Made by a program: the position numbers and the translations under genes
Source of the DNA: Parcubacteria group bacterium Gr01-1014_31
GTDB lineage: Bacteria; Patescibacteriota; Patescibacteriia; Buchananbacterales; GWA2-38-13
Assembly: GCA_007376135.1 (NCBI GenBank)
Contig: VMFR01000001.1
Span: forward strand, 142,554 to 206,553
DNA: 64,000 nt
Direction: 5' to 3'
Shown here: positions 1 through 64,000 of the stretch, piece after piece
Position numbering within the stretch: position 1 is the first letter of the stretch
Layout of the letters: every line of letters starts with the position of its first letter
The notes under the pieces: model-generated
What the model saw: the letters and a program-made list of their open reading frames with translations, nothing else
Database searches by the model: none
Told to the model about the DNA's origin: nothing

Positions 1-1
1 G

Positions 2-181
2 TCGCACGCCGTCACGCGCCGGGGAAAATCGGTCTGGGAAGTGCTCCTGCGGGCAGCTATTCGTCCCGCGGACTCGCATTTCCCGCCCGCACCGCTCTCC
101 CCGGCCGGAGTACCGTGGGCGCAACTGCTGTCAGAGGTTCCGTCGTCGTGGGTCGTCGATGTGGACCCCGAGGAGATCTGA
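2..181 (+). CDS. priA: Primosomal protein N' (PriA), C-terminal end (partial)
   Basis: Frame ends ...WVVDVDPEEI*, the typical PriA C-terminal W-x-x-D-V-D-P motif; lies upstream of def-fmt, a common synteny. Confidence 0.7.
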   Translation, partial: SHAVTRRGKSVWEVLLRAAIRPADSHFPPAPLSPAGVPWAQLLSEVPSSWVVDVDPEEI

Positions 182-216
182 TGCGCCGAATTGTCCACAC
201 CCGGGTCATACCGCCA

Positions 217-245
217 TTGACGTACCCCGCATTTGCGTCTATACT
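217..245 (+). promoter_or_regulatory. Sigma70-type promoter TTGACG-N17-TATACT
   Basis: Near-consensus -35 and -10 with 17-nt spacer. Confidence 0.65.
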
Positions 246-346
246 AGGACATCAGCCGTAGCTTGCAGTCCCCTGCCCGGGGGATTTTCGTTTCCCGCGG
301 GCGTCGTTTCGGCAATTGGTGCGGCGGTAAGTGGTCAATTGACAAT

Positions 347-496
347 ATGCCGCAGGGAAATTCTAAGCGGTCCTCTATCAGTCGGCTCAAAACCTACGTC
401 GCATTGCAACTCCAGGCATACTACAGCGGCGACTGGGAGGTGTACGACCGGCTGGAGCAGAAGATCCGCAGTCTCGAGGAAAAAATAATCCAGTAG
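347..496 (+). CDS. Small hypothetical protein (49 aa)
   Basis: ATG at 347, MPQGNSKRSS...EEKIIQ, helical charged pattern; downstream of the promoter. Confidence 0.45.
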   Translation: MPQGNSKRSSISRLKTYVALQLQAYYSGDWEVYDRLEQKIRSLEEKIIQ

Positions 497-588
497 GCGG
501 ACGTTCGTAGCGCCGGTATCCTTTACTTGATCCAGCGGCAAATGAGGTTGGCTTCCAGCGTATCATATAGTATCGTATACGTATCTCT

Positions 589-1089
589 ATGGCAGCAATT
601 CCCCTGCGGTATTATCCGGCCAAGGTGCTGCGAACCGTTGCCGCACCGGTGAAGGCTTCGCGGGCTGCTGAGTTCCGGCAGCTCTTTTTCGACATGGCAG
701 AAACGATGGCCGGTGCTAACGGCATCGGACTGGCGGCCCCGCAGGTTGGCACGTTGAAGCGCGTAATCGTCGTGAGCACCAGCGATGGGCCACTGGGGCT
801 GCTCAACCCGGAAATTGCGGACGCTTCCACTCGGTGGGATTCCGGCGAGGAAGGTTGTTTGAGCATTCCCGGGGTGTTCGGACTGGTCAAGCGCGCACAT
901 CAGGTCAAGATCAAGGCGCTCTCCATTGACGGAGAACCTTTGGATTTTTCGGCCTCAGGGCTGTTCGCCCGCGTGTTGCAGCATGAGATCGACCATTTGA
1001 ACGGCATTCTCTTTATTGACCGGATGCATAAATTAACCAGCGGCGCGGACCGTTTGCGCGAGCTGTGGCGGGCCGGCACGGCCTTGTAG
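589..1089 (+). CDS. def: Peptide deformylase
   Basis: GIGLAAPQVG, EGCLS and QHEIDHLNG motifs. Confidence 0.97.
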   Translation: MAAIPLRYYPAKVLRTVAAPVKASRAAEFRQLFFDMAETMAGANGIGLAAPQVGTLKRVIVVSTSDGPLGLLNPEIADASTRWDSGEEGCLSIPGVFGLVKRAHQVKIKALSIDGEPLDFSASGLFARVLQHEIDHLNGILFIDRMHKLTSGADRLRELWRAGTAL

Positions 1090-1090
1090 C

Positions 1091-2083
1091 ATGGATATAC
1101 CGCGAACAAAGCTGGTTTTTTTTGGCACACCGGCGTTCGCGGCGGGCACTCTTGAGGCGCTGGTCGGCGCTGGCTATCCGGTGGTGGCGGTGGTTACCGC
1201 CCCTGACCGCCCCCGTGGCAGAAGTGGGGCACCAGTCGCCCCGCCGGTGAAGTTGGCGGCCGAGCGTCTCGGCATCCCCGTACTGCAGCCTGGCAAACTG
1301 TCGACGCTGCCGGATCTCGTGCGTCCTCAGGAACCCTTGCTGGGGGTTCTTTTCGCCTACGGCCGGATCCTGCCGCCGCAGGTGCTCCAGATGTTCCCGC
1401 ACGGTATCCTCAATATTCACCCATCGCTTTTGCCTCGCCACCGCGGCCCGGCCCCGGTCGTGGGGGCGATCTTGGATGGGTCCGCGACGACCGGGGTCAC
1501 CATCATGATCCTGGATGACCAGATGGACCACGGGCCCATCCTTGGGCAGCAGCGCGTGACCATTGCACCCGAGGAAACGGCACAACAGCTGACGTCCCGA
1601 TTGGCTGAAGTTGGGACCACGCTGCTGCTCTCGCTGCTTCCCCGGTATGTGTCCGGCGCACTGCACCCGCACCCGCAACCCGCTGCCGGCGCGACCGTGA
1701 CGCGTGAATTGCGCCGGGAAGATGGAGCGATCGTCTGGGAACGAAGCGCCCGCGATTTATACAACCAGTACCGGGCGTGTGATCCGTGGCCCGGTTTTTA
1801 TACGTGGCTGGGCAGCCGCCGGTTGAAACTTTTAGACGTCGGACTTGACGATGCGGTATCGCCGGTCCGAAAGCCGGGGATTCTCCAGGCAGCAGACGGG
1901 AAAGTGGTTATTTCTGCCGCTGCAGGGGCTTTGGTCATCGGCCGTTTGCAACTTGAGGGTGGGGTACCGATCGAGGCGTCCGCATGGCTCCGCGGCCATC
2001 CTGACGCGCGAGGAGCGCGGCTGCGCACGCCCCAACCACCAGCACCCACCCGATCCCCAGCGGATGATTCAGGTACGGCGTGA
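1091..2083 (+). CDS. fmt: Methionyl-tRNA formyltransferase
   Basis: FFGTPAFA, NIHPSLLPRHRGPAP and MDHGPI motifs; follows def. Confidence 0.96.
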   Translation: MDIPRTKLVFFGTPAFAAGTLEALVGAGYPVVAVVTAPDRPRGRSGAPVAPPVKLAAERLGIPVLQPGKLSTLPDLVRPQEPLLGVLFAYGRILPPQVLQMFPHGILNIHPSLLPRHRGPAPVVGAILDGSATTGVTIMILDDQMDHGPILGQQRVTIAPEETAQQLTSRLAEVGTTLLLSLLPRYVSGALHPHPQPAAGATVTRELRREDGAIVWERSARDLYNQYRACDPWPGFYTWLGSRRLKLLDVGLDDAVSPVRKPGILQAADGKVVISAAAGALVIGRLQLEGGVPIEASAWLRGHPDARGARLRTPQPPAPTRSPADDSGTA

Positions 2084-3443
2084 AAATATTGGCGACGGCG
2101 ACGGCTGCCAGCGCCATCGCAAAGCTTTCTGAGATCCCGGCTATGCCGGGATCTCTTTTGCGGGCCAGGAAAGGTGTGAGTATCAGGGTCGTCAGCCATG
2201 CCGCGTAGATCAGAGCTCCGAGCATCCCCAGTTTAAGCGCGATATCAAGGTACCCCCACTCGAAGGCGAACGTCGTATACCACCCATCGGGCTGTTGGCG
2301 GAGAATGCGGGGGTCCTGCGTGCGGTAGGAAACGGTTCGGCCAAAACCGCTGCCCAGCAGCGGGTGTTGCCCAATGGCTGCGGTCAGGGGTGCCAGTTGG
2401 CTGCGCCGTGTCGACGCCGCTGGTTCCCGCTCTAGTCCGGAGATGCGCTGCAGCAGCACGCCGCTGCCGTAGTTGCCAGAAACCAGTGCAACCAGAGACT
2501 GCTGGGTGAATACGACAAAGGCGAGCAGGAACAAGATCAGCAGGGCGCGCCAACGCAAGGCGTAGTGGAAAGCAGCTACGGCGAGCACCAAGAGGGAACC
2601 GACCGCCGCGGCCACCCAGAAGCTGCGTGATTGACTCACCACGATCGTCGCTGCAGCAGTGTACCAAACCACGCCAGCCGTGATCGTATCGGTAATGCCG
2701 GCAAAAGCACGGCGGCACAGCAAGGCTAAGAAAACCATTGCGCCGGCCAGCGCGTAGAGGTGCGATTGGAAAAAAACTCTGACGAGCGTTCCGCTGACGG
2801 GTGTGATCTCGCCCATGCCGCTGTCGCGGATGAGCTGGTACCAGGGGCCAAGGATTGACGCGGGCAGGTGCCCGAATGCCCAGAGTGTCAGCAATGTCGC
2901 CGTGCCGAGGACCAGCGTTCCGGCCGCCAGCAGCTGCAATACCCGGTGGAAGTCTTTTGGCGTTGCCAGCGCTTTAATGACCGCCGGCAGCAGAAAAAAA
3001 TATAACCATGCGTTGGCGTCCAAAAAAACGTTATTGAACGGGTGATGGATCAGCCCGTTCAGTGCGGCGTACCCGGCGGCGACCGCCAGGAGCGCCGCCA
3101 GCCGATCCCGGATCCCACGAGGGGGTAAAATGCCCTTGCGTTCCCGTGCCCGGCGGGCGAACCATACCGCCATGACGATGATGAAGATGATCATGCGCAG
3201 CGGCAGGCGGTCGCTCCCGAGCGGTACACTGAACCAATACCCTTTGCCCGCGAGCAGCAGATCAGCGAACGCCGCATAGACTCCCCAGCGCAGGTCCCGC
3301 AGCGTCGCGATCAGTACGAGTGCAGCGATGGCCAGTGTGGCTAGTGTATGGAGTCCCGGGCGGAAAAAAGTGGCCGCAAATAATATCAGGGCCCCAAAGG
3401 AGCCCGTTAACGACCAGCCGAAGAATTTATCAACGAGACGCAT
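1935..3443 (-). CDS. O-antigen ligase/Wzy-like multipass membrane protein
   Basis: Many TM helices, SQSRSFW and HPLLGSGFG...EWGYLD motifs; last gene of the GT/flippase operon; likely ATG at 3443. Confidence 0.8.
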   Translation of the reverse strand: MRLVDKFFGWSLTGSFGALILFAATFFRPGLHTLATLAIAALVLIATLRDLRWGVYAAFADLLLAGKGYWFSVPLGSDRLPLRMIIFIIVMAVWFARRARERKGILPPRGIRDRLAALLAVAAGYAALNGLIHHPFNNVFLDANAWLYFFLLPAVIKALATPKDFHRVLQLLAAGTLVLGTATLLTLWAFGHLPASILGPWYQLIRDSGMGEITPVSGTLVRVFFQSHLYALAGAMVFLALLCRRAFAGITDTITAGVVWYTAAATIVVSQSRSFWVAAAVGSLLVLAVAAFHYALRWRALLILFLLAFVVFTQQSLVALVSGNYGSGVLLQRISGLEREPAASTRRSQLAPLTAAIGQHPLLGSGFGRTVSYRTQDPRILRQQPDGWYTTFAFEWGYLDIALKLGMLGALIYAAWLTTLILTPFLARKRDPGIAGISESFAMALAAVAVANIFTPYLNHPLGIGWVLVVGACAAALLARQDGRGAMRTPRSVPHPQVANGR

Positions 3444-3448
3444 ATGTG

Positions 3449-4324
3449 CTAGCGTCGTTGACCCGGGTGCAATATTTGGCTGACCCCTGCTAAAAGCAGG
3501 CTGAGCGGGAAAAGAGCCACGGCACATCCTGCCGCAAGTATTCCGTGGTGTTTCCGCAGATAGCGCACCAGGGAACGGTTGAATATCCATTGCCGTCGCA
3601 CCGATCGGATCTGCCCGAAACTCTGCCCTCCATGGTGGTTGACGCCGGCTTTGGCGCAGTACCATACCGGCAGCCCCTGGTCGTGTGCGCGCTTGCACCA
3701 GTCCACTTCCTCGAACCAAACGTGGAAATGCCCGTCCATTGGTCCAAGTTGCTGGAACGCCTTGCGGGTGATGAGAAAACAGGACCCGGCGACCTGCGGC
3801 GCTGGCTGGGTGGCCGAGTAGTCGAAATCCGCGGCGAAATAACGGGTGAACGTCGGCAGGCGCGGCAGCACGTGGTGGATCTTTGCCAGCAAAAGCAGCA
3901 GCGCCGGAACGGTCGGCAGTCCGCGAACGGATGGTTGTGGTCTGCCATCCAAGTGGTAATGCCGGGCGCCGACGATCGCAGCGCCGTGTTCACCAGCGCA
4001 ATCAACGAGAGTCGAAATGGCGAGCGGTTTCAACACCGTATCCGGGTTCAGGAGCAGCAGGTAGTCGCCGCGCGCTTGCTCGAACGCCAAATTATTGGCC
4101 CTGGCAAAACCCAGATTGTCGCCGGCAGCGATGACCCGCAGGTCAGTGATCTCGGAACGCAGGCGGTTGGCTATTTGCAAACTGCCATCTCCCGACGCAT
4201 TATCGACCACGATGATCTGGTCGCGGCAGTGTCCCAGCGCGCCGTTGATCGAGCGCAAACAGGCCTCCAGCACGCCGGCGCTGTTCCAGCTGACAATGAC
4301 GATGGTGACCAGCGGCCGTTCCAT
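3449..4324 (-). CDS. Glycosyltransferase family 2 (WbbL/rhamnosyltransferase-like)
   Basis: IVIVSWNS, VVDNASGDGS, NLGFARANN, LLLNPDT, EEVDWC. Confidence 0.9.
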   Translation of the reverse strand: MERPLVTIVIVSWNSAGVLEACLRSINGALGHCRDQIIVVDNASGDGSLQIANRLRSEITDLRVIAAGDNLGFARANNLAFEQARGDYLLLLNPDTVLKPLAISTLVDCAGEHGAAIVGARHYHLDGRPQPSVRGLPTVPALLLLLAKIHHVLPRLPTFTRYFAADFDYSATQPAPQVAGSCFLITRKAFQQLGPMDGHFHVWFEEVDWCKRAHDQGLPVWYCAKAGVNHHGGQSFGQIRSVRRQWIFNRSLVRYLRKHHGILAAGCAVALFPLSLLLAGVSQILHPGQRR

Positions 4325-4328
4325 AAGA

Positions 4329-5012
4329 CTAGACCGGAAAATCGTGCTTGCAGGCGATGATCTTTCGCGCCGTGCGATAGCGGCGGACTTCCGGAAGCCA
4401 CGGTAGCCACCGGTAGGCAAAACGTGGCAGCCAGACGCTCATGGTGCCGCCGGGACGGACCCGGAAGAGCGCTTCATCGATCCACACACCGATCTTGCCG
4501 CGTCCCGAAAGGGTGAGAAAGAGGTCCCAATCCTGAAAACGCCTCAGCGTTTCATCAAACCCGGGAAAATCGGCTCGTCGCAAGAGCGACGTCGTATGAA
4601 TGTAGGGTTCCTGGCGCAGGCGAGCAGGATCATATGGCCAAAGACGGAACAATTTATGGCCGAAAAAGAACGAAGAATACGCAAAGGCAGCGGATGGTGA
4701 AGCCGCGAGAGTTTGGTAAAAGGTTTCGATTGCGTTGGATTTAAGTTTTATATCAGCGTCGCAAAACAGAATATAGGGCGCACTCCCCTCCCATGCTCCC
4801 CTATTTCTAGCGGTTGACGCTCCTCTATTCTCCTGCCGGACTATTCGTATCGGCAGTCCAACGCCAATCGACGCATCAAGCGGAATCGACGAACCATCGT
4901 CAACGATGATGACTGAAAAATCGCCGAACGTTTGCTGACGCAGGCTTTGCAGGCACTCCGCGAGATCCTTGGCCTGGTCAAAAACCGGGATAATGACATC
5001 GATCTGCGGCAT
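4329..5012 (-). CDS. Glycosyltransferase family 2
   Basis: VIIPVF, IVDDGS, GASTARNRG, FCDAD, QDWDL. Confidence 0.9.
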   Translation of the reverse strand: MPQIDVIIPVFDQAKDLAECLQSLRQQTFGDFSVIIVDDGSSIPLDASIGVGLPIRIVRQENRGASTARNRGAWEGSAPYILFCDADIKLKSNAIETFYQTLAASPSAAFAYSSFFFGHKLFRLWPYDPARLRQEPYIHTTSLLRRADFPGFDETLRRFQDWDLFLTLSGRGKIGVWIDEALFRVRPGGTMSVWLPRFAYRWLPWLPEVRRYRTARKIIACKHDFPV

Positions 5013-5014
5013 GG

Positions 5015-6142
5015 TTACGAAAATATCTCACGAAATTGCGCCGTGCGGCTTTCCCACTGGAATTTTCGAGATACCAGGTCCTGGCCCTGGGTGCCGATGC
5101 GGTGGGCGAATGACGGGTCGCTCAGGTAGCGATGCAACGCCCGCGCCAACGCGTCAACATCATTCGGCGGAACGAGAACCCCGCTCACGTTGTGAATTAC
5201 GGCTTCCCGCACCCCTGGAATATCGCTGCCGATGACCGGCTTGCCGAAACTCGCCGCTTCCAGGTACACCATGCCAAAGCCCTCGCGATCGCCGTCCAGG
5301 TCAGCGAGGGGAGTAGAGACGACGAGATCGCACGCTTCATACCAAGCGGAAAGCTCTTGGTCGTCGACCTGCCCGGTAAAAACGACTCGGGGCGTTAGCT
5401 TCCGACGCTTGACTTCGCGTTCCAGCACCCCGCGTTCCGGACCGTCGCCAACAATGGCGTAACGTAGCGCCGGAATGACCGAAAAACGCTGGAGTAGCTC
5501 AAGCATTACCCGGTGATTCTTTCTCGGTACAATGCGCCCGACGGTAATTGCCAACTTGGCGTTGACGAGCCCGTAGCGCTGGCGTAATCGGTCGACGACG
5601 GTCTGGGGAACGCGATGCGGCGCAGACACACCCGGGGTAATGACTGATATCTGTTCCTTCGCCAGCCGGTAACGGGTTCGCGCGAACTCTTGCGTCGCGT
5701 GACTGTTGGCAACGATACGCTGTGCACCCCGGAGGATGCGCCCGGCGAGCCAACGGCGCCTTCCCCGAGGGATTGCAATGTCCATCCCATGAATACTCAC
5801 GACATAGGGTATCCTTTCTCGGCGCTGCAGGAGCCACGCCACCGTACCGTAGGGCAATACCTGTCCGACCCACAGCACCTCGGGTCGGACCGTCGGCATC
5901 AGATTTTTCAGTGTTTGCAGTGTTTTTTTCCAGCGCGGCCATTGCAACGTGCCCGTGGAAAGTAGCGGCTGACGAATGATGCGGTAACGTTGCTCGCGGT
6001 CGAACTCCGGAGCGTTCACCTGGGGTATGGTCAACACGGTCAGGGCATCCGCCGGAAGCCGGCGGCAAATCTCCCGGTAATACGAAGCGACGCCGCCGAC
6101 AGCGGGCGCAAAATCGTCCGAGATGAGGAGCGTACGTTTCAT
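5015..6142 (-). CDS. Glycosyltransferase family 4
   Basis: MKRTLLISDDFAPAVGG start, VGRIVPRKN, EGFGMVYLEAA. Confidence 0.9.
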   Translation of the reverse strand: MKRTLLISDDFAPAVGGVASYYREICRRLPADALTVLTIPQVNAPEFDREQRYRIIRQPLLSTGTLQWPRWKKTLQTLKNLMPTVRPEVLWVGQVLPYGTVAWLLQRRERIPYVVSIHGMDIAIPRGRRRWLAGRILRGAQRIVANSHATQEFARTRYRLAKEQISVITPGVSAPHRVPQTVVDRLRQRYGLVNAKLAITVGRIVPRKNHRVMLELLQRFSVIPALRYAIVGDGPERGVLEREVKRRKLTPRVVFTGQVDDQELSAWYEACDLVVSTPLADLDGDREGFGMVYLEAASFGKPVIGSDIPGVREAVIHNVSGVLVPPNDVDALARALHRYLSDPSFAHRIGTQGQDLVSRKFQWESRTAQFREIFS

Positions 6143-7560
6143 GTGCTGGCAGGTAGAGGACGCGGCAGGCGCCAAACCCGTAACAATGCGCAAATCCCCA
6201 GGTACGCCAGCCCGCCAAGTGTGGCGGTCGCAAAGACGCCAAAACGGACGCGCAACATGCCGATCGTCATAAGCATTCCGGCAGAAGCAACGATGATCTT
6301 GGCGGCGAGCGGCAAAAAGTCCTGCCATCGCACGTTCAGCACCTGACGCACGGCATACCAGTCCAGGCCCAAAAGCACCACGTTGGTCGCCGTGAACACT
6401 GCGGCGGATGCAAAATACCCGAACTGCGGTATCAGCATGATATTCCCGATCACCGCCAGCCCCATCACGATACCTCGATTTAAGGTCGTTTTCGCTTGCC
6501 GGTCGGTGGCGTTCAGCAGGTAACCGGAGGGGAAGGCCAGGAACATGAACGGCAGCGCGGCGGCCATCACGGCGAACGCCGGTGCAACTTCGCGGTACGA
6601 CGGCCATACCCGGTCGAGAATATCGGGCGCGAGTTTTGCCAGTCCCACCGCCATGGGAATACTGAGAATCGCCAGGTAGGCGCAGGCGCGGGTGAAGAGC
6701 TGCAACAAGCGCGGACCGCCGGCCCGGTACGCCTGGGCGAATACCGGGAACAGTACAGCGGCAAAGGTTGCTGGGATAACCTGCTGCAGCGATGTCACCA
6801 CCTTTGCGGGTATGGCGTAGTTCGCCACCGCCTCACTATCAGACAGATAGCCCAGCAGCACCGTGTCAACGACGTTATAGATCTTCACGAACAGTAATGA
6901 CAGCGCGAATGCAGGCACAAGTCGCAGCAGGGTGGCAACCGTGACCATATCCAACGATGGCAGCAGACGGAAGCCAAGAACCCGCCGTAACAAGACCAGC
7001 GCCAGCAAAAAATTCACCAAACTCGCGGCAACCAGCGTAAAGACAAGATGCAGGGTCGAGTGCGACGTTTGCACGACGATCGCGCCTCCGGCCAAAATGA
7101 CCAACTGCACCAGAACGGTCGCGATACTCTCGTAGCGAAAATTCCGCGCAGCTTTGAAGATACCCCAGAAACTCAGCGTGAAGGCGTCCAAAAAAACGAT
7201 ACCCAGCGCTGCGTACACCAAATACCGCACTTCCGGCGGACGTCCGGAAAGGCTGATTATGCCAGCTGCAACGGCGACGGTCAGCACGCTCAGCACGAGC
7301 TTCATGCTGACAATGGCGCGCAGGTACCGATTCCCCTCCTCCGGATGGCGCGCCGCTTCGCGGATCAGCACGGGCGTGATGCCCAGGTCAGTGGCGCTGC
7401 CGAACAGCGTGGCGAACGACAGGGCGAACAAATACGCTCCCAGGTCGGTTTTTGGAAGGTTTGCCGTCAGGTACCAAAAGTAGCCGAACGAGAGGATTTT
7501 CTGAACGACCGACGCGCCGGTCAGGAGTAATGTGTTGCTAGAGACGCTCAATGAGCGCAT
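6139..7560 (-). CDS. Polysaccharide flippase (Wzx/MATE-like)
   Basis: About 12-14 TM segments, TDLGI...REAAR, IYNVVDTVLLG; within the GT cluster. Confidence 0.88.
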   Translation of the reverse strand: MRSLSVSSNTLLLTGASVVQKILSFGYFWYLTANLPKTDLGAYLFALSFATLFGSATDLGITPVLIREAARHPEEGNRYLRAIVSMKLVLSVLTVAVAAGIISLSGRPPEVRYLVYAALGIVFLDAFTLSFWGIFKAARNFRYESIATVLVQLVILAGGAIVVQTSHSTLHLVFTLVAASLVNFLLALVLLRRVLGFRLLPSLDMVTVATLLRLVPAFALSLLFVKIYNVVDTVLLGYLSDSEAVANYAIPAKVVTSLQQVIPATFAAVLFPVFAQAYRAGGPRLLQLFTRACAYLAILSIPMAVGLAKLAPDILDRVWPSYREVAPAFAVMAAALPFMFLAFPSGYLLNATDRQAKTTLNRGIVMGLAVIGNIMLIPQFGYFASAAVFTATNVVLLGLDWYAVRQVLNVRWQDFLPLAAKIIVASAGMLMTIGMLRVRFGVFATATLGGLAYLGICALLRVWRLPRPLPAST

Positions 7561-7563
7561 ACC

Positions 7564-9690
7564 TCAACGCCCAAAACAATCAATTAAATCTTCGGTGCCG
7601 TCGTACCCGTTAATCGGCGGTGGAAGTGGTACTCCTCGCGGGTCGTAAAGAGACCGGATAGCGAACACGACATCGGCGATGTTGACACCACCATCGTCAT
7701 TCGTATCAGCAGCGTCGAGACAGGGAGGTCGAGCATCTGACAAGAAAAGGAATCTCAAGGTGAAGAGATAATCCGAACCGTCGAAATTGGAGTCGCCGTC
7801 GCTATCACCCCGAGTGAAGGGACCATTGCCTGCATAATAGTTGTTCATTATCGCGCGCAACTCCCCGGGGCGTGTTCGTGCAAAATCCTCGATACCCGAT
7901 GTTGAGACTCGCACGAAACCGTTCGCGTCAGACTCTTCGCGTATTTTCGTTTTCAGATTCTCAACCGCGAATATCACCCTTTCCGGTGCGAACGTCGTCG
8001 CAAGATGTTGTTCGAAAGCTGACATGAATCGGGAGCGAAACTCGTTGTTCTTGCTGAGATCAGTCCAAAAATCGAACTGCTCGAGAATCGAAATTGTATT
8101 CCACTCTCGAGCTCGTTCCTTATAGAAGCCCCAGTCGGAATCAAAAAGAACCCAGCGCCACTTACCGTCGGGGCGACCTCTCCAGATAGCAATGTTGTGC
8201 CTAAGCCAATCAATTCGATTGAGATATACATTCGTAATAACGTAATCCAGATAACTGTCCAGATCTATCCTGCTGGTTACATAGTTGTAATATTCCTCTT
8301 GCGACAAATCGTGCGTCGCGGCATAGTTGAGCAAAGTACGGTATTCTGCGTCGTCGCCATGTCGGACCTGCAGTTCATAATTTGACCACTCGAGCAAATC
8401 AATGTCTTCTAGGTTAAGATCATAGTGTGCTGCCAAAAAATGTTCATTCATCTTCTCGCGCAACCAATACGCACTAGTATTTATTGTCCCGTTAACGAGA
8501 TAGGCGCGGACTAGGAGATACGCCTGTGAATCAAAATCCATATTTGACGTCAGTTCGCGCGCGAGAGCATCCCGCAGGGGAAAATATATCGGCGTTTCCG
8601 ACCCGTAACGCAACAGCAACCCCTCGTATGAGGTGAACGGCTGGTCCGGAAAAACCTGATATAAAATTTCACCACTCCCATACCGCCTCCGTGCATATAG
8701 AGCGAGCGACGGGTGGTCGATATTGTGTCCATGCACCTCAACTCCGACATCTTGAGAAATAACATGGTTGCCATTAGGCAAGAAATAGTCGAGATGCGCT
8801 GGCAGCTCTTGGTACGGGGTTTGTGCATAGGACAAGGCAATCACCCCAGTACCGGTTTTTTCACGATCCAGAATGTAGGTAAATGTTTCAACCGGACTCG
8901 CAATCAGATTTGGTGCATATGTTCTCGCACGAACCATGACTGTTCCCCCAAGCTCCATCGGATTTGTGTACCCAGTCGACTGTCTGGTGGGTGTAGTGCC
9001 ATTGGTCGTGATGAAAATCGAGGCACCCTGGGTAGTGCTCATCAGAGTCAGCCTCTGTGGGCTTGGATAGAAACCACTAGGTATTGATGGCCCTGGCTTC
9101 CCTGCAACGCCATCGTACGCGGTCGAAATATTAGCGCCCCCAGGGGTTGGTACATCAAAAAAGCGCAAGGCGACCCAGCCATCAGGTTGACGGCCATAGC
9201 TTATGTCGTCTATTAGCTGCGGCACCTGAACCTCGTCAATCATCTCACGTTGCGGGGAAAATAACGAAATAGATTCGCCGTCGGCGTCAATACGAAAATT
9301 TGCGTGCAAGGCACCCGTACTTAGGCCGGTGCCGTCGGCGAATACGATTGCATACCCACGAGCCGGGATCTCAACCGACGGAAACGGCCATCTTGTTCGG
9401 CCCGAATCATCTGACAGGGAATATCCTCCTAGACCGACCGGAAACTGGTTTTGATTGTAAATTTCAATCCAATCGCTGCGATTATTTTCGTCGTCAAGCA
9501 AGCCATTCGCATTTCCCGAGACGACCTCATTAATACGCAACGGCAAAACCTCTGCGGGTCCGAGTGCAATTCGAACCGATACGTACACGATGCTCCCGGA
9601 GACTATTCCGGCCATTACGAACGTTCTCGCGAGTCGCTGGAAAGTGCGAATCTTGACCGCTGCAAGTTGTCTTTCTCCGTGTACTGCCAT
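7564..9690 (-). CDS. Secreted CotH-kinase family protein with lamin-tail, chitobiase/FN3-associated and C-terminal dockerin-like domains
   Basis: RINEVV...SDWIEIYN (LTD), FITTNGTTPT, DWLRHN...KWRWVLFDSDWGF (CotH), FTRGDSDGD...PPCLDAADTNDDG (dockerin). Confidence 0.82.
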   Translation of the reverse strand: MAVHGERQLAAVKIRTFQRLARTFVMAGIVSGSIVYVSVRIALGPAEVLPLRINEVVSGNANGLLDDENNRSDWIEIYNQNQFPVGLGGYSLSDDSGRTRWPFPSVEIPARGYAIVFADGTGLSTGALHANFRIDADGESISLFSPQREMIDEVQVPQLIDDISYGRQPDGWVALRFFDVPTPGGANISTAYDGVAGKPGPSIPSGFYPSPQRLTLMSTTQGASIFITTNGTTPTRQSTGYTNPMELGGTVMVRARTYAPNLIASPVETFTYILDREKTGTGVIALSYAQTPYQELPAHLDYFLPNGNHVISQDVGVEVHGHNIDHPSLALYARRRYGSGEILYQVFPDQPFTSYEGLLLRYGSETPIYFPLRDALARELTSNMDFDSQAYLLVRAYLVNGTINTSAYWLREKMNEHFLAAHYDLNLEDIDLLEWSNYELQVRHGDDAEYRTLLNYAATHDLSQEEYYNYVTSRIDLDSYLDYVITNVYLNRIDWLRHNIAIWRGRPDGKWRWVLFDSDWGFYKERAREWNTISILEQFDFWTDLSKNNEFRSRFMSAFEQHLATTFAPERVIFAVENLKTKIREESDANGFVRVSTSGIEDFARTRPGELRAIMNNYYAGNGPFTRGDSDGDSNFDGSDYLFTLRFLFLSDARPPCLDAADTNDDGGVNIADVVFAIRSLYDPRGVPLPPPINGYDGTEDLIDCFGR

Positions 9691-9717
9691 GCCAACATTG
9701 TACCGTATTTCCGTAAA

Positions 9718-9744
9718 AAAAGAACGCCACCCGGGCGTTCTTTT
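9718..9744. terminator. Intrinsic terminator after rpsI
   Basis: AAAAGAACGCC-acccg-GGCGTTCTTTT hairpin with T-tracts on both strands. Confidence 0.75.
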
Positions 9745-9763
9745 CAGTGTAGGTAGTGATATT

Positions 9764-10267
9764 TTACCGCTTGCTCCACTGCGGAGCGCGGCGAGCGCGC
9801 TTGAGACCCGGCTTCTTGCGCTCTTTCATCCGGGAATCACGGGTCAGATAGCCATGGGGTTTCAACGTCGGGCGCAGTCCCGCATCCAGGAGCAACAAGC
9901 AGCGCGAAATGCCGTGGCGGACCGCTTCTGCTTGTCCGTGGTATCCGCCACCGCTGACCTTGACCGAACACCCGTGGTCGGCATCCTTACCGACCAGTTT
10001 CAGGGGCGCCATGATCAATTCCTGCAAGTCCGCCTGCGGGAAGTACTGCAGGAGCGGCTTGCCATTGACGGTGAACTCAATGGAACCTGGTATCAGTCGG
10101 ACCCGCGCTACCGCGGTCTTGCGCCGGCCGACCGCCGCCACATAGGTGTTTTTAGCGCGCGGCTTGGGGCTTACCGCCCTCACCGCGGTTTTGACGCGGG
10201 GGTGTGTTGCCTTGGCCGCTTTGGCGTGCGGCTTGGCTGCTGCTTTCTTTGTGGTCGTAGGGGTCAT
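9764..10267 (-). CDS. rpsI: 30S ribosomal protein S9 with Lys/Ala-rich N-terminal extension
   Basis: GRRKTAVARV...ERKKPGLKRARRAPQWSKR. Confidence 0.97.
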   Translation of the reverse strand: MTPTTTKKAAAKPHAKAAKATHPRVKTAVRAVSPKPRAKNTYVAAVGRRKTAVARVRLIPGSIEFTVNGKPLLQYFPQADLQELIMAPLKLVGKDADHGCSVKVSGGGYHGQAEAVRHGISRCLLLLDAGLRPTLKPHGYLTRDSRMKERKKPGLKRARRAPQWSKR

Positions 10268-10277
10268 GGCAGACAGT

Positions 10278-10652
10278 TTAGCGGGTGATGCGCAGGCGCT
10301 TCATCCGGGCGTTACGGAGGCGGTTTTTCGGCAGCATGTAATACACCGTGCGTCGCACCACTTCGCCGGGATTGCGCGGCAACATCTCGCTGATGCGCCG
10401 AGTACGGATACCGCCGGGGTAGCCGGACATGTCGTGGTACACATGCTGCTGAAGTTTTCTGCCGGTCAGGCGGATCTTATCCGCATGGGTGATCGTGACG
10501 AAGTCGCCGCAATCACGGCTCGGATCGAAACTTGGCTTGTGTTTCCCCATCAATAGGCGCGCCGCATTGGACGCCAAGCGACCCAGCGTCAACTCCCGGG
10601 CATCAAGCTCAAGATTGGCACGAACCACCGGTTGACGAACAGTCTTTGCCAT
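10278..10652 (-). CDS. rplM: 50S ribosomal protein L13 (short form)
   Basis: LGRLAS...LMGKHKPSF...GYPGG...MLPKNRL. Confidence 0.96.
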   Translation of the reverse strand: MAKTVRQPVVRANLELDARELTLGRLASNAARLLMGKHKPSFDPSRDCGDFVTITHADKIRLTGRKLQQHVYHDMSGYPGGIRTRRISEMLPRNPGEVVRRTVYYMLPKNRLRNARMKRLRITR

Positions 10653-10655
10653 ACC

Positions 10656-11009
10656 TTAGACGACAAATTCGATCTGGACCTCGGATGCGCCGTCGCCCGG
10701 CCGCTGGCCCAGCTTGGTTATGCGCAGATAACCGCCTTTACGGTCGCGGTAGCGCGGGCCCAGCACCTCGATGACCTTTTTGGTCGCATTTTTTACCGGC
10801 AGGTAGGCCAGCAGCCGCCGCCGGGTCGCCAGATCATTGGAACGCCCCAGCGTTACAAGCCGCTCGACGATCGGCCGGATCGCCCGTGCGCGGGCATCCG
10901 TGGTACGCACCTTCTCGTACAGGATCACGCTGACCGCAAGATTCCGCAGCAAGCTCCGCCGCCCAGCGGCGGTACGATCAAGGGTAACTTTACGTTTGCG
11001 GTGGCGCAT
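10656..11009 (-). CDS. rplQ: 50S ribosomal protein L17
   Basis: MRHRKRK...RKGGYLRITKLGQRPGDGA. Confidence 0.97.
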   Translation of the reverse strand: MRHRKRKVTLDRTAAGRRSLLRNLAVSVILYEKVRTTDARARAIRPIVERLVTLGRSNDLATRRRLLAYLPVKNATKKVIEVLGPRYRDRKGGYLRITKLGQRPGDGASEVQIEFVV

Positions 11010-11014
11010 ACGTT

Positions 11015-11848
11015 CTACTCAGACTTCTTGGATTTCTTCTTAGGCTTCTTTGGTTCACCGTCGGCAGCTGCTCCTTCGGAGCCCTCGGTTGCTTCAGCCA
11101 CCGGCTCCTCGGCCGTCTTTGTCTCTGCGGCCGCCTCGGTTTCCTGCAATGCCGCTTCGCCGACCTTATCAACGACAAAAGTGAAATGCTCGATCAGGTA
11201 TTTACCGGACTCAAGCAGGGCATCCTTGGGGGAAATAGTGCCGTCGGTCTCGATCTGTAGTACCAGCTTATCCCAGTTGGTCATCTGACCCACGCGAACG
11301 CTCTCGATCTGAAAACCGACCTTACGGACCGGACTAAACAGGGCATCTAGGGCGATCATGCCGACCTCCAGCTCCTCTTTTTCGCGAGCCTCGGTCGGCT
11401 CATAACCGCGTCCCTGCTTGGCGATGACTTCGATCTCCAGGCTCGCGCTCTTGTCCGTCAGCGTCGCGATAACCAAATCCTTATTGATAACTTCGGCCTC
11501 GCTGGTGCCGGTAATATCGCCTGCCGTGACCTTCATCTCGCCGTGAGCCGCTAACTTCAAACGCACCGGTTCTGCCGAATGTACTTTCAGGCGCACCTGC
11601 TTCAGATTCAAGGCAATCTCCACGAAGTCTTCCTTGATGCCGGGCAAGGCCGAGAATTCATGCTGTACGCCCTTCACGTTGAAGGAGGTGATGGCGGCAC
11701 CCGGCAAAGATGACAGAAGCACCCGCCGCAACGAGTTGCCGACCGTCGTTCCGTAGCCAGGGAAGAATGGTTCGATCGCGACGGTCGCCACGCGTTCGTT
11801 GTCGCCTGCAACGATGGTGACGGTCGTCGGCAGCGGGATGTGCTCCAT
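11015..11848 (-). CDS. rpoA: RNA polymerase alpha subunit, NTD only plus acidic/basic tail
   Basis: EPFFPGYGTTVGNSLRRVLLSSLPGAAIT, DALFSPV, IETDGTISP; position in the alpha operon. Confidence 0.95.
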   Translation of the reverse strand: MEHIPLPTTVTIVAGDNERVATVAIEPFFPGYGTTVGNSLRRVLLSSLPGAAITSFNVKGVQHEFSALPGIKEDFVEIALNLKQVRLKVHSAEPVRLKLAAHGEMKVTAGDITGTSEAEVINKDLVIATLTDKSASLEIEVIAKQGRGYEPTEAREKEELEVGMIALDALFSPVRKVGFQIESVRVGQMTNWDKLVLQIETDGTISPKDALLESGKYLIEHFTFVVDKVGEAALQETEAAAETKTAEEPVAEATEGSEGAAADGEPKKPKKKSKKSE

Positions 11849-11890
11849 ACGGGTTGTAGTGATTTAAATACGGTGACGAAATTCGCTCGT

Positions 11891-12505
11891 TTAGCGCGAA
11901 TAGAGCTCAACGACGGCCTGAGCATTGAACAGCCCCTTGAGCAACTCGGGTTCAGGCTGGCCGATCACCTTGGCCTGGAAGCCATCGGTTTCAACGTTCA
12001 GCCACTCCGGAATGCCCTGCTTCTCGGCAGGCCGTCCCGCTTTGTCAGAAAAAAGTTTCTTCCCTCGTTTATTCTCTTTGATGGCGATGACGTCCTTGAG
12101 CCGTACCTGGTAGGACGGCACATCAACGCGCTTCCCGTTCACCTGCACGAAACCATGCCCGACGAGCTGCCGCGCTTGCGGCCTAGTCAGCGCCCAGTGG
12201 AGCCGGTACACGACATTGTCCAAGCGCATCTCCAGCATGCGGGCCAAATGTACGCCCGAGTCACCCTTCTCGCTGACGGCAGCGTGATAGTAATTGCTGA
12301 ATTGGCGCTCGGTCAGACCGTAGGTCCGCCGTGCGCGCTGTTTTTCGCGGAATTGCTGCCCATACGGCGTCAGGCGCACACGAGCATTGGGCCCATGCAT
12401 GCCCGGCGGATAGTTACGACGCATCAGCGGGCACTTAGCCGCATCACAAACCTTCACGCCTAGGCGGCGGCAGAGTTTATGTTTCGGACCCAAATAGCGG
12501 GACAT
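11891..12505 (-). CDS. rpsD: 30S ribosomal protein S4
   Basis: MSRYLGPKHKLCRR, LEMRLDNVVYR, VVELYSR. Confidence 0.97.
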   Translation of the reverse strand: MSRYLGPKHKLCRRLGVKVCDAAKCPLMRRNYPPGMHGPNARVRLTPYGQQFREKQRARRTYGLTERQFSNYYHAAVSEKGDSGVHLARMLEMRLDNVVYRLHWALTRPQARQLVGHGFVQVNGKRVDVPSYQVRLKDVIAIKENKRGKKLFSDKAGRPAEKQGIPEWLNVETDGFQAKVIGQPEPELLKGLFNAQAVVELYSR

Positions 12506-12513
12506 AGGTATCG

Positions 12514-12999
12514 TTAAATGCGGCGCGGCTTCTTCGGCCGGCACCCGTTATGCGGCAACGGAGACACATCCTTGATGCTCAAGACATTGATGCCATTGGC
12601 GTTGATCGCGCGGATGGCCGCTTCACGTCCGGAACCAAAGCCCTTGACGAAGACCGAGACCTCGCGCAGGCCGTACTCATGGGCTTTCGTTGCCGCCTGG
12701 CGAACGATCATGCCCGCGGCGTACGGTGTCGACTTCTTCGGGCCGCGGAATCCGGTCCGGCCGGCCGAAGCCTGTCCGATCACATTTCCCTGAGGATCCG
12801 TAAAAGTCACGATGGTGTTGTTGTACGTCGCCTGAATGTAGGCACGGCCCGTCGGAACCTGGCGTTTGGCCTTTTTACCGCTGGCGGCACGCACCGGCTT
12901 GGATTCCGACGCCGCTTCGTTCGCGGCGATGAGAGCTTCCGGTGCAGCGATGGCCGGCGTTTCTGGCTTCGTTTGCGGTGTGGTGGTCTCCGGGATCAT
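12514..12999 (-). CDS. rpsK: 30S ribosomal protein S11 with N-terminal extension
   Basis: [30 protein letters not shown]. Confidence 0.97.
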
Positions 13000-13005
13000 A
13001 GGCAA

Positions 13006-13395
13006 TTAGGTCTTCTGTGCGGTGGTCTTGCGTCCCGAACCCATCGTGCGACGAACGTTCCCGCGCACAGTGCGTGAGTTGGTTTTGGTCCGCTGGCCGC
13101 GCACCGGCAACCGTTTGAGGTGACGCACGCCGCGGTAGCAGCCGATCTCTTTCAGGCGCTTAACGTTCATCATAACCTCGCGGCGCAGTTCGCCCTCCAC
13201 CTGAAAACGCTTTTCAATGATCTCGCGCAGCGCGTTCACCTCGCGCTCGGAAAGATCCTTGACCCGCGTATTCGGGTTGACTTTGGCTTGCTGCAGGATC
13301 GAGATCGAACGGCTGCGGCCGATACCATACAGATACATCAGGCCGATCTCGACGCGCTTTTGCGGAGGCAGAGTAATGCCGCTGATGCGAGCCAT
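13006..13395 (-). CDS. rpsM: 30S ribosomal protein S13
   Basis: [25 protein letters not shown]. Confidence 0.97.
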
Positions 13396-13410
13396 AAGAA
13401 AATGAAGTGC

Positions 13411-13524
13411 CTAGCCTTGACGCTGGCGGTGCTTGGGCGTGATACAAATCACGTGCAGCCGCTTCTTGCGGCGCACCATCTTACAATCCTTACAAATCGC
13501 TTTGACCGATGCGCGAACCTTCAT
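13411..13524 (-). CDS. rpmJ: 50S ribosomal protein L36 (not in the ORF track)
   Basis: Translated by hand: [37 protein letters not shown]. Confidence 0.97.
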
Positions 13525-13530
13525 GGTGAT

Positions 13531-13767
13531 CTAATAACGGAATACGATACGTCCCTTGGTTAGATCGTAAGGGCTGATCTGCACCTTGACCCGGTCACCG
13601 GGAAGGAGCTTGATGCGATTCATCCGCATCCGCCCCGACAAGTGCCCCAAAATCTCGGTCCCATTCTCCAGTTTGATCCGGAAATTCGCCGCCGGAAGAA
13701 GCTCAGTAACTTCCCCAACCGCCTCAAGAAAATCCTTGCTTGCTGAGGTGGGCGTCGATGTGGGCAT
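13531..13767 (-). CDS. infA: Translation initiation factor IF-1
   Basis: [37 protein letters not shown]. Confidence 0.97.
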
Positions 13768-14046
13768 GTGGTAAAGATTTTGGCAGTCTTTCTGGGCGAC
13801 GGAAACTAAAAATTCGCAGTCCGCCTAAGGCGGACTCGAATCACGTAGCCGCGGGCACTAACGTTTTGCCATTCATCCGCACGTGTATTTCAACTAGCGC
13901 TCGTTTGGCCGCGGAATGCCCAATTTCGCTTTCGTAAGCAAAATTTTGCCGCTTGTGAAGACTGGTTGAAAGGGTAGCCGAATTTAACGATTTTGTCAAA
14001 CCCACGCTGAAGATACATGGAATACTGATAATTTGGCTCCACCAAG

Positions 14047-15822
14047 CTACGTTTGCACTTCCTTTGCTGGCCGAACCACGGCCTTGATCCTGCGGATACC
14101 CGCTGAGGATGCCTCCTCTTTCAGTATGTGGAACGACCCCAATTCCGAGGTGTTGTGCACATGAGGTCCGGTGCAGATCTCTTTGCTGAAATCTCCCATT
14201 GTGTAGACCGAGATCTTGCCCGTATATTTGTGCCCAAAGAATCCCAGCGCGCCGTCCCGCGTTGCCTCAGCGGGCGACATTTCGTCGCGGCTCACCAGCA
14301 GCGCGCGCTTGATCTGCTCGTTGACCACATCCTCTACCCGCTTAAGCTCTTCGGCCGTCAATTTCGACTGGTACGAGAAGTCGAAACGCAGACGCTCCGG
14401 GGTGATATTACTTCCCTTCTGCTGGACATGCTCCCCCAGTACCTTCCGCAACGCGGCGTGTAAAAGATGGGTGGCCGTATGAAGCTTTGTGGTTTCCACC
14501 GACGTGTCTGCGAGCCCGGAGCGGAAACGACCGGCCGCTGCGGTCCTTGAGAGCTCCTGGTGCTGGCGGAATGCCGTAGTAAAACTCTCCCGTTCGACCG
14601 TCCAGCCGCGCTCCCGCAAAATCTCCTCGGTCAACTCGATCGGGAAGCCGTAGGTCTGCAGAAGATCGAACGCCTCGATTCCCGGCAAAACCTTGTCACC
14701 GCTGTTCTCCAGGCGTCGTTCAAGCTTTCTTGTCCCGCGCTCGATAGTCCCCGAGAAACGCTCTTCTTCGGCGCTGAACTGCTCGCGAATGAATCCAGCG
14801 TTTCTTTTCAGCCACGGATAGCGACCCTGGAACGTCGGAACGAACAATGCACCAACCTCGGCCGTGAACATCCCGGGAATGCCAAGTAAGCGACCGTAAC
14901 GAATGGCGCGGCGGATCAATCGGCGTACGACGTACCCGCGCTCGACGTTCGATGGTACCACGCCGGCCGGGTCACCCAGGATCATGGTGGCGGCGCGGAG
15001 ATGGTCAACGACGATGCGCAACGCCCGTTCGTCGCGCTTGGCTATCCGCGACTCCAGCAGTTCGAATGCCGGCACGAAGGTATCGGTCGAGTAGACGTTC
15101 GTCTGGCGGTTTAGGACGGCCACGGTGCGTTCCACCCCCATACCGGTGTCCACGTTTTGCTGGGTCAGTGGTTCAAAGCTGCCGGTTTCTGTTTTCCGGT
15201 ATTGCATGAACACGTCATTCCAGATCTCCACCCAGCGTTTGTCCGCCGGATCGAACACCTGCGGCGGTGCGCTTTGCCCTGTCCAGTAGAACATTTCGGT
15301 GTCGGGGCCGCACGGGCCGGTTTGTCCCGCCGGACCCCACCAATTGTCGGCTTTCGACAGTGCCCGAATGCGCTGTTCCGGGATACCCAATCTCCGCCAA
15401 GCCGCTTTTGATTCTTCGTCCAGGGCCGCGTCCTGGTCACCGGCAAAAACGCTGACTGAAATGAGCTCCCGAGGTATGGCTAGCCATTCCGGTGCGGTGA
15501 GAAATTCCCAGCTCCACTTGATCGCCTCGTCCTTGAAATAGTCGCCCAGCGACCAGTTACCGAGCATTTCAAAAAAGGTCAGGTGGGTATCGTCGCCGAC
15601 CTCATTGATGTCGCCGGTGCGCACGCACTGCTGCACGTCAGCCAGCCGGCGTCCTTGCGGATGCGGCTGCCCGAGCAGATGCGGCACCAACGGATGCATT
15701 CCCGCCGTGGTGAACAGCACCGACGGGTCATTGTCGGGCACGAGCGACGCCGACGGAATCACCGCATGCTGCCGCTGGCGGAAAAAGTTGAGGTATTTTT
15801 CGATGAGTTCCTGGGTGGTCAT
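14047..15822 (-). CDS. alaS: Alanyl-tRNA synthetase (short form, no C-Ala domain)
   Basis: LFTTAGM, TFFEMLGNWS, DTGMGVER, HTATHLL, CTGPH. Confidence 0.96.
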   Translation of the reverse strand: MTTQELIEKYLNFFRQRQHAVIPSASLVPDNDPSVLFTTAGMHPLVPHLLGQPHPQGRRLADVQQCVRTGDINEVGDDTHLTFFEMLGNWSLGDYFKDEAIKWSWEFLTAPEWLAIPRELISVSVFAGDQDAALDEESKAAWRRLGIPEQRIRALSKADNWWGPAGQTGPCGPDTEMFYWTGQSAPPQVFDPADKRWVEIWNDVFMQYRKTETGSFEPLTQQNVDTGMGVERTVAVLNRQTNVYSTDTFVPAFELLESRIAKRDERALRIVVDHLRAATMILGDPAGVVPSNVERGYVVRRLIRRAIRYGRLLGIPGMFTAEVGALFVPTFQGRYPWLKRNAGFIREQFSAEEERFSGTIERGTRKLERRLENSGDKVLPGIEAFDLLQTYGFPIELTEEILRERGWTVERESFTTAFRQHQELSRTAAAGRFRSGLADTSVETTKLHTATHLLHAALRKVLGEHVQQKGSNITPERLRFDFSYQSKLTAEELKRVEDVVNEQIKRALLVSRDEMSPAEATRDGALGFFGHKYTGKISVYTMGDFSKEICTGPHVHNTSELGSFHILKEEASSAGIRRIKAVVRPAKEVQT

Positions 15823-15825
15823 AGA

Positions 15826-16899
15826 TCACGTCACAATAGTCCCGCCGCCAAGGACGTAGCTGCCGGAGTACAATACTGCGGACTGACCCGAGGTGACCGC
15901 GAATTGCGGGCGATCGAACACCAGGGTAACGCCGCGGGCAGATCGCGCCACGCTGCAGCGCTGCGAAGGCTGCTGGTAGCGCAGTTTTGCCGTGCACCGC
16001 AGCGGCAGGTCCGGGCGTCCATTGATCCAGTGCACGGACCTCACCTCGACGCGCTGTCGGTAGAGCGCGGGATGGCGCCGGCCGGCAGCCACAACCAGCG
16101 TATTGGTACGCACGTTCTTTTGTCCCACATACCAGGGCGTACCGCCGCCGATGCCGAGCCCATGCCGCTGGCCAATCGTATAATACCAGACTCCCGGGTG
16201 GCGACCAACCACGTTCCCGTCCGTATCCTTCACCTGCCCGGTCCGAGAACGAATGCGTTGCTGTAAAAAATCCCGCAAATCCACCTGCCCAACGAAGCAG
16301 ATGCCCTGCGAATCCTTCTTTTCCGCCGTCGGCAGATTCAGGCGACGCGCCGCCGCGCGGACATCCGTTTTTATCATCGCGCCGATCGGAAACAGTGTGT
16401 GCCCAAGCTGCGCGGCCGTCAACGCGTACAAGAAGTAGGATTGGTCTTTACGCGGGTCGACACCGCGGTACAGCCGGCCGTGCTTGGTGCGCGCGTAGTG
16501 TCCGGTCGCCATCATCGAACAACCCATGCTCTTCGCGTGCCGCCAGAAGAGATCGAATTTGATCTCGCGGTTGCATACCACGTCGGGATTGGGTGTGCGC
16601 CCTGCGCGGTACTCGCGGAAAAAATATCGAATGACCGAGCGCTCGTACTCGCGCTCAAAATTCACGCTCGAAAACGGGATACGCAGCTTCCGGCACACTG
16701 CTTGGGCGTCATGCTGGTCCTGCTCCCACGGACAGTCTTTGGCCAGCACCCCCGCCCAACCTTCAGAAGAAAAATTCTTCATAAAAATACCGACCACGTC
16801 AAATCCCTGCCGCACCAGCAGGGCAGCGGACAGCGAAGAGTCGACGCCGCCGGACATCGCCACGGCAATCCGCATTTTTTTTACCGGCATCGCGCGCAT
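15826..16899 (-). CDS. mnmA: tRNA 2-thiouridylase MnmA
   Basis: SGGVDS, PNPDVVCN, ATGHYA, KDQSYFL, DSQGICF. Confidence 0.96.
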   Translation of the reverse strand: MRAMPVKKMRIAVAMSGGVDSSLSAALLVRQGFDVVGIFMKNFSSEGWAGVLAKDCPWEQDQHDAQAVCRKLRIPFSSVNFEREYERSVIRYFFREYRAGRTPNPDVVCNREIKFDLFWRHAKSMGCSMMATGHYARTKHGRLYRGVDPRKDQSYFLYALTAAQLGHTLFPIGAMIKTDVRAAARRLNLPTAEKKDSQGICFVGQVDLRDFLQQRIRSRTGQVKDTDGNVVGRHPGVWYYTIGQRHGLGIGGGTPWYVGQKNVRTNTLVVAAGRRHPALYRQRVEVRSVHWINGRPDLPLRCTAKLRYQQPSQRCSVARSARGVTLVFDRPQFAVTSGQSAVLYSGSYVLGGGTIVT

Positions 16900-16990
16900 A
16901 GGGTGCGCTCACCGTACGAAAATTCTCTTGAAACGTCAAACCGCGCAGCCGTTTCGCTGCGCGGTTTGACAAGTTCGCAGACCGTGCGAA

Positions 16991-19600
16991 CTACTTTTTA
17001 ACGCCGATGATGACTTTCCCCTTTTGTTCGTCGATCGTGACGGTGTTGCCGGCCTTGACCTTGCCTGAGACGATCTCAAGCGCCAGCGGATCCAGTACCG
17101 CGCTCTGAAGCACGCGCTTCAGCGGGCGCGCCCCATACGTCGGGTCGTAGCCGCGCTTCGCCACCCAGGCCAGCGCCTTCTCGCTGAACTTCAGCCGGAT
17201 GCTCTGTTTGTCCAGACGCCGGATCGCGAGCTGTACCTGCAGATCAACGATCTTTCGGATATCCTGCGGCGAAAGCGAATGGAACGTGATGATGGCGTCC
17301 AGCCGGTTAAGAAACTCCGGTTTGAACGACTTGCGCAGCACTTCCTGAAGGCGTTCTTCCATGGCATGCTGATCGACCGCCTCGCTTCTGCGCTGAGTCG
17401 TGAACCCCAGGCTGTAATCGTGGATGATGTCCGAACCAAGGTTAGACGTCATGACGATGACCGTATTTTTAAAGTTCACCGTTCTTCCTTTGGCATCGGT
17501 GACGCGTCCCTCGTCAAGGATCTGCAGCAGCAGGTTGAAAACGTCGGGGTGCGCCTTTTCGACCTCATCGAGCAGCATCACGGCGTATGGGCGTCGGCGG
17601 ATGATCTCGGTCAATTGCCCGCCCTCTTCGTAGCCGACGTAGCCGGGCGGCGAACCGATGATCTTGGAAACGGAGTGGCGCTCCATGTACTCGGACATAT
17701 CCAATCGGACCAACGCGTGCTCATCATCGAACATGAACTCCGCCAGGGCCTTGGCCAGCTCGGTCTTCCCTACTCCGGTCGGACCAAGGAACAGAAAAGT
17801 CCCGATGGGGCGATGTTCCTCGCCGATGCCGGCCCGCGAACGCCGTACGGCATTGGCGACTGCGGTAATGGCCTGCAGCTGCCCGACCACCCTGCGGCCA
17901 AGCCCTTCCTCCATCCGCGCCAGCTTTGAGGATTCGCTCTCAAGCATCCGCGCCACCGGCACGCCGGTCCAGCGGGACACCACGCCGGCAATATCCTCCT
18001 CGCTCACGGTTTCCTTGATGATCTGACGGTCGCGCTGTAAACGATTGAGCTTGCTGGTCAGTTCCGTCATCTTCTTTTCCAGCGCCGGCATGGTCGCGTA
18101 TTTGATCTCCGCCACCCGCTGCAGTTCACCGCTGCGCTCAAAGCGCTCGGCTTGAAGCTTTAGCTTCTCGGTCTCCTCGCGGGCCTGCTTGATCTGATTG
18201 ATAAGGTCTTTTTCTCCGCGCCAGTGGATCTCTATCTCGTTGGCCACCTCCTCCGCGTCGGCAAGCTTTCGGTTCACCTCCTCCAGAGGTGAACCGGGGA
18301 TGCCCTCTTTCTTCAACGCCTCTTTTTCGACTTTCAGCTGCAGGATCTTGCGCTTCAGGACATCCAGCTCGTCAGGCATGGAATCGATCTCCATCCGCAA
18401 CCCGGAGGCGGCCTCGTCGATGAGATCGATGGCTTTGTCGGGCAAAAAACGATCGGTAATGTAGCGCTGCGAAAGATTGGCCGCCGCCACCAACGCCCCG
18501 TCCGTGATCTTAATGCCATGGTGCAGCTCGTACCGCTCCTTGATGCCGCGTAAAATGGCGATGGTGTCCTCCAACGACGGCTCGCCGATAAGTATCGGCT
18601 GAAAACGGCGCTCCAAGGCCGCATCCTTCTCCACATGCTTTTGATATTCCTTCAAGGTGGTAGCGCCGATCATCCGTAGCGTACCCCGCGCCAGTGCGGG
18701 CTTCAAAAGGTTGGCGGCATCGATGGCGCCCTCGGCGCCGCCTGCCCCCACAATGACGTGCAACTCGTCGACGAACAAAATGAAGCGGTCGGGCTCGTTC
18801 TCCAGTTCCTTCAGCACGGCCTTCAGGCGGTCCTCAAATTCACCGCGAAACTTCGAGCCGGCCAGCAACGCGCCCATGTCCAAGACCATCAGTTCTTTGT
18901 CCTTGAGGCTGTCGGGGACGTCGCCGTTGACGATCCGCTGCGCCAACCCTTCGACCACGGCCGTTTTCCCGGTACCGGGCTCGCCGATCAAGACGGGATT
19001 GTTCTTTTTCTTGCGCGAGAGAACCTGCATGACGCGCCGGATCTCGCGGTCACGGCCGACCACCGGATCCAGCTTGCCGCTGCGCGCCTGTTCGACCAGA
19101 TCGGCCGCGTACTTGCGCAAGGCCTGATATTTGCTCTCCGGCTCCTGGTCGACGACGCGCTGCGTGCCCCGCACCGATTTCAACACCGTCAGCACCTTAT
19201 CGTAGGTGATCCCAAGCTCTTCCAGGATGAATTTCGCTTCCGAGTTGACCTCGGTCAGCGCCAGCAGCAGATGTTCGGTGCTGACGTATTCGTCATGAAG
19301 TTGGTTGGCGATGCGTTCGCTGCGTGCCAAAACCACGTTAAACTCCGTCGTCAAGTGCGGCGCCACGACCAGTCCGGACACGACGGGAACTTTCTTTTCG
19401 ACCGCCGCGATGCGGGCGCGCAGCCGCGCGAGGTCGATTTCAAGTTTTTTGAATACCGAGAGTACCACGCTCTCCGGCTGCTCGATCAATGCCGAAAGCA
19501 GATGCGGCACCGTGATCTGCTGGTGCCCCAATTCCGCGGCATGTTGCACGGTCCGCTGCAACGCGTCTTGCGCTTTATAGGTGAATTTAGATGGGTCCAT
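16991..19600 (-). CDS. clpB: Chaperone ClpB
   Basis: Two AAA modules ([17 protein letters not shown]), coiled-coil M domain and Clp-N domain. Confidence 0.96.
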
Positions 19601-19613
19601 GGTGAAAGATAAT

Positions 19614-19640
19614 TTAGCACTCAGTCGATATGAGTGCTAA
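19614..19640. promoter_or_regulatory. CIRCE element (HrcA operator) upstream of clpB
   Basis: Exact TTAGCACTC-agtcgatat-GAGTGCTAA. Confidence 0.95.
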
Positions 19641-19666
19641 TACCATACTATGCGCCGATCGTCCTG

Positions 19667-20815
19667 TCAATGTCGCAGCCACTCCACGGTGAGGCTGCCC
19701 AATTCTGCCGCTATTCCTGCCGCCAGCAACGCCGGAAACAGGGCGTCCATGAATTTCGGAACAGCGGTAATTATCCGCGGTTGTCCGCGAAGGCGACGAT
19801 ACACGCGAAGGATCAAATAAGCGTCGACTCCGAGTGCCAGCGCACCCGTGAGCCCAATAACGGCAATGAACGCCGTCGGCGGGGCGAATATGAACACCGC
19901 GGGTACCGCGGCCACCGCGGCCAGCGCCATCCGCTTGGTCCGTTTCAGGTCGAACCAAAAGACTTTTTGCAGCAGAGCGCCAAGACTGATGAATGAGGTG
20001 AACGTCGTGATCAACCCAAAAGCATACAGCGCCGCCACGCCCGTCGAGGTAAGCCGTACGCGCAGTCCAGCGACGCTCTCGGGGGAGGTTTGCGCGCCGC
20101 TGACGCCCAGGACCACCGCCGTGAACAGGATATAGGTCAGAGCCGCCAGCACCGTACTGGCGGCAAGCACCCACGGCAGCCGGCGGCGGTAGCGGGCACC
20201 AACCTCATCGACGACATCCGGAACGATGGATACTCCCCAGATCGAGAATAATGCGACCCCATACGGAAGCAGCAGGCTCCCCCACCCCACCCCGCCCCAT
20301 TGCTCCCACCGCACGAAGGGGGAAAGACGCGCAACCAGCCAGGCCATGATCAAAAAGAATACCAGCAGCAACGCGACCTCCATGCCAACGACCGTCCGCT
20401 GTCCAGCCCAGATGACCGCCATACCGATCACGTAATATGCTCCGACGTAGAGCCAAGCCGGCCCGCCGAATACCGGCTGCAGCATCCCCGCGAGGAAATT
20501 CCCGCCCACCATCACGTACGCCGCCAGCGCGCCGAACAGTCCGACCGTATTCGAAAAGATCGCCAGCCTGCGCCAATGCGGCCCCAAACTGGCGCCGACA
20601 TACCCCGGCAGACGCATCCGCTGCGGGTAAGTGGCAACCACCTCGGCGTACATCGCGGCCGACAGGAATCCGACGCCGGACAGCACTAGGATGTGCATGA
20701 CCGTCGGCAAAAATCCGGCGCGGGCGGCAACGTAGGGCAATCCGAACAGCCCGACGCCGATAACGGTGCCGGTCATCAGGCACACGCCGTTAATGCTCCG
20801 CCGAATCCCCTCCAT
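19667..20815 (-). CDS. Aromatic amino acid permease family transporter
   Basis: GTVIGVGLFGLPY, LPYGVALFS, multipass membrane. Confidence 0.85.
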   Translation of the reverse strand: MEGIRRSINGVCLMTGTVIGVGLFGLPYVAARAGFLPTVMHILVLSGVGFLSAAMYAEVVATYPQRMRLPGYVGASLGPHWRRLAIFSNTVGLFGALAAYVMVGGNFLAGMLQPVFGGPAWLYVGAYYVIGMAVIWAGQRTVVGMEVALLLVFFLIMAWLVARLSPFVRWEQWGGVGWGSLLLPYGVALFSIWGVSIVPDVVDEVGARYRRRLPWVLAASTVLAALTYILFTAVVLGVSGAQTSPESVAGLRVRLTSTGVAALYAFGLITTFTSFISLGALLQKVFWFDLKRTKRMALAAVAAVPAVFIFAPPTAFIAVIGLTGALALGVDAYLILRVYRRLRGQPRIITAVPKFMDALFPALLAAGIAAELGSLTVEWLRH

Positions 20816-20823
20816 CGCGAAAC

Positions 20824-22164
20824 TTATTGAGTAGTCGCCCGGCCAACGCCGTAATACGTGAATCCTGCGCCCTGTGCCGCCGCGCGATCGATAATATTGC
20901 GTCCATCGAAAATGATCGGTGTGGCAACGGCTTTCCGTAGCCGCGCGAGATCCATGGTTGCGAATTCGTCCCATTCGGTGCATACCACCAGCGCCTCGGC
21001 GCCGTCCGCCGCCGCATACACGTCCGCACAGTACCGTACGTTCGGCAATACGCGCTTGGCCTTGCTCGTTGCCTGCGGATCGTACGCCGTCACGATCGCG
21101 CCGGATTTCCCGAGCGCAGCCATCAAGCGAATGGCGGGAGCATTCCGGATGTCGTCGGTATTCGCCTTGAAAGCGATGCCAAGGATCGCGATCCGTTTCC
21201 CATCAAGCACCCAGAGCTCGCGCTCAATGCGCTGCAAAAACCGCTGATAGGCGTGATCGTTGATGCGCTCCACCGCCGTGATAAGCGAAGCGTCGGCGCC
21301 CAATGTTTCCAGAGTATGCCGGAACGCCGCGATATCTTTCGGAAAACAACTGCCGCCGAATCCGATGCCCGGGCGCAGGAACTCGCGGCCGATTCGGCGG
21401 TCCAAACCGATGCCGTGCAGCACCTCATGGGCGTCGGCGCCGCCGGCTTCGCAGGCCTCCGCCATCAGGTTCGCGAACGAGATCTTGGTTGCCAGCAATG
21501 AATTGGCGCCGTGCTTGATGAGTTCGGCGCTGCGGATGGATACCTCGCACAGTTCCGCCGAAGTCCGCGACAGGATCGGGGCATAGACCCGACGCATCAG
21601 CGTGCGCGCACGGTCCGTGGAGGCGCCGACGACGATCCTCTCGGGATTCAGCGTGTCCTGGACCGCGGAGCCCTCGCGGAGGAATTCGGGGTTGGAAACC
21701 ACGTCGAATTCCTTTGCTCTGGGGTTGTAGCGGCGAATGGTATCGGCCACCTTCTCCGCCGTACGGACCGGCACCGTGCTTTTGTCGACAATGACCCGGT
21801 AATCCGCGGGTAGGGCGCGGGCGATCTCTTTTGCCACCTGCTCCACGTAGCGGAGGTCAGCCTGGCCATCGGCTTTGGGCGGCGTGTTCACGCAAATAAA
21901 AATAGCCTCGCTCTCGCGCACGGCCTCATCGATACGGTCGGTGAAACGCAGGGTGCCTGCCGCCAGATTGCGTTGCATCATCGCTTCCAGACCCGGCTCA
22001 AAAATCGTCGGGGTCCCGCGGCGCAGGAGCGCCAATTTTTCGGGATCGTTGTCCACGCAAATGACGCGATGGCCCAGCTCGCCCAAGCAGACGCCGGTCG
22101 TCAATCCAACGTAACCGGCGCCAATGATACCGACGGTAACGGGTTGCGGCGTGGAAGTGGTCAT
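20824..22164 (-). CDS. ugd: UDP-glucose/GDP-mannose dehydrogenase
   Basis: GAGYVG, SNPEFLREG, GFGGSCFPKD, AFKANTDDIR. Confidence 0.93.
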   Translation of the reverse strand: MTTSTPQPVTVGIIGAGYVGLTTGVCLGELGHRVICVDNDPEKLALLRRGTPTIFEPGLEAMMQRNLAAGTLRFTDRIDEAVRESEAIFICVNTPPKADGQADLRYVEQVAKEIARALPADYRVIVDKSTVPVRTAEKVADTIRRYNPRAKEFDVVSNPEFLREGSAVQDTLNPERIVVGASTDRARTLMRRVYAPILSRTSAELCEVSIRSAELIKHGANSLLATKISFANLMAEACEAGGADAHEVLHGIGLDRRIGREFLRPGIGFGGSCFPKDIAAFRHTLETLGADASLITAVERINDHAYQRFLQRIERELWVLDGKRIAILGIAFKANTDDIRNAPAIRLMAALGKSGAIVTAYDPQATSKAKRVLPNVRYCADVYAAADGAEALVVCTEWDEFATMDLARLRKAVATPIIFDGRNIIDRAAAQGAGFTYYGVGRATTQ

Positions 22165-22208
22165 GGGGCGCATTGTACGTTCGACGTTGCCATAGTGTCA
22201 AACCGACA

Positions 22209-24047
22209 TCAGCTGAAGCGGATCACGCGGCCAGGCGCCAGCGGCTGCGGTCCGCTGGTCGGCGGGGTGGGAGGTTGCGGACGGACCGGCACAGCCGGGG
22301 ACGGCTCGGTCGAAAGTACGCGCTTGGGCGACTCTGGGGTGGTTAACGGCCGCTCGTTGGCTTCCGGCTTGCGCCGGCGCCCGGAGAACGAAACGGGTTC
22401 GGCGCGCAGCGCTTCCGCCAAGCTGATCTCCTGGATGGGCTGCGGCACCACTTCCTGAGCCTCGCCGCTCTGGAGCGCGTTTTCGCGCTGAAGTTTGAAA
22501 CATTTCTTGCAATACACTGGGCGGATGCCGTCGGGTTTGAAACCGACCTCGACCGGAGTGCCGCATTCATAGCAATCCACCATGAAGCGCGGTTTTACCG
22601 GCACGGCGGGCGCAGCCGCAGGTTCGGTATTTACCCGCGGACGCGCCGTTGTCCGTTCGACGGGCGCCTCCGCCGAAACCGGAGTTCTGACGGCGCGGAT
22701 GACCGGGACAGCCGGGGCAGCCTCGACCCTCTCTCCCTCCTCGTCGTCCGCGACCATGCCGCTCCAACGCGCGATCTTGTCCTCGACGATCTCGCGCGGT
22801 TTACCGTACCGTTCTCGAGTGGCATGGATGATCTTATCGACGTTCCCGGCCTCCTTGGCCCAGTGTTCCAGTGGCGGCAAGGTGGTCGCGGAGAACGGAT
22901 TAGACGCGACCCCGTCGATCATGAGTTTCAGGTAAATGTCGTACTTAGCGAGGTTGACCAAATCCTCCTCATCGAAATAGGGAGCAAATTCCGTGGCCAT
23001 GAACTCCGCATCACCGGCGCCAACGCGGAACGACATGATCGTGCCGACGTTACCGAACACCGCCGCCTGGATCTCTTCCTCGACCTGCTCGACGTACTGG
23101 TGCGCAATGATGAGATTTAACCGGTATTTGCGCGCTTCGGACAAAATGTTCGCAAAACTTTCCGTAGCGAAATTTTGGAATTCGTCGACGTAGAGATAAA
23201 AATCCTTGCGTTCGCGTTCGGGAATGTCGATGCGGCTCATCGCCGCCAGCTGGATCTTGGTGATCATCATCGCCCCCATCAAAGCGGAGGCGTCTTCGCC
23301 CAGGCGGCCCTTGGAAAGGTTCATGATGAGGATCTTCTGGTTATCCATCACCTCGCGGATGTCAAAACTCGTGCGTACCTGCCCGACAATGTTGCGAATG
23401 AGTGCGGTCGACAAGAACTGCCCGACCTTGTTCTGAATGGGGGCAATGGCCTCGGCCTGGAAACGGTCAGGGTATTTAGAATACTCGTCGACCCAGAATG
23501 AGCGCACCACCGGGTCCTTGATCTTGGCGATGACCTTCTTGCGGTAATTCTTGTCTACCAGAATGCGCAGCACGCCCAGCAGCGTGCTGCCGGGGTAATC
23601 AAGGAGCGCCAGGATCGCGTTGCGCAGCACGTACTCGAGCCGCGGCCCCCAGGAGTCGGCCCACAATTTTTTGAACACACCAACCAGGCCAGAGGCGGTA
23701 AGATGTTTATGCTGTTCATTCGCTGACTCCATCACGTTCAGCGAGATGGGAAAATCCATGTCAGCGGGGTTGAAGTAAACGACATCGTTGATGCGGCTGG
23801 TCGGTATGTATTTGATGATCTTCTCCGCAAAATCACCGTGCGGATCCACCACTGCGACACCCTCCCCATTGATGATGTCCTGCACCACCATGTTCTCCAA
23901 TACCGTTGATTTCCCCATGCCGGTCTTTCCGATCAGGTACATATGCCGCCGGCGGTCGTCTTTCTTGATACCAAACTTCAACTTCTGGTTACGGAAGTTG
24001 GTCATCCCGAAGTACACGATACGCTGTTCAGATGGAAGGGGGTTCAT
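22209..24047 (-). CDS. TraD/VirD4-like (HerA-FtsK superfamily) ATPase with C-terminal CxxC-x17-CxxC Zn finger
   Basis: GKTGMGKS, DPHGD, YVDEFQNF, EARKYRL; CYEC...PVYCKKCF. Confidence 0.85.
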   Translation of the reverse strand: MNPLPSEQRIVYFGMTNFRNQKLKFGIKKDDRRRHMYLIGKTGMGKSTVLENMVVQDIINGEGVAVVDPHGDFAEKIIKYIPTSRINDVVYFNPADMDFPISLNVMESANEQHKHLTASGLVGVFKKLWADSWGPRLEYVLRNAILALLDYPGSTLLGVLRILVDKNYRKKVIAKIKDPVVRSFWVDEYSKYPDRFQAEAIAPIQNKVGQFLSTALIRNIVGQVRTSFDIREVMDNQKILIMNLSKGRLGEDASALMGAMMITKIQLAAMSRIDIPERERKDFYLYVDEFQNFATESFANILSEARKYRLNLIIAHQYVEQVEEEIQAAVFGNVGTIMSFRVGAGDAEFMATEFAPYFDEEDLVNLAKYDIYLKLMIDGVASNPFSATTLPPLEHWAKEAGNVDKIIHATRERYGKPREIVEDKIARWSGMVADDEEGERVEAAPAVPVIRAVRTPVSAEAPVERTTARPRVNTEPAAAPAVPVKPRFMVDCYECGTPVEVGFKPDGIRPVYCKKCFKLQRENALQSGEAQEVVPQPIQEISLAEALRAEPVSFSGRRRKPEANERPLTTPESPKRVLSTEPSPAVPVRPQPPTPPTSGPQPLAPGRVIRFS

Positions 24048-25393
24048 ACCGTAGGCCCGGAAGGCGGGCCGGAGGGGGGTTCAAATGGCGCCACCGGTAA
24101 GCCTATCGGCGGTTCCGCACGCTTGGCCTCAGTGCGCTTGACCTGGGGAGTTTTGACGGTTATGGCTGGAAAGTGCCAAATGGTCGCGAGCTCCTCGGTA
24201 TTGAGGATCTCACCGTAGTAGCCTGGGGCATACTGACGAGCGCGTAGGCGATACCACCGCATCAGTTTATTCTTGCGCGCGTTTACCCGTTGGGTCTTAA
24301 ATAACCCATAGGCCTTGGTCATTTTTTTCTTATTAGGTTTGAAGCCGTTCATCTCGAGCGTGTTGAACTGCTTGATGGCCCCAAACAGGGCACTTCCCCG
24401 GGTGGCCTTACTGAAAGCGTATGTGCGGGCAATGTAGATCAGCCTGATTCGAGTATGAAAACCGATTTTACCTATCTTGTGCTCGATCGATTCTACGACG
24501 GAACGCTTTCCTGGTGGAAGATGAAGCATTTGGCTCGCCGGGATCAAGGTTTTTACCTTGCCGTCCGTTTGGCCACCTGTGCTTAACCCGCTAGCGACGG
24601 TACCGATGAGCTCCATGGGGAGGGTCAATAGTTTTTCCCACCACCGTTTGGGTGCTTCGTACCGAGCACCGATCAACTTGGCAACCAACGCCTGACCCGG
24701 ATGGCCCCAGTCGTTATTGGCTGGGGTAATGACAATTTGCAACCACGCCTGCTCATCAGGGTTAAGCTTGGCAAAAATTTCCAAAATGCTGGCCATGGGG
24801 TCCTTGAACTCACCGGAAACGGAGTCTTCGAACTCGCGATAGGTTCTGATCGGGTAGTACTGCTTATTTGTGAGTTTCAGTTCAGCCCCCCACATGTTGT
24901 AGCGGTCATTGGGAAACTTTATCCCACGCCAGCGCATCGCATAATCCTCAACCTCGGTAATCTCAGCTTCCGGGTATTGGGCGTAGACGGCCGCTTCGAC
25001 CAAATCGCGGAATTGTTCTGGCACGTGCATAAGGAATTGCACATACCCGCCGAAACTGACGATTTCCAACCCGATGGATTCTTCCATCTCACCAGCGATC
25101 CATTTATCCTCACGCTTTGGGTCGTTGTGCATGCCAGAAAAATGAGAAAAAATCTGCTCAACCGCCCGTGGTGTTTGCTCGGTGCTGCGAGGCACGTCGA
25201 ATGCCAACACGACATATTTCCTTTTGGCATCGTAGATGCCGCGCCGCCACTCGAGCCACATTGCCGCCCCGATGAACCCGGCCCAGGGCAACAGAAAAAC
25301 CCAGCCCCCATGGCCGAGCACCCACAGTGCCGCCGAGACTGGGTTTTCCGCCGCTGCGGCGGCAAACCCGGCAAAATCGATCGTGAAATTCAT
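24044..25393 (-). CDS. Membrane-anchored partner of the TraD-like ATPase (conserved CPR hypothetical)
   Basis: N-terminal TM, VEAAVYAQYPEAEITEVEDY, ILNTEELATIWHFP; translationally coupled to the ATPase. Confidence 0.7.
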   Translation of the reverse strand: MNFTIDFAGFAAAAAENPVSAALWVLGHGGWVFLLPWAGFIGAAMWLEWRRGIYDAKRKYVVLAFDVPRSTEQTPRAVEQIFSHFSGMHNDPKREDKWIAGEMEESIGLEIVSFGGYVQFLMHVPEQFRDLVEAAVYAQYPEAEITEVEDYAMRWRGIKFPNDRYNMWGAELKLTNKQYYPIRTYREFEDSVSGEFKDPMASILEIFAKLNPDEQAWLQIVITPANNDWGHPGQALVAKLIGARYEAPKRWWEKLLTLPMELIGTVASGLSTGGQTDGKVKTLIPASQMLHLPPGKRSVVESIEHKIGKIGFHTRIRLIYIARTYAFSKATRGSALFGAIKQFNTLEMNGFKPNKKKMTKAYGLFKTQRVNARKNKLMRWYRLRARQYAPGYYGEILNTEELATIWHFPAITVKTPQVKRTEAKRAEPPIGLPVAPFEPPSGPPSGPTV

Positions 25394-25464
25394 AGCCGGT
25401 GGCGGCACGCACGCCCACCCATGTTCGGCGGCGCGCCGACTTTTGCGTTTGTTTTTTATTACGG

Positions 25465-26628
25465 TTAGGCCTTGCCCGTTTTGAGCTGGTAGCGGTCGCC
25501 AACTTTGATGAAACGATCTTTGTTCGTCAATGCCAGATAAATCGTGCTTTTGCGCACCAAGCGACGCTTGCCGACCTCGCCGACGACCTCGTCGCGCGTC
25601 AGCGGGCGCTGGGCATCAGTGAGTACTTGGGCGACCACGTCGCTGACCGTGCCGGGCTGGTACCCCCACTCTTTGAGGGCGTAGATACCGCGGCCGACCA
25701 ATACGTACCGCTCATCCAGGATCAGCTCGTTGTGAATGGTCGCGGGGTACGCGACCTTATGGTCAAATTTCGCCTGATTGATCTGGTTGGTGATCTCGGT
25801 GAAATGCAGCGGCTTACCGCCCTGCTTGAGAATCAAGTAAATCTTATCACCCATTCGCCGCGGCCGCACGGTCGCCCAATGCGCAAGTCCCCATTCTCCC
25901 AGAAGGTTTTGCTCAATGCGGCGGCTGATGGTGAGGTAGGAATGCAAGATCCTATCCAGCGCCTCTTCCTCATCGTCGACGGCAACGGCTCCGACCGGCA
26001 AGAACCGCTGCCGGTTCTCCTTGAAAAAATCATGCTGCTTGAAAGAGGAGATCAACTCTTCCAGGCGGAAAACGCGCTGCTGCTCTTCAATAATGCGAGC
26101 GAATACCTCCAGGACTTGATGCACGAACTCGACATCAAGCAAGCGAAGCTTCCAGCCCGGGTACAAATGGTCGCTGGACCGGACGCGGTCGACGTGGTCG
26201 GTCAGCAGCTGGGACAAAACAAACCCCGTGGACTGCTGGTGCTGGCTGCCGTTCCCCAAATGCGACAAAAGTTCGTCGTACAGCTGCGAACCCTCGATGA
26301 TGCCTCCGTACTCGTGTAAAAGCCTGGTCACCGTATGCTGGAGGATGTCCAGTTTCTCTTTTGCCTGTGCCAGCGTGCGGATCTTGCGAACCGCAGCGCT
26401 CTGGATCTGACGGATACGCTCCCGGGTGATCTGAAAATTTTTGCCGATCTCTTCCAGTGTTTGAACCGGGGTGCCATCCAAACCGAACCGGCGCGAAACG
26501 ACTTCGCGCTCTTTGGGGCTCAACTCTTTGAGCAGCTCGGAAATGATCTCAGAAGGGTTGAAAAGGCTGGCCTCCTGAATATTCCGACTCTCGATGATTT
26601 GGTCCAGAATTGACTTTGGCGGGTTCAT
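25465..26628 (-). CDS. Sigma70 region-4 HTH protein with C-terminal winged-helix (HARE-HTH/RNAP delta-like) domains
   Basis: RRFGL..QTLEEIGKNFQITRERIRQI; GKPLHFTEI...TIHNELILDERYVLVGRGIYALKEWGY. Confidence 0.8.
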   Translation of the reverse strand: MNPPKSILDQIIESRNIQEASLFNPSEIISELLKELSPKEREVVSRRFGLDGTPVQTLEEIGKNFQITRERIRQIQSAAVRKIRTLAQAKEKLDILQHTVTRLLHEYGGIIEGSQLYDELLSHLGNGSQHQQSTGFVLSQLLTDHVDRVRSSDHLYPGWKLRLLDVEFVHQVLEVFARIIEEQQRVFRLEELISSFKQHDFFKENRQRFLPVGAVAVDDEEEALDRILHSYLTISRRIEQNLLGEWGLAHWATVRPRRMGDKIYLILKQGGKPLHFTEITNQINQAKFDHKVAYPATIHNELILDERYVLVGRGIYALKEWGYQPGTVSDVVAQVLTDAQRPLTRDEVVGEVGKRRLVRKSTIYLALTNKDRFIKVGDRYQLKTGKA

Positions 26629-26682
26629 ACTAAAAATTGCTCTATCAAGCGAAAAATACTACTATAATGATTTTATGGTGTA

Positions 26683-26711
26683 AATATAGCATAAAGTTGA
26701 TTATTAGTCAA
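26683..26711 (-). promoter_or_regulatory. Promoter TTGACT-N17-TATATT (extended -10) for the sigma-HTH gene
   Basis: Near-consensus elements in an AT-rich intergenic region. Confidence 0.55.
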
Positions 26712-26722
26712 GAAATCAGTTT

Positions 26723-26758
26723 AAAAAATCTTCCGGAATTTTTTTCCGGAAGATTTTT
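26723..26758. terminator. Bidirectional terminator after secF
   Basis: AAAAATCTTCCGGAA-ttttt-TTCCGGAAGATTTTT palindrome. Confidence 0.75.
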
Positions 26759-26773
26759 ATTCAATGTTTGAAT

Positions 26774-27673
26774 TTAATGTTTGCGGTGATGCCGAAGACG
26801 CTGGGCTTCAACCAACAGCGGGCAGGCAACGAAGATCGACGAGTAGGTGCCAATGACAATCCCGATGATCAGGGCGAGGGCGAAATCGCGGATCGTTTCA
26901 CCGCCGAACGTGAGAATAACCAGCAGCGTCAGCAGCGTGGGCAGTGCCGTATTGGTCGAACGGACGATCGTCTGCCGAATGCTGGTTTCCACCAATTCGT
27001 CGAAATTCGCCGCCGGGTGATGCAGTAGATTGTCGCGTACGCGGTCAAAAACAACGATGGTGTCGTTTACCGAGTACCCAAACACCGTCAGCAGCGCCGC
27101 AACGAACGGAGCATTCACCTCAAGTCCGTAGAAGTAGCCAAGGGCTGCGAAAATGCCAATGGTGATGACGAGGTCGTGGACCAGGGCCAGAATTGCAATG
27201 GAGCCGTACTGCCATGATGGCACGGGGCGGTGGACTTTCCGGAACGCCAAACTGATGTAGGTGATCATACCGACGACCGCCAGCACGACGGCCCATAATG
27301 TTTTCCGCCGCAGTTCATCGCCGATCGTCGGACCGACCGCATCAAAACGCTGTTCCTCGGCTCCCGGGAAATCCTTGGCCAAACGATCGAAAAGCTGCTG
27401 GTGGACGGCTTGGGTGACGTGTGGGAAGCGCACCATTATCCCCTGTTCACCGATGGGCTGCACCGTCACGCTGACCTCGCCGGAGACCTCCTGCACGATC
27501 TGCCGCACATCCGCGACGCTCGGGCGCTGTGGAAAAGTGACTTCCAAAAGGCTGCCCCCGGTAAAGTCGATGCCAAGGCGCAGCTGCCATCTGAGGATGG
27601 CGGCGACGCTTAACCCGACCAGCAGGACCGAGAGAATGAACCAGGCTTTCCGTTTCGCGATAATGGCAAACAT
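26774..27673 (-). CDS. secF: Protein translocase subunit SecF
   Basis: LGIDFTGGS, VGPTIG, GYSVNDTIVVFDRVR. Confidence 0.96.
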   Translation of the reverse strand: MFAIIAKRKAWFILSVLLVGLSVAAILRWQLRLGIDFTGGSLLEVTFPQRPSVADVRQIVQEVSGEVSVTVQPIGEQGIMVRFPHVTQAVHQQLFDRLAKDFPGAEEQRFDAVGPTIGDELRRKTLWAVVLAVVGMITYISLAFRKVHRPVPSWQYGSIAILALVHDLVITIGIFAALGYFYGLEVNAPFVAALLTVFGYSVNDTIVVFDRVRDNLLHHPAANFDELVETSIRQTIVRSTNTALPTLLTLLVILTFGGETIRDFALALIIGIVIGTYSSIFVACPLLVEAQRLRHHRKH

Positions 27674-27676
27674 ACA

Positions 27677-29323
27677 CTAGGCGTGAGGCAACGAGCGCGT
27701 GTTCACCCCATACAACCAAAAGAAACGGCGGGGGTTCCGACGCGGCTGGAACAACTGCAGCAGCACGTGAGATACGACCATCGCCGTGAAAATGTTCACA
27801 AAGATACCGAGCGCCAGGGTGATAGCGAAGCCCTTGACGATGCTGGTAGAGAACCACATCAGAATCAGGCTGGTCAGCAACGTGGAGGCGTTCGAGTCGC
27901 GAATCGACGGCCAGGCGCGGGAATACCCGATCGCAATGGCCTTCTCCAAAGCGTTGCCCGCGCGTAATTCTTCCTTGAGGCGCTCGAAAGTCAGGATGTT
28001 GGCATCCACCGCCATGCCCAGGCTCAGCACGAACCCGGCGATACCGGCCAAGGTCATCGTCACCGGGATAAATTTGAACAAGGCCAGAAGCAGCAGCCCG
28101 TATAACACCAGCGACAAGCTCGCCAACACGCCCGGCCAGCGATAGACCAGGACCAGGTAGACAATCACCAGCAATAAACCGAACGCGCCGGCGTTCAGGC
28201 TTTTAGTCACCGCCACCTGCCCAAGCGTCGCCCCGACCGCCTGCTGGGAAATAATGGTGATCGGCACCGGCAGCGCGCCGGCGTTCAGGCGCTCTTTCAG
28301 CTGTTTGGCCTCGGCGATCGTAAAATTACCGGAAATTACGGCACTCCCGGACGAAATGACGTCGCGTACGACCGGGCTGCTGATCTCCACTCCATCCAAG
28401 AAAATACCGACGGGGCGCCCAAGGTTCTTGCGGGTGATCTCGGCAAACAGTTTGCCGCCTTCGCTATTGAATTGCAACGACACCTGCGGTTCTCCCGTCT
28501 GCGGGTCAAAGGTGACCGTCGAACGCTGCAAGTGAGCTCCGCCCAGTTCAGTATTCACCCACGGCGTGCCCGAGGATGATGGCGCGGTCTGATACAAAAT
28601 GTGACTGCAGTGGGCTTCCAGCTGGTCCCCGCTGTCGCGGCGCTCGAGCACCTTGATGATGTGGTAGCCGAACTGCGACCGTACCAGCGTTGGATACACG
28701 GCGTTGACCTTTCCGGTCCGAAAACAAACATCCTCGAATTCCGGGACGAATACTCCCAGCTGCACCCAGCCCAGATCGCCGCCCTGCTCGGCGGAACCGT
28801 CGTCCGACTGTTCACGCGCCAGCGCGGCGAAATCCGCACCGGGCTTGATCGCCGCCGTCAAACCGGCGGTCGCGCGAGATTTCACCGTTTCATCCTCCGC
28901 CGCCGGGGTAGCCGTTGCGCTGCCCACCTCCTTAAATTCCAACCGAGGCGTTTCGTCGATCAGATCGATGGCGGCCGCTACATCCGTCACGCCCGGCAAT
29001 TCCACGATGACGCGCCACTCCTGGCCGCTGCGGGCAGTCTGCACGACCGCTTCGGAAACGCCAAAAATATTCACCCGCCGCTCGATCACGTCGCGCACAC
29101 CCTCCAGGGCACCGCTCGCCTCGCCGGCGGGCACCTTGGAAATGTCCGCGGTGTAGATCAGCTGCACGCCGCCCTGCAAGTCCAAGCCCAGGCGGTAGGG
29201 TTTCACCAGGCTTGCCGGGAGCGCGCGTCCACCCGGCAGTTGCGGAAAATCCAACAACGCCGCCAGGATCGCTAAAATAAAAATGCCCAGGCACCCCAGG
29301 CGAATTTTGGTTCGGCTGCTCAT
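27677..29323 (-). CDS. secD: Protein translocase subunit SecD with inserted parvulin PPIase domain
   Basis: LGLDLQGG, IERRVN.FGVSE, GMAVDANIL.FER; insert FAALAREQSDD...GGDLGW...SQFGYHIIKV. Confidence 0.95.
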   Translation of the reverse strand: MSSRTKIRLGCLGIFILAILAALLDFPQLPGGRALPASLVKPYRLGLDLQGGVQLIYTADISKVPAGEASGALEGVRDVIERRVNIFGVSEAVVQTARSGQEWRVIVELPGVTDVAAAIDLIDETPRLEFKEVGSATATPAAEDETVKSRATAGLTAAIKPGADFAALAREQSDDGSAEQGGDLGWVQLGVFVPEFEDVCFRTGKVNAVYPTLVRSQFGYHIIKVLERRDSGDQLEAHCSHILYQTAPSSSGTPWVNTELGGAHLQRSTVTFDPQTGEPQVSLQFNSEGGKLFAEITRKNLGRPVGIFLDGVEISSPVVRDVISSGSAVISGNFTIAEAKQLKERLNAGALPVPITIISQQAVGATLGQVAVTKSLNAGAFGLLLVIVYLVLVYRWPGVLASLSLVLYGLLLLALFKFIPVTMTLAGIAGFVLSLGMAVDANILTFERLKEELRAGNALEKAIAIGYSRAWPSIRDSNASTLLTSLILMWFSTSIVKGFAITLALGIFVNIFTAMVVSHVLLQLFQPRRNPRRFFWLYGVNTRSLPHA

Positions 29324-29422
29324 GCGCTTAACAGTGCTTCGTGAGTTAAAAATCAGCGCCGCATGACGCTCTCCATTGGTCGCTATGCTAGCAAGATGTG
29401 CGCAGTTTGACAAGCCCCCGCC

Positions 29423-31150
29423 TTACTCGCGGGTGCCGACCGTCCCCGGCGGCGGGAAATCCAATTCGCGATCCCAATTGACCCGCCAGATCTTGAGTAG
29501 CGGACGACCGTCCGCCGCCGCAACGATCTGTGGGAAAACGTTCTGCCGTTGCGCCAAAGCGGAAAAGAATAAGTGGGTCACGCGAGTTTGTTCGTCGAAT
29601 GCGCCCTTGCTGTCCATCGCGGCCGGACCGACCTCCACATACCAGAGGGGCCGGCCCTTTCTCGCTTCAAAGACATTTTGCCAATTCAAGTAGGCAAAAA
29701 TTCCGGCGTTCACGAATGTTGCCTGGTCGGCGTACCACCCGTAGCGAAAGAGATACCAGTTGATCGGGAACCAGCTGATGCGGTTATCCAGCACGACGAA
29801 TTCTTGTTCCGGATTGGCGGCGTCCGCGATCTGCCGCTGGAACCAACTGAGCAACGAAGGATAATGCCGCGGCGTCAACGTGGTTGGGATGCGCTGCTGC
29901 CGCCATGATTCCCAGGCGGAAAATCCGACCGGTGCCGCCCAGAACGTTTGCACCAGCTGCGGTATCGGCTTGACCGCGGAGAGCGTGGGAAAACAGGCGG
30001 CCGCGGCAATAGCGATCGCCAACCCGGCAAGCGGGAAAGAATACTTTTTTGGCAGTAGCGAGATTCCGGCCCCGAAAGCCAAAGCGTAGAATGGCAACAG
30101 TACCGCACTGCGTCCAAAATCGTTCAACGTCACCAGGGCAAGGACCGCCCCGACCACCCCGGTCCCGATGCTGAATACCACGACGGACTCATTGAGGTGT
30201 ACTCTTCGCAGCAGCGCATACAGCCAGCCCATCAGCGCGCCAACGCTTGCCACCACCGTCAACCCCCGGGCCTGATTTCCCGCGAACGTCAGAATCTGCC
30301 GCGCATCGCCCTGCCACAGCGCTTGATGGCTTGCCGGCCAATCCTTGGAAGTGTCCTGACCGAGCAGACGGGCTAATTGCAGGTCGAAATGTCCGCGGAG
30401 AAGATAGAGCTGCCAATTATAGTAGGCTAACGGCAGCAGCAGCGCGATCAGAGCTCCGGGAGCGAACCAAAAACCGCGGCGGCGAAAGCAGCGCTGGCGG
30501 ACGAACGTCCACGCCAGCGGCAGCAGAACCAACGCCGCGGAATATTTGGTCAGTAATCCGGCCGCGACCGCCGTTCCGACGGCCGCCCAGCGCAGTGTGC
30601 TGTACCGGTCATCCGCCGTTCGGACGGCGCGGTCCGCCAGGAACATGGCCAGGACGATCCAAAAAATGACGCCGGATTCTTGGATGGCCTGGCGGGAAAT
30701 GAAGATATGCCAAGGGAGTACCGACAGCAGCATCCCGGCGGCCAATGCCGCGCCGCGATAGCCCCAGCGGCGCAGTAAGAGCATCAGCAGCGCGACCGCT
30801 CCCGCGCCATAGAGCGCTGACGGCAGGCGTACGACCCACAGCTTGATACCCAGCGCCCGCACGGCCAGCCAAATGGTCGCAAAGTGCAGGGGCGGGTGGT
30901 CGTTGAAGCTCAATTGCGTCCAAGCCGGCAATCGTTCCTCATCCTGAAACCAGATCCATGGCGTCCCGAGCACCGTAGAGAACATAAAATCATTCCACCC
31001 GATCGCGCGGATGGCGTAGTTCCCTTCGTCGGTGCGGACCTCGTCGCGGTCCAAATACACCACCCGCAACGTCAGCGCCAACACCACAATGCCCGCGAAC
31101 GCGAGCAGCCACCGCCGATGAATAGCGGGACCTTGGGGTGCAGCAGGCAT
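29423..31150 (-). CDS. GT-C fold glycosyltransferase (ArnT/PMT, GT39-like)
   Basis: DE motif after TM1, DHPPLH, VRLPSAL, LLTKYS. Confidence 0.8.
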   Translation of the reverse strand: MPAAPQGPAIHRRWLLAFAGIVVLALTLRVVYLDRDEVRTDEGNYAIRAIGWNDFMFSTVLGTPWIWFQDEERLPAWTQLSFNDHPPLHFATIWLAVRALGIKLWVVRLPSALYGAGAVALLMLLLRRWGYRGAALAAGMLLSVLPWHIFISRQAIQESGVIFWIVLAMFLADRAVRTADDRYSTLRWAAVGTAVAAGLLTKYSAALVLLPLAWTFVRQRCFRRRGFWFAPGALIALLLPLAYYNWQLYLLRGHFDLQLARLLGQDTSKDWPASHQALWQGDARQILTFAGNQARGLTVVASVGALMGWLYALLRRVHLNESVVVFSIGTGVVGAVLALVTLNDFGRSAVLLPFYALAFGAGISLLPKKYSFPLAGLAIAIAAAACFPTLSAVKPIPQLVQTFWAAPVGFSAWESWRQQRIPTTLTPRHYPSLLSWFQRQIADAANPEQEFVVLDNRISWFPINWYLFRYGWYADQATFVNAGIFAYLNWQNVFEARKGRPLWYVEVGPAAMDSKGAFDEQTRVTHLFFSALAQRQNVFPQIVAAADGRPLLKIWRVNWDRELDFPPPGTVGTRE

Positions 31151-31168
31151 ACCATCATGATAGCACGC

Positions 31169-31199
31169 AAAAAACCGCCCGTATCCGCGGGCGGTTTTT
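31169..31199. terminator. Intrinsic terminator after the cyclophilin gene
   Basis: AAAAAACCGCCCG-tatccg-CGGGCGGTTTTT. Confidence 0.75.
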
Positions 31200-31214
31200 C
31201 TTCAGCGCGGACGG

Positions 31215-31820
31215 CTATTCCTGCACGGTGACGGAGCGCAGCACGACGTCTTCCGTCGGTCGGTCATTCGCGTCCGTCGCCACCTTTTCAATGGCCGCAA
31301 CCACGTCCATTCCCTCCACGACCATTCCGAAGTTCGTGTGCTTGCCGTCCAACCAATCGGTCGCCGCCTTGGTCACAATGAAGAACTGACTGCCGTTGGT
31401 ATTCGGGCCGGCGTTCGCCATCGCCAGCGACCCGCGCACTAATTTATGCTCGTTGATCTCATCCTCGAAACGGTAGTCCGGTCCGCCGGTACCCCAGCGC
31501 GATTTGGCGGCCAGATCCTTGCTCAGCGGATCGCCGCCCTGGATCATAAAATCGCTAATGACGCGGTGAAACCGCGTGCCGTCGTAAAAGCCTTCCCGGG
31601 CCAGTTTGACGAAATTGTCGACGGTCTTTGGCGCGTCCGAGCGGTAGAGCTCGACCACGATCGTCCCCTTGCTGGTAACCAATGTTGCACGCATAGTTGT
31701 GGCAATTGGCGTCGGCGTCGGAGTGGGCGTCACCGCCACCCCGCCGGCCGGCAGATTAGAATTTTTTACGCAGCCGGCGATGAGGACGGCCGCAATGAGA
31801 AGAAATGATCGTGGTCGCAT
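31215..31820 (-). CDS. Cyclophilin-type PPIase, predicted lipoprotein
   Basis: LIAGC lipobox; FHRVI.DFMIQGGDP, MANAGPNTNGSQFFI, WLDGKHT. Confidence 0.93.
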   Translation of the reverse strand: MRPRSFLLIAAVLIAGCVKNSNLPAGGVAVTPTPTPTPIATTMRATLVTSKGTIVVELYRSDAPKTVDNFVKLAREGFYDGTRFHRVISDFMIQGGDPLSKDLAAKSRWGTGGPDYRFEDEINEHKLVRGSLAMANAGPNTNGSQFFIVTKAATDWLDGKHTNFGMVVEGMDVVAAIEKVATDANDRPTEDVVLRSVTVQE

Positions 31821-32019
31821 AGTATTCTGTATTAACTATCCCCAAGCCATACACCGTTTCACCCTTGACGGGCCTCACCCTGCCCATCTCGCGTTTTTGA
31901 ACAGTGCAATATTGGGGATAAAGTAATAAACTGCCTTTTCTGACCGTCGATGCACGCGCTTTGTCCCGCTCCATCCTGGGGGGAAATCGAACCTTCATAC
32001 TGGGCTCTCCCACACATTG

Positions 32020-32090
32020 CTGGGGGGGAAGGAATCGAACCTTCATTCGCAGCTCCAAAGGCTGCTGTCCTGCCATTAGACGACCCCCCA
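32020..32090 (-). tRNA. tRNA-Gln(TTG), intact, no encoded CCA
   Basis: TGGGGGG TC GTCT AATGGC AGGAC A GCAGC CTTTGGA GCTGC GAAT GAAGG TTCGATT CCTTC CCCCCCA G. Confidence 0.95.
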
Positions 32091-32199
32091 GCAATGTGTG
32101 GGACCTTGCCCGACTCCGCGCCTGCCCCGTCGTATGACGGGGCCCTGTTTTACCCCACACCTTTCGACCTTAAATAGCAGAGCTACTTTGCTTGCCTAC

Positions 32200-32270
32200 C
32201 CGCGGGAGCAGAACTCGAATCTGGATTCACGGCTCCAAAGGCTGCTGTCCTGCCCTTAGACGATCCCGTA
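32200..32270 (-). pseudogene. Degenerate tRNA-Gln(TTG)
   Basis: Same D and anticodon loop pattern as the intact copy, but mismatches in the acceptor (A-C), anticodon (A-C) and T stems (C-C), and A53 in place of G53. Confidence 0.75.
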
Positions 32271-32359
32271 GTTATGGAAGCGATAGTACTAAAGGTCAAA
32301 AGGTGTGGAGCGAGGACGACCCCCCCCAGGACGGGACGCAACGTCCACCGGTACCGGCA

Positions 32360-32587
32360 TCAACTGAACCGCACCGCGTTATAGATCTTCCTGGCAGCAA
32401 AGTACATGACGAAGGCGAAAAAGACTCCCAGATACCCGAAGGTGCCGACCTTGAGCGGCAGCGAAATGTGTTGGCCGACGATGAAGTTGACGACTTCAAG
32501 CACTAAGAGCACGCCCATCAGGATCATCACGATGAAGATGAGCATGACCACGGTCAGAATGGTTTCCAAAAGCCGGCCGGCGTGCAT
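32360..32587 (-). CDS. Small two-TM membrane protein
   Basis: 75 aa hydrophobic ORF with a TTGACG-N17/18-TACGCT promoter-like sequence upstream (about 32602-32630). Confidence 0.65.
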   Translation of the reverse strand: MHAGRLLETILTVVMLIFIVMILMGVLLVLEVVNFIVGQHISLPLKVGTFGYLGVFFAFVMYFAARKIYNAVRFS

Positions 32588-32637
32588 AGGTACGAAGTGG
32601 TAGCGTAGCGGGCGGGGGGCGAAACGTCAATCCCGCC

Positions 32638-33552
32638 TCAAACTTTCAGGTAACGGCGCACGGCGAACACCGATCCCACCATATTTAGCGCCGACATTCC
32701 CAGCAGTTGCGAACCGAAGATGGCCACAAAGTTCTCGCGGAAATAGCCAGCCAGATCGAGCGGTACGCCGGTAAAGAAATCCTGAAGATACGGCTGCACC
32801 GCATTCAGCAACGGGAATGTGACCGCCACAGCGAGTCCGGTCGCGCACAGCGCGTACAGCACGCCCTCCAGCACGAACGGCGCGGTGATGAACGCGTTGG
32901 ACGCGCCGACCAGCTTCATAATGCCGATCTCGTCGCGGTGCGTATAGATCGCGACGCGGATGGTGTTGAACACGATCAGCGTGGCGATCAGGACGAACAG
33001 CGCCGATATCGCGATCCCCGCCTGGTTAATGCGGTCGGCGATCAGTCGGATCTCGTTGATCGTACGCTGGTGGTCCTTATAGTTCTCGTCGCTGACCAGA
33101 TCGCGGTACGGCGAATGGTTGAGCACCTGGATGATCTCCGGGTAGTCCGAGGGGTGTTGTGCGGTCACCACCAGCGTCGCTCCCAGCGGGTTGTCGCCCA
33201 GCTCCTCCAGAGTCTCCAGGATGGCAGCGTCACGGGCGTGCCGCTGGCGGAATTCTTTCATCGCATCGTCGGCGGTCACGAGCGTGATGGCGGTCACCTG
33301 TGAAAGCTTGCCCAAGTAGTCCTGCACCTCTTTGACCTTCGGCGTGTCCACCACCGGGTCAAAGTAAATGCTGACGTCGATCTTTTGCTCGAGGGAGGTA
33401 ACGGCGGAATCGGCGACGACATTGAGCGCCAGCAGCGCATTGACCGTCAACGACGCCAGCGCGATGATGCTGACGGTCACCAGCGACAGCCAGAAATTGC
33501 GCCAGAACCCTTGCCAGGCGAATTTAATGACGCGGTAGATGGTCACGAGCAT
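32638..33552 (-). CDS. ftsX: Cell division permease FtsX
   Basis: NPLGA, IVFNTIRVAIYTHRDEIGIMKLVGASNAFITAPF. Confidence 0.92.
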   Translation of the reverse strand: MLVTIYRVIKFAWQGFWRNFWLSLVTVSIIALASLTVNALLALNVVADSAVTSLEQKIDVSIYFDPVVDTPKVKEVQDYLGKLSQVTAITLVTADDAMKEFRQRHARDAAILETLEELGDNPLGATLVVTAQHPSDYPEIIQVLNHSPYRDLVSDENYKDHQRTINEIRLIADRINQAGIAISALFVLIATLIVFNTIRVAIYTHRDEIGIMKLVGASNAFITAPFVLEGVLYALCATGLAVAVTFPLLNAVQPYLQDFFTGVPLDLAGYFRENFVAIFGSQLLGMSALNMVGSVFAVRRYLKV

Positions 33553-33557
33553 ATGCT

Positions 33558-34244
33558 TCAACTCAACCGATAGCGCCCAACCGCCTCATCGGAGGTCAGT
33601 GTGCCCTGATCAAGTACCAGCACACGGCGCCGGATCTGATTAACCCTCCCCTCGTCATGGCTGACAAACAGCACGGTCGTACCGATCTGGTTGATCTTCA
33701 GCAATAACTCGATGATCTCTTGCGAGGTGGCCGTATCCAGGTTGCCGGTCGGCTCATCCGCCACCAGGATCTTGGGACCGTGGGCGAGCGCCCGTGCGAT
33801 CGCGACGCGCTGCTGCTCGCCGCCGGAAAGGTGGCGCGGGAAACGGTCGTGCTTATCGGCCAACCCGACGATCTTGAGCACCTCGGGGACGATCTTGCGG
33901 ATACGCGAGGGGCGCGCTCCGATCACCTGCATCGCGAATGCGACATTCTCAAAAACGGTCTTCTTTTGCAATAATTTGTAATCCTGGAAAACGACACCGA
34001 TCTGCCGCCGAAGGTAAGGCACTTCACGAGACCGGATGTGCGTAATGTCCCAACCGCCGACGACCACCTGCCCTTCGCTCGCCCGCTCTTCGGCGGTCAG
34101 GATCTTGACCAGCGTGGTTTTTCCGGTGCCGCTCTTGCCAACGATCGAGATGAATTCACCCGCCAAAACCTCGAAAGAAACGTTGGCCAAAGCGACCGTG
34201 CGCTCAGGGAAATAGATTTTGGATACGTTGCGGAAGATGATCAT
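33558..34244 (-). CDS. ftsE: Cell division ATP-binding protein FtsE
   Basis: [38 protein letters not shown]. Confidence 0.93.
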
Positions 34245-34267
34245 GGGTTTTGAGGAACGCGCACGGC

Positions 34268-34305
34268 TTGAAATTTCTACCCCAGCGTGCGTATACTGGT
34301 ATACT
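34268..34305 (+). promoter_or_regulatory. Probable promoter(s) of the Gly/Thr tRNA cluster
   Basis: TTGAAA-N18-TATACT and a second TGgTATACT extended -10. Confidence 0.55.
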
Positions 34306-34357
34306 GCTGTCCCAACGGCATCGGGTCAAGGGATAAGTCTATTCCCGGCCGCCACGC

Positions 34358-34548
34358 GCGGGATTAGTACCATGGTAGTACGTCGGCTTCCCTCGCCCCT
34401 CACCTTTACGATTGGCTCTCTGCGGGTGTAGTACAGTGGTAGTATGCTAGCTTCCCAAGCTAGAGATGGGAGTTCGATTCTCCTCACCCGCTCCAGGTAA
34501 AGGTGTGGGGGCAAGCAAAAGACGCGAGTTCGATTCTCGTATCCCGCT
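34358..34548 (+). pseudogene. Outer interrupted tRNA-Gly(CCC) shell (exons 34358-34392 and 34513-34548)
   Basis: GCGGGAT TA GTAC CATGGTA GTAC G TCGGC TT CCC | 120-nt insert | AA GCAAA AGAC GCGAG TTCGATT CTCGT ATCCCGC T; intact acceptor, D and T arms, mismatched anticodon stem. Confidence 0.85.
34422..34495 (+). tRNA. tRNA-Gly(CCC), intact with CCA, nested in the outer Gly shell
   Basis: GCGGGTG TA GTAC AGTGGTA GTAT G CTAGC TTCCCAA GCTAG AGAT GGGAG TTCGATT CTCCT CACCCGC T CCA. Confidence 0.95.
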
Positions 34549-34589
34549 CGCTGCCGCGGTTCGGCAGGATATTCGCGCGGTTGCCTTAG

Positions 34590-34808
34590 GCCGAAGTACT
34601 TTCACATCTTGCCTTGCCGGAGTAGCTCAGCCGGTAGAGCAGTGCTTTCGTAAAGCAAAGGTCGAGGGTTCGAGTCCCTCCTCCGGCTTGGCAAGATGTG
34701 AAAGATGCCGATCATTGTGGGTTTCCCGCCGTTCTCCTCTTTCGGTTATTGAAATATAGGGAGGAGGGACCCCGCCGACGGCGGTGGCGACTCCCACCTT
34801 CGGCTCCA
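34590..34808 (+). pseudogene. Outer decayed tRNA-Thr-like shell
   Basis: 5' GCCGAAG-TA (34590-34598) pairs perfectly with 3' CTTCGGC followed by T-CCA (34798-34808); eroded T arm GTGG-CGACT-CCCAC. Confidence 0.7.
34616..34688 (+). tRNA. tRNA-Thr(CGT), intact, no encoded CCA, nested in the outer shell
   Basis: GCCGGAG TA GCTC AGCCGGTA GAGC A GTGCT TTCGTAA AGCAA AGGTC GAGGG TTCGAGT CCCTC CTCCGGC T. Confidence 0.95.
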
Positions 34809-34884
34809 GACAACTCCGTAAATAGGAAAGATCGGCGCCCGCAGCAGCCGATTTTTCATATCCGCTGCCCTCCGGAAACTGGAA

Positions 34885-36105
34885 CTACGGCGCGTACCGG
34901 TGGATGTTCATGCTGCGCAGGATCTCCCCCAGCCGTTGTTCAAAATAGTCGACCGGGGTCACGGTGATCACGCGTAGCCGCAGCCGCAGGTCGCTCCCCT
35001 CCCCGACCGATTCCTCGCGCAACAGCAGCACATACCCTTGGGCGGTGCGCATCGGCGGCGATACCTCCCCGTCCGAAATCTTTTCCGCCGCGGCAAAGAT
35101 CTGAACATCAAGGTCGTCGCGGCCGCGATACCCCAAATCTCCGCCAATTGCACGGCTATCATCGCGATTCACCTCGCTCGCGGTCGCCGCGAAACTGCTG
35201 GCGCCCTCCGCGAGCGACTGATGGATGGATTTGAGCCGTACGGCGGCCGCTTCCCAGGCCTGCGGGTCTTCCCAGAGCTTGGCGCGGACCGCGAGCTCCA
35301 GCAGGTAGGGCCTTACCAAGCGCTCGGAAAAATCATCCAACGACCAACCATAAAAATTCTCCCGCACGCTCTGCTCAAGCCGCTCCCTCGATCCGCTCTG
35401 CGCGATCAACTGCTGCAACTGCGCGTTCACGGCGGCTGCACCGACCTGCACCTGGTACTGTTCGGCCAGGCGGTCGATCGCCGCCTGCCCGACGAAACGA
35501 GTAAATGCCTGCCGCCGCAGTTCACCGTCGCCTTGCGGTCTGCCGGTCCGCACCGATGACCGCCGCAGCATTTCCACGTCGCGCAAATAATCATCCAGCC
35601 AGTATACCCGACCGTCGGCGTCCACGGCGGGGAGCGGCAGGACCCTCGCCAGCGCCGCCACGGCCCAGTTGCTCCAGCCGAATCGGTACGCGCCGACCAG
35701 AACTACGGCGAACAACATGGTTACGAGCGCAGCAAAAATCGACACGGCCAAAAGAGGAGTCCGCCGCCGTCTCTTGGCGGTTTGTGCCGGCCGCCGCGGC
35801 GGTCGGGTCGCTCTCCTTGCTCTTCCCGGCGGCAGCGCCAAAGGAAGCCTCGGGATGATCAACTTCAGCGCACGTGGAACCGACTTTTGCGGCGGAGCGG
35901 CCGCAGCCGCTGCGGTGGTAGTCGTTTTCTTTTTTGGACGCGTCGGGCGCTTGGGTACGCTCGCCTTGACCGCCGACGGCGCGGGCTTGCCGGCAACGAT
36001 CTTGGGGCGTTGCCGGTCCCGCTCGATCCACGCCAGCACCTCACGCCGCATCGCCGACAGTTCGTTTTCGGAAAATGTTTTTCCGTTCGAGGATAGATCG
36101 GGCAT
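34885..36105 (-). CDS. SurA/PrsA-like foldase (membrane anchor, SurA-N, parvulin) with basic disordered N-terminus
   Basis: TM, LPLPAV, YGWSLDDF, SFAATA...GGDLGY...VSPPMRTAQGYVLL. Confidence 0.8.
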   Translation of the reverse strand: MPDLSSNGKTFSENELSAMRREVLAWIERDRQRPKIVAGKPAPSAVKASVPKRPTRPKKKTTTTAAAAAAPPQKSVPRALKLIIPRLPLALPPGRARRATRPPRRPAQTAKRRRRTPLLAVSIFAALVTMLFAVVLVGAYRFGWSNWAVAALARVLPLPAVDADGRVYWLDDYLRDVEMLRRSSVRTGRPQGDGELRRQAFTRFVGQAAIDRLAEQYQVQVGAAAVNAQLQQLIAQSGSRERLEQSVRENFYGWSLDDFSERLVRPYLLELAVRAKLWEDPQAWEAAAVRLKSIHQSLAEGASSFAATASEVNRDDSRAIGGDLGYRGRDDLDVQIFAAAEKISDGEVSPPMRTAQGYVLLLREESVGEGSDLRLRLRVITVTPVDYFEQRLGEILRSMNIHRYAP

Positions 36106-36111
36106 ATCACC

Positions 36112-36504
36112 TCACGGTACTTCGCGCTGGCGGCTAAAGAAATAGGACCACCAGGCGCGCCAGGGAGCCTTGTCCCGCGCATTGGCGGCCGGACTCGCCT
36201 CCGGGATGGGAGTATTGGTGGGCACGACGATCACTTTTTCGCCTGGTTTGGCGAGTCCCAACTCCAATCGGGCGCGGCTTTCGGCATACCCTTCAGAATC
36301 AAAGTATTTGATAAGTTCGCTCAACTCGACGTGCCGGGTTTGCAACGTACTGACCTCCTGACGCAAGGAAAGCAATTCGTCGTCCAGCGCCCGCGAGCGG
36401 CGATAATCCTTGACGTACGAAACCGCGACCACGCCGAGCAGCGTCAGCGAGATAAGCAGCACTGCCCAATATCCAAAACGCACGGAGAGATGTCGTGCCG
36501 GCAT
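36112..36504 (-). CDS. Septum formation initiator (FtsB/DivIC family)
   Basis: TM, coiled coil, ARLELGLAKPGEKVIVV. Confidence 0.85.
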   Translation of the reverse strand: MPARHLSVRFGYWAVLLISLTLLGVVAVSYVKDYRRSRALDDELLSLRQEVSTLQTRHVELSELIKYFDSEGYAESRARLELGLAKPGEKVIVVPTNTPIPEASPAANARDKAPWRAWWSYFFSRQREVP

Positions 36505-36536
36505 AGGAGGAATGGCTCAACCAGTATACCGTTCAA

Positions 36537-39245
36537 TCAATGGTGCGGCGAGAGCACGTTTCGCTGGAAGATCCGACGCTGCCACAGCAGATACTTCATG
36601 ATCTCGATGACGCCCAGCACCGCGAGCGCTAAAACGCCGATCATCACCCAATCGGCGGGCAGCAGCGGAACCGTGCGAAAAACTTTCTGGAAATGGGGCT
36701 CGTACACGGCCAACATCTGCAGCGCCAGTCCGAATCCCACCGAACCCAATAGCCACAAATTTCCCAGCATCGTCTGCTGGAAGATCGAATGGCGCAGGCT
36801 GCGCAAGGAAAAAACATAGATCAGCGAAACGAGCGCCAGCTGCGTGAAGATCAGCGTCCGAAGGTAATCAATGGGAAGCCCGCGCCGGTGTAACACGAAC
36901 AGCAGCGCAAACAGCGGCACGGTGATAGCGACGCTGATGACCGCGATCATCGCTTTTGCCTCATGGCTGATGACCGGCTCGCGTTTATCGCGCGGCGGCT
37001 CGTCCAACACCTCTGGTTCGCCGGGTTCCAAGGTGAGCGCCATGGCCGGCAGGCTGTCGCAAATAAGATTGATCCACAAGATTTGCGCGGGCAGCAACGG
37101 CAGCGGCAACCCGGAAAGCATCGCTGCAGTTACCAGCAGCACTTCCGCCATGCTGTCCGAAAGCAAATAAAGGACGGCCTTGCGGATATTGTCGTAGATC
37201 ACTCGCCCTTGCCGCACGACCGCGACGATGGTATTAAAATTGTTCTCCAGCAAGATGAGGTCGGCGGTTTCTTTGGCCACATCGGTCCCCGAATTCAGGG
37301 CAATGCCGATGTCGGCAGCCTTGAGCGCCGGCGCGTCGTTCACCCCATCTCCGGTCATTGCGACGACCGCGCCTCGGCGCTGCCATGCCGTCACAATGCG
37401 CAGTTTATGCTTGGGCGTGACGCGCGCGAAAATATCGATGCTGCGGATGCGCCGCGTGAGCTGCTCATCGGTCATTCCGTCCAACGCCGAACCGTCGACG
37501 GCCCGATCGGCCGTCGCGGCCATGCCCATTTCTTTGGCGATGGCAACGGCCGTCAGCCGGTGGTCGCCGGTGATCATCACCGTCCGAATGCCGGCGCGTT
37601 GCGTGAGGGAAAACGCGTTCTTGGTCTCCTCGCGGAGCGGGTCCTTCAGGCCGATAAACCCGGTAAATATCAGCCCCGACGGCGGATCACTAAAGTCATC
37701 ATCGGCGCTCAGGCGCCGATACGCCAACCCCAACAATCGCAACCCGTGCCGACTGTGCTCTTCGTACGCTGCCGTCAGTCTCCGGCGCAGCGCCGCGTCC
37801 ATCGGTTTGACCTTGCCGGCCACTTCGGCGAACGACGAGAATTGCAGCACCCGCTCCGGGGATCCCTTGCAGTACATCATGCGCGCATTCTCCACCTGGT
37901 GCAGTGTGGCCATGTATTTAGTTTCCGAACGGAACGGGATCTCATCCAGACGCGGCTCGGCACGGTTCAGCTCGTCTGGGCGCGCACCGACCTGAGCGGC
38001 CGCCAAGAGCAGCGCCGTCTCGGTCGGATTCCCCAGCACCCGCCAATGGCGGAGCTCTTCGTCGGGATTTTCGACCACCGCGTCGTTGCACAACGCGGCT
38101 ATCTTCAGCACCAGTAAGCGTTCCGCCATGCGCGGGTCCTCGACGATCCGGTGAAAATCGTAGTGGTCGTCGGCGGTGATGACGCGTGATACGCGCATCA
38201 CGCCCTCGGTGATTGTCCCGGTCTTGTCCGTACAGATGATGGAGGTGCTCCCGAGGGTTTCCGTGGCCGCCAGACGGTGCACCAGCGCCCCCTGTTTCAA
38301 GATGGCGCGCATGCCGATCGCCAAAATGACGGTCACGATGACCAACAGCCCTTCAGGGATGGCCGAGACTGCCAACGCGACGGCCATATACAGCATGCTG
38401 TCCTCCGGATGGCCATCCGGAGAGAGGAACGGACGGCCCTGCAGCATGCCGATCAACGCCACGATCGCGGCAATGACGCAGACGACGACCGTGAGTTGCT
38501 TGCCGAGTTGCTCCAATTTCAACTGCAACGGGGTCGGCGGCTCACCGGTTTCTCGGACCAACATTGCGATCTGCCCCAATTCGGTTTCGGCGCCGGTGGC
38601 GCAGACGACCGCCGTACCCTCGCCCGAAGCGATCGTCGTGCCGAGGTACAGCATATTCTCGCGGTCGGGCAGCGACGCGCCGGGCGCTAACGTGGTGACC
38701 GTCTTGGGTGACGCCGCGGATTCCCCGGTCAACGGGGCTTCCACCACCGTCAGATCGATGGACTGCAAAAGGCGCGCATCAGCCGGAACGCGATCCCCGG
38801 CGCGCACCACAACGACGTCGCCGGGCACCAGTACATCCGTCGGTACCGCGATCTCGCGTCCGCTGCGCAACACGCGAGCCTTGAAGGTCACTAGCCGTCG
38901 TAATTGCTCGAACTCCTTGGTTGCCTTCCATTCCTGCAGGAAGCCGACGACGGTGTTGATCGCGATGACCGCGCCGATGACGAAAAAATCAAGCCAGTGC
39001 CGCAACACCAAGGTCAGCGCCAGCGCAAAAAGCAAAATGCCGATGACGGGGCTGCGCAGTTGACCGAGAAGAATGACCAGGCCGCCCAAACGCTTCTCCC
39101 GCGGCAGAACGTTGGGACCATGGCGGTGCAACCGGCGGCGTGCCTCCTCGGCGCCCAGTCCGCGGGCGGTGGTATGCAATTTCCGCAGGATCGCCGATTC
39201 CGCGGCGTGATGCCACATCGAAGAATTGGCGGCGGCTGTCGACAT
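36537..39245 (-). CDS. P-type IIA cation (Ca2+)-transporting ATPase
   Basis: LTGES, IPEGL, DKTGT, KGSPE, MTGDGVNDAPAL, QILWINL. Confidence 0.93.
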   Translation of the reverse strand: MSTAAANSSMWHHAAESAILRKLHTTARGLGAEEARRRLHRHGPNVLPREKRLGGLVILLGQLRSPVIGILLFALALTLVLRHWLDFFVIGAVIAINTVVGFLQEWKATKEFEQLRRLVTFKARVLRSGREIAVPTDVLVPGDVVVVRAGDRVPADARLLQSIDLTVVEAPLTGESAASPKTVTTLAPGASLPDRENMLYLGTTIASGEGTAVVCATGAETELGQIAMLVRETGEPPTPLQLKLEQLGKQLTVVVCVIAAIVALIGMLQGRPFLSPDGHPEDSMLYMAVALAVSAIPEGLLVIVTVILAIGMRAILKQGALVHRLAATETLGSTSIICTDKTGTITEGVMRVSRVITADDHYDFHRIVEDPRMAERLLVLKIAALCNDAVVENPDEELRHWRVLGNPTETALLLAAAQVGARPDELNRAEPRLDEIPFRSETKYMATLHQVENARMMYCKGSPERVLQFSSFAEVAGKVKPMDAALRRRLTAAYEEHSRHGLRLLGLAYRRLSADDDFSDPPSGLIFTGFIGLKDPLREETKNAFSLTQRAGIRTVMITGDHRLTAVAIAKEMGMAATADRAVDGSALDGMTDEQLTRRIRSIDIFARVTPKHKLRIVTAWQRRGAVVAMTGDGVNDAPALKAADIGIALNSGTDVAKETADLILLENNFNTIVAVVRQGRVIYDNIRKAVLYLLSDSMAEVLLVTAAMLSGLPLPLLPAQILWINLICDSLPAMALTLEPGEPEVLDEPPRDKREPVISHEAKAMIAVISVAITVPLFALLFVLHRRGLPIDYLRTLIFTQLALVSLIYVFSLRSLRHSIFQQTMLGNLWLLGSVGFGLALQMLAVYEPHFQKVFRTVPLLPADWVMIGVLALAVLGVIEIMKYLLWQRRIFQRNVLSPHH

Positions 39246-39346
39246 ACGGACAGTATACCACACCACAAATTTCAGCCTTGGGACAACTGCGTCGATTGCA
39301 AATTAGGCGAAAATATGCTATGCTCAACGCAATTACGTACCACCGA

Positions 39347-39422
39347 GGGTCCATAGCTCAGTTGGTAGAGCAGCTCCCTTTTAAGGAGACGGTCGCAGGT
39401 TCGATCCCTGCTGGACCCACCA
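39347..39422 (+). tRNA. tRNA-Lys(TTT) with CCA (ordinary, not nested)
   Basis: GGGTCCA TA GCTC AGTTGGTA GAGC A GCTCC CTTTTAA GGAGA CGGTC GCAGG TTCGATC CCTGC TGGACCC A CCA. Confidence 0.95.
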
Positions 39423-39430
39423 CCAATTCT

Positions 39431-40237
39431 ATGTTCACGGCCATTTGGGACACCATCGTTTTCAAACCGCTGTTCAACTTCCTCATCTTCCTGTACCAGC
39501 GGTACACCGGCTACAACCTGGGAATTGCGGTGGTCTACATGACGCTGCTGTTGCGGATCGTTTTGCTGCCATTATCGGTCATGGCCGAACAGGGCAAAGA
39601 ATTCTACCGCCGCATTCACACCAAGATCTCGGAGGCTCAGCGCGATTTCGCCGATGACCCGGTCCGCCAGAAGCAGGCCATCCGCGAGCTCCTGAAGCGG
39701 CATAAGATCCGCCCTTGGACACGGGTGGTGGTGCTGTTGTTCCACATCCTTATTTTGATCGCCTTGTACCAGGTGTTCGTTGGTGGTCTGACCCGCCAAA
39801 AATTCGGTGCCCTCTACCCTTCGGTCGCTGCCCCGGACTTCATCAACACGAACCTGTTCTGCTTCGACTCGGTGCACAAGGTCGGCTGCCTGGATATCGC
39901 ACAGTCGAATTTGTGGTTCGCCGCGGTCGTGGCGATCGTCCTCTTCATCGAGATCACACTCTCCCAGCGCGGCTTGCGCAGCAAACTTTCCCAACCGGAG
40001 ATCGTCTACCGCTTCCTTTTTCCGGCGTTCACCTTCGTCGCGCTGGCGTTATTGCCCTCGGTGAAGTCGGTCTTCATTTTGACCTCGCTGCTGTTTTCTA
40101 TTATTATTAGTCTCGGGGGCACGGTATTTTTTTCCGCCGGACGCCGGCGCGAAGCGCAGGCGGAGATTAAAAAAACCGCGCCGCAAACCGCCGATGACCC
40201 GCTAGCGAACAACTACTATGGCCGACAGCCTCGATAA
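39431..40237 (+). CDS. yidC: YidC/Oxa1 family membrane insertase
   Basis: PLFNFLIFLY...LGIAVVYMTLLLRIVLLPL, coiled hairpin, LIALYQVF. Confidence 0.8.
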   Translation: MFTAIWDTIVFKPLFNFLIFLYQRYTGYNLGIAVVYMTLLLRIVLLPLSVMAEQGKEFYRRIHTKISEAQRDFADDPVRQKQAIRELLKRHKIRPWTRVVVLLFHILILIALYQVFVGGLTRQKFGALYPSVAAPDFINTNLFCFDSVHKVGCLDIAQSNLWFAAVVAIVLFIEITLSQRGLRSKLSQPEIVYRFLFPAFTFVALALLPSVKSVFILTSLLFSIIISLGGTVFFSAGRRREAQAEIKKTAPQTADDPLANNYYGRQPR

Positions 40238-40793
40238 GATCATGTACTCGTTCGTGGTGGAGGACGTCCTAAAGGGCTTCTTCATCCATGTGCCGCCCGG
40301 CTACGTGGCGTGCGTGTACGACCTGGGCCGCGGGGTGCTGCGCAAAGTCTACGAGCCGGGCCTGCACTTGAAGATACCTTTCTGGCAGAAGGCCAAGCTC
40401 TTCAATACCCAAACCCTTGAATACAACATCAATCGCAACTTCGACCCCAACAAGCCGCGTTTAATGGGCGACCTTCCGATCATTTGCAAATCATCCGACG
40501 CCCGTAACGTGAAGGTCGAGGGGACCATCCTGCTGCGGCTGGACATCGATCGCATCCCGGAGATCTGGCAGAGTATCGGCGAGGAATTCGTGGAAAAGAT
40601 CGTCCGACCAACCGTCCGCAGCCGTATGCGCCTGGTCGCGGCCCGCCACCCCTCCTCCGACCTCATTACTTCCAAACGGGACTCGGTCGAGATCGAGGCC
40701 CAGCAGGAACTGGAGCGGGTGTTCTACCCGCGGGGAATCCTGGTGGAAAACGTGCTTTTCTCGGATATTGAAGAGGTTTTTAAGACCTCCTAG
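40218..40793 (+). CDS. SPFH/prohibitin (band 7) domain protein
   Basis: VPPGYV, EPGLHLKIPFWQ, IVRPTVRS, RGILVENV. Confidence 0.85.
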   Translation: MADSLDKIMYSFVVEDVLKGFFIHVPPGYVACVYDLGRGVLRKVYEPGLHLKIPFWQKAKLFNTQTLEYNINRNFDPNKPRLMGDLPIICKSSDARNVKVEGTILLRLDIDRIPEIWQSIGEEFVEKIVRPTVRSRMRLVAARHPSSDLITSKRDSVEIEAQQELERVFYPRGILVENVLFSDIEEVFKTS

Positions 40794-40810
40794 CGACCCC
40801 TGACGATCTC

Positions 40811-40838
40811 AAAAACCCGCCTGCCTGGCGGGTTTTTT
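40811..40838 (+). terminator. Intrinsic terminator
   Basis: AAAAACCCGCC-tgcct-GGCGGGTTTTTT. Confidence 0.75.
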
Positions 40839-40905
40839 CGGCTTTGTAATCGGGCTTGTCGGAGGCTGGGGCGACTGCTACAATACCCCCGCTTCTTCGG
40901 CACGT

Positions 40906-42285
40906 ATGACTACCCCTGAACCGCTGCTCGGACGCGTCCCACCGCAGAATCTTGAGGCTGAAGCGTCGCTCCTGGGGGCGCTCCTCATCGACCGCGATGC
41001 CATCATCAAGGTGTCTGATTTGCTGCACCCGGAGGATTTTTATAAAGACTCCCACCGCCACATCTTCGGTACGATGCTGGAGCTGTTCGAACGCCATGAG
41101 CCCATTGATCTGCTGAACCTGAGCAACCGTTTGGAGGAACGCAAGCAGTTGGAGGGCGTCGGCGGCCGCACCTACCTCACGAGCCTGACCAACCTCGTCC
41201 CCACCGCCAGCCACGTCGTTTCCTACGCTACCATCGTCCAGCGCAAGGCCACGTTGCGGCGGCTGCTGTCGGTGTCCGGCACGATGGCGGAGCTGGCGTT
41301 CCACGAAACCGACGATGTGGTGCGCCTGCTGGACGAAGCCGAGCAGCTCCTCTTTTCGGTCACGCAGCGATACCTGCGGCGGTCGTTCACCCCCATCCGT
41401 GAGGTTCTCACCGAGGCCTTCGATCGCATCGACGAACTGCACAAAGAGAGCGGCAAGCTGCGCGGCACGCCCACCGGTTTCCGCGATCTGGACAGCAAAC
41501 TGGCGGGCCTGCAGAACTCCGACCTTATTATCCTGGCGGCGCGGCCTTCCATGGGGAAAACTACGCTGGCGCTGGACATCGCGCGCCAGGTAGCAGTCAA
41601 GGGCAAAGTCCCGGTCGGCATCTTTTCGCTGGAAATGTCCAAGGAGCAGCTGGTGGACCGCCTGCTGTGCGCCGAAGCGGGCGTGAACCTGTGGAAAATG
41701 CGCACCGGCATGCTATCCGACCAGGGCGAGAACGACGACTTTACGCGCATCGGCCATGCCTTGGGCGTGTTATCCGAGGCACCCATTTTTATCGATGATT
41801 CCGCCAGCGCCAACATTATGGAGATCCGCACCAAGGCTCGCCGTTTGCAATCCGAACATGGGCTGGGCTTGATGGTCATTGACTATCTGCAGCTGATGGA
41901 AGGGCGCGGCGCGGAAAACCGCGTCCAGGAGGTCTCCGAGATCTCCCGCAGCCTGAAGGCCATCGCCCGCGAGCTTAACATCCCAGTCATTGCGCTGTCG
42001 CAGTTGTCCCGTTCCGTGGAAGCGCGCGAGACGCACGTGCCGCGCCTGGCCGACCTGCGCGAATCTGGCTCCATCGAGCAGGACGCGGATGTCGTGATGT
42101 TCATCTACCGCGAAGCCATGTACTCGCGCGACCTGCCGCCGGACCGCAAGAATATAGCCGAGGTGTATATTGCCAAGCACCGCAACGGTCCGACCGGCAA
42201 AGTGGCGCTCTTCTTCGACGAACAGCGCGTGACCTTCAAAACGGTGGAGAAACGGATCAACGACGACGCCGGACCTTCCTTTTAA
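40906..42285 (+). CDS. dnaB: Replicative DNA helicase
   Basis: PPQNLEAE, AARPSMGKT, IDYLQLM, LSQLSR, DLRESGSIEQDAD, AKHRNGPTG; no intein. Confidence 0.97.
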   Translation: MTTPEPLLGRVPPQNLEAEASLLGALLIDRDAIIKVSDLLHPEDFYKDSHRHIFGTMLELFERHEPIDLLNLSNRLEERKQLEGVGGRTYLTSLTNLVPTASHVVSYATIVQRKATLRRLLSVSGTMAELAFHETDDVVRLLDEAEQLLFSVTQRYLRRSFTPIREVLTEAFDRIDELHKESGKLRGTPTGFRDLDSKLAGLQNSDLIILAARPSMGKTTLALDIARQVAVKGKVPVGIFSLEMSKEQLVDRLLCAEAGVNLWKMRTGMLSDQGENDDFTRIGHALGVLSEAPIFIDDSASANIMEIRTKARRLQSEHGLGLMVIDYLQLMEGRGAENRVQEVSEISRSLKAIARELNIPVIALSQLSRSVEARETHVPRLADLRESGSIEQDADVVMFIYREAMYSRDLPPDRKNIAEVYIAKHRNGPTGKVALFFDEQRVTFKTVEKRINDDAGPSF

Positions 42286-42306
42286 CTCATTCTTTACACC
42301 CCGCAT

Positions 42307-42594
42307 ATGTTTCAAAAACTGAAACAGTTCAAGGAGTTGCGCTCGGCCGCGAAGACCTTGCAGCGCGAGCTTTCGGGAGAGCACATCACCATCGAACGCA
42401 ACGGCATCACACTGGAACTGGACGGAAACCTTGATGTCCAGCGCCTGACGCTGCCGCCCGGCATGAACCAGCAGGAGCTGGAGCGCCGTCTCCCCGAGGT
42501 CATCAACCAAGCGATCGACAAAGCGCAGCGGGTCGCAGCGGATAAGATCCGTGCCCGCGGCGGACTCGAGGGGCTCGGTTTGGGCAAGAGTTAA
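42307..42594 (+). CDS. YbaB/EbfC nucleoid-associated protein
   Basis: 95 aa, characteristic pattern and position upstream of recR. Confidence 0.8.
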   Translation: MFQKLKQFKELRSAAKTLQRELSGEHITIERNGITLELDGNLDVQRLTLPPGMNQQELERRLPEVINQAIDKAQRVAADKIRARGGLEGLGLGKS

Positions 42595-42615
42595 GTCAGG
42601 GACGCGCGCCGTCCG

Positions 42616-43242
42616 TTGTCTCTCGTTGCTGTGGGTTACTACCCCCGACCAATTTTGGAGCTGATCACCCAATTCAGCCGGTTGCCGGGCATCGGCCTGA
42701 AAACCGCTGAACGCTTGGTCGTGTTTTTGGCCGGACGCACAAAAACGGAAGTGGAGCAGTTCGGACGCGCCGTGCAGGCGCTGGCGGCGAGCCTGCAGAC
42801 CTGCGGTGAGTGCGGCAACTTTTCGGAAGGCAGCCCGTGCGCCATCTGCCGCAATACCTCCCGCGACCCGCAGCTCCTCTGCGTGGTGGCAAAACCGCAG
42901 GATCTGCTTGCGATCGAACGGACCGGCCAATTCACCGGGCGCTACCACATCCTCGGCGGCACAGTCGACCCGATCGTGGGCATGACCGTCGAACAGTTGC
43001 GCTTCGACGCCCTCTTGCGGCGTATCAAGCGCGATCAGGTGCGCGAGGTGATATTGGCATTCAACCCGGACGTCCCGGGCGAGGGAACGTCACTGACGGT
43101 CAAACATCTGCTGCAGCCGTTAGTGAAGGAGGGCGGTTTACGGGTGACCAAGCTTGCCCGCGGGCTCCCGCTGGGTTCGGATGTGGAATACGCGGATGAA
43201 GTGACGCTGTCCCATGCCTTAAGCAACCGGCGCGAGGCGTAA
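42616..43242 (+). CDS. recR: Recombination protein RecR
   Basis: LPGIGLKTAERL, C4 Zn finger, LARGLPLGSDVEYADEVTL. Confidence 0.96.
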   Translation: MSLVAVGYYPRPILELITQFSRLPGIGLKTAERLVVFLAGRTKTEVEQFGRAVQALAASLQTCGECGNFSEGSPCAICRNTSRDPQLLCVVAKPQDLLAIERTGQFTGRYHILGGTVDPIVGMTVEQLRFDALLRRIKRDQVREVILAFNPDVPGEGTSLTVKHLLQPLVKEGGLRVTKLARGLPLGSDVEYADEVTLSHALSNRREA

Positions 43243-43273
43243 CTGCGTTGAAGGTATAAAAAAGGCGGGTGCC

Positions 43274-44695
43274 CTAGGGCACCCGCTTGGCGGTATGTGT
43301 GGACGGTACGAACGGCGGGTAGTCCCCCGTCATGCACGCGTCGCAAACGTCGCGGCCTGGGAACAAACGTTCGCGGAACCCGGCGATGGAAAGATGCGCG
43401 TAGCAAGACTGAAAGCCCGAGATCGAAAGATGGCGCAGGCTGTCGGCGCCGATGTGCTGGCGGGTTCCCTCGATCGTCATGCGCGCGGCGATCAATTTGT
43501 CCGTGGTCGGTGTGGCGATGCCGTAGTAGCAGGGCCCAGTGATGCGTGGCGATGCCACCGCAACATGCACCGCGCCGGAACCGACCGCTTTCATCATTCG
43601 AACGACCACCCGAAGCGTATCGCTGCGGACGATGGAATCCTCAACCAGGAAAATGTCGCGACCCCGCAGCACCTCCTGGTTAGGCATGTGTTTCTGCGCC
43701 GCCAGTCGTAGACGGTCGTCTTCGCTGTGGCCTAAAAAGGCGCGTACATCGCGGCCAAGTCGCGTCCGGTTGATGCCACTCATGACCGGCAGCCCGAGGC
43801 GGTAGGCGAACGCGTTGGCCGCATCGCGGCCGGAATCCAGCATCGCTACGACCGCGCTCACTCCGACGGGGATACCCTCACCAGCGAGTACCTCTTCGGC
43901 CAGCACGGTACCGCACGCGGTGCGGAACGGGAAAACGCCGCTGCTGCCCGGGCTCATGAGGTACACCCGCTCGAAGCTGCAGCAGTAGAGCCGCGGCGCG
44001 ACGGGACGATACTGGATCGCCTGCGGTACGAGGTCGGGCCCGATGCGTACCATCTCACCCGGTCGGATCTCCCGCACCTTCGTCCAGTCCGGAGAAAATG
44101 CGCAATCCTCAGAGGCGACCGCGTAGCCGCCGTCGGCGCTGGCCAGCCAGAGTGGGCGGAAACCCCAGGGATCGCGCATGGCGATCAGTTGTGTGTCATC
44201 GATCAGCGCCACCAGGCTCCACGCGCCTTCCACATGCCGGAAGGCTTCCTGCAGGCGTTCGACCAGGGTGTTCCCTGGCGTCTGGGCAACCAAATGCAGG
44301 AGCGTTTCGGTGTCGGATCTGGCCCGGTAGACGGTCTGCATGGTTCGGCGGTATGCGTCGACCGACTTACCGTGGATGGCCACCGTATCGCCGTTGACGG
44401 CGATCGCGATCCGCCGACCGCCGATCTCGCCCACCAACGGTTGGGCGTCTTCCAGACTCCCGGCGGTGGCGTAACGGACGTGTCCGGCGGCGGCGCGGCC
44501 CTGGAACTGATCCAGCGGCAGCCGCTGCGCCAGATGGCTGGCAGAGCCGAGGCGATTCTGGTGCCGCAGCCCCTCCGCGGTCACCGCGGCGAGCCCCGCC
44601 GAATGCGGCCCACGGCCCTCGATCTCGACCATCATTCTGAGGACCGCCGCAGCCGCATCGGGCGTCGGTCCGATGTAACCGGAAACTCCACACAT
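43274..44695 (-). CDS. purF: Amidophosphoribosyltransferase-like protein (divergent PurF)
   Basis: N-terminal MCG, GHVRYAT, RDPWGFRPL, CSFERVY, EDSIVRSDT, PCYYGI, CDACMTGDY. Confidence 0.82.
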   Translation of the reverse strand: MCGVSGYIGPTPDAAAAVLRMMVEIEGRGPHSAGLAAVTAEGLRHQNRLGSASHLAQRLPLDQFQGRAAAGHVRYATAGSLEDAQPLVGEIGGRRIAIAVNGDTVAIHGKSVDAYRRTMQTVYRARSDTETLLHLVAQTPGNTLVERLQEAFRHVEGAWSLVALIDDTQLIAMRDPWGFRPLWLASADGGYAVASEDCAFSPDWTKVREIRPGEMVRIGPDLVPQAIQYRPVAPRLYCCSFERVYLMSPGSSGVFPFRTACGTVLAEEVLAGEGIPVGVSAVVAMLDSGRDAANAFAYRLGLPVMSGINRTRLGRDVRAFLGHSEDDRLRLAAQKHMPNQEVLRGRDIFLVEDSIVRSDTLRVVVRMMKAVGSGAVHVAVASPRITGPCYYGIATPTTDKLIAARMTIEGTRQHIGADSLRHLSISGFQSCYAHLSIAGFRERLFPGRDVCDACMTGDYPPFVPSTHTAKRVP

Positions 44696-44787
44696 GAGAT
44701 ACCTCCCTTCAAGGTACGATTTGGCAAATTGACGAAGAACGAACGGCTCACCACTGTAGTCCTCCCGGACCCTGCGGTCAAGCGCGC

Positions 44788-44820
44788 AAAAAAACCGCCG
44801 TCCGAGGTGCGGACGGCGGC
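44788..44820 (-). terminator. Intrinsic terminator after rplU
   Basis: GCCGCCGTCCG-cacct-CGGACGGCGG followed by a T-run on the minus strand. Confidence 0.75.
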
Positions 44821-44839
44821 TGAAGTTCGGATTTTTGGA

Positions 44840-45145
44840 CTAGATCGAAGTGATCTCGAGCGTAGTTGCCGGGTGGCGGTACCCGTGTTTCCGTCGGTAG
44901 CGCACCTTGCGCTTGAACTTGATGACCGTAATCTTTTTCGCGCGGCCCTGCGCGGCGATCTTGGCCTTCGCCGTACCGCTCAATTCCGGTTTACCGACCG
45001 CGACCTTGTCGTCCCCTTCAAAGGTAAGCAGCACGGGGAACTCGATCGTGGCGCCCACCTCTCCGGCCACATAGTCCACGGTCAAACGGCTCCCGACATG
45101 GACGAGGTATTGTTTTCCGATGCACGTGATGACTGCCTGTTTCAT
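44840..45145 (-). CDS. rplU: 50S ribosomal protein L21
   Basis: GKQYLV...KITVIKFKRKVRYRRKHGYRHP. Confidence 0.93.
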   Translation of the reverse strand: MKQAVITCIGKQYLVHVGSRLTVDYVAGEVGATIEFPVLLTFEGDDKVAVGKPELSGTAKAKIAAQGRAKKITVIKFKRKVRYRRKHGYRHPATTLEITSI

Positions 45146-45194
45146 ATGCGGAGAATAAGGTATTGCTAGACTATAGCGGAAACCGGTCTCGCCG

Positions 45195-45668
45195 TCAAGG
45201 GATATTACCCTCTTGGACGAGGTCGCCGACGGCGAGGCCCGCGCGCTCCGCGAACCCGGCGGGCACCTCCAGGACGGCATCAACGTCCACGGCGGGACGG
45301 TACAGCGGCAACGGGCCGCTGCCGGACGGCGGCGGCACGTCGGCCGTGATCTGGACGATCTTGCCCCCGCGGATCCAAAGAAAATCCAGCGGCATGAGCA
45401 TATCTTTCATCCAAAATTGCGGACGTTGCGGCGGCACGAACGGAAAAAGCATGCCGCTCCCGTCCGCCAGGCGGGCGCGACCAGACAAACCCCGCGCCTT
45501 GCGTTCGATGGTATCGGCGATTTCCGCCTGTACCACGGCCCGCCCGATATTCAACGTGACCATAGATAATGGAGGGTCGGCCTGAGGACGCGCTCGCAGT
45601 GTGAGCCAGGCGAACGGCAGCAAAGCCACGAGCGCCGCTCCGGCGATTCCCATAGTGCGTCCCTGCAT
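45195..45668 (-). CDS. DUF192 family protein
   Basis: EIADT...RGLSGR...GMLF...FWMKDMLMPLDFLWI...VLEVPAG. Confidence 0.88.
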   Translation of the reverse strand: MQGRTMGIAGAALVALLPFAWLTLRARPQADPPLSMVTLNIGRAVVQAEIADTIERKARGLSGRARLADGSGMLFPFVPPQRPQFWMKDMLMPLDFLWIRGGKIVQITADVPPPSGSGPLPLYRPAVDVDAVLEVPAGFAERAGLAVGDLVQEGNIP

Positions 45669-45673
45669 ACGCA

Positions 45674-46705
45674 TTAGGCGCTTCGGGGTTTCCTGCTCCA
45701 GCGCAACAGCCACGTTACGAGTACCACGAGCGCTGCCAGCGCGGCAAGCTTTCCTTTCGGCGAGGCCACCAGCGCCGCCATGCCAAATCCCGCCGAAAGG
45801 GAAGAAAGCAGGGCAACCACCTGGCGCGGCGACCACCCCCGTTCGATCAAGCGGAAATGCAAATGGCGCCGGTCGCCGCGGGCGATCTTGGCGCCGTGCC
45901 GGATACGTTCCACGATCACCCAGGCGGCATCGGCCACCGGCACGCCCATGACCAGCAACGCGGTCGTGATCTTGCTGCCAGAAACTATCGCCAGCAGCCC
46001 GAGCGTGAAGCCGGTAAAGACGCTCCCCCCTTCACCCAGGAACAATCGCGCGGGACTCAAGTTATGGGGCAAAAAGCCGATACAGCTGCCCGCGAACGCC
46101 AACGCCAATACGCCGGTGGCGGCTGACGGCGCGTCCCAGGCTAGACTCACTCCAAAAATAATCAACCCCCCGACCGCGCTGATGCTGGAAACCAGCCCGT
46201 CGAGTCCGTCCAGAAGCTTGGTCGTGTACATCATCCCGACCAGCCAGACGAACGTGAGCCAACCGGAGATCCACCACGGCACAGAGAAAACTCCGCCCAA
46301 GGGGTTGGTGACCAACTCGATGCGTACGCCGCCAGCGAGCACGACCGAGGCGGCAACCAGCGGCCCGAGCAATTGCGCCGCCGGCGGTAGGCGAAAACGG
46401 TCGTCAATGAATCCGACCGCCATCAGCACGGCGCTGCCGAGTCCGGCGGCGATCAACACGCCGGCGGTACTGTGCTCGTCCGGCAGCCAGCCCGCATTCC
46501 ATAAGAATATGGCGGCGCCCAGTACGCTGCCCCACAGCGCCAATCCGCCCAGCAAGGGAACCGGCCGGGCGTGCTGTTTCCTTCCGGCATCGGGCTGGTC
46601 CACCGCGCCGACCCGCCGCGCCAATGCGCTGACAAAAAATGAAAGCGCCCACGAGGTGAGCGCCGCGCCACCGAGTACCGCCAGATAGAACCACCAACGG
46701 GACAT
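45674..46705 (-). CDS. MraY/WecA-family undecaprenyl-phosphate sugar-1-phosphate transferase
   Basis: RKQHARPVPLLGG, GFIDD, LDGLDGL, FLGEGGS, DRRHLHFRL. Confidence 0.9.
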   Translation of the reverse strand: MSRWWFYLAVLGGAALTSWALSFFVSALARRVGAVDQPDAGRKQHARPVPLLGGLALWGSVLGAAIFLWNAGWLPDEHSTAGVLIAAGLGSAVLMAVGFIDDRFRLPPAAQLLGPLVAASVVLAGGVRIELVTNPLGGVFSVPWWISGWLTFVWLVGMMYTTKLLDGLDGLVSSISAVGGLIIFGVSLAWDAPSAATGVLALAFAGSCIGFLPHNLSPARLFLGEGGSVFTGFTLGLLAIVSGSKITTALLVMGVPVADAAWVIVERIRHGAKIARGDRRHLHFRLIERGWSPRQVVALLSSLSAGFGMAALVASPKGKLAALAALVVLVTWLLRWSRKPRSA

Positions 46706-46715
46706 AGCATCCGCG

Positions 46716-49487
46716 CTAGAGTACAGCCGGTTTTTTGACCGTCACTGAACCCCCGACGTCAAGGACGATCGTATCGCGCCGCTGTAGTTCGCCGCGGAGG
46801 ATCTTGGTAGCGATCACGTCGTCTACCCGCTCCTGGATGACGCGCCGCAGCGGTCGGGCGCCGTACTGCGGGTCGAATCCCGCGGCAGCCAGCTCATCGA
46901 TCGCCGCCTCGGTTGGCTGCAGCGCGATACCCTTGGCTTCCAAATGTTCCCCGACCTCTGCCAGCATCAAACGGGTGATCTGCCGCACTTCCTTGCGGCC
47001 CAGCGGTTTGAATACGACCACGCTGTCGAAGCGATTCAAAAATTCAGGTCGAAAGTGCTGCTGCAGCTCGCCGCCCATCAGCTGCTCCTTGATCTCGGGC
47101 ACCGCTACCCCCGCACCGACCAAACGCTGGATCGTCGGCGTGCAGGCGTTCGACGTCGCAATTAAAATGACGTTGGTAAAATCGATCGTGCGGCCGACCG
47201 CGTCGGTCAAGCGCCCGTCATCCATAACTTGCAAAAAGAGGTTCAATATCTCGGGGTGGGCCTTTTCGATCTCATCCAACAGCACGAGGGCGAACGGCCG
47301 CCGCCGTACCGCCTCGGTCAGGTATCCCCCGCTCCCAGCGCCGGAAAACCCGGGCGGGGCGCCGAGCAAGCGGTTCACCGAGGACTGCTCCTGGTACTCG
47401 GACATATCCAGGCGGATCATCTCACTCCCCCGGCCGAAGTACACCGCCGCCACGGTCTTGGCCAGCTCGGTCTTCCCTACCCCGGTCGGACCGAGAAACA
47501 GCAGGTTGACGATCGGGCGCCGGGTATCCCGCAATTCGGCGCGTGCGCGGCGGATGGCTGCGGACACGACGGTCACCGCCTCCTCCTGGTCCACCACGCG
47601 CTGATGGATATCGTCTTCCAGACGAAGCAGTTTCTCGCTTTCCTGCTGGGTTACGTCGGTCAGCGGGATATTGGTTTTCTCCGAAACCGTGCGGGCGACA
47701 TCCTGCCCGCCGACGTTCGCCTGCCTCCCCTTTTCGTTCAAGACGCGTACCGCCGTCTCATCCAAAATTTCTATCGCTTTTTCCGGTAGGAACCGGTCGT
47801 GCAGGTAGCGGCTACTCAAGGCAACGGCCTGTGCCAGCGCATCATAAGTAAAGAATACCTGGTAGCGCGCCTCCAACGGCCCGGCCTTGGCCTCCAGGAT
47901 CTGGATGGCGGCGTTCGCTTCCGGTTCTTCGATGTCCACCTTCTCCATCACCTGCCCGAGCGCGTGATTCTCCAGATATCGGGCGTAGTCCGCCGGCAAG
48001 GCAGTGGCAATGACCTGCAGGCCAGTCTGCGTCATAGCTTGGGCCAGCGCCCCGGCCAGGTCGAGCGCCGCCCCCCCGCCGGAGGTAATGCCAACCATCT
48101 TGGTGATGTCGTTGAAGAAAACGATGATGTTGCCGGAACGCTGCGCTTCCGACAAACAGTGCAGCAAGCGCTCCTGGGCCTCGCTCGGGCTGACCCCGCT
48201 GATCAGGCGCGCGACGCTGATGGAAACCAGCCGTTTGTCCTGCAGCATCGGCGGCACCTCTTCGGCGACCATGCGGCGCGCGATGCCATTGATAATGGCT
48301 CGCTTGCCGATGCCGGGATTACCCACCAGCAGCACATTCTGGCGCGCACCGGCGGCCAGGACGCGGAACATCTCGGCCACCTCGCGCTCGCGATCCTGGC
48401 ACGGTTCCAGGAATCCGACTTTCGCCAGTTGGGTCAGGTCCTGGCTGAAGTGGTCCAAGAACGGCGTTGCTACCGCGGTCATCGTCCGGTTGACCCCGGT
48501 GTGTTTGGAGCGATACGCGGCCTTGCGGCTGAACTGTTGCCCATGCTCCCGCTGTTCGCGCCGTACGCGCAGCCATACCGTAACGTTGGCGATCTTGTCG
48601 CCGTCGACGTTCAGATCGTAGAGCAGTTCGCGAACCAACTCGGAGGTCTTCACGCAGGCCTCCAGCAGTTCCGGCAAGTCGACCTTCTTCTGGCGTCCGA
48701 TGAACGCCTGGGCGTAGGCGGCCAGCAGCACCTCCCGCAATTCCGCCGACATGGATAAACGATTCCCCGTCGGCACCGCGTACCGGGGAAGGAGTTTAAT
48801 GATGCGCCGCCGCAGCTGGTCGAAGGAAACCCCCAGGCGGACGAACATCTCCGCAGTGGCCGGGAAGGTTAGGATGGAGACCAGTAAGTGTAGCGGCGCG
48901 ACGACCTGATGATTTCCGCGGCGGGCCAGCAGCCACGCCTTTTCGACCGCCGCGACCGCCGGTGCGCTGTAAAACTGGGCCAAGTCGAACTGCCGTACGC
49001 GGGGCACCTTCACGGCCGCTTCCCAGCGGTCCGGCAACGGCGATGGCTCGGCCTCGCGCGCGGCGCGACGCGGCAGATGCCGGATCTTGGACAGCTCCAT
49101 CGCAAAGTGAAAGACCAGGTAGCTGTCCGACAACACCGACATCCAGAACGTCAGCATCCCGACGCTCTCGCGGCGGTAAAACTGCCACAGCGGGTAACCC
49201 GCCTGGTTCAGGCGGGAAAGCTCCCACAGCAGGCTCCCCGCCCCCAGCGCCGCGAAACACAACAGCAGCGTCAAGACCGCATGCTCCGCGATCGTGAATA
49301 CCTGGCGCTGCCGCAAGTGCCAATCATCGATAGCGCGGCCCCAATACAACAGCCAGTCTCCCTGGCGCCCGACCACGGCGCGTCCGCGGCAAGTAGAACA
49401 CCACGACTCACCGGTCACCCCCGCGCCCTCGCAGGTCGGGCAGCGGTACGCGGTCACCAGCGGCGGGTCTTTCGGCCTAGGTGCCAT
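46716..49487 (-). CDS. Membrane-anchored ClpA/B-like AAA+ protein with N-terminal Zn ribbon and 2 TMs
   Basis: CPTCEG...CSTCRG, TMs, Clp-N, degenerate first AAA module (GNPGIGKR/FFND), intact second ([18 protein letters not shown]). Confidence 0.85.
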   Translation of the reverse strand: MAPRPKDPPLVTAYRCPTCEGAGVTGESWCSTCRGRAVVGRQGDWLLYWGRAIDDWHLRQRQVFTIAEHAVLTLLLCFAALGAGSLLWELSRLNQAGYPLWQFYRRESVGMLTFWMSVLSDSYLVFHFAMELSKIRHLPRRAAREAEPSPLPDRWEAAVKVPRVRQFDLAQFYSAPAVAAVEKAWLLARRGNHQVVAPLHLLVSILTFPATAEMFVRLGVSFDQLRRRIIKLLPRYAVPTGNRLSMSAELREVLLAAYAQAFIGRQKKVDLPELLEACVKTSELVRELLYDLNVDGDKIANVTVWLRVRREQREHGQQFSRKAAYRSKHTGVNRTMTAVATPFLDHFSQDLTQLAKVGFLEPCQDREREVAEMFRVLAAGARQNVLLVGNPGIGKRAIINGIARRMVAEEVPPMLQDKRLVSISVARLISGVSPSEAQERLLHCLSEAQRSGNIIVFFNDITKMVGITSGGGAALDLAGALAQAMTQTGLQVIATALPADYARYLENHALGQVMEKVDIEEPEANAAIQILEAKAGPLEARYQVFFTYDALAQAVALSSRYLHDRFLPEKAIEILDETAVRVLNEKGRQANVGGQDVARTVSEKTNIPLTDVTQQESEKLLRLEDDIHQRVVDQEEAVTVVSAAIRRARAELRDTRRPIVNLLFLGPTGVGKTELAKTVAAVYFGRGSEMIRLDMSEYQEQSSVNRLLGAPPGFSGAGSGGYLTEAVRRRPFALVLLDEIEKAHPEILNLFLQVMDDGRLTDAVGRTIDFTNVILIATSNACTPTIQRLVGAGVAVPEIKEQLMGGELQQHFRPEFLNRFDSVVVFKPLGRKEVRQITRLMLAEVGEHLEAKGIALQPTEAAIDELAAAGFDPQYGARPLRRVIQERVDDVIATKILRGELQRRDTIVLDVGGSVTVKKPAVL

Positions 49488-49884
49488 ACGGGGCAACAAG
49501 CCAGGGAATCGTCACGAAATAGGCGAAATTACGCCAGATGAAATAGCCGGCGGCGATCGGGGCGGCGATCCACACGGCGGCAACTGCCAACACGATCAGC
49601 AGCCACAACACCAAAAGCAGCGTGCGTCCCGCACCAACGAACAACCGCATGACGAAACTGATGATCCTCCCCTCCCAGTCGTACTGGCCGTACATCGGTA
49701 CAAAGAGGTTGCGCCACCAGAGGCCGACCCCCAAGCGGTGTTCCTCCTCCAGGATGACCGAAGCGAGGCTCGTCACCAACTGCCGCAAGCCGAAGCTGTA
49801 CCACCACAGCGGCCAAAAGAGCACTCGCCCGACCAGGTCCACGGCGAATATTTTTAGCGATGAAAGCGCGACGCTGTGGCTCAT
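49477..49884 (-). CDS. Membrane protein coupled to the Clp-like ATPase
   Basis: FWPLWWYS...WWRNLFVPMYGQYDWEGRIISF; overlaps the ATPase start. Confidence 0.7.
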   Translation of the reverse strand: MSHSVALSSLKIFAVDLVGRVLFWPLWWYSFGLRQLVTSLASVILEEEHRLGVGLWWRNLFVPMYGQYDWEGRIISFVMRLFVGAGRTLLLVLWLLIVLAVAAVWIAAPIAAGYFIWRNFAYFVTIPWLVAPYGT

Positions 49885-49950
49885 ACCTTTCTGATTATAC
49901 CACAAAACTATCCCTCCCGGATGGCCCCTATGCGTCACAAATGCCGATAC

Positions 49951-51054
49951 CTACAGCGCGCCCGTCCGTATTGCCCGACGCAACCGTTCCATCAGATCGA
50001 GGTAGAACCGCAGATTGTGCAGCGTCGCCAACCGCGCCCCAAGCGGCTCACCCACCTTATACAAATGGTGGAGATATGCCAGCGTGTAGCGTCGGCACAG
50101 CAGGCAGGAGCAGCGCCGGTCAGGCGGGGCGAATCGCCGCCGGTTTCCCGCGTTCTTGATCGCCACCGTCCGGTAAAATCCTTTGGCGCGGAATGTCGGA
50201 ACGCCGCCCGACCACACGTAGAGGCGCCCGTGACGTGCCTCGCGGGTCGGTATCACGCAGTCGAACATATCCACGCCGAGCCGGACGGCAGCGACGATCT
50301 CCTCGGGCCGACCCACGCCCATCAGGTAGCGCGGCAGGCTTTCGGGCAGGAGCGGGAGCACGTTCCGCAACGTCGAGAGCATCTGCGACCGCTGCTCCCC
50401 CACCGCTAGTCCGCCGATCGCGAATCCGTCAAAAGGTAAAGCCGTGAGCTCTGCCGCAGACCGGCGGCGCAGCTCCGGATACACTCCGCCCTGCACGATA
50501 CCGAACATCAGTGGCCGCCGTTGCCCTATCGGCCGATACCGTACGGACTGGCGCGCCCACCGCGTGGTGCGGTCCACCGCAGCCGCCACTTGCTGCCGCG
50601 TTGCGCCATAGCCGACGCACTCGTCCAATACCATAATAATGTCGGCTCCCAGCTTGCGCTGGATGGAGATCGCGCGTCGGGGGGACAGCATCGAAACCGC
50701 GCCGCTGAGGGGGTCGCGGAAACGGACGCCCCGGTCGGTGATCTGCCGATAGCGCGCCAAAGAGAAGACCTGGAATCCCCCGGAATCGGTCAAAATGGGC
50801 TTCCGCCAGCCCATCATCTTGTGCAACCCGCCCGCCGCGGCAACGATCGCTTCGCCGGGACGCTGGGACAGGTGGTAGGTATTCGCCAGCACCGCATCCG
50901 CACCCATTTCTCCGACCTCCGCGGCCGTCAAGTGTTTGACGGCCCCGCGCGTGGCGATCGGCATAAAAAAAGGCCCCGGGATGGTGCCATGCGGGGTTGA
51001 CAAGCGCGTCAACCGTGCGCCAGAAATCTTAGAAACCTTCAGCAGTTTGAACAT
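49951..51054 (-). CDS. tgt: Queuine tRNA-ribosyltransferase
   Basis: ANTYHL, TDSGGFQVFSL, GIVQGG, DMFDCVIPTR, CSCLLC...HNL. Confidence 0.96.
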   Translation of the reverse strand: MFKLLKVSKISGARLTRLSTPHGTIPGPFFMPIATRGAVKHLTAAEVGEMGADAVLANTYHLSQRPGEAIVAAAGGLHKMMGWRKPILTDSGGFQVFSLARYRQITDRGVRFRDPLSGAVSMLSPRRAISIQRKLGADIIMVLDECVGYGATRQQVAAAVDRTTRWARQSVRYRPIGQRRPLMFGIVQGGVYPELRRRSAAELTALPFDGFAIGGLAVGEQRSQMLSTLRNVLPLLPESLPRYLMGVGRPEEIVAAVRLGVDMFDCVIPTREARHGRLYVWSGGVPTFRAKGFYRTVAIKNAGNRRRFAPPDRRCSCLLCRRYTLAYLHHLYKVGEPLGARLATLHNLRFYLDLMERLRRAIRTGAL

Positions 51055-51063
51055 CGGAACTCG

Positions 51064-52986
51064 TCATTGCCCGATCTCCACCACCAGGCCGCGCCCACCG
51101 CCGAACGGGTCATCCTCCAGATTGGAGGTAATGCTGCGCTTCAGGCCCACCACCGTGGAGTCCGTGACGGCGTCGTTCGCCGTCAGGCTGGTCTCGCTCG
51201 TCAGCAGTAAAAGTTTGCCTACCTGTTCTTGGGTGGGGGTCACGGCCATATCGAACCAGGCATTGACATCTTCGGCGGTCTGCTTGGCGGTGATGATGGG
51301 TATGGTCCAGGTGATACGCCGCTCCTTGGCATCGTAAGTCAGTTGGCCGGTCGTCGCCAAGAATTTCCCTTCCCAGACCACGTCCGCCGCCAATACTGTA
51401 CTGACCGTCACTTCCTTGACATCATGCAGGCTATTGCCCAGCGACCAATAGATGCGAAAACTTGTTCTCTCCCCCACCACCGGCGGTAGCGGACCGGACC
51501 CGACCGCAATGTTGTCGTCGTTAAAGTACCGACCCTCGGCTTTTAGCTCCAGCGCCGTATTCACGGAATTCGTGATGGTGCCGCTGCTCACTTCCTGTCC
51601 GGCGGAAAGACCGTTGATCGCGCCGATGACCACGCGCGCCGTGCTCACCGTCGCCAGGTCCCGCGTTTCGTCATCGATCGTTTCCGGCGCGACCAGCTGA
51701 AGACTGAAATCCAGCGTTCCTTCGGCCAGAGGTCCGAGCGCGGCCAATTCAGGTATCACATCCTTTGCCCAACGGATGGTATTATCGCTGACGGTACCGA
51801 GGTTTTTGTCGACGATGGTTTTGAGATCGACCACCGATGAATCAATGGAAGCCTCGATCAGCACATCCTCCAGGGTTTCCTGGCCCAAATTCTTATAGAC
51901 GATGCGGTAATTGAGGGTATCGCCGAGGTTGACCGGCTGGTCCGCGGACTGCCCATTGATAATGAGGTTGACCTGCAGCGACGGGCGCACCAACACGGTG
52001 GTCAGGCGCTGCTCCTGCTGCAGCGAAAACCCGCCGGTCTCATCGATCAGGCCGATGTGGGCGGTTAATACTTGTTCAGTGAAAGCCGCGTCCCCGGTCG
52101 CACCGCCGAACCCGCCCGTGATCTTGATAACGCCCTGGGCTTTGGCGCCCAGGGTCGTAAAATACCAACGGCTGTTCGGGTCCTTGCCGGTCAGACCGCT
52201 GAAATTAGCCACACTCGCCGGTGGCGATTTTGGCGCCGGCTCAGAGGTCCTGAAGATGAAGCCCGGCGGGTAATCCACCTGGATCAGCACGCCTTCGTAT
52301 GGTTTTTCCGCCGTATTTTCATAACTGATCTCGTAGCTGGACTCGCGGTCGGGCACCGCGCGTTCCGGCCCGTTGACCGACAGGTTCAGGATCGACGATG
52401 TGATCTGGAACGTTTTGGAAAAATCATCCTTGAACGTCGAACTGAAATTCTGCGGCCGGTAGTTCACGGTTCCCGCCAGCGTCTTCAGCCCCCCGACCGG
52501 ACCGACCACTTTCGCCGTCAGCTTGATCTCGCCGCCGTCGCCGGGCGCGAGCGCATTGATGCGCCAGCTGTTCGTATACTGATTGACCGGCGCGGGAACT
52601 GCGGACACGAACGTGAACCCTTCGGGGTAGCGTAGCGTCAGTTCGACCGAAGAGACCGCCACGCGGTCGGCGTTCCGATACTTCACGGTGTAGGCGACCT
52701 CTTCGCCGGAAGCGAGCTCCTTGGGCGCGACGATCTCCACGCGCACGCTGGACGGGTTCTCGCCGGCCCCAGCGCCGTCCCGGACGGTGCCGACCAGCCA
52801 TATCGAAGTAGCCGCCGTTGCCGCCACCAGCAGCGCCCAAGCCAGCAAACGCTTGGTCCAATTGATGTGGTAGATCTGCAGCCGCGACACATCGGGCACC
52901 TGCCCGTTGCCGTCGCGATAGATCTTCAGCAACTCCGGGTCGAGCCCGTCGCGCCGATTGAAGTGTTTCAAGCGTCGTCGCTCCAT
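51064..52986 (-). CDS. Large single-TM extracellular beta-sandwich (DUF11-like) protein
   Basis: N-terminal TM, repeated YTVKYRN/YEISYEN/YRIVYKN Ig-like units, GSGPLPPVVGERT. Confidence 0.7.
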   Translation of the reverse strand: MERRRLKHFNRRDGLDPELLKIYRDGNGQVPDVSRLQIYHINWTKRLLAWALLVAATAATSIWLVGTVRDGAGAGENPSSVRVEIVAPKELASGEEVAYTVKYRNADRVAVSSVELTLRYPEGFTFVSAVPAPVNQYTNSWRINALAPGDGGEIKLTAKVVGPVGGLKTLAGTVNYRPQNFSSTFKDDFSKTFQITSSILNLSVNGPERAVPDRESSYEISYENTAEKPYEGVLIQVDYPPGFIFRTSEPAPKSPPASVANFSGLTGKDPNSRWYFTTLGAKAQGVIKITGGFGGATGDAAFTEQVLTAHIGLIDETGGFSLQQEQRLTTVLVRPSLQVNLIINGQSADQPVNLGDTLNYRIVYKNLGQETLEDVLIEASIDSSVVDLKTIVDKNLGTVSDNTIRWAKDVIPELAALGPLAEGTLDFSLQLVAPETIDDETRDLATVSTARVVIGAINGLSAGQEVSSGTITNSVNTALELKAEGRYFNDDNIAVGSGPLPPVVGERTSFRIYWSLGNSLHDVKEVTVSTVLAADVVWEGKFLATTGQLTYDAKERRITWTIPIITAKQTAEDVNAWFDMAVTPTQEQVGKLLLLTSETSLTANDAVTDSTVVGLKRSITSNLEDDPFGGGRGLVVEIGQ

Positions 52987-52999
52987 AGCTGTAATGCGG

Positions 53000-55753
53000 T
53001 TACGGCGCGACCGTGATGGTGGTACCCCAGAATGCATCGGTCACCAAGCGGTCGTGGTACTGCAGTACCGAGCCCTGCTGGCTCAGCTGTTCGCCGGCCG
53101 CCGGGTACGTCGTGCGTACGGTTTGGGCTCCGCCAAGGCGCAGGATCGAGAGCAGCTCGTCGCCCAACGTCCCGGGCTGCTTCTGTGCCAGCAGCGTGTA
53201 GGCATAATTGGCTTGGGCCAGCGTGAACGGCAGCCGATACACCAGCGTCGCGGATCTTTGCTCCCCTGGTTTCACCGCCAGCCAATGGGCAAAGACCGTT
53301 TTGCCCATTTCTTCATACGTCTCAACACCGGACAACGGGTCGCGCCGATGGGAACTCTCCACCGCCAAAAGGTCGGCGTCCTGAGAAAAACCAGGCTCGT
53401 CGGGCTCAAAAACGGCTCCCTCCGGCACCGCGAATCCTTCGGCGGTCAAGAGTTCGCTGCCGCGCGGGACGTACACGCGCACCCAGCTGTTGTTCTGCAC
53501 GCCGCTGAACGGATCGCTGCGGCTCCCTTGGTGCGTACGGGTAACGGTCAGCGTCACCACGAGCTGGCCGTCGGCGCCGACCATGACATCGTGGCGCAGG
53601 CTGGTCTGCACCACCCGGTCGGTCTTGCCTCCGGCGATATTGGTATTCACGACCATCAGGTAATCGCTCAGCCCCGAGGGCACCAACCGGCCGGTCCACC
53701 CCAGGTCGTCCATGATCTGCTGGGCCTGCTCATCGGTGCTATACACCATCAGATGACGTTCCTTGACGGCCGCATACATGACCGTCAGGAGGCGCTGCCG
53801 CTGCTCCGCGGTCAATTGCTGCATGCGCTCCAGGATCTTTGGCGCCAGTTGGCCGACGAACAGTTTCGGTTGATTCAGCGTCCGGTCGTACTCGACCTCG
53901 ACGATCTGCTGTGTCTCGGCGGTGAAATTCTCCGACGTGATGGTGCGGCCGTACTCCGGCATCGGGATCGGGCCGACAACCTCCAGAATGCGCTCCAAGA
54001 CGGTGTTCGTCACGCCGATCACGCCATCAACGCTGCCGCCCCGGGACTGCTCGATGAACCACGCCGCCTTGCGCGCGCTGGTCGGAAAATCCGGCCACCA
54101 GTTAGCGTCGTGAAATTCCCAGCGCGGATTGATGAGGTGCAGCGGTTCGGGCGACCGCACCAGCGCCAGCAGCTGTCCCTGCAGATCGTAGGTACCGCCG
54201 CCCGGAATCTCCAGGTTGGTGATGCGACCGTCCTCGACGTCCATCAGCGCGAAGCTGCCGACAAACCCGCCGGTGGCGCGCAGCTCCGTGTTGTTCTGAA
54301 AGAGCAGCAGATACCGCTGCCACTGGTCGCTCCCCAGCAACCGCAACACGGAACGGGTAATGGCCGCGGTGTCCAGCAGCGTGGATTCCAGTTCCGGCAG
54401 CGCCCGTACCGCGCGTAAAAATTCATCACGGGTGCCAAGCCCAAGCGTTTGGACCCCGACGTCATCCAGCACGCTCCGCGCCTGGGCAACGGCCGGCAAG
54501 GCCACGGCAAGATTCGTGTTCAGGTCGACGATCGCATCCAATGCCGACGGCCAGTCGGACCACCCGTCGCGCTGGTCAACCGCGGCCATACTGGAAGAAA
54601 AACGCTGTCCGACCTGGGCGAGCTGCTCCCCGGCGGAAAGTAACGAAAGCCCTGCGGTGAGCGTCCGCCGGCCCTGGGGGACGATCTGCAGCAGCGCGCG
54701 AGTAAAGAAATCAAGCCCCTCGTACTCGCCTCGGGCCGACTGGAATTCACGCTCTGCGCGCTGAAAGGCATCGGCTGCGGCCGCCAGGCGGAATTCTCGC
54801 AAGTGCTCCTTGCCGGACCATAGCGCGCTCAGCGCGGAAGCGGAATATCCCATCAGCCGGTCCCGCACGTCCGACACCTCCTGGTAGTAGACCCCGATCT
54901 GGATCGGCAGCAGCATGATTACGCAGGCCGTAATGAACTGCAGCGACCAACGCGCCAATCCGGAATGCGGCAACGGGTCGCTCGTCGGCAGCCCAACGGA
55001 TGGGGCCTCGCCCGGCCGAAACACGGCCTCCGTCGGCCGCTGGTTGTAGCGCGATTGCAGCACGCGCTGCTGGCGCTTCAGCGTCCGAAGACGGAATGGC
55101 CAGTAGAGCGCGCGGATCGGCCACGTCGCGGTACGCACCACCCCGGTCACGGACAACGCATTGACCCGAGCCAGGCGCTGCGTGCCGACGGATGGCGGCA
55201 AGGGAGCTTCCGCAGGAATTTCCTCGTGGGTTGCCATTGCGGGTTGGGCAGGGATATCCTGGGCCAGGATTCGAAGCTCTGGTCGCGGCGGCAGCCGGAG
55301 ATTCCCGGCCGCATCGAACAGGTCGGCCGTCTCCACTTGGGCCGCAACGGGTATTTCAAATGTTGCGGGCAGCCCGGGCAATTCAGCCTCCGCGGGGGAT
55401 CGAACGGCCTCAACCTCCTCGTTCACGGACGGCAACGCCTGCGGCGTCTCCCTATGAACGGCCGCTGGCGGAACGGCGCCAACCTCATTCACCCATACCG
55501 CAATTGCCGGGGTGGGCGGTCCCGACGGCGCCGCCGATACTGCACCGCTGACCGCCGCCGGCGGATTGTCTCCCCGGCGTTCAACAGCAGCGGCCGCAAC
55601 CACGGCTACCGTTGCCGGTTGCAAGGACGCGGCTACGCTCTTTTTCGGCAGCATACGTTTTTTCGAAAAAACACGGCCCCGCCGAATCGCAACCTTTCGA
55701 CGGGTTGCGCGGGCCGAACGTATCGCTTTTTTTATTTTTTTTACTCGCTTCAT
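53000..55753 (-). CDS. DUF4012 domain protein
   Basis: RYLLLFQNNTELRATGGFVGS, DANWWPDFPTSA, NIAGGKTD. Confidence 0.85.
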   Translation of the reverse strand: MKRVKKIKKAIRSARATRRKVAIRRGRVFSKKRMLPKKSVAASLQPATVAVVAAAAVERRGDNPPAAVSGAVSAAPSGPPTPAIAVWVNEVGAVPPAAVHRETPQALPSVNEEVEAVRSPAEAELPGLPATFEIPVAAQVETADLFDAAGNLRLPPRPELRILAQDIPAQPAMATHEEIPAEAPLPPSVGTQRLARVNALSVTGVVRTATWPIRALYWPFRLRTLKRQQRVLQSRYNQRPTEAVFRPGEAPSVGLPTSDPLPHSGLARWSLQFITACVIMLLPIQIGVYYQEVSDVRDRLMGYSASALSALWSGKEHLREFRLAAAADAFQRAEREFQSARGEYEGLDFFTRALLQIVPQGRRTLTAGLSLLSAGEQLAQVGQRFSSSMAAVDQRDGWSDWPSALDAIVDLNTNLAVALPAVAQARSVLDDVGVQTLGLGTRDEFLRAVRALPELESTLLDTAAITRSVLRLLGSDQWQRYLLLFQNNTELRATGGFVGSFALMDVEDGRITNLEIPGGGTYDLQGQLLALVRSPEPLHLINPRWEFHDANWWPDFPTSARKAAWFIEQSRGGSVDGVIGVTNTVLERILEVVGPIPMPEYGRTITSENFTAETQQIVEVEYDRTLNQPKLFVGQLAPKILERMQQLTAEQRQRLLTVMYAAVKERHLMVYSTDEQAQQIMDDLGWTGRLVPSGLSDYLMVVNTNIAGGKTDRVVQTSLRHDVMVGADGQLVVTLTVTRTHQGSRSDPFSGVQNNSWVRVYVPRGSELLTAEGFAVPEGAVFEPDEPGFSQDADLLAVESSHRRDPLSGVETYEEMGKTVFAHWLAVKPGEQRSATLVYRLPFTLAQANYAYTLLAQKQPGTLGDELLSILRLGGAQTVRTTYPAAGEQLSQQGSVLQYHDRLVTDAFWGTTITVAP

Positions 55754-56871
55754 TTGAAAGTCATCAGGGCTTCTCGATAGATGTCCCACGTTTTCTGCGC
55801 CGTAACGTCCCACCGGTAACGGGAAACCACCGAGGACGAAATCGTTCGTACTTTCGCTCGTTCATTCTCGTCCAGCAGCAGCCGCATCACCTTGGCCATC
55901 TCCACCGGCTGGTCGGGGGGGAAGTATCGGCCCGCATCGCCGATGATCTCCGGCACGCTGGTGGTCTGCGATGCGGCAACCGGCGTTCCGCAGGCGAGCG
56001 ACTCAACGGCGATCAGCCCGAACCCCTCGGAAAATGACGGCACAACCGTCATGACCGCCCCCTGGAACAACGCGGGCAGGTCGGCATCCGGAATGAACCC
56101 CGGCGTCACGATCGATCCGGTCTCATCGTGCGCCAATGCCGCGGCGATCTTTTCGTCCTCTCCCTGGCGCGCACCGCCTAATACCAGTTGGCCGCGAAAA
56201 CCGAATGTTTTCCGCAGTTCGCCAAAGGCCGCGATCAACCCGGGCAGATTCTTGTGGTCGCGCCAGACCCCGGTGTAAAAAAGGTACGGCTGAGCGATGT
56301 GATACCGCTCCAGCGTGGCTTTGATTATACCATAATCCCTGGCCGGCTGGAACGAGGGCGCAACTCCGGGGTAGACTACCCGGATATTGGGCGCGCCGCG
56401 CGGCCAGCGCTGCGCCAGCGCCATGGCGGTAGAGCGGGAAACCGCGATCACCCGGACGGCCCGCCGGATGGCGGAACTCATGACCTGCCGGTAGGCCGCG
56501 CGGCGCCACCACCACCGCCGCTGGTTGGGGCCCGGAAAATCGAACGGCGTAAGGTCGTGGACGGTAACTACGAATTTTCCGCGAAAACGCAAAGGAATAT
56601 TGAAATTCGGAAAATGCCAGAGGTCGCACCGCTGGGCGGAAAGTATGGACGGAAGCTGCAGTTGTTCGCGCCAGCTGTACCAGGGGATATCCGACGTCAC
56701 CACTTTCACCATGTCGTGGCGCGGCAGCCGTGCCGCATCAGGCTCGCGCACCAGCACCACCAGCTCATCATTGCCGATGCTCGCCGCCAGCGCCTGCACC
56801 AGCTGTTGGACGTAGATGCCAATACCGGTCACCCCGCTGCCGAACATTCTGGCGTCAATGCCGATACGCAT
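55750..56871 (-). CDS. Glycosyltransferase family 4
   Basis: MRIGIDAR, VTVHDL, HKNL, SEGFGL. Confidence 0.9.
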   Translation of the reverse strand: MRIGIDARMFGSGVTGIGIYVQQLVQALAASIGNDELVVLVREPDAARLPRHDMVKVVTSDIPWYSWREQLQLPSILSAQRCDLWHFPNFNIPLRFRGKFVVTVHDLTPFDFPGPNQRRWWWRRAAYRQVMSSAIRRAVRVIAVSRSTAMALAQRWPRGAPNIRVVYPGVAPSFQPARDYGIIKATLERYHIAQPYLFYTGVWRDHKNLPGLIAAFGELRKTFGFRGQLVLGGARQGEDEKIAAALAHDETGSIVTPGFIPDADLPALFQGAVMTVVPSFSEGFGLIAVESLACGTPVAASQTTSVPEIIGDAGRYFPPDQPVEMAKVMRLLLDENERAKVRTISSSVVSRYRWDVTAQKTWDIYREALMTFK

Positions 56872-56873
56872 AC

Positions 56874-58040
56874 TCAAACACACAGCCGCGCGATAACCGG
56901 CGCCGTTTTACGCGCGGTTTCATCCCAAGAAAAATCCTGCGCCCGCAAACGTCCGGCCGCCGACAACCGGCGGGCGAAGCCGTCATCGCCAAGAACCGCA
57001 TCTAATCCTTCCGCGATCGACGAAATGTCATACGGATCAACCAGCACCCCGGCCGAGCCGACCACCTCCGGCAGGGAGGTTGCGCTGGATGCGATCACCG
57101 GCGTCCCGGCCGCCATCGCCTCCAGCGCCGGCAACCCGAACCCTTCATAGTACGAAGGATAGGCCAGGCACGCCGCCATCTGGTACAGCGCCGGCCGGTC
57201 CTCTCGCGCGACATACCCGAGGAAATGGATGCGTGCCGGTCGCCGTGATCCCGCCGCTTGGCGATAGAGAGTTTCGGCGCGCCAAACCGGGCGCCCGACG
57301 ATGACCAGGTCGGCGTCGGGCTGCAATCGGTCATAGGCCCGGATCAGGCTGCCAAGATTCTTCCGGGGTTCGAGATTGCCGACCGCCAGCACGAACCGGC
57401 CCGGCAAGCGGTAGCGTTGCGCGATCTCCCGCCGCCGTGGAGATGGCACCTCTTGAGCGCATGCCGGGTCATACCCGAGGTACGCCACCGTGATGCGATC
57501 TGCCGGCACGCGGTAACGGTCCTCCAGCTCGCGCCGGGTGTGCTCGGAGTTCACGACGATCTGAGACGCGCGTTGGCAAAGCCAGCGCGGATCGATGATG
57601 GCATGCCAGAACCTGGCCTTGGGTGAAAAGAACTCTGGATAACGCTCGAAGGATAGGTCCGCGATGCTGATCCCCAGCGGCGTTGCGGGACGCAGCGCCA
57701 CCGATTGGAGGCTGGGGAGAAAAACGGCGCGCGCGTTGGCCATGATGTCCAACCGCGGACGATGCAGGAACCGCACCGCCGCATTGAGCGCTTTACTGGG
57801 CGCGTTGATCTCAAAAATATCGGCGTTCGGCGCGGCCAACTCGGGCAGCCGCACCGGCCGCCGGCTGGTCCAGCACCACCGGTAGTGCAGCCGCGGCGTC
57901 AGTCGGGGCAGACGCATCAAAAGATGGTAGACATACTCGCCCACCCCCGAACGATACGACTCGGCTAAACACCGCGCATCCACGGCGACCACCGGCGCTC
58001 TACTTGACCCTGGCGTCGTTGCGCGACTAGAATGACCCAT
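56874..58040 (-). CDS. Glycosyltransferase family 4
   Basis: VGNLEPRKNL, YEGFGLPALEAMAAG. Confidence 0.9.
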   Translation of the reverse strand: MGHSSRATTPGSSRAPVVAVDARCLAESYRSGVGEYVYHLLMRLPRLTPRLHYRWCWTSRRPVRLPELAAPNADIFEINAPSKALNAAVRFLHRPRLDIMANARAVFLPSLQSVALRPATPLGISIADLSFERYPEFFSPKARFWHAIIDPRWLCQRASQIVVNSEHTRRELEDRYRVPADRITVAYLGYDPACAQEVPSPRRREIAQRYRLPGRFVLAVGNLEPRKNLGSLIRAYDRLQPDADLVIVGRPVWRAETLYRQAAGSRRPARIHFLGYVAREDRPALYQMAACLAYPSYYEGFGLPALEAMAAGTPVIASSATSLPEVVGSAGVLVDPYDISSIAEGLDAVLGDDGFARRLSAAGRLRAQDFSWDETARKTAPVIARLCV

Positions 58041-58195
58041 ACCCGGGAGTACAACGGTCGTGCATATCTTCGTTCCGATTACTTCCTAAAATTGCCCTTG
58101 GTAGCATTTCGTTGCCCGCTGGCTCGTTGTACGACTGGGCATAGCTGTTTGAAAATTCACCCAACCTTTTTCTCTTTCCCTGAAAGGAGGCTACC

Positions 58196-58810
58196 GTGCC
58201 GTACCGCATCATCCCGAACGGGCTCACGCTCTCGCGGATCATCCTCGCCCTGCCCTTCTTCTTGGTGGCCTACGCTTCGGCCGACCGCCCCTGGTGCCAT
58301 ACGCTGGCCCTTTTCCTCTTTGCCTTCATCATCCTGACCGATTTTCTGGACGGTCGACTGGCGCGGCGCTGGAACGCCGTCTCCCTGATGGGCAAGGAGC
58401 TCGATCCCATCGCCGACAAGGCAGTCGTTGCGGCGGCGTACATCGTGCTCGCTTCCTTGCACAGCAATAACTGGCTGTTGCCGGTCCTCGCCTTCGTGCT
58501 CATCTTCCGTGACTTCCTTGTCAGCCTCCTGCGCGGGTTCGCTGCCCGCTGCCAAACCGTCATTGCTGCCCGTCAAAGCGGCAAACTCCGCACCGCCCTC
58601 TCCCTCAGCCTCGCTTTTCTCCTCCTCGCCCGCATTCCCTACCGCACGACGCAGCCGCCCTGGCTGCTCCAACTCCCGAACGCCATTCCCGGGGTCATCA
58701 TTGACGCCGGACTGTGGGTTCTCCTGCTGTGGACCGTCTATTCGCTCTTCGATTACTGGCGCGCCAACCGCAACGTCGTCTGGCAAGTTCTCAATGCACC
58801 CCAAGGGTAA
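58196..58810 (+). CDS. pgsA: CDP-alcohol phosphatidyltransferase (PgsA-like)
   Basis: PNGLTLSR, TDFLDGRLARR...GKELDPIADK; AAGGAGG RBS before a GTG start. Confidence 0.88.
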   Translation: MPYRIIPNGLTLSRIILALPFFLVAYASADRPWCHTLALFLFAFIILTDFLDGRLARRWNAVSLMGKELDPIADKAVVAAAYIVLASLHSNNWLLPVLAFVLIFRDFLVSLLRGFAARCQTVIAARQSGKLRTALSLSLAFLLLARIPYRTTQPPWLLQLPNAIPGVIIDAGLWVLLLWTVYSLFDYWRANRNVVWQVLNAPQG

Positions 58811-58842
58811 CTCCCGGTACCTTCCTGCCCAGGGCTGCCACG

Positions 58843-60045
58843 TCAGCCCTGGCTCTTTTTTTTACTCTCCGCGACGGTTCCGGAGGCCGGGGCAATGACC
58901 GCACGGCCCTCGCGCAGCGCGTCGCTCACCTGATGCACGTGCGAACGCCGTTCCAGCAGCCGTTGCGCTTCCCGCTCGATGACCGCTTTGATGCGATCCC
59001 GGAAGTGCGCCGCACTGAACTGCTCGGCGTGTTTCCGGATGACGGCAGAGGAATACCGCGCGGGCTCAAAACGCATCACCGCGTCGGCCAACGACTCCCA
59101 AGACTGCTCATCGAACAGCATCCCCGTCCTGCCGGCAATGACCGTTTCCATGGAACCGCCCGCGGCAAAGGCAATGACGGGTCGGCCGGCGGCCATCGCC
59201 TCTATTGCCGTGATGCCGAAATCCTCCACCTGGGGCTGAATGAACGCCAAACACCGCGCGTAGCGGTCGGCCAGTTCCTCGTGCGGCAGCCGGCCCAGGA
59301 ACGTCACATTGGGTTTGGACATCGCGCGTAATTTCTCCGATTCCGGACCGTCGCCAAAGACCTGGAGCGGCATGCCCAGCCGGTTGAACGCGGAAACGAC
59401 CAGGTCGAACCGTTTATACGGCACCAGGCGTCCGCCCGTCAAAAAATAGCGGTCCGGCTGCGCCGCCATGTGGAATCGATCCACCTCCACGGGCGGATAG
59501 ATGACTTCCGACTCGCGCCGGTAGTACTTGGCGATGCGCTCGGCGACGTTGCGCGAATTAGCGATAAATACGTCCACGCGGTTGGCCGCGAGCTGGTCCC
59601 AGAGACGGAGGCGCGTCAGGATGCGGCGGATCTCCCACTTCACGAATCGCGGGTACGGCAGATCGTTGACGTACTGATGCGTGTCCGACCACAGATAGCG
59701 GGTTGGCGTATGGCAGTAGCACACGTGTACGGTGTTGGAACGGGTAATGACGCCCTTGGCCAGCGCCGAACATGAGGATAACACCACGTCGTACGCGCGC
59801 AGGTCATAGCTCTCGGTCGCGGTCGGCATCAACGGCAGATACCACTGCGGATGTCTCCGGGCCCAGGGAAAATGCTGGAGAAAGGAAGGGATGATGCGGT
59901 GGCCGGCAAACAGGTGACGAAGCCGCTCTTCGTTATACACCAAAGTGTAGGTCGGGGCCTGGGGCCAGATCTGCTGAAATACCTGCAGCACGCGTTCGGC
60001 GCCGCCTTCCTGCGTCAGGTGGTCGTGGACAAGCGCGAGTTTCAT
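58843..60045 (-). CDS. Glycosyltransferase family 4
   Basis: MKLALVHDHL...GGAERV, YCHTPTRYLW, EDFGITAIEAMA. Confidence 0.9.
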   Translation of the reverse strand: MKLALVHDHLTQEGGAERVLQVFQQIWPQAPTYTLVYNEERLRHLFAGHRIIPSFLQHFPWARRHPQWYLPLMPTATESYDLRAYDVVLSSCSALAKGVITRSNTVHVCYCHTPTRYLWSDTHQYVNDLPYPRFVKWEIRRILTRLRLWDQLAANRVDVFIANSRNVAERIAKYYRRESEVIYPPVEVDRFHMAAQPDRYFLTGGRLVPYKRFDLVVSAFNRLGMPLQVFGDGPESEKLRAMSKPNVTFLGRLPHEELADRYARCLAFIQPQVEDFGITAIEAMAAGRPVIAFAAGGSMETVIAGRTGMLFDEQSWESLADAVMRFEPARYSSAVIRKHAEQFSAAHFRDRIKAVIEREAQRLLERRSHVHQVSDALREGRAVIAPASGTVAESKKKSQG

Positions 60046-61451
60046 ACATTGGGCATTCGGCGGCGGCGGACGATCGCCCATGGGGTCTTGAGCAGCGTCT
60101 GCAGGTCCAGCCATGGCGACCAGTTCTGGATGTAATAGCTGTCGAGCTTGACCTCCTCGCCGAAATCCAAAGGCCAGCGGCCGCTGACCTGCGCGAGGCC
60201 CGTGATGCCCGGCCGCACGTCCAAAAGCTGCCGTTGCACCCGGCTGTAGCGGGCAACCTCCTCCAATTCGTGCGGACGCGGCCCGACCAGGCTCATGGTG
60301 CCGCGGAGCACCAAAAATAGTTGCGGTAATTCGTCCATGCTCCACCGCCGGATGAGGCGTCCGACGCGCGTCACCCGCGGGTCGTTGGCGAATTTGATCA
60401 TTGGGGTGCCCTCGCGCAAATTTTTCTGCTGCGCGGCGAACGCGGGATCATAGCGCAACTGGTGCGCGTTGTGAACCATGGAACGGAATTTAATGAAACG
60501 GAAGCGGCGGCCGCGTTCCCCCACCCGGTCGTAGCTGAAGAGCGCGGGAAGCCCGGAGTCCAGCACGACCGCCACGGCAATGACGGCCATCAGCGGCAGC
60601 AGCAGGACGATCAATGCGGCCGCAACAATGATATCGAAACCCCGTTTCCAAATTTTCCCCCACCCGTCCAGCGGCGTGCGCTTCACTTCCACCATCGGCA
60701 CGCCGGCCTGGATGATGACCTGGAAATTCGCGACCTTGGTCCCGAGCAGGTCGGCCGTATAAGTATAATCCAAATGGTGCTCCTGGGTCAGCGCCAGCAG
60801 CTCCAGCGTTTGCTGCTGGTTCAGGTTGGGACCGGCCTGCACCACTTCGTCGATCTTGTCCTCGCGCGCCAGTCCGGTGATCTCCTGCGCGACGGACGGC
60901 GCGAAATCCGGGAACTGCGCGACGATGCGGTACCCCAGCGTGGGCCGCCTGGTGAATTCGCGCCGCAGGTCGGCGGCCACGCCGTTGCCGCCGATCAGCA
61001 CGAGCCGGTGCACGCCGATCCCCCACTGGTACAACACCCGCTGCAGCGAGCGGATCGCCACCCGCACCAAAAAGACGAACAGGACCGATAGCACCCACGC
61101 GCCCAGTAAAATGAAACGCGAGTCAAAAAGATAACGGGTGAAGAACATCACCGCCATCACTCCCGCCAAACACGTCGAACAGCCGAGCGCTATCTTTGCC
61201 AGTTCGTCGAACAGCCGGCGGTTGGGCGTAATGCGGTACAGGCCGGCGATCGCGAACACCAGTATCCCCGCAGCGCTGGCCAGCGCCGCCCACGGCAAAT
61301 ACGCGCCAAGCGGCAAACTGAAAATGACCGGGCGGATGACGCGCACCTGCGGCAGAAAACGGATCTGGTACGCGACCGCAGTTGCCGCCAGCAGCGCCAG
61401 ATAATCCAGCGGAACTGCCGCCGCGGAGAAAAATAGTTCGGAACGTTTCAT
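60042..61451 (-). CDS. Priming polyprenyl-phosphate sugar transferase (WcaJ/CpsE-like)
   Basis: KRGFDI, KFRSM, DPRVTRVG, DELPQL, MSLVGPRP, PGITGLAQVSGR. Confidence 0.92.
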   Translation of the reverse strand: MKRSELFFSAAAVPLDYLALLAATAVAYQIRFLPQVRVIRPVIFSLPLGAYLPWAALASAAGILVFAIAGLYRITPNRRLFDELAKIALGCSTCLAGVMAVMFFTRYLFDSRFILLGAWVLSVLFVFLVRVAIRSLQRVLYQWGIGVHRLVLIGGNGVAADLRREFTRRPTLGYRIVAQFPDFAPSVAQEITGLAREDKIDEVVQAGPNLNQQQTLELLALTQEHHLDYTYTADLLGTKVANFQVIIQAGVPMVEVKRTPLDGWGKIWKRGFDIIVAAALIVLLLPLMAVIAVAVVLDSGLPALFSYDRVGERGRRFRFIKFRSMVHNAHQLRYDPAFAAQQKNLREGTPMIKFANDPRVTRVGRLIRRWSMDELPQLFLVLRGTMSLVGPRPHELEEVARYSRVQRQLLDVRPGITGLAQVSGRWPLDFGEEVKLDSYYIQNWSPWLDLQTLLKTPWAIVRRRRMPNV

Positions 61452-61555
61452 GGTCCTTGGTCAGTTGTATGTAAAATCGCCCAAAAACGGTCGGAAATCC
61501 GTTGTGATTCTATCAAAATTGTTGGCTAAAAGCAACCACTTTTCTTGATTTTTCC

Positions 61556-61584
61556 TTGACAAGATTTCCCGCGCGTGGTATAAT
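61556..61584 (+). promoter_or_regulatory. Consensus sigma70 promoter of rnpB
   Basis: TTGACA-N17-TATAAT with extended TG. Confidence 0.85.
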
Positions 61585-61590
61585 TTTTCC

Positions 61591-62032
61591 GCTGTGGATA
61601 GCCAGGCGGTCGCTCCGATACACAATCGGAGAGGAAAGTCCGAACACCCTGGTTGTCAATTGACAATCTGTCGCGGTAGTGGGTAACGCCCACCCGGGCC
61701 GCAGCAATGCGGCTTGAGGACCAGTTCCACAGAGACCATACTAACCCCGAAGGGGTTATCCCGAGCGACGCCCGCAAGGGCGGAGTCGAGGGATCTCCCA
61801 TTCAGGGCAAAACGTGAAAAGTGTGGCGAGGTCATTGGCTACAAGTGGGAATTCCCGGTAGCTGACGGCTACGCTACTCCGCGCCCAGCGATGGGACGCG
61901 CGTGGTAAACTCTACCTGGTGCAATGCCAAGTTTGGTCGGCAGCATGAGGCCGCCAGCAATGACGGTCCCAGAGAGATGATCGCCACCCGCCTTCGGCGG
62001 GGACAGAATTCGGCTTACCGGCTATCTGCAGC
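61591..62032 (+). ncRNA. rnpB: RNase P RNA
   Basis: GAGGAAAGTCC, CACAGA, GGTAAAC and ACAGAA-TTCGGCTTA conserved regions; P1 GCTGTGGATAGCC/GGCTATCTGCAGC. Confidence 0.93.
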
Positions 62033-62067
62033 AATAAAAAACCCCGCCTCAGCGGGATTTTTTATTG
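62032..62067. terminator. Bidirectional terminator after rnpB
   Basis: CAATAAAAAA-CCCCGC-ctca-GCGGGA-TTTTTTATTG. Confidence 0.8.
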
Positions 62068-62261
62068 CCTAAAGCGTTTGCGTCCTGGTCTTTTTTCTGT
62101 CATTCGCCGTAACGGGTCGCGACCGCGATCACATCTTTGTCATAAGCGGCACGCTCGCAATCTGCGGCGTCGCGCTCATCCTGGGCTCCCGGCCCTAGTC
62201 TGCCCGTGGCAACGAAAAATCGCCCCTCCCGGGACGATTTTTTTGACCGAAGGCAGAAAAA

Positions 62262-62657
62262 TCACGCGCCTGAGTCGATGGCCTCGTTCACCAGGCGGTC
62301 CGCTTCCTTGTTGCGCTCGCGCGGCACGTGGGCAAATTTCAAAAGTTTGAACTTCGACCGCAGATTCCATATTTTCACGAACAGCCGGCCCAGCTCCGCA
62401 TCCTTTATCTTATATTCCTGGTTCAATTGCCGCACGACGAGTTCCGAGTCAAGATAGAATTGCAATTCCTGCAGCCTGAGTTTTTCCGCTTCTTCCAGGG
62501 CCAACAGCACTGCCAGGTACTCGGCCTGGTTATTGGTCGCATGCCCGATGAATTTTTTAAAATGATGCGTCTTTCCCCCGACTTCAATAACGACGCCAAC
62601 TCCTGCGGGGCCGGGATTACCTCTCGCACCACCATCGGTGTGGATGATTGCCTGCAT
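62262..62657 (-). CDS. rnhA: Ribonuclease HI
   Basis: TDGGARGNPGPAG, TNNQAEY, DSELVV, HVPRERNKEADRL. Confidence 0.95.
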   Translation of the reverse strand: MQAIIHTDGGARGNPGPAGVGVVIEVGGKTHHFKKFIGHATNNQAEYLAVLLALEEAEKLRLQELQFYLDSELVVRQLNQEYKIKDAELGRLFVKIWNLRSKFKLLKFAHVPRERNKEADRLVNEAIDSGA

Positions 62658-62755
62658 GTAGGTTCTATGTACTATGTTCTAAGTGCTAAGTGCGAACGAT
62701 TCACGACGGATTGATAACCGTACTTAGAACTTAGTACTTAGCACGTAGTACTTAT
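62658..62755. repeat. Inverted arrays of heptamer repeats (CTAAGTN / NACTTAG)
   Basis: gtaggtt-ctatgta-ctatgtt-ctaagtg-ctaagtg ... tacttag-aacttag-tacttag-cacgtag-tacttat. Confidence 0.8.
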
Positions 62756-62757
62756 AC

Positions 62758-64000
62758 TCAATTCACCTTTTGCACATCAACTATTTTCAGTTGCAGCTCG
62801 CGGTTGCCGTTCCATTGGTTGATGTCTACTTCGAACACCACGTCAATAACGTCGCCGGTTTTCAGTGCCGGGATGCGGTCGACGATGGAAAATCCTATCA
62901 GTTTGACCACCGGACTGCCGCCGTGCTGCGTTACCATTAAGCGCAGGTGGCGGCCGGTATTGCCCACCGGCGTGACCGACTGCACCTGCAGTGCGCGCGA
63001 CACGAATCTCGGTTTAGGATTACCGGTGCCGAACGGCTCCAGTCGCTGCAGCTCCTCCTGCAGCTGAAAGGTAACTTGCGCCAGATCCAGCTCCGCGTCA
63101 ATGGGGAGTATTGCCGCCACTTCGTCATCCGTCAAGGCGGCGGCGGCCAAGTGTTCCAGGTGTTCGCGGAACGGCTTGAGCGACGCCTCATCCTTGAGCG
63201 TGAAACCGCAGGCGAAATAGTGTCCGCCGAACCGGCTGAGGTACTCGCGGCACTCGGAAAGTGCCTCGGTGATGTTGAATCCGTGGACCGAGCGGCCCGA
63301 ACCGACCCAGTTCCCCTCGCCGGTGCGGCCGACCACCACCGCGGGACGCCCGAATTCGTCCGCGATCCGCCCGGCCACCAGCCCGACCAACCCGGGCGAC
63401 CAATCCTTGCCGTGGGCGAAGAGCAGCTTGCGCTCCCCTGCCGGGATCACCTGGCCGCGCGCGGATTGCCTCATCTGCTCGGTCAGCTGCTGGCGCTTGC
63501 GGTTTTGCTCATCCAGTTCCTCCGCCAGGCGTTCCACCTCGGTCGGGTCGGTCTTGACCAGCAAGTGGTAGGCCGACGAAGCATGGTTCATTCTTCCGGC
63601 GGCGTTGAGCCGCGGCGCCAGACCGAAACCGATGGCCTGCGTGTCCACGGACTCCGGCGCGACCTTGGCGACGTCCATCAGCGCGCGCAGCCCCAGCCGT
63701 CTGGTTTTCCGCAGCACGGTCAGTCCATAATGGACCAACGTCCGATTCTCTCCGACCAGCTCGCACATATCCGCCACCGTACTGACGGCGACCAAATCAA
63801 GCAGCCACTTCTCGTAGCCGACGGGCGGGAATTTTAACTTGGGGTGCTTCGCGCGCGTCGCATCCGCCAGCAACGCCTGTACCAGCTTGAACGCCATGCC
63901 GGTGCCCGACAGGTGCGGGTACGGATACGTTTCCCCGGGGAGCTTGGGATCCAGCAGCGTGAAAGCTTGCGGGAGAACGTCGGGCGGATTATGGTGGTCG
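62758..64000 (-). CDS. recJ: ssDNA exonuclease RecJ (5'-truncated by the window edge)
   Basis: TVADM, GENR, APRLNAAGRM, GSGRS, FGGH, LEPFGTGNPKP; DHH codons at the window edge. Confidence 0.95.
   Translation of the reverse strand, partial: DHHNPPDVLPQAFTLLDPKLPGETYPYPHLSGTGMAFKLVQALLADATRAKHPKLKFPPVGYEKWLLDLVAVSTVADMCELVGENRTLVHYGLTVLRKTRRLGLRALMDVAKVAPESVDTQAIGFGLAPRLNAAGRMNHASSAYHLLVKTDPTEVERLAEELDEQNRKRQQLTEQMRQSARGQVIPAGERKLLFAHGKDWSPGLVGLVAGRIADEFGRPAVVVGRTGEGNWVGSGRSVHGFNITEALSECREYLSRFGGHYFACGFTLKDEASLKPFREHLEHLAAAALTDDEVAAILPIDAELDLAQVTFQLQEELQRLEPFGTGNPKPRFVSRALQVQSVTPVGNTGRHLRLMVTQHGGSPVVKLIGFSIVDRIPALKTGDVIDVVFEVDINQWNGNRELQLKIVDVQKVN

Follow-up and report, generated by a model that had tools for sequence, protein, structure and literature searches.

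Why intact tRNA genes should lie inside the remains of other tRNA genes is the question raised by the window, i.e. the whole stretch of 64,000 nucleotides of DNA analysed here. Three such nests are present, for Gln (minus strand), Gly and Thr, and in each an intact tRNA is carried on short hairpin-armed DNA within a broken, older gene for the same amino acid, here called the shell (Table 1). The nests are best described as short inverted-repeat cassettes with a complete tRNA inside a decayed same-amino-acid gene, probably placed there by a selfish hairpin element for which a GIY-YIG mobiliser is predicted.

Nested tRNA loci in the window

The inner tRNAs were called by ARAGORN and Rfam with 62-70 bits, and together with the wrapping stems and the shell alignments these calls bear out the original prediction of three nested loci. 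The wrapping stems had the expected lengths, 13 bp for Gln, 14 bp with one mismatch for Gly (34396-34409 / 34497-34510) and 15 bp for Thr. The three stems differ, and the proposal of a single conserved stem had to be given up. The inner Gln and Thr stems were assigned to no arm family found. The un-nested Gln of the sister species G001 is wrapped by arms similar to those of the inner Gln cassette of the window.

Shell identity was determined by alignment to the intact alleles of relatives, with other amino acids and shuffled sequences as controls. In-silico removal of the Gly cassette, the check first suggested, gave an ARAGORN tRNA for 68 of 255 cut pairs, and as the anticodon varied among these, the Gly junction could not be fixed in this manner and alignment was used instead. 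All three shells scored above the shuffled maximum. The Gly shell matched the intact Gly(CCC) allele of G001 in 67 of 70 bases with a score of 56.5, against 14.5 for the best other amino acid and at most 11.5 for shuffled sequences. The 3′ part of the Thr shell matched the intact G001 Thr(CGT) in 26/26 bases (score 20.0; best other amino acid 14.6; shuffled 13.0) and, with the first 9 bases, upholds the earlier Thr assignment; this shell has lost its D and anticodon arms. The Gln shell was the weakest by alignment (17.4; best other amino acid 15.0; shuffled maximum 12.5), the 3′ part alone being picked up, and its identification is additionally based on the homologous nest in the sister species G002.

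The earlier inventory was incomplete: the Gln shell also holds a further cassette, whose tRNA-Gln has decayed, and a 20-nt hairpin, and the T loop of the Thr shell holds a 64-nt insert. Relatives of the latter, 56-58 nt long, occupy the same site in other shells. The tRNA-Lys put forward as an unwrapped control is indeed unwrapped in the window, but a half cassette was found at tRNA-Lys in G002.

Mis-assembly of repeats has next to no probability as an explanation. In its favour, the genome probably comes from a metagenome assembly, the stretch as a whole is not covered by any one contig, and 34549-34634 is unbridged by matching contig pieces. However, a separately assembled 22-kb contig, perhaps from the source sample, was identical over 31700-34548 with even depth, the Gln shell recurs, with 9-12 differences, in runs from three further studies, and G002 holds all three nests with its own substitutions.

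Table 1. Features of the three nested tRNA loci and of the un-nested tRNA-Lys, in window coordinates.
Feature	Position	Strand	Basis
Gln shell, 3′ part (T arm and acceptor strand)	31977..32007	-	Alignment blocks 13/13 and 8/8; homologous in G002
3′ arm of the cassette around intact tRNA-Gln	32008..32020	-	Stem of 13 bp, perfect, beyond acceptor
Intact tRNA-Gln(TTG), without encoded CCA	32019..32090	-	ARAGORN and Rfam, 62.1 bits
5′ arm of the intact-Gln cassette	32091..32103	-	Pairs with 32008-32020
20-nt GC hairpin inserted in Gln shell	32124..32143	-	Sequence
3′ arm (family C) of older cassette, D loop of Gln shell	32155..32176	-	Inverted repeat
Decayed tRNA-Gln copy, cargo of older Gln-shell cassette	32200..32270	-	28.8 bits, E 0.0035, five broken pairs
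5′ arm (family C) of older Gln-shell cassette	32287..32308	-	Inverted repeat
Gln shell, 5′ part (acceptor strand, 5′ side of D stem)	32315..32328	-	Read from sequence; pairs with 31977-31984 in predicted fold
Putative sigma-70-like promoter match upstream of Gly shell	34268..34297	+	10/12 consensus
Gly(CCC) shell, 5′ half, up to position 35	34358..34391	+	33/34 against G001 allele
120-nt Gly cassette in shell anticodon, family C arms in reverse orientation	34392..34511	+	Arms 34396-34409 and about 34497-34511
Intact tRNA-Gly(CCC), different allele from shell	34422..34495	+	15/70 bases differ from shell-matching G001 allele
Gly shell, 3′ half, anticodon stem broken by two changes	34512..34548	+	34/36 against G001 allele
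Thr(CGT) shell, first 9 bases	34590..34598	+	Same as start of intact G001 gene; upstream flank similar
Thr cassette, 15-bp arms 34599-34613 / 34690-34704	34599..34704	+	Inverted repeat
Intact tRNA-Thr(CGT), without encoded CCA	34616..34688	+	ARAGORN and Rfam, 68.3 bits
Thr shell, 5′ side of T arm	34715..34723	+	9/9 against G001
64-nt double hairpin insert in Thr shell T loop, between T55 and C56	34724..34787	+	Sequence comparison
Thr shell, 3′ end, with CCA	34788..34808	+	17/17 against G001
tRNA-Lys(TTT), un-nested	39347..39422	+	ARAGORN

Age and decay of the shells

The shell is the older gene and the inner tRNA the later arrival. The Thr shell allele of the window is intact at the same place in G001, which represents an empty site, and another empty site was found at Glu-CTC in G002. 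Three-layer nests occur in G003, for both Gly and Thr, as well as in G005 and L220, where the tRNA is Thr. Among 57 shells, 25 were nearer to another allele than to their own inner gene and 32 matched their own inner allele. The orthologous place was kept by the nested genes in 12 of 14 testable cases. Empty sites, foreign inner alleles, three-layer nests and the kept chromosomal position support the replacement of an older resident gene, as had been suggested.

Broken pairs made up 59 of the 112 changed pairs in shells versus 34 of 4753 between intact alleles, and invariant bases were changed in 28/466 versus 43/8442. The cassette arms changed as fast as unpaired flanks (29/665 versus 30/748), with 15 of 27 changed arm pairs broken. 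CCA was encoded by 7 of 59 wrapped tRNAs compared to 157 of 281 others.

These counts bear on the idea of a designed precursor or intron system, releasing the inner tRNA together with a religated or otherwise useful tRNA-like shell. The promoter-like site upstream of the Gly shell and the shell acceptor strands that still pair in predicted folds would fit such a system, as would the archaeal tRNA-Trp intron that carries a functional small RNA, described in a part of PMC4090602. This explanation is very improbable, given the broken shell pairs and changed invariant bases, arms evolving at the rate of their flanks, inserts in both orientations and a Thr shell without two of its arms. The splicing endonuclease EndA (PF01974) and the RtcB ligase (PF01139) were each found in 0 of 5 genomes, no intron family of Rfam matched up to E 10 in 31700-35000, and the one junction inspected by eye did not fit a bulge-helix-bulge (BHB). 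BHB and group I introns likewise interrupt tRNA genes in the anticodon, D and T loops, as given in the same part of PMC4090602, whereas the exons decay here, both orientations occur and most inserts are too short for a ribozyme core. The greater age of the shells, their decay, the failure to find EndA and RtcB in the five genomes and the two orientations thus argue very strongly for a break-and-replace process at the DNA level that leaves dead shells.

Frequency among relatives

In the genome of the window 16 of 45 tRNAs were nested, approximately a third. A same-strand copy of at least 12 nt within 450 nt was found for 26 of 50 ARAGORN calls, some matches being neighbouring tRNAs, against a mean of 0.29 in 200 random draws. 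In the sampled relatives, where shells were tested against 380 alleles of all isotypes, the amino acid of the shell was that of the inner gene in 55 of 55 nests, kin genomes in these counts not being independent. The anticodon was the same in 51 nests and differed in four, e.g. Val-TAC in a Val-GAC-like shell. Among 195 shuffled scores the highest, 20.5, exceeded the shell threshold of 18 (99th percentile 16.5), so a few shell calls may be due to chance; the nest count by this threshold left out the window's own Thr and Gln nests. A strict pattern of arm plus T loop, too narrow for prevalence, was found in 2 of 400 other genomes of the phylum. Another arm pattern with mostly chance matches gave 135 loci (120 genomic, 15 viral), nine of them with a tRNA and 15 more with both arms and no tRNA.

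An allele swap could serve as adaptive defence, by escape from anticodon nucleases or tRNA-targeting integrases, and the different allele in 25/57 nests would alter an attachment site. With the same anticodon in 51/55 nests, escape from anticodon nucleases is without support; the same allele is kept in 32/57, and the old 3′ ends, which integrases are known to use, persist in the shells. We consider adaptive defence hard to credit.

Insertion sites and the GIY-YIG element

The insertions split the resident tRNA gene, mostly in a loop, and the host tRNA is not rebuilt at the junction. Of 51 cargo inserts, 37 lie in the D, anticodon or T loop (23 in the anticodon loop), as do 47 of the 65 inserts that consist of a hairpin alone. 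The split positions number nine or more, and inserts run in both orientations. As read by eye, cargo cassettes often lose 0-4 nt at the target. What lies between the same arms varies from no sequence at all to filler, a tRNA or a solitary GIY-YIG gene, and either orientation occurs; shells that are already dead acquire additional hairpin inserts.

The Gly cassette has arms of family C, which elsewhere is found as elements of about 300 bp enclosing a single GIY-YIG nuclease gene of 85 residues. At the Val D-loop site, family C arms surround a GIY-YIG ORF in G002 and a tRNA in G000. At Ile-TAT and Asn in G000 and at Lys in G005 the end of a GIY-YIG ORF serves as the upstream arm and recurs in reverse as the downstream one. 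The right arm followed just after the ORF in 76 of 95 distinct metagenome matches. Variable arm positions 13-19 paired at 77-92% within an element versus 27-53% between elements. A target duplication of at least 4 nt (4-7 nt) was present in 31 of 79 autonomous elements versus 4% of shuffled pairs, and none was present in 41 of 79. The tRNA-linked proteins are small, single-domain members of PF01541 with 80-85 amino acids, for which PDB and ESM Atlas searches returned generic GIY-YIG/UPF0213 matches only, and the tRNA-adjacent and arm-bounded nucleases formed one clade (100/98). Examples from this clade are the ORF of 85 aa at C8:17024-17281 in G000 and a Tyr-linked ORF of 80 aa. The link to hairpin-bounded GIY-YIG elements was absent from the original prediction.

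We lean towards the small GIY-YIG nuclease as the predicted mobiliser. An intermediate with arm, ORF, tRNA and arm was found in 0 of 95 elements, cargo inserts held no GIY-YIG remnant (best E 1.4), and the three nests of the window contain no GIY-YIG gene. To our knowledge GIY-YIG enzymes are hydrolytic nucleases and not transposases, so the joining must be left to host repair. No recognised transposase was found as cassette partner, the sole element ORF being the GIY-YIG gene. A Y1 transposase was dismissed as mobiliser after a search of G000 found none. So was a reverse transcriptase, present in 2 of 5 genomes only, since nests occur in G001-G003, where none was found; that of G000 is retron type VI-like with an HTH neighbour. 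DUF559 nucleases were noted in two copies.

Relation to known systems

The tRNA-linked clade was separate from a hairpin-flanked group labelled by eye as SRM-like. Flanks of the tRNA-linked nuclease genes were family C arms or tRNA pieces and not SRM/NTS repeats, for which we used what we take to be the SRM shape. In Ssn, such hairpin repeats (NTS/SRM) flank a small single-domain GIY-YIG gene, and SsnA cuts single-stranded DNA beside the hairpin, tolerates extra loop sequence and affects transformation, as described in parts of PMC11893778. By analogy, Ssn may serve as a model for the proposed nuclease action, although the tRNA-linked arms differ from the Ssn repeats. The main text of that paper does not mention tRNA or CPR, and its relevant sections report no insertion activity (PMC11893778). 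In CPR rRNA genes, GIY-YIG ORFs were reported in inserts unlike group I/II introns, located at stem-loops (parts of PMC11270868). These insertion sequences are probably the autonomous family C; the sections concerned describe no arms or mechanism, and the main text has no mention of tRNA (PMC11270868).

Terminal inverted repeats in common with an ORF-bearing partner were found for family C only. MITEs, REP, Rickettsia palindromic elements and IS200/IS605 with RAYT are short, palindromic and non-autonomous; such elements are mobilised in trans and insert into one another. The shared terminal inverted repeats of family C and the empty sites in relatives are MITE-like, whereas the cargo here is an essential gene that replaces its target. 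The IS200/REP comparison is also made in the Discussion of the Ssn paper (PMC11893778).

The closest published logic is the tRNA-dependent lysogeny of actinobacteriophages, in which a whole prophage is inserted by a tyrosine integrase at one attB core of about 10 bp and can excise (parts of PMC10865867). There, as here, the host tRNA is split and not rebuilt, with the same amino acid in 55/55 nests here, so the earlier statement that no known insert holds a full same-isotype tRNA needs the qualifier that such prophages share the logic at phage scale. The inserts described here differ in their size of 100-300 bp, inverted arms, many positions, both orientations and layers. The cassettes could be prophages or islands that have collapsed after integrase-driven, tRNA-dependent integration, with all lost except the rescuing tRNA; the 23/51 splits in the anticodon loop would agree. 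This is improbable, as the ends are inverted arms abutting the tRNA and not a directly repeated core, with at least nine split positions in both orientations. No tyrosine-integrase prophage was found inside the inserts: the window inserts are 106-120 nt without tyrosine integrase ORFs, tRNA-bearing arm matches occurred at 0 of 15 viral loci, and the autonomous form had no match among viral sequences. Nested tRNA cassettes as such were not described in the literature searched, which held few subscription papers and no supplements.

Targeting and proposed mechanism

Selection alone might produce the isotype match, if cassettes enter any stem-loop, or tRNAs duplicate locally, and the survivors have an intact isotype copy, with no homology targeting. 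Local duplication explains the 32/57 shells equal to their inner allele just as well, and a tandem tRNA copy with a decaying downstream twin was found at Gln-CTG in G002. Autonomous elements also lie in rRNA genes, RNase P genes and other places, and wobble rescue would allow the 4/55 nests that differ in anticodon. However, random landing predicts many ectopic extra tRNAs, and there was one surplus tRNA gene among 47, with the place kept in 12/14. Nor can local duplication account for inner alleles that carry 10-15 compensated differences when the dead shell around them has hardly changed. Selection alone is unlikely. Homology-guided targeting of the own isotype is put forward tentatively. 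A possible route is homology-facilitated illegitimate recombination, in which a short stretch of homology anchors linear transforming DNA and permits its integration through an illegitimate junction (parts of PMC3240628); but this gives one homologous and one illegitimate end, and no two-armed insertion inside the anchor.

The selfish element likely breaks an essential gene while delivering its replacement; with single-copy anticodons, the cargo tRNA would be needed for survival. More speculatively still, an unrecognised class of bacterial mobile DNA may be involved, in which a solo-GIY-YIG element of about 300 bp puts hairpins into single-stranded loops of RNA genes, non-coding derivatives use a captured tRNA as address and ransom, and essential tRNAs are repeatedly swapped between small-genome lineages, the layers recording the swaps. 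tRNA genes are treated as a stable, vertically inherited core of streamlined genomes, whereas a third show replacement here, in many cases by a foreign allele, and the layers record in which order this happened. Should a single GIY-YIG nuclease of 85 residues drive the nesting, it would offer a way of inserting DNA that needs neither transposase nor integrase, and would be a candidate tool for insertion directed by loops or guided by cargo. For annotation, split tRNA halves in these genomes do not equal introns.

In the proposed mechanism, the nuclease would cut single-stranded DNA of tRNA genes in the loops and close to the acceptor stem. From that stem, fold-back synthesis may copy the upstream flank, creating the wrapping stem and overwriting the encoded CCA. 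Pairing of the cargo with the resident gene would bring the cassette to its own isotype, the DNA probably being taken up by transformation, and selection would remove insertions without rescue. How tRNAs clamped in long stems and without encoded CCA mature is a question that follows; the inner tRNA may be cut from the stem and finished by RNase III, RNase P and the CCA-adding enzyme, leaving a shell RNA without a job. comEC was present in four of five genomes, and RNase III and a CCA-type polymerase in all five.

Nested tRNA genes in the window

The genome holding the window comprises 1.34 Mb in 8 contigs at roughly 60% GC. All three inner tRNAs of the original prediction, Gln(TTG) on the minus strand, Gly(CCC) and Thr(CGT), were recovered by ARAGORN and Rfam, and the wrapping stems lie at the positions it had given. 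Each is a nest, in which an intact tRNA on a cassette bounded by inverted repeats (arms) lies within the split remains of an older tRNA gene (the shell). The Gly shell is identical to the intact Gly(CCC) of a relative at 67 of 70 bases after skipping 34392-34511. The Thr shell, which lacks its D and anticodon arms, matches the intact Thr(CGT) of relative G001 in the first 9 bases and in 26/26 bases of the 3′ part, counted without the 64-nt hairpin that separates T55 from C56. The Gln shell, the most eroded, holds a 20-nt hairpin, a cassette with the intact gene and a second cassette whose tRNA-Gln has decayed (28.8 bits).

Assembly error, which the original prediction had named among the findings that would refute the nests, was ruled out: 31700-34548 is reproduced without a difference in a contig from a separate assembly, the Gln shell recurs in strains of three other studies with 9-12 differences, and all three nests are present in the sister species (G002) with changes of their own.

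Features of the window, of its genome (contigs C2 to C8) and of further loci (L, individual loci)
Feature	Location	Remark
Likely ftsX	window 32638-33561	flanked by nests
ftsE	window 33558-34244	flanked by nests
RNase P RNA gene	window 61594-62033	about 70 nt longer than Rfam model, inserts in several loops; family A-like GC hairpin near 3′ end
tRNA-Ile (TAT anticodon)	L132 (C5:8700-9800)	three layers deep
57-nt element in shells at T55/C56 (examples)	C5 near 68100, 193200; C3 near 436000	
Family A hairpin inside loops of other repeats	C3 near 247600, 329800, 330700	
Arm pairs with AT filler	L147, L199, L204, L208, L209, L211, L228, L239, L242, L243, L247	
Second Arg(TCT)	C8:19000-19900	long inverted GC hairpin arms enclose it; AT-rich DNA, probable small ORFs
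Retron type VI-like reverse transcriptase (325 aa)	L392:1705-2995 (C3 near 510200-511500)	HTH neighbour
DUF559 nuclease gene	L129 (C2:38266-38586)	
DUF559 nuclease gene	L130 (C6:114535-114858)	

Occurrence of nests

Nesting is genome-wide and extends beyond the three window cases. A partial copy lies near 26 of the 50 ARAGORN calls of the genome (0.29 expected), and an inverted repeat scoring at least 9 clamps 23/47 tRNAs versus 6/1411 mismatched flank pairs. Shells were sought with a purpose-written aligner tolerating long insertions, by which 380 tRNA alleles were compared with the flanks of each tRNA having at least 60 nt of free flank. Shuffled scores, 195 in all, reached 20.5, above the nest threshold of 18, with a 99th percentile of 16.5. 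Pieces on both sides were found for 16/45 tRNAs of the genome itself, a count that overlooked the window's own Thr and Gln nests. Among the matches listed (150 of 210), which make the relatives' tRNA sets partial, the nests numbered 23/87 in the genus and 5/53 in the family. For the order, class and phylum, the top-scoring tRNAs were taken from some 30 genomes apiece, together with loci from another search, and nests numbered 9/46, 2/34 and 0/44, respectively. Among named genomes, those that combine this cassette family with a tRNA belong to the Patescibacteria; together with the small genome size, this suggests that the present organism is one as well.

The best shell allele had the amino acid of the inner gene in 55/55 nests and the same anticodon in 51. 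Seven loci picked by pattern were counted separately; six were nested, five with matching amino acid. Ile-TAT, three layers deep in the window's genome, was also frequently nested in the sample from the order.

Age and decay of the shells

Judged by sequence comparison, the shell is the older gene. The Thr shell allele of the window is an intact gene in G001, at the same place behind tRNA-Gly, and an un-nested Glu(CTC) of the sister species closely resembles the shell in the window's genome. In relative G003 a cassette with the family allele has in turn split the window's inner Gly allele, at its T loop, and three-layered Thr genes occur in G003, relative G005 and locus L220. The shell was closer to another allele than to its own inner gene in 25 of 57 nests, counted with the flank filter omitted. 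Relative to the ancestral alleles, the inner Gly carries 15 changes and the inner Thr about 10, with stems kept, beside dead shells that barely moved, from which we infer that both were imported and not locally copied.

The original prediction had also offered a designed precursor releasing a tRNA-like shell. In shells, however, 59/112 changed pairs are broken versus 34/4753 between intact alleles, and invariant positions are mutated in 28/466 versus 43/8442 cases. The arms change between the genome and its sister species at the rate of unpaired flanks (16 loci used, 7 skipped), and the splicing endonuclease EndA and ligase RtcB were found in 0/5 genomes. Because shells and arms decay and these enzymes were not found, a spliced or functional shell RNA appears unlikely. 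Release of the inner tRNA by the cell is plausible, given the presence of RNase III, a CCA-type polymerase and the RNase P RNA encoded in the window.

Inserts and arm families

The inserts are DNA elements. Among 116 distinct inserts, 51 contain an inner tRNA and the other 65 consist of hairpins alone. The D, anticodon and T loops together received 37 of the former and 47 of the latter, and hot spots were seen at 21/22, 35/36 and 55/56. Three arm families were sorted by eye: family A is a GC palindrome about 20 nt long, family B a double hairpin of 30 nt that also has a 57-nt form, and family C comprises the arms of the Gly cassette and of the older Gln cassette. Family C arms lie near tRNAs in 16/17 genome copies, such regions making up 2.9% of the DNA, and the family A core does so in 18/57. 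Relative to the tRNA, either orientation is found for family C, for a family A variant and for the 57-nt hairpin, consistent with a process that acts on DNA rather than on the transcript.

The copies of one arm pair enclose nothing, an AT-rich filler (a constant 87-89 nt arm to arm) or a tRNA. The filler, seen outside tRNA genes, is 59-75% AT, near-constant in its tRNA-like length and very variable in sequence; it may be fossil tRNA cargo, or reflect a length rule. The 57-nt T-loop element has constant arms around an AT-rich loop of about 20 nt that differs in every copy, in a genome of 60% GC. Two copies of one host repeat on contig C3 carry different hairpins at the same position.

A GIY-YIG nuclease as candidate mobiliser

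A small GIY-YIG nuclease is the likely mobiliser of the cassettes. The genome has five such genes, four of them beside tRNAs, and among loci picked by nuclease 10/30 small ORFs lie at most 250 nt from a tRNA (one duplicate row and one added locus dropped). At each of Val-TAC, Gln-CTG, Asn and Ser-GCT, a nuclease cassette is carried by either the window's genome or its sister species but not by both. In the D loop of the sister's Val shell, family C arms surround a GIY-YIG ORF (one internal stop); at the same place in the window's genome such arms surround a tRNA. A metagenome scan gave 121 loci, or 95 distinct elements after removal of 22 duplicates and 4 incomplete loci. The right arm lies just behind the ORF in 76/95, the unit is 282-320 bp, the two arms of an element pair with each other in their variable part, and a target duplication of 4-7 nt is seen in 31/79 versus 4% by chance. 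Of 20 loci picked by hand, Rfam assigned 11 to positions within or abutting 23S, 16S, RNase P or tRNA genes. In a tree labelled by eye, the nucleases beside tRNAs and those bounded by arms group in a single clade (100/98), separate from nucleases with SRM-like flanking repeats; one tRNA-adjacent protein, at Ser-GCT, lies outside the clade. Against the link count the lack of an arm-ORF-tRNA-arm intermediate among the 95 elements, of any nuclease remnant found in cargo inserts, and of any nuclease tie found for families A and B.

Directly behind several autonomous family C metagenome copies (e.g. L396, L424, L427, L466) lie a -35-like hexamer and a sequence resembling a -10 box, an arrangement that would suit promoter targeting. 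At the tRNA-Ile locus L132 the stop codon of a GIY-YIG gene falls within the tRNA, and one 76-nt element is repeated on both sides.

Proposed route and comparison with known systems

Splitting, replacement, layering, decay, shared arms and both orientations are counted as established. By analogy with SsnA, which according to passages of PMC11893778 cuts single-stranded DNA beside its own hairpin and tolerates loop extensions, the nuclease would nick folded tRNA-gene DNA. Fold-back synthesis would explain the stems that abut the acceptor and the low frequency of encoded CCA (7/59 wrapped tRNAs versus 157/281 others). Three loci have the coding end of a nuclease gene as their upstream arm and a reverse copy of that end as their downstream arm. 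Same-isotype targeting seems to involve guidance in addition to selection, since 12/14 testable nested genes have stayed at their chromosomal position and a single surplus tRNA gene was seen; our best guess is that transforming DNA would pair with the resident gene. comEC is present in 4/5 genomes.

As described in passages of PMC10865867, tRNA-dependent lysogeny has a working that the nests share, shrunk to about 100 bp, and nests resemble MITEs but carry essential cargo. As defined, tRNA-dependent lysogeny, MITE, Ssn and the intron families all exclude them. GIY-YIG inserts in CPR rRNA genes are known, in passages of PMC11270868 that contain no arms, mechanism or tRNA. A description of nested tRNA cassettes was not found in the literature searched, and the insertion route stands a fair chance of being of a new kind.

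The surplus gene, the second Arg(TCT), is possibly an ectopic cassette. A reverse transcriptase gene and two DUF559 nuclease genes were also seen in the genome (Table).

Follow-up and report, generated by a model that had tools for sequence, protein, structure and literature searches.

Comparison of its parts with related genes indicates that the tRNA-Gln locus analyzed here is a dead tRNA-Gln gene split by 3 adjacent inserts, a cassette (i), a hairpin (ii), and a second cassette (iii). The locus is probably the scar of serial invasion by selfish, self-rescuing cassettes, presumably mobilized by a single-domain GIY-YIG nuclease of approximately 85 amino acids. Such cassettes would survive in an essential gene because they supply an intact replacement with the same anticodon, and judged from their sequences the elements occur in forms with a nuclease gene, with a tRNA, or nearly empty.

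Architecture of the tRNA-Gln locus

The locus lies in a 64-kb stretch of DNA (the window), which is part of a 1.34-Mb host genome that is 99.7% complete (G000), and is flanked by ftsE-ftsX and an ORF of 75 amino acids on one side and by a gene for a cyclophilin-type PPIase on the other. The initial annotation had described here a doubly nested tRNA-Gln locus forming a multi-arm RNA of approximately 420 nt, and every arm it quoted was found where it had been placed: an outermost helix (32357-32364/31946-31953), a closing helix (32322-32334/31971-31983), stem i (32292-32310/32153-32171), hairpin ii (32124-32143), and stem iii (32091-32103/32008-32020). Its intact and degenerate tRNA-Gln copies were also recovered with Rfam, in which the intact tRNA-Gln(TTG) scored 62 bits and the degenerate copy (32200-32270) 28.8 bits against a gathering score of 29, with 3 broken pairs. 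The locus is not an assembly artefact, because a contig with 0 differences covers it entirely (n = 1, from a run that is possibly the source of the assembly), strain contigs from 3 other studies each cover it in part (none covers it entirely), and the congener G002 carries the same nest at this locus with 78% identity. The parts of the locus are the following:

32360..32587, minus strand: hydrophobic ORF of 75 aa between ftsX and the locus (translation); the proposed outermost helix reaches into its last codon and stop
32329..32337, minus strand: 5' arm of the extension stem of the outer acceptor (sequence, fold); an equivalent helix exists in G002
32315..32328, minus strand: outer dead tRNA-Gln, piece 1, 5' strands of acceptor stem and D-stem; matches the inner copy at 11/12 positions
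32149..32314, minus strand: cassette (i), bounded by inverted repeats and located in the D-loop of the outer copy; on each side, 4 terminal bases add to the arms (32292-32310 and 32153-32171)
32200..32270, minus strand: middle degenerate tRNA-Gln(TTG), cargo of cassette (i); its allele type is intact in G005 and G006, and the copy is shortened in G002
32143..32148, minus strand: outer tRNA-Gln, piece 2, D-stem 3' strand (sequence, alignment with G002)
32121..32142, minus strand: hairpin (ii), a 22-nt insert following the D-stem, from a small dispersed family that the dead Glu(TTC) and Ile(TAT) shells contain as well
32112..32120, minus strand: outer tRNA-Gln, piece 3, anticodon-stem 5' strand in decayed form (compared with G002, G003, and G006 by eye)
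32008..32103, minus strand: cassette (iii), located in the anticodon loop of the outer copy, with a 13-bp stem that surrounds the intact tRNA; G002 has the identical 13/13 pairs
32019..32090, minus strand: intact tRNA-Gln(TTG), no encoded CCA; 70/70 identical in G002
31977..32007, minus strand: outer tRNA-Gln, piece 4, position 37 to acceptor 3' strand, most of the T-stem 3' strand deleted; 29/31 identical to the split outer copy of G006 and 26/31 to the inner copy
31964..31976, minus strand: 3' arm of the outer extension stem (sequence, fold)

The proposed double nesting was right in that 2 tRNA-Gln copies lie inside an outer one, but the cassettes (i) and (iii) are siblings lying side by side in a single outer copy, with neither inside the other. 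The outer copy is left in four pieces without the D-loop, the anticodon, and most of one T-stem strand, so excising the inserts would not yield a tRNA. At the insertion of cassette (i), 5 target bases ending in TG are absent and nothing is duplicated, and 8 bases (32104-32111) that belong to no named part precede cassette (iii). The junction of cassette (iii) had been equated with that of the Gly locus. The 3' piece indeed resumes at position 37-38. The 5' side, however, has lost positions 33-36, so that the junction is not fixable. For the Gly locus, 35/36 and 36/37 fit equally well. The hairpin (ii) family, defined by a strict pattern, has 4 copies in the host genome, 2/4 of them at most 500 bp from a tRNA. 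The intact copy is the sole Gln(TTG) called in this genome. Neither an ORF nor a nuclease gene is present inside the locus, and no match to a sigma-70-type promoter was found at 31700-32800.

Some relatives contain related nests at the same locus

In total, 21 ftsX-syntenic Gln loci were counted among the 30 loci retrieved. Fragments were detected by score in 7/21, and additionally by eye in G003; the other loci are simple. A small ORF resembling the 75-aa ORF is present at the syntenic locus in G001, G002, G003, and G006. Between the host genome and G002, in addition to the identical inner tRNA and stem iii, all 19/19 pairs of stem i are kept. The middle copy is identical at 51/68 positions, and G002 has a 31-base deletion over its 3' end. 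The initial annotation had made its reading depend on conservation of the outer helices in relatives: the outer acceptor helix and its extension do form in G002 upon folding, but the outermost 8-bp helix, which in the host genome overlaps the stop codon of the 75-aa ORF, does not. In G001 the inner cassette alone is retained, and stem iii has a variant form in G001 and G003.

With 58/68 identical positions, the middle copy resembles the intact Gln of G005 most (54/68 for the inner copy). The best match of the outer 3' piece is the split outer copy of G006, and the outer and inner copies share one type. The 3 Gln copies therefore represent two allele types, and their comparison demonstrates neither the three generations of tRNA-Gln proposed earlier nor an order of the two large insertions. 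At the same ftsX locus of G006, which belongs to another genus, a GIY-YIG ORF interrupts the anticodon of a near-perfect outer tRNA-Gln and continues into an intact tRNA-Gln, and the insert is bordered on both sides by direct repeats. G006 thus has a nuclease gene and a replacement tRNA where the host genome has no nuclease gene. No NCBIfam family was found for the G006 nuclease protein.

Split tRNA fragments and sister nests across the genome

Own split fragments (score of at least 12) lie beside 25/47 tRNAs of the host genome, the 47 being the ARAGORN calls with a canonical T-loop. At this score, the own 5' half was found upstream in 14/47, the own 3' half downstream in 23/47, and both in 12, compared with 1 and 3 in the wrong-side controls, 0 and 2 in the antisense controls, and 4/940 at random. 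The best match of the fragments was the cognate tRNA in 14/14 (5') and 23/23 (3') cases. The dead shells bear recurring hairpin inserts in the D-loop and the T-loop: 10/12 and 4/4 copies of two T-loop hairpin types, and 8/21 copies of a third hairpin, lie at most 500 bp from a tRNA. Two sister nests were found in the window by sequence comparison:

34358..34549, plus strand: intact tRNA-Gly(CCC) in a cassette of the cassette (i) repeat family, splitting another Gly allele
34590..34810, plus strand: intact tRNA-Thr(CGT) enclosed by a 15-bp stem, within a dead Thr allele that also has a T-loop insert

The outer Thr allele that is dead in the host genome is a live gene in G001, and two Gly alleles are nested reciprocally in the host genome and in G003, which indicates that the dead shells are former live alleles. 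The successive insertion and replacement that had been proposed from the Gln locus is borne out by these matches, since dead copies at Gln, and also at the neighboring Thr and Gly loci, correspond to alleles that are live elsewhere. At Lys(TTT), an insert consisting of a 5' duplication and a left repeat is present in G002, and the gene is simple in G000, G001, G003, and G006. We excluded a filled/empty pair at Gln(CTG) from polarity because collapse could also produce the form of the host genome.

The repeat of cassette (i) inserts into tRNA genes in both orientations

The core of cassette (i), CCCCACACCTTT, is present in 7 copies per strand in the host genome (0 for the reversed control) and in 12 and 15 copies in two congeners. 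In the host genome it lies at most 500 bp from a tRNA in 14/14 cases, vs 3.2% of the genome; two related repeat copies in congeners sit away from tRNAs. We compared 22 repeat pairs drawn from four genomes and two metagenome contigs. The repeat ends are asymmetric (CTTG and TGAA), and relative to the tRNA 17 pairs are oriented one way, 4 the opposite way, and 1 is a hybrid; the existence of both orientations favors insertion at the DNA level. By eye, the TGAA end directly adjoins the position of a YG dinucleotide in 21/21 oriented rows, which lack 2-5 target bases. The rows correspond to about 14 distinct sites, orthologous rows being dependent on one another. Insertions were located in D-loops, anticodon loops, T-loops, and a D-stem junction. 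An intact tRNA of the same isotype, always sense to the shell, is enclosed by 17/22 pairs; one pair contains a GIY-YIG pseudogene, and one element is only 41 bp long. Five elements of 287-296 bp in relatives, 3/5 of them at tRNA genes, consist of this repeat family tightly enclosing related GIY-YIG ORFs that are 41-57% identical to the one in G002. The resemblance of stem iii to the repeat family is weak.

The extended repeat pattern was found in 1/400 other genomes of the phylum (0.4-2.1 Mb), vs 3 control matches, which is chance level; the repeat variant of cassette (i) is thus lineage-restricted among the genomes searched. Among the matches listed of a 16-mer scan of metagenomes and viruses, a partner repeat was present in 10/128 (3/126 in the control), mostly by chance, with a tRNA in 2 and a GIY-YIG gene in 0; no GIY-YIG gene was found among 134 wider pattern matches listed, most of them chance matches.

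Small GIY-YIG nucleases are linked to tRNA cassettes

The nuclease of the repeat-bounded elements is a single-domain GIY-YIG protein of approximately 85 aa, and members of its clade are mostly about 80-95 aa long; its nearest solved structures are UPF0213 and SLX1. Six GIY-YIG matches exist in the host genome, none of them enclosed by the cassette (i) repeat, which, like the missing nuclease gene at the tRNA-Gln locus and among the wider pattern matches, counts against the nuclease link. GIY-YIG-tRNA cassettes were found at Tyr and Ile(TAT) in the host genome and at Leu, Met, Asn, Ala, Ser, and others in relatives, some of them in tandem. The same design was present at Gln, Asn, Gly, and Pro genes in records labelled Patescibacteria, Gammaproteobacteria, Nitrospirota, Acidobacteria, and Ignavibacteria, and in a Saccharibacteria record in which the contig stops within the tRNA. 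Labels of Parcubacteria, Saccharibacteria, or Patescibacteria were carried by 3/4 of the best nuclease matches, which, together with the genome sizes of the phylum sample (0.4-2.1 Mb), suggests that the host is a CPR bacterium. Duplicated tRNA pieces were seen with other cassette types.

In a protein tree with rough support (59 proteins, 95 columns, omitting four rows, namely both pieces of a broken ORF, a truncated ORF, and a tandem duplicate), all 20 tRNA-cassette proteins grouped within a single larger clade (100/99) that did not include the hairpin-flanked Ssn-like proteins, and they were not monophyletic inside it (6 changes). Among 47 small ORFs from the 54 loci that scored best against Pfam, out of 48 and 182 matches, those in this clade (100/99) adjoined a tRNA in 16/23 cases vs 1/24 for the others, in a count in which kin are not independent and which includes orthologues, a tandem pair, and one ORF placed without the tree. 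One upstream hairpin is common to four nucleases of one clade (97/98).

Several further arrangements were observed. Tandem units of a tRNA 5' fragment, a hairpin, and a GIY-YIG gene precede an intact Met, Tyr, or Leu tRNA at L063 (G004), L084 (G005), L147, and L148, with some assembly gaps. At L090, L083 (G004), and L082 (G003), GIY-YIG genes neighbor an RNase P-like gene and follow tmRNA-like 3' ends (by eye). In the host genome, a GIY-YIG gene lies within a different 18-bp inverted repeat away from tRNAs (C8:17074-17277, L087), and a decayed repeat similar to that one is found in the dead Pro(GGG) shell. The tRNA-Ile at C5:9303-9377 of the host genome, which has a TAT anticodon, is within a GIY-YIG cassette, as it is in G002; this anticodon is unusual in bacterial tRNA-Ile.

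Alternative origins of the nested locus

A passive origin, in which replication errors such as tandem duplication and template switching at tRNA hairpins make both the fragments and the perfect stems while GIY-YIG genes merely gather in the resulting hotspots, is unlikely in our view, although it accounts for several observations. Template switching can perfect inverted repeats, and each cassette's stem is extended by locus-specific complementary bases. A new, lineage-specific hairpin of approximately 80 nt in G002 (L002:1540-1625) is composed of the 3' end of the upstream ORF and an inverted copy of it, and many tRNAs without shells have flanking extension stems. Such errors would not be expected to produce the same asymmetric ends at about 14 unrelated sites, in both orientations and with a fixed junction rule, nor a nuclease ORF tightly bracketed by the repeat family. 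The inner and outer copies are, moreover, often different alleles, nested reciprocally at Gly.

We consider improbable that the locus encodes a selected structured RNA of approximately 420 nt, either as a new non-coding RNA or as a scaffold governing maturation of the inner tRNA. Folding agrees with the initial annotation in that the region beats its shuffles (z of -7.4, 0/100 as good; -8.5 in G002) and that the sense strand folds better as RNA than the antisense strand (-212 vs -188 kcal/mol); the locus is nevertheless probably not a functional RNA of this length. The outer acceptor stem shows one two-sided change between the host genome and G002 with pairing kept. Flanking inverted repeats (score of at least 8) are more frequent at tRNAs without encoded CCA (24/31 vs 4/16; Mann-Whitney p 5e-4), an association that may reflect a processing route or the cassette origin, and the host genome encodes RNase III and a CCA-adding-type enzyme. 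Altogether, the strong conservation of the stems (19/19 and 13/13 pairs, the variant stem iii of G001 and G003, and the two-sided outer change) counts against the cassette reading in that it also fits RNA selection. The G-U wobbles that had been read as a sign of such selection were, however, not in excess genome-wide: 48 flanking stems (658 bp), scored symmetrically, contained 10 G-T vs 9 A-C mismatches, in a test of low power that included some chance stems. Even a true G-T excess could not separate RNA from a one-strand DNA hairpin, because SsnA, a nuclease discussed below, cuts one strand only (PMC11893778). The claim of RNA-level selection on a multi-arm RNA was further weakened by the comparisons above, as the repeat family inserts both ways, G002 has lost 31 nt around the 3' end of the middle copy and does not form the outermost helix, G001 retains the inner cassette alone, and other relatives have a locus of different construction or a simple one, with no fragment by score at 14/21 ftsX-syntenic Gln loci. 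Of the listed strain variants, one creates a wobble and one breaks a stem-i pair. A search of Rfam for GOLLD/ROOL-type RNAs, which the initial annotation had suggested, identified no family that explains the structure: only tRNA reached its gathering score, with three chance-level matches besides it at E<=10. The short stem round the inner tRNA might nonetheless have some role in maturation, as CCA-less tRNAs more often have such stems.

It is very improbable that the nests derive from integrase-driven islands or prophages that had the tRNA as their attachment site and were later reduced in size. Islands usually leave a duplicated 3' tRNA end as their scar, and 23/47 tRNAs have one; direct repeats are also present at the anticodon arm in the G006 insert. 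In the nests, however, the intact gene is central with fragments on both sides, the sites are in D-, anticodon, and T-loops with target loss, and full-length forms are approximately 290-400 bp with a GIY-YIG gene as their only coding content.

Introns spliced to give a working outer tRNA are the least credible explanation, because, although many junctions are at or near 35/36 (a site of group I introns in CPR tRNAs) and one group I intron is present elsewhere in the host genome, the locus gave no ribozyme match up to E 10, neither a splicing endonuclease nor RtcB was found in the 99.7% complete genome, the inserts occur in both orientations, and the outer pieces lack the parts listed above. 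That group I intron (C5:40453-40683, 57.8 bits) contains a copy of a dispersed hairpin. We also rejected a link with a reverse transcriptase: the only one in the host genome is approximately 14 kb from the nearest called tRNA, with no link shown. It is a 325-aa protein (L031, C3:510366-510959) followed by a 107-aa helix-turn-helix-like ORF, an arrangement that is possibly retron-like.

Proposed mechanism of cassette invasion

Returning to invasion by self-rescuing cassettes, we infer cassette mobility, cleavage, joining chemistry, and the capture of cognate tRNAs from sequence patterns. The nuclease would first cut a tRNA gene where its cloverleaf exposes a loop, most likely on single-stranded DNA as in the Ssn system, a SegB-like double-strand cut being nearly as probable. 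The cassette would then be joined precisely at one end and with a small loss at the other, probably by host repair, and the only events to survive would be those leaving an intact sense copy downstream of the promoter. The nuclease gene would be lost later, leaving repeat-tRNA-repeat, and the dead shell would take up further small hairpins while redundant copies decay. The long RNA fold would be a by-product of the nested inverted repeats, from which host enzymes would excise the inner tRNA.

More tentatively, these elements may form a minimal class of insertion sequences in which a GIY-YIG nuclease of approximately 85 aa serves as the transposase, recognizes its own terminal hairpin, cuts cloverleaf loops in the DNA of tRNA genes, and spreads through essential genes by means of the replacement tRNA it carries, so that tRNA alleles of CPR bacteria would be overwritten repeatedly by parasites.

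Comparison with known systems

The closest parallels are other GIY-YIG nucleases. The Ssn nucleases, such as SsnA of Neisseria, are single-domain GIY-YIG proteins encoded between hairpin repeats (SRM/NTS), a repeat-gene-repeat layout that their authors noted as insertion sequence-like (PMC11893778). Likewise, elements of the relatives contain a GIY-YIG gene of similar size (approximately 85-90 aa) flanked by its own hairpin repeats, and nuclease clade and hairpin appear paired. The tRNA- and repeat-linked proteins differ in forming a clade (100/99) separate from SRM-flanked proteins, in a tree that used a proxy for cd10448 and did not contain SsnA itself. The main text on the Ssn nucleases does not mention tRNA, and the sections consulted describe neither replacement cargo nor tRNA-loop targeting (PMC11893778).

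SegB of phage T4 is a free-standing GIY-YIG homing endonuclease encoded among tRNA genes, inside which it cuts and with which, as flanking genes, it spreads (PMC2330249). It has a C-terminal DNA-binding part, recognizes a T-arm motif in double-stranded phage DNA, and the region is replaced by allelic homing (PMC2330249). It leaves 2-nt 3' overhangs (PMC2330249), which by analogy would fit the frequent loss of 2 target bases at the cassettes. The location of GIY-YIG genes beside tRNA genes (the 16/23 of the clade) is a shared property. Unlike the cassettes, SegB is not known to have terminal repeats or to nest a tRNA in its own split copy. A separate C-terminal DNA-binding part was not found in the cassette nucleases, mostly of about 80-95 aa.

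The cassettes also share properties with mobile elements of other kinds. They have terminal inverted repeats, insert in either orientation (17 vs 4), have forms down to 41 bp, and show a lineage-restricted burst; terminal inverted repeats and coding as well as non-coding forms are known for insertion sequences, MITEs, and REP/REPIN-RAYT. In contrast to these, the target bases of the cassettes are lost (2-5, by eye) and not duplicated, and the only ORF is GIY-YIG. With regard to REPIN/RAYT and IS200/IS605, no Y1 transposase (PF01797) was found in the host genome, in a search whose control was positive in 6/14. Integrative elements that target tRNA genes rely on integrase recombination, and a partial copy at the junction makes the gene whole again. 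They are similar to the cassettes in using tRNA genes as insertion sites and in keeping the host alive by a restored working gene, but the cassettes, of 100-400 bp, carry a whole tRNA inside. Group I introns differ in that the cassettes contain no ribozyme core and the outer exons do not rejoin to a complete tRNA. We found no description of nested-tRNA or GIY-YIG-tRNA cassettes in the literature searched, which included few subscription papers.

This locus contributes the junction rule, with a YG dinucleotide and two orientations, and the tie between one repeat family and one nuclease subgroup. If the cassette reading is correct, many small GIY-YIG genes without a known role would be mobile elements that target and rescue tRNA genes, following a strategy intermediate between homing endonucleases, Ssn repeats, and insertion sequences. 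This would account for the fact that about half of the tRNA genes of a small genome lie amid their own wreckage, would provide a way in which tRNA alleles are exchanged rapidly, and would caution annotators against labelling such loci as introns or as structured RNAs of a new kind. With the junction rule and the intact elements of approximately 290 bp, cleavage and transposition can be tested directly, and site-specific nucleases of approximately 85 aa could be useful tools.

Other features of the window

The window contains two large ORFs without an NCBIfam match, at 53000-55813 (937 aa) and 7564-9690 (708 aa). At 27677-29413 it encodes a SecD protein with an inserted PPIase domain of the parvulin type.

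Follow-up and report, generated by a model that had tools for sequence, protein, structure and literature searches.

In the genome of the Parcubacteria group bacterium Gr01-1014_31, four cassettes, each with a tRNA sequence framed by inverted arms, lie inside tRNA genes that are themselves broken. This raises the question of what the arms are and how the cassettes came to occupy such genes. The window analyzed here is a 64,000-nt stretch of contig VMFR01000001.1. A preliminary description attributed one motif to all four cassettes and named two candidate origins: a processing site for RNase III or a Mini-III-like enzyme, and the ends of a nonautonomous mobile element that carries tRNA cargo and depends on an enzyme acting in trans.

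Broken and replaced tRNA genes

The four stems are present where they had been described, with arms of 20 nt (100%), 22 nt (86%) and 27 nt (89%), and with the Gly arms being read from the sequence and its fold. On the minus strand, an outer dead tRNA-Gln is represented by a 5' fragment (32315..32329) and a 3' fragment (31976..32007). The latter comprises the variable loop, the T arm and the acceptor 3' strand, and matches the intact tRNA-Gln at 26/30 positions. Adjacent to it is cassette B (32008..32103, minus strand), where perfect arms, TCCCACACATTGC, enclose an intact tRNA-Gln(TTG) (32019..32090, minus strand), the only one with this anticodon that ARAGORN lists as intact. Cassette A (32149..32314, minus strand; end cores 32153-32164 and 32299-32310) is inserted in the D-loop of the outer gene and encloses a decayed tRNA-Gln (about 32204-32276, minus strand) of a type that is still intact in the relative G005 (85% identity). 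Also inserted in the dead Gln shell is a small hairpin (32124..32143), which is rich in GC and belongs to another repeat type.

The other two cassettes are on the plus strand. An ancestral tRNA-Gly(CCC), which is intact in G001, G003, G004, G009 and, in a more diverged form, G011, is split into a 5' half that extends up to the anticodon (34358..34392) and a 3' half (34513..34549). The Gly cassette (34393..34512; cores 34396-34407 and 34499-34510) is located in the anticodon loop. Its replacement tRNA-Gly(CCC) (34422..34495) differs from the split gene in sequence type, with identities of 27/35 and 31/38. At position 34400, the consensus base is restored in strain contigs. An ancestral tRNA-Thr(CGT), intact in G001, is reduced to a 5' fragment (34590..34598, tRNA positions 1-9) and a 3' part (34715..34808). 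The Thr cassette (34599..34704) between them has long arms around a replacement tRNA-Thr(CGT) (34616-34688). The 3' part is split again in its T-loop by a hairpin insert (34724-34787), which belongs to a second repeat family, present at six tRNA loci of Gr01-1014_31.

The region 31700-34548 shows no difference to an independent contig and is therefore not an assembly artefact. The contigs of the sequencing runs contain no excision joint that is assignable to Gr01-1014_31. Splitting of the ancestral genes is observed directly, and so is cargo for the same amino acid: in 28 of 30 tRNA cassettes (orthologs included), the amino-acid family of the cargo is that of the flanking split gene, and the anticodons also match in 20 of the 30. 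A group I/II or spliced tRNA intron was considered and rejected. The halves have decayed and target bases are missing, and in the window Rfam detects no RNAs other than tRNAs and RNase P; a relaxed ARAGORN run with introns allowed returned only noise.

Extent and distribution of the common end sequence

The end motif has the refined form CCCC(A/G)CACCTTT...AAAGGTG(T/C)GGGG. All 14 genome-wide matches to the exact 11-mer CCCCACACCTT lie no more than 300 nt from a tRNA, and the zone so defined covers 2.3% of the genome; when one mismatch is allowed, this holds for 18 of 29 matches. The strict motif is thus enriched around tRNAs, but a loose version alone is not enriched in the window at two mismatches (17 matches vs. 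14.0 expected).

The arms were also scored with a weight matrix for which 124 element ends had been selected by protein, independent of the motif. The scores are 18.5/21.3 bits for the Gly arms and 16.3/21.3 bits for the decayed-Gln arms, and these two cassettes carry the common end motif. The starts of these two had been described as 13/17 identical, which is exact. The intact-Gln arms have an intermediate score (5.9 bits, per-site p about 1e-4). Their sequence is identical at 10/12 positions to the common end variant TCCCACACCTTT, and the relative G001 has the A/G wobble of the family at the matching position, so that cassette B is probably a diverged member. The score of the Thr arms (-4.0 bits, per-site p about 3e-3) is not significant over the approximately 20 positions searched. 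According to these scores, a common motif holds for two cassettes and is probable for the third, with Thr being left out. A pattern for the Thr and intact-Gln arms, searched in 331 genomes, retrieved a TCCC variant of the main family in 33 genomes (reversed control: 5). Among the matches listed from these 331 genomes, none in another genome had the exact Thr arm on both sides. Compensatory changes between arms had been taken to indicate a single recognition signal. They are weak evidence, because perfect arms may arise by one arm copying the other; a single signal is supported for the Gly and decayed-Gln cassettes, but not for Thr.

The arms might have evolved around tRNAs as a host signal for RNA processing by RNase III or Mini-III. 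They lengthen the acceptor stem and fold stably, and Gr01-1014_31 does encode RNase III. The same ends, however, stand in either orientation to the tRNA and are also found around nuclease genes and at -35 promoter boxes, and relatives have the same tRNAs without arms. The rRNA leader stems had been suggested as a further place to look, but the 16S and 23S genes of Gr01-1014_31 have no site of at least 10 bits by the end matrix. We regard this origin of the motif as highly improbable. In a viral collection, a 16-mer search gave 27 matches, none of them with a tRNA; a single loose partner, 2.1 kb away, was judged to be a chance match. A protein search of this collection returned only three weak matches.

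A GIY-YIG gene between the same ends

A search of 401 genomes for paired ends with a spacing of 200-420 nt gave 10 loci, distributed over nine genomes, and none for the reversed control. Seven of the nine loci outside Gr01-1014_31 enclose one GIY-like ORF, one encloses a nested tRNA-Leu and one neither. A scan of the whole collection with a gap of 258-288 nt yielded 64 elements in 63 loci. A full ORF is present in 55 of the 64 elements, and 63 match the profile built from those 55. The only gene of this element, which has a length of about 300 bp, codes for a GIY-YIG nuclease of about 85 residues. Pfam domain PF01541 was detected in all four element proteins tested; NCBIfam gave no match for two proteins, and the Protein Atlas returned only generic GIY-YIG clusters. 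The neighbors of the nuclease in fold and sequence are UPF0213 and Slx1, which are branched-DNA nucleases. Conversely, of 66 distinct metagenome loci that were selected by protein alone, 62 have inverted ends, mostly of the CCCC(A/G)CACCTTT type, compared with 2 of 300 in the control. The ends and their tie to the nuclease gene are thus direct observations: a single end sequence ties the nested tRNAs to GIY-YIG mini-elements.

Two further direct observations are the existence of gene-less miniatures and a 4-bp target duplication at an ordinary site. The tetranucleotide TCAA flanks the element of G019 on both sides and is single in three orthologous sites; an element that is 86% identical to the G019 copy occupies a different site in G030. 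Junction repeats of at least 4 nt occur in 40 of 63 cases vs. 12.6 (maximum 21) in shuffled pairings, and in 37 of 54 vs. 8.2 (maximum 16). In the relative G002, CTTG.../...TGAA ends, identical to the tRNA cassette ends of Gr01-1014_31, enclose a GIY-YIG gene with one stop codon, and this copy occupies the D-loop of a tRNA-Val that is dead. The CTTG/TTCA flanks had also been considered as IS91-type, integron attC or tyrosine-recombinase att sequences; these interpretations were abandoned after the GIY-YIG parent element came to light.

Inverted ends and a 4-bp duplication are the signature of DDE enzymes. IS1380-like DDE enzymes have CC ends and 4-5 bp duplications. The observed ends and duplication, and an interior that is exchangeable among gene, tRNA and a few bases, would also fit a MITE-like unit moved by such a conventional transposase, with the GIY-YIG gene and the tRNAs as passengers. 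Several results speak against this. No DDE, HUH, serine, tyrosine or DEDD transposase was found inside the ends, only the GIY-YIG protein, and its catalytic-type residues are invariant over 40 copies that are about 50% identical. The 150 end matches listed from 31 order-level genomes (there are 24 further) include 51 adjacent convergent pairs, 50 of which span at most 307 bp; the single long pair consists of two separate cassettes of the window. The IS1380-type domain PF13701, representing the one DDE family examined, occurs at 10 loci, none of which carries an end. End variants track the protein tree (6 changes vs. 22 when shuffled), a pattern that kinship alone could yield. With IS1380-type enzymes as the DDE family covered, movement by a conventional transposase is considered unlikely.

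Gr01-1014_31 itself has no nuclease gene between family ends. It codes for five small GIY-YIG proteins, their genes being located beside tRNAs or between a different pair of ends. No Y1/HUH transposase was found in this genome; one retron-like reverse transcriptase, distant from tRNAs, and two tyrosine recombinases are unconnected to the ends. Four of the five small GIY-YIG genes adjoin tRNA genes, and the cassette is common to some orthologous loci. Both observations would suit homing-type gene conversion, in which the product of a nearby free-standing GIY-YIG gene cleaves the intact tRNA gene and the cassette is copied in during repair, the ends being hitch-hikers from one old insertion. The same ends are found, however, in either orientation and at several sites (D-arm, anticodon loop, T-loop) in different tRNAs, so that homologous conversion from one donor is insufficient. 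Nor is there a pattern of one cognate site, as promoter boxes, RNase P RNA, rRNA, pilin leaders and tRNAs are all targeted. A study of rRNA inserts in CPR bacteria likewise sets GIY-YIG inserts apart from homing, as far as its accessible text goes (PMC11270868). We consider a homing origin to be quite improbable.

We thus interpret the shared arms as the terminal inverted repeats of the GIY-YIG element. The Gly and decayed-Gln cassettes, and probably the intact-Gln cassette, are likely to be gene-less forms that sit in a broken tRNA gene with a replacement tRNA and were moved in trans by the candidate nuclease. This supports the mobile-element reading of the preliminary description, in which the candidate enzyme is the small GIY-YIG nuclease encoded between these ends in other genomes. 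We lean, with more reserve, towards a further proposal: that the element represents a new transposon class and the smallest self-contained transposon, with the nuclease of about 85 residues acting as transposase on its own paired ends. Gene-less forms would pick up whole tRNA genes and drop them into the cognate gene, and CPR tRNA genes would be serially overwritten, often by foreign copies.

The predicted nuclease may recognize the stem that the paired ends form in single-stranded DNA, and nick donor and target, with the joint being finished by host repair. A hydrolytic GIY-YIG nuclease is not known to have a strand-transfer step. In tRNA arms, cuts would flank the loop, so that 2-4 nt, and sometimes a whole arm, would be lost rather than duplicated. 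The tRNA cassettes mostly have fixed 4-nt flanks and a deletion of target bases, and those of the window, where target bases are lost, have no 4-bp duplication. Their insertion route may therefore differ from that of the gene-bearing form. Only cassettes with cargo that replaces the destroyed single-copy tRNA would survive, and later transfer between lineages and repeated hits could produce foreign and Russian-doll copies. In the cassette spacers, no clear remnant of a nuclease gene was detected (two marginal matches among 25 queries).

Relation to known systems and implications

Insertion sequences and MITEs have terminal inverted repeats, a target duplication, and full and gene-less forms. 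The element shares these features, with a duplication of 4 bp, and its sites are scattered. It differs in having only about 300 bp and a GIY-YIG gene alone, with no DDE, HUH or recombinase gene, and in that its tRNA-carrying forms break and replace the cognate gene. Tyrosine-recombinase elements (prophages, islands) insert in tRNA loops without loss of a working tRNA, the gene being rebuilt from a carried fragment. The cassettes also insert in tRNA loops and a working tRNA remains, but it is held as a whole within the cassette, and both old halves are outside. Free-standing homing endonucleases such as SegB of phage T4 are GIY-YIG proteins encoded in association with tRNA genes. In contrast to these, conserved inverted ends delimit the element gene, whose insertion sites are unrelated; homing enzymes do not recognize their own ends, according to the part of the source available (PMC1564403).

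Ssn proteins are single-stranded-DNA nucleases with NTS/SRM hairpins, and their authors liken NTS-ssnA-NTS to an insertion sequence (Chenal et al. 2025, PMC11893778; accessible text, also for what follows). The element resembles them in that a single-domain GIY-YIG protein (about 90 aa in Ssn) is linked to a cognate inverted-repeat sequence. Each Ssn flank, however, is a hairpin of its own (20-50 nt), whereas the arms of the element pair across the gene and have a target duplication. The SRM pattern is found in none of 64 element flanks, and the words "tRNA" and "Patescibacteria" are absent from that text. GIY-YIG inserts in CPR rRNA genes were described as scattered and not being introns (PMC11270868). 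Some members of the element family likewise stand in place of helices in 16S and 23S rRNA genes, but the accessible text of that paper mentions neither inverted ends nor a target duplication nor tRNA forms (there is no occurrence of "inverted repeat" or of "tRNA"). The literature covered, largely outside subscription journals, holds no description of the element, and the Ssn supplements, outside its scope, may list such proteins.

If the proposal is true, GIY-YIG is added to the transposase chemistries of bacterial insertion sequences, and a very common family of "hypothetical" small nucleases related to Slx1 obtains a concrete role. With its defined ends and an enzyme of 85 aa, a unit of 300 bp could also serve as a compact tool for DNA insertion. 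One element would account for several oddities of CPR bacteria, namely the non-intron GIY-YIG inserts in rRNA, long P3 helices of RNase P, hairpins in pilin leaders and nested tRNAs. tRNA genes are usually regarded as vertically inherited; the implication would be that they are exchanged between lineages.

The end motif in the window and in its genome

The genome that holds the window (1.34 Mb, 60% GC, 8 contigs; G000) carries the four cassettes at two loci flanking ftsX/ftsE, one for Gln (minus strand) and one for Gly and Thr (plus strand). A public-run contig spans positions 31700-34548 with zero differences from the window, and contigs of related strains span the Gln and Gly cassettes. The stems reported in the preliminary description were found on all four cassettes, and its 13/17 identity between the starts of the Gly and degenerate-Gln cassettes is exact.

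Enrichment in the window was not seen for the loose motif (17 occurrences vs 14.0 expected), but the strict one is enriched around tRNAs. All 14 exact genome matches to CCCCACACCTT lie within 300 nt of a tRNA, a zone comprising 2.3% of the genome. Inverted CCCCACACCTT pairs surround Met, Pro(CGG), Pro(GGG), Arg(GCG), Leu(CAG), Gly(CCC) and the decayed Gln, and one further pair is empty. Variant ends enclose Arg(TCT), Leu(TAG) and Val(TAC) tRNAs. With the weight matrix built from the nuclease element described below, both arms reach at least 4 bits around 7 of the 47 tRNAs, compared with 0.0004 of random places. One end has CTTG as its outer four bases and the other TGAA, and the pair is found both ways round with respect to the tRNA; these features mark the arms as DNA-level ends. 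One gene-less pair of family ends lies away from any tRNA (contig C3, 483252-483293).

That one motif is common to all four cassettes holds in part. The arms of Gly (18.5/21.3) and decayed Gln (16.3/21.3) score high in the matrix, whereas those of intact Gln score 5.9 and those of Thr -4.0. The intact-Gln arm is probably a drifted member of the family, judging from its sequence, because it matches the common variant TCCCACACCTTT at 10/12 positions and the family's A/G wobble is visible in the corresponding arm of the related genome G001. The Thr arm matches this variant at 8/12 positions; among the matches listed, the exact arm on both sides was absent from other genomes. Thr is a true nested cassette, and its ends may be a decayed family member or belong to another family.

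A GIY-YIG nuclease gene between the same ends

The same ends bound an element of about 300 bp that carries only a gene for a GIY-YIG nuclease of about 85 aa. In G002, they enclose such a gene (with one stop) within the D-loop of a dead tRNA-Val; in G000, no nuclease gene was found between ends of this family. Nine of 401 class-level genomes have the end pair at 200-420 nt, at 10 loci in total, and the reversed control gave none. Outside G000, seven of the nine loci contain a single ORF of 86-92 aa, one a nested tRNA-Leu and one neither. A species-collection scan (gap 258-288 nt) yielded 64 elements at 63 loci, which by bin label are mostly from Patescibacteria, with some from Omnitrophota, Bdellovibrionales, Elusimicrobia, Nitrospirae and Planctomycetes. 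The full ORF is present in 55 of these, and 63/64 match the profile built from those 55, a test that is circular for its source ORFs and independent for the 8 broken ones.

Selection by protein avoids the selection bias of the end-based scan. It gave 80 metagenome loci (66 distinct), with inverted ends around the gene in 62/66 vs 2/300 random stretches; the consensus of the 124 ends is CCCC(G/A)CACCTTT. Residues Y5, Y16, G18, R26, Y48, R61, E62, K66 and K76 are invariant in 40 protein copies. The predicted structure is a good model (pLDDT 91.9), and among solved structures, UPF0213 proteins and Slx1 are its closest relatives.

On G000 contig C8 (L051, 17026-17300), an intact GIY-YIG gene lies between a different end pair, CACCCCGTTAGAG; at the corresponding site, G002 has just a short hairpin that shares the outer bases, and in G079 and G248 ends of this type enclose tRNA-Pro. 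On G000 contig C3 (L331, 510200-511500), an HTH gene adjoins the gene for a retron-like reverse transcriptase of 325 aa that has an FIDD motif.

Mobility and target sites

Direct repeats of at least 4 nt adjoin the ends in 40/63 junction pairs (shuffled: mean 12.6, maximum 21) and in 37/54 of the protein-chosen loci (shuffled: 8.2, maximum 16), with the boundary free to shift by as much as 2 nt in tests and controls alike. In the one closely examined case, these are true target duplications: the element of G019 is bordered by TCAA twice, and the orthologous site has TCAA once in G030, G027 and G018 (G029 is unreadable). An element 86% identical to it sits elsewhere in G030. Gene-less forms range from 29-bp hairpins to multicopy units of 125-135 bp, and members without a duplication take the place of a helix, either in RNase P RNA or in rRNA. 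No long parent element was found: among the 150 matches listed (of 174), all but one of the 51 adjacent convergent pairs are no longer than 307 bp, and the exception joins two separate window cassettes. Family ends were found at 0/10 PF13701 loci. The suggestion of a mobile element with tRNA cargo is supported.

Various targets were observed. In the RNase P RNA of many genomes, element ends take the place of helix P3, directly ahead of the AGGAAAGTCC core (L066, L076, L110, L117, L142, L219, L304, L305); they are absent from the RNase P gene in the window itself (61594-62033). In 16S and 23S rRNA genes, members substitute for the tips of helices (L061, L069, L083, L113). Pilin leader sequences, read by eye, hold in-frame miniatures (L136 in G027, L016 in G025), the right end plus the duplication restoring a G-F-T-L motif. 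Among L238, L259, L260, L271, L289 and L291, one subfamily targets TTATCCAC-like sites, which we take to resemble DnaA boxes, and another inserts into TTGACA -35 boxes. At L300 and L302, gene-bearing elements lie at tRNA 5' ends, where 7-11 nt are duplicated and the right end restores an intact tRNA start.

tRNA cargo, proposed mechanism and relation to known systems

The flanks of 30 tRNA cassettes best match the amino-acid family of the cargo in 28/30 and its anticodon in 20/30; the cassettes are not independent, since several are orthologs, and one miss is due to an adjoining intact Thr. In young cassettes, the cargo equals the broken outer gene (identities of 52/52 and 17/17 at L184, 20/20 and 36/36 at L192). 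Insertions occur in D-arms, anticodon loops and T-loops, usually replacing 2-4 nt (by eye) and sometimes a whole arm. The tRNA forms bear fixed outer bases, and no clear nuclease-gene remnant was found in the cassette spacers.

The split Gly gene of the window is intact in G001, G003, G004 and G009 and, in a more diverged form, in G011. G001 has its own Gly copy in the T-loop, enclosed by related arms. The window's Gly cargo type is itself split in G003, where it encloses the ancestral type. For the split Thr gene, an intact counterpart occurs in G001. Of the Gln cassettes, A lies in the D-loop of the outer Gln and contains a decayed version of the tRNA-Gln type that is intact in G005, and B contains the working tRNA-Gln gene.

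Dead tRNA shells are also interrupted in the T-loop by a second repeat family (window 34724-34787 and tRNA loci on contigs C3, C5 and C7); GGCGGTGRCGANTCCC is found within 400 nt of a tRNA in 6/6 occurrences and GGTTTCCCGCC in 9/12. Some dead shells have simultaneous separate inserts in D-, anticodon and T-loops (Ile(GAT) on C5, 180920-181240; Glu, Pro, Leu and Thr(GGT) loci) and mimic multi-intron tRNAs. In many G000 tRNA genes that do not encode the CCA, the acceptor stem continues, by eye, into perfectly paired arms of 8-16 bp whose sequences are unrelated.

The ends, their link to the gene, the duplication, the miniatures, the split ancestors and the cognate cargo are established. We propose that the nuclease, which we liken to the branched-DNA cutter Slx1, would recognise the ends when they pair within single-stranded DNA, and would nick donor and target, with sealing by host repair. 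At stem-loops, its cuts would flank the loop, resulting in target loss instead of duplication.

The element behaves like insertion sequences with their MITEs but fails the known-transposase test. It is like the Ssn/NTS system (PMC11893778) in protein size and link to a repeat; SRM hairpins, however, are missing from 64/64 element flanks. CPR rRNA inserts with GIY-YIG genes are described as non-intron, scattered and outside homing, with mention of neither inverted ends nor tRNAs (PMC11270868). A survey of the GIY-YIG superfamily leaves open whether other members are parasites (PMC1564403). A literature search found no description of the element, and its class appears to be undescribed so far.

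Cargo could be matched to its target by homology guidance. Counting against this, some cargo shares the anticodon of the shell and yet is of another sequence type (window Gly, Leu(TAG), Ala of G001), and we favour a survival filter. For Gln(TTG), Gly(CCC) and Thr(CGT), the working gene is the sole intact copy in the G000 tRNA list, so that an insertion would survive only with matching cargo.

Follow-up and report, generated by a model that had tools for sequence, protein, structure and literature searches.

Bacterial MITEs and REP doublets are short, non-coding, dispersed sequences with inverted ends, and they share these ends with a longer unit that carries a single gene. Group I introns at position 35/36 of tRNA genes have reportedly been found in Patescibacteria. 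In the Ssn system, as described by Chenal et al. (2025, PMC11893778), a small gene for a single-domain GIY-YIG protein is flanked by hairpin repeats (NTS/SRM), which are also found scattered at places where the gene is lacking. The Ssn nucleases are reported to bind the hairpin repeat and to cut single-stranded DNA a few bases away. The authors compared the NTS-ssnA-NTS arrangement to an insertion sequence and also drew a comparison with REP sequences and IS200-IS605; the main text of that paper contains no mention of tRNA. A GIY-YIG nuclease is associated with tRNA genes in phage T4, where SegB, a free-standing homing endonuclease, recognises the tRNA T stem-loop and spreads with neighbouring tRNA genes (PMC2330249). 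[quoted passage not shown] As presented there, the process involves a whole prophage, a tyrosine integrase and a core of ~10 bp.

Here we describe a complete tRNA-Gly(CCC) gene contained in a 120-bp insert within another, broken tRNA-Gly(CCC), referred to below as the shell. The window (the whole stretch of DNA that was analysed) is 64,000 nucleotides long and belongs to G000, a genome of 1.34 Mb in 8 contigs that is 99.7% complete and in which bacterial genes and RNase P RNA were detected; the genomes of its relatives up to phylum level measure about 0.4-2.1 Mb, on which grounds it probably belongs to the Patescibacteria (CPR). We put the probability at roughly 0.8 that the insert is a protein-less, hairpin-ended mobile element which broke the resident tRNA-Gly(CCC) and carries a replacement allele; a GIY-YIG protein acting in trans is its likely mover. 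The element is lysogeny-like in its logic and MITE-like in its build, and its partner resembles Ssn and SegB; for lysogeny, MITEs and introns alike, a defining feature was looked for and not found. As in tRNA-dependent lysogeny, a tRNA gene is broken and not rebuilt and an isotype-matched tRNA is supplied, but here this is done by 120 bp without a protein or a duplicated core, with inverted arms and at many isotypes per genome. Terminal inverted repeats, dispersed copies and both empty and filled sites were found, as would be expected of MITEs, whereas in 13 of 20 cases target bases have been lost and not duplicated, the one kind of gene seen between the arms is GIY-YIG where a MITE would be expected to share its ends with a DDE or Y1 transposase gene, and what is carried is an essential gene by which the target would be rescued. 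The likeness to Ssn lies in the small single-domain GIY-YIG gene between hairpin repeats, as seen in arm-bounded units of relatives. It ends with the repeat sequence itself, with long inverted arms in place of short separate hairpins, with tRNA loops as targets and tRNA as cargo, and with the position of the proteins that have Gly-insert arms outside the clade with SRM-like flanks (in a tree without SsnA itself). SegB likewise links a GIY-YIG nuclease to tRNA-gene sequence, but it cuts double-stranded DNA and homes between phages, it is not known to have hairpin ends, nested tRNA or non-autonomous derivatives, and the proteins considered here have only 80-100 residues. An interrupted anticodon loop whose flanks rejoin on paper recalls tRNA introns of the bacterial self-splicing and the archaeal endonuclease type (PMC4390854), from which this insert differs in having no ribozyme core, in occurring as a family in both orientations and in its decaying flanks. 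No description of nested tRNA genes or of such an element was found in the literature searched, which comprised titles and abstract openings and covered few subscription journals.

The nest is flanked by a divergent ftsE-like gene and tRNA-Thr(CGU) and lies downstream of a promoter-like site (2 such sites in the region against 0.3 in shuffles). The features of the region, in window coordinates, are:

34268..34297, + strand: putative sigma-70-like promoter candidate upstream of the tRNA-Gly/tRNA-Thr region, 10/12 consensus matches
34358..34392, + strand: shell 5' half, the broken resident tRNA-Gly(CCC), ending at C35 or C36 and carrying A14C
34392..34409, + strand: insert left end, tag CTCG plus arm CCCCTCACCTTTAC, of an arm family with 8 paired elements in G000
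34410..34421, + strand: linker 5' of the inner tRNA, common to G002 and, in part, G003
34422..34495, + strand: inner tRNA-Gly(CCC), complete with CCA encoded, found by ARAGORN and Rfam, 0/74 differences from G002
34497..34515, + strand: insert right end, arm GTAAAGGTGTGGGGG plus tag CAAG, the tag overlapping shell positions 36-39
34513..34548, + strand: shell 3' half, with two anticodon-stem changes relative to the intact allele and without encoded CCA
34590..34808, + strand: second, adjoining nest around tRNA-Thr(CGT), whose remains match the intact G001 tRNA-Thr allele
34590-34598, + strand: 5' stub of the older tRNA-Thr(CGT) allele in that nest
34599-34613 and 34690-34704, + strand: 15-bp arms of that nest, enclosing an intact tRNA-Thr at 34616-34688
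34715-34723 and 34788-34808, + strand: 3' remains in that nest, with the T loop split by a further hairpin
32153..32310, - strand: element of the Gly-insert arm family with a degenerate tRNA-Gln copy, upstream of tRNA-Gln(UUG) at 32019-32090

The inner gene scores 69.9 bits in Rfam and is the sole tRNA-Gly(CCC) called in G000. When the shell halves are joined, ARAGORN with relaxed thresholds finds a tRNA-Gly(CCC) cloverleaf whose anticodon stem contains two mismatches; the intron mode of the program did not call the shell. The predicted fold of the entire 191 nt beats those of 200/200 shuffles (z -3.3). A Logan contig from run X1, possibly the source sample, spans 33900-34548 with 0 differences, and the left and right junctions are found separately, with strain differences, on contigs from three further studies (X2-X4). 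In G002, an independent genome of the same genus, the left junction is the same, the inner gene is identical and the linker region shows 1 difference in 29 bases; the right side is longer and different. The nest is confirmed as real, and the contigs together with the G002 junction uphold the view of the preliminary description that it is not an assembly echo. A metagenome contig search with the linker and the start of the inner gene gave 0 matches, a second metagenome scan with shell half and arm gave 0/120 loci with tRNA context, and a phylum-wide pattern of Gly loop plus arm was seen in 7/401 genomes, not above the reversed control.

The preliminary description had placed the insertion exactly at position 36/37. 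The insertion stands but the exactness does not, because 34392 and 34512 are both C and the boundary slides by one base: a joint at 34391/34512 has one base common to both sides, and 35/36 fits as well as 36/37. The two insert ends share at most one base, in agreement with the reported lack of a target duplication. The tags at the ends of family members, CTCG (34392-34395) and CAAG (34512-34515), extend into what had been taken for loop bases, which suggests that part of the rebuilt anticodon loop may come from the ends of the element. Removal of 34393-34512 does rebuild a cloverleaf at the relaxed thresholds given above, but the perfect loop may be supplied in part by the element, and with A14C in the shell its L-shape elements are not all intact.

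An intact counterpart of the shell is present in G001. Its tRNA-Gly(CCC) differs from the shell at 3/71 positions, namely A14, which is C in the shell, and two anticodon-stem bases, with a single different base in the 5' half. A14C removes the U8-A14 contact. All three changes break structure, and the view that the shell no longer decodes is upheld. The G002 shell keeps the three and has two other changes, and the shells of G000 and G002 differ at 5/71 positions. Between the inner gene and the shell there are 15 differences, and a search of 401 genomes found the inner allele type as an ordinary gene in 6, which belong to other families. The compensated pairs that distinguish inner from outer copy arise because these are two ordinary tRNA-Gly(CCC) alleles, and the nest is not a recent tandem duplication, as had been argued. 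The shell is the resident tRNA-Gly(CCC) allele of the genus after breakage.

Comparison with orthologous loci, as the preliminary description had proposed, was carried out: the resident allele is intact in G001 and the left junction is common to G002. At the orthologous locus of G001 the resident allele is nested in itself, with the break in the T arm. G003 shows the reverse nesting, with a resident-type allele inside a broken copy of the G000 inner allele and a similar linker. In G004 and G165 the anticodon-loop site that is broken in G000 also contains a nest, whose arms are unrelated; in the latter, which belongs to another family, the same two allele types are nested at the same position beside ftsE. 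In a pattern test of fetched loci both shell halves were found at 6/31 distinct Gly(CCC) calls, which is not a rate as the loci had been picked by similarity. These comparisons point to the Gly(CCC) locus as an insertion hotspot. In G005 (L257, contig C45) a run of N lies exactly between the tRNA-Gly(CCC) halves of the orthologous locus, suggesting that such nests may often fall into assembly gaps. A change of A14 to C recurs in the Gly shells of G000, G001 and G003 (L260, L259 and window 34371), and the working copies keep A14; shared descent and selection to silence shells are possible alternative explanations.

The arms of the insert define a family that is concentrated at tRNA genes. A 12-mer from the arm, with at most 1 mismatch, has 20 matches in G000, 18 of them within 300 bp of a tRNA call; such surroundings make up 2.3% of the genome. 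Paired elements number 8 in G000, all at tRNA genes, and the regions fetched from G001, G002 and G019 add another 13. The cargo of these 21 elements from four genomes, several of which are orthologous and hence not independent, is a tRNA in 15, a GIY-YIG ORF in 2 and neither in 4. The elements are 41-296 bp in size, break the D, anticodon and T loops of tRNA genes and may point either way with respect to the strand of the tRNA (tags CTTG..TGAA or TTCA..CAAG). In 13/20 rows 2-5 target bases have been lost from a same-isotype tRNA gene, 2/20 (the Gly(CCC) nest included) show a 1-base overlap and 5/20 show only weak matches to other isotypes, the script used being one that detects duplications of up to 2 bases only. 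The Gly(CCC) nest combines end tags of mixed type with its overlap in place of a loss, and a related GIY-YIG unit (L237) has a short repeat at both ends. The two orientations and the lost target bases argue for a DNA-level process and against splicing. When the arms were shuffled, the predicted pairing of the inner acceptor stem fell from 0.96 to a mean of 0.50 (40 shuffles). Across the class a 13-mer of the arm was found in 63/401 genomes against about 24 for a reversed control counted by eye, a modest signal; 9 of 30 class-wide loci had a tRNA within 500 bp and 0/30 had a GIY-YIG ORF nearby. A 16-base arm motif was set aside: in genome contigs it gave 119 stretches, and nearly all of the 80 listed were from unrelated taxa, consistent with chance. 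The tRNA-Gln(UUG) gene at 32019-32090 (- strand) has a short stalk of its own, and the arm-family element upstream of it is common to G002.

Candidates for the enzyme come from the small GIY-YIG genes, of which G000 has five, in addition to one long UvrC-sized gene. Four of the five adjoin tRNA genes, those at tRNA-Tyr and tRNA-Ile(UAU) lying behind 5' tRNA remains. None of the five has the very arms of the Gly-insert family. In G002 a 303-bp arm-GIY-YIG-arm unit with the tags and arms of the family sits in the D loop of a broken tRNA-Val, its ORF having one internal stop, and intact GIY-YIG ORFs with related arms are found in G001 (L254), G015, G017 and G019. The arm-enclosed gene in these relatives is single and about 290-300 bp long, encoding proteins of 80-100 residues. 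Terminal inverted repeats scoring at least 14 flank 9/29 of the GIY-YIG ORFs of the order, against 0/400 control pairs, and for 9/29 a tRNA is no more than 400 bp away. A tree of 36 proteins, built without SsnA and with flank labels assigned by our own motif patterns, places the arm-bounded and most tRNA-linked proteins in a group (98/94) apart from that with SRM-like flanks (99/96), and five ORFs with the Gly-insert arm type fall in one part of the tree. One of the G000 proteins matches the UPF0213 structure 1ywl, and for one there is just a sub-threshold match in NCBIfam. The fifth small gene of G000 (C8:17074-17277) lies within its own inverted repeat away from tRNA genes, and a similar repeat forms a hairpin insert in tRNA-Pro(GGG) remains on C3. 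The GIY-YIG unit at G000:C7:38231-38604 lies directly behind tRNA-Ser(GCU), and after it 15 bases of the tRNA 3' end are repeated.

From these associations we infer that a GIY-YIG nuclease is likely to move the elements. The same insertion could have taken place at the DNA level through another mover, such as a tyrosine recombinase, an HUH transposase or template-switching repair, with the GIY-YIG gene as mere cargo. Two tyrosine recombinases are encoded in G000, GIY-YIG ORFs are present in just 2 of the 21 listed elements, and many stalks are unique to one site and resemble one flank copied from the other, all of which would suit such a mover. The terminal repeats and tRNA proximity of the order's GIY-YIG ORFs and the common place in the tree of those with the Gly-insert arm type speak against it, as does a Pfam search in which no Y1 transposase was found in this 99.7% complete genome, and we regard another mover as unlikely, if worth keeping in mind. 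The insert is real, arose at the DNA level and probably compensates for its own damage; if the nuclease step holds, it possibly belongs to a new class. That wider proposal, to which we give slightly less than an even chance, is that of a class of mini mobile elements moved by a GIY-YIG nuclease of 80-100 residues and not by a transposase; derivatives of theirs that encode no protein would bring along entire tRNA genes and repeatedly replace essential tRNA alleles, so that about half of the tRNA set would have been turned over and two tRNA-Gly(CCC) alleles would displace each other in cycles.

The Gly(CCC) nest is one of many in this genome. Fragments of their own sequence were found within 300 bp of 21/47 G000 tRNA genes, on both sides in 10, compared with 18/2038 and 1/2038 for control pairs of other isotypes; the 47 calls are those with a canonical T loop (3/50 were dropped), and the test misses diverged shells such as that of the adjoining tRNA-Thr nest. 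Flanking inverted repeats scoring at least 11 accompany 19/47 tRNA genes against 20/400 control pairs. Between G000 and G002, the tRNA-Glu(CUC) that is intact in G002 exists with the same sequence as a shell in G000, a left arm and 5' stub accompany tRNA-Lys(UUU) in G002 only, and the GIY-YIG unit behind tRNA-Ser(GCU) is present in G000 and absent from G002. The Asn, Leu(CAG), Val and Ser(UGA) loci carry different inserts or alleles in the two genomes. Retro-copying of mature tRNA was considered as a source of the nested genes: CCA is encoded in just 4/25 of these (a list chosen by eye, in which the Gly(CCC) inner gene is one with CCA) against 12/22 of the others, and its rarity argues against copying from mature tRNA. 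At tRNA-Ile(UAU) (G000:C5:8900-9500) broken copies, at least 4 hairpin types, a GIY-YIG gene and an intact tRNA in a 12-bp stalk are found together. About 80 bases, including hairpin inserts, are shared upstream of tRNA-Arg(UCU) and tRNA-Arg(CCG) (G000:C6:73864 and C4:32871).

The fate of the shells was followed by comparing G000 with G002. In 16 shared nests the inner tRNAs show 6/1149 differences (0.5%), whereas the shell fragments show 45/516 (8.7%), a rate about 17 times faster. Other nest DNA has 237/2637 differences and the flanks of 12 plain tRNA genes have 183/1770; the nests were selected by eye, and for the flanks just those bases that could be aligned are counted. By these measures the shells diverge like flanking DNA. 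Four-fold sites, with 609/1488 differences (41%), lie far above the 9-10% of tRNA-flanking DNA; the low flank divergence may have any of three causes, namely the restriction of the count to alignable bases, a general intergenic constraint or a recent transfer of the tRNA regions.

These figures bear on the suggestion that the shell persists because its tRNA-like RNA has a function, for instance as a processing guide, a decoy for an anticodon nuclease or integrase, or a regulator. In the predicted fold its acceptor, D and T stems remain paired, and its 5/71 differences to G002 are few when set against the 41% at four-fold sites. The shell fragments, however, diverge no slower than flanks, the changes are non-compensatory and include A14C, many other shells have been cut up by additional hairpin families in the D and T loops, and others are partly deleted. 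A functional shell is thus very unlikely, and the idea that its L-shape is kept under selection is not supported. The shell is decaying, and the nest appears to be neither an intron nor a preserved working structure.

Also very unlikely is derivation of the insert from a shrunken prophage or island of the tRNA-dependent-lysogeny type that broke the tRNA and brought a complementing copy. The logic of breakage and same-isotype replacement is the same (PMC10865867), and the inner allele type, being an ordinary gene in other families, would fit such an origin. A duplicated core of ~10 bp is lacking, however, no integrase or phage gene is contained in the insert, and the same arms are found at many isotypes, in three loops, in both orientations and in elements of 41-296 bp. 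That the insert is a tRNA-containing intron, which on splicing would give two tRNA-Gly molecules, can hardly be credited in spite of its place in the anticodon loop and of the G002 shell, which would rejoin with an intact anticodon stem, and the G165 shell, which likewise keeps its stem: RtcB (PF01139) and splicing endonuclease (PF01974) were not found in G000 in searches with positive controls, Rfam gave no group I/II match (gathering or E<=10), the insert has just 46 non-tRNA bases, family members delete target bases and are found in both orientations, the shells decay, predicted folds pair the arms and, as judged by eye, have a one-sided bulge but no bulge-helix-bulge, and where X3 and X4 show the joined form, this comes from metagenome DNA and most likely represents ordinary tRNA genes of other organisms, so that the splicing envisaged in the preliminary description is not upheld.

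For a hairpin-ended mobile element with a GIY-YIG protein in trans, the following course may be proposed. The protein would nick the loop of a tRNA gene or the hairpin of the element, probably in single-stranded DNA as with the Ssn nucleases, and host repair or recombination would then fix the insert with the loss of a few target bases. In needed genes, only inserts that bring, or later gain, a tRNA of matching isotype would persist, a step suggested by survival and by the match between cargo and target isotype. The same-isotype tRNA may have arrived between the arms in a second step after an empty hairpin had landed. The cargo can be a near copy of the target, as in G001, or another allele, as in G000 and G165. 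In the present case the insert would be tolerated on account of the complete tRNA-Gly(CCC), a different allele, that it brings; as G000 has no other tRNA-Gly(CCC) call, we infer that the inner gene complements the broken one. In the RNA the arms are predicted to pair into a stalk, which would help the inner tRNA to fold, and RNase P and other host nucleases would release this tRNA; RNase P RNA and RNase III are present in G000. Dead shells would collect more hairpins, and inner genes would be broken and replaced in turn, giving nests several layers deep. The decay of shells, the further inserts and the inner genes turned shells are all seen as a pattern in the genomes compared.

If this is correct, essential tRNA genes of small-genome bacteria would be repeatedly swapped by tiny selfish inserts and would not be stable vertical markers. 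One nuclease family would join the few enzymes known to mobilise DNA, a role would be found for the small GIY-YIG genes that are numerous and unexplained in such genomes, and a very small loop-targeting nuclease would become available for study. The genus is a good test set because autonomous-looking, tRNA-carrying and filler units as well as empty sites are present in four close genomes. Caution is also warranted in annotation, as tRNA genes called 'split' or 'intron-containing' in such genomes can be dead shells.

Two further observations were made in G000. The RNase P RNA (window 61594-62033) has 440 bases compared with a 367-position model and contains extra GC-rich hairpins; a comparison of this extra length with the GIY-YIG flanks gave no significant match. 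On C3 (L398:1702-2995) a 325-residue reverse transcriptase is encoded beside a small helix-turn-helix-like neighbour in a patch that appears low in GC.
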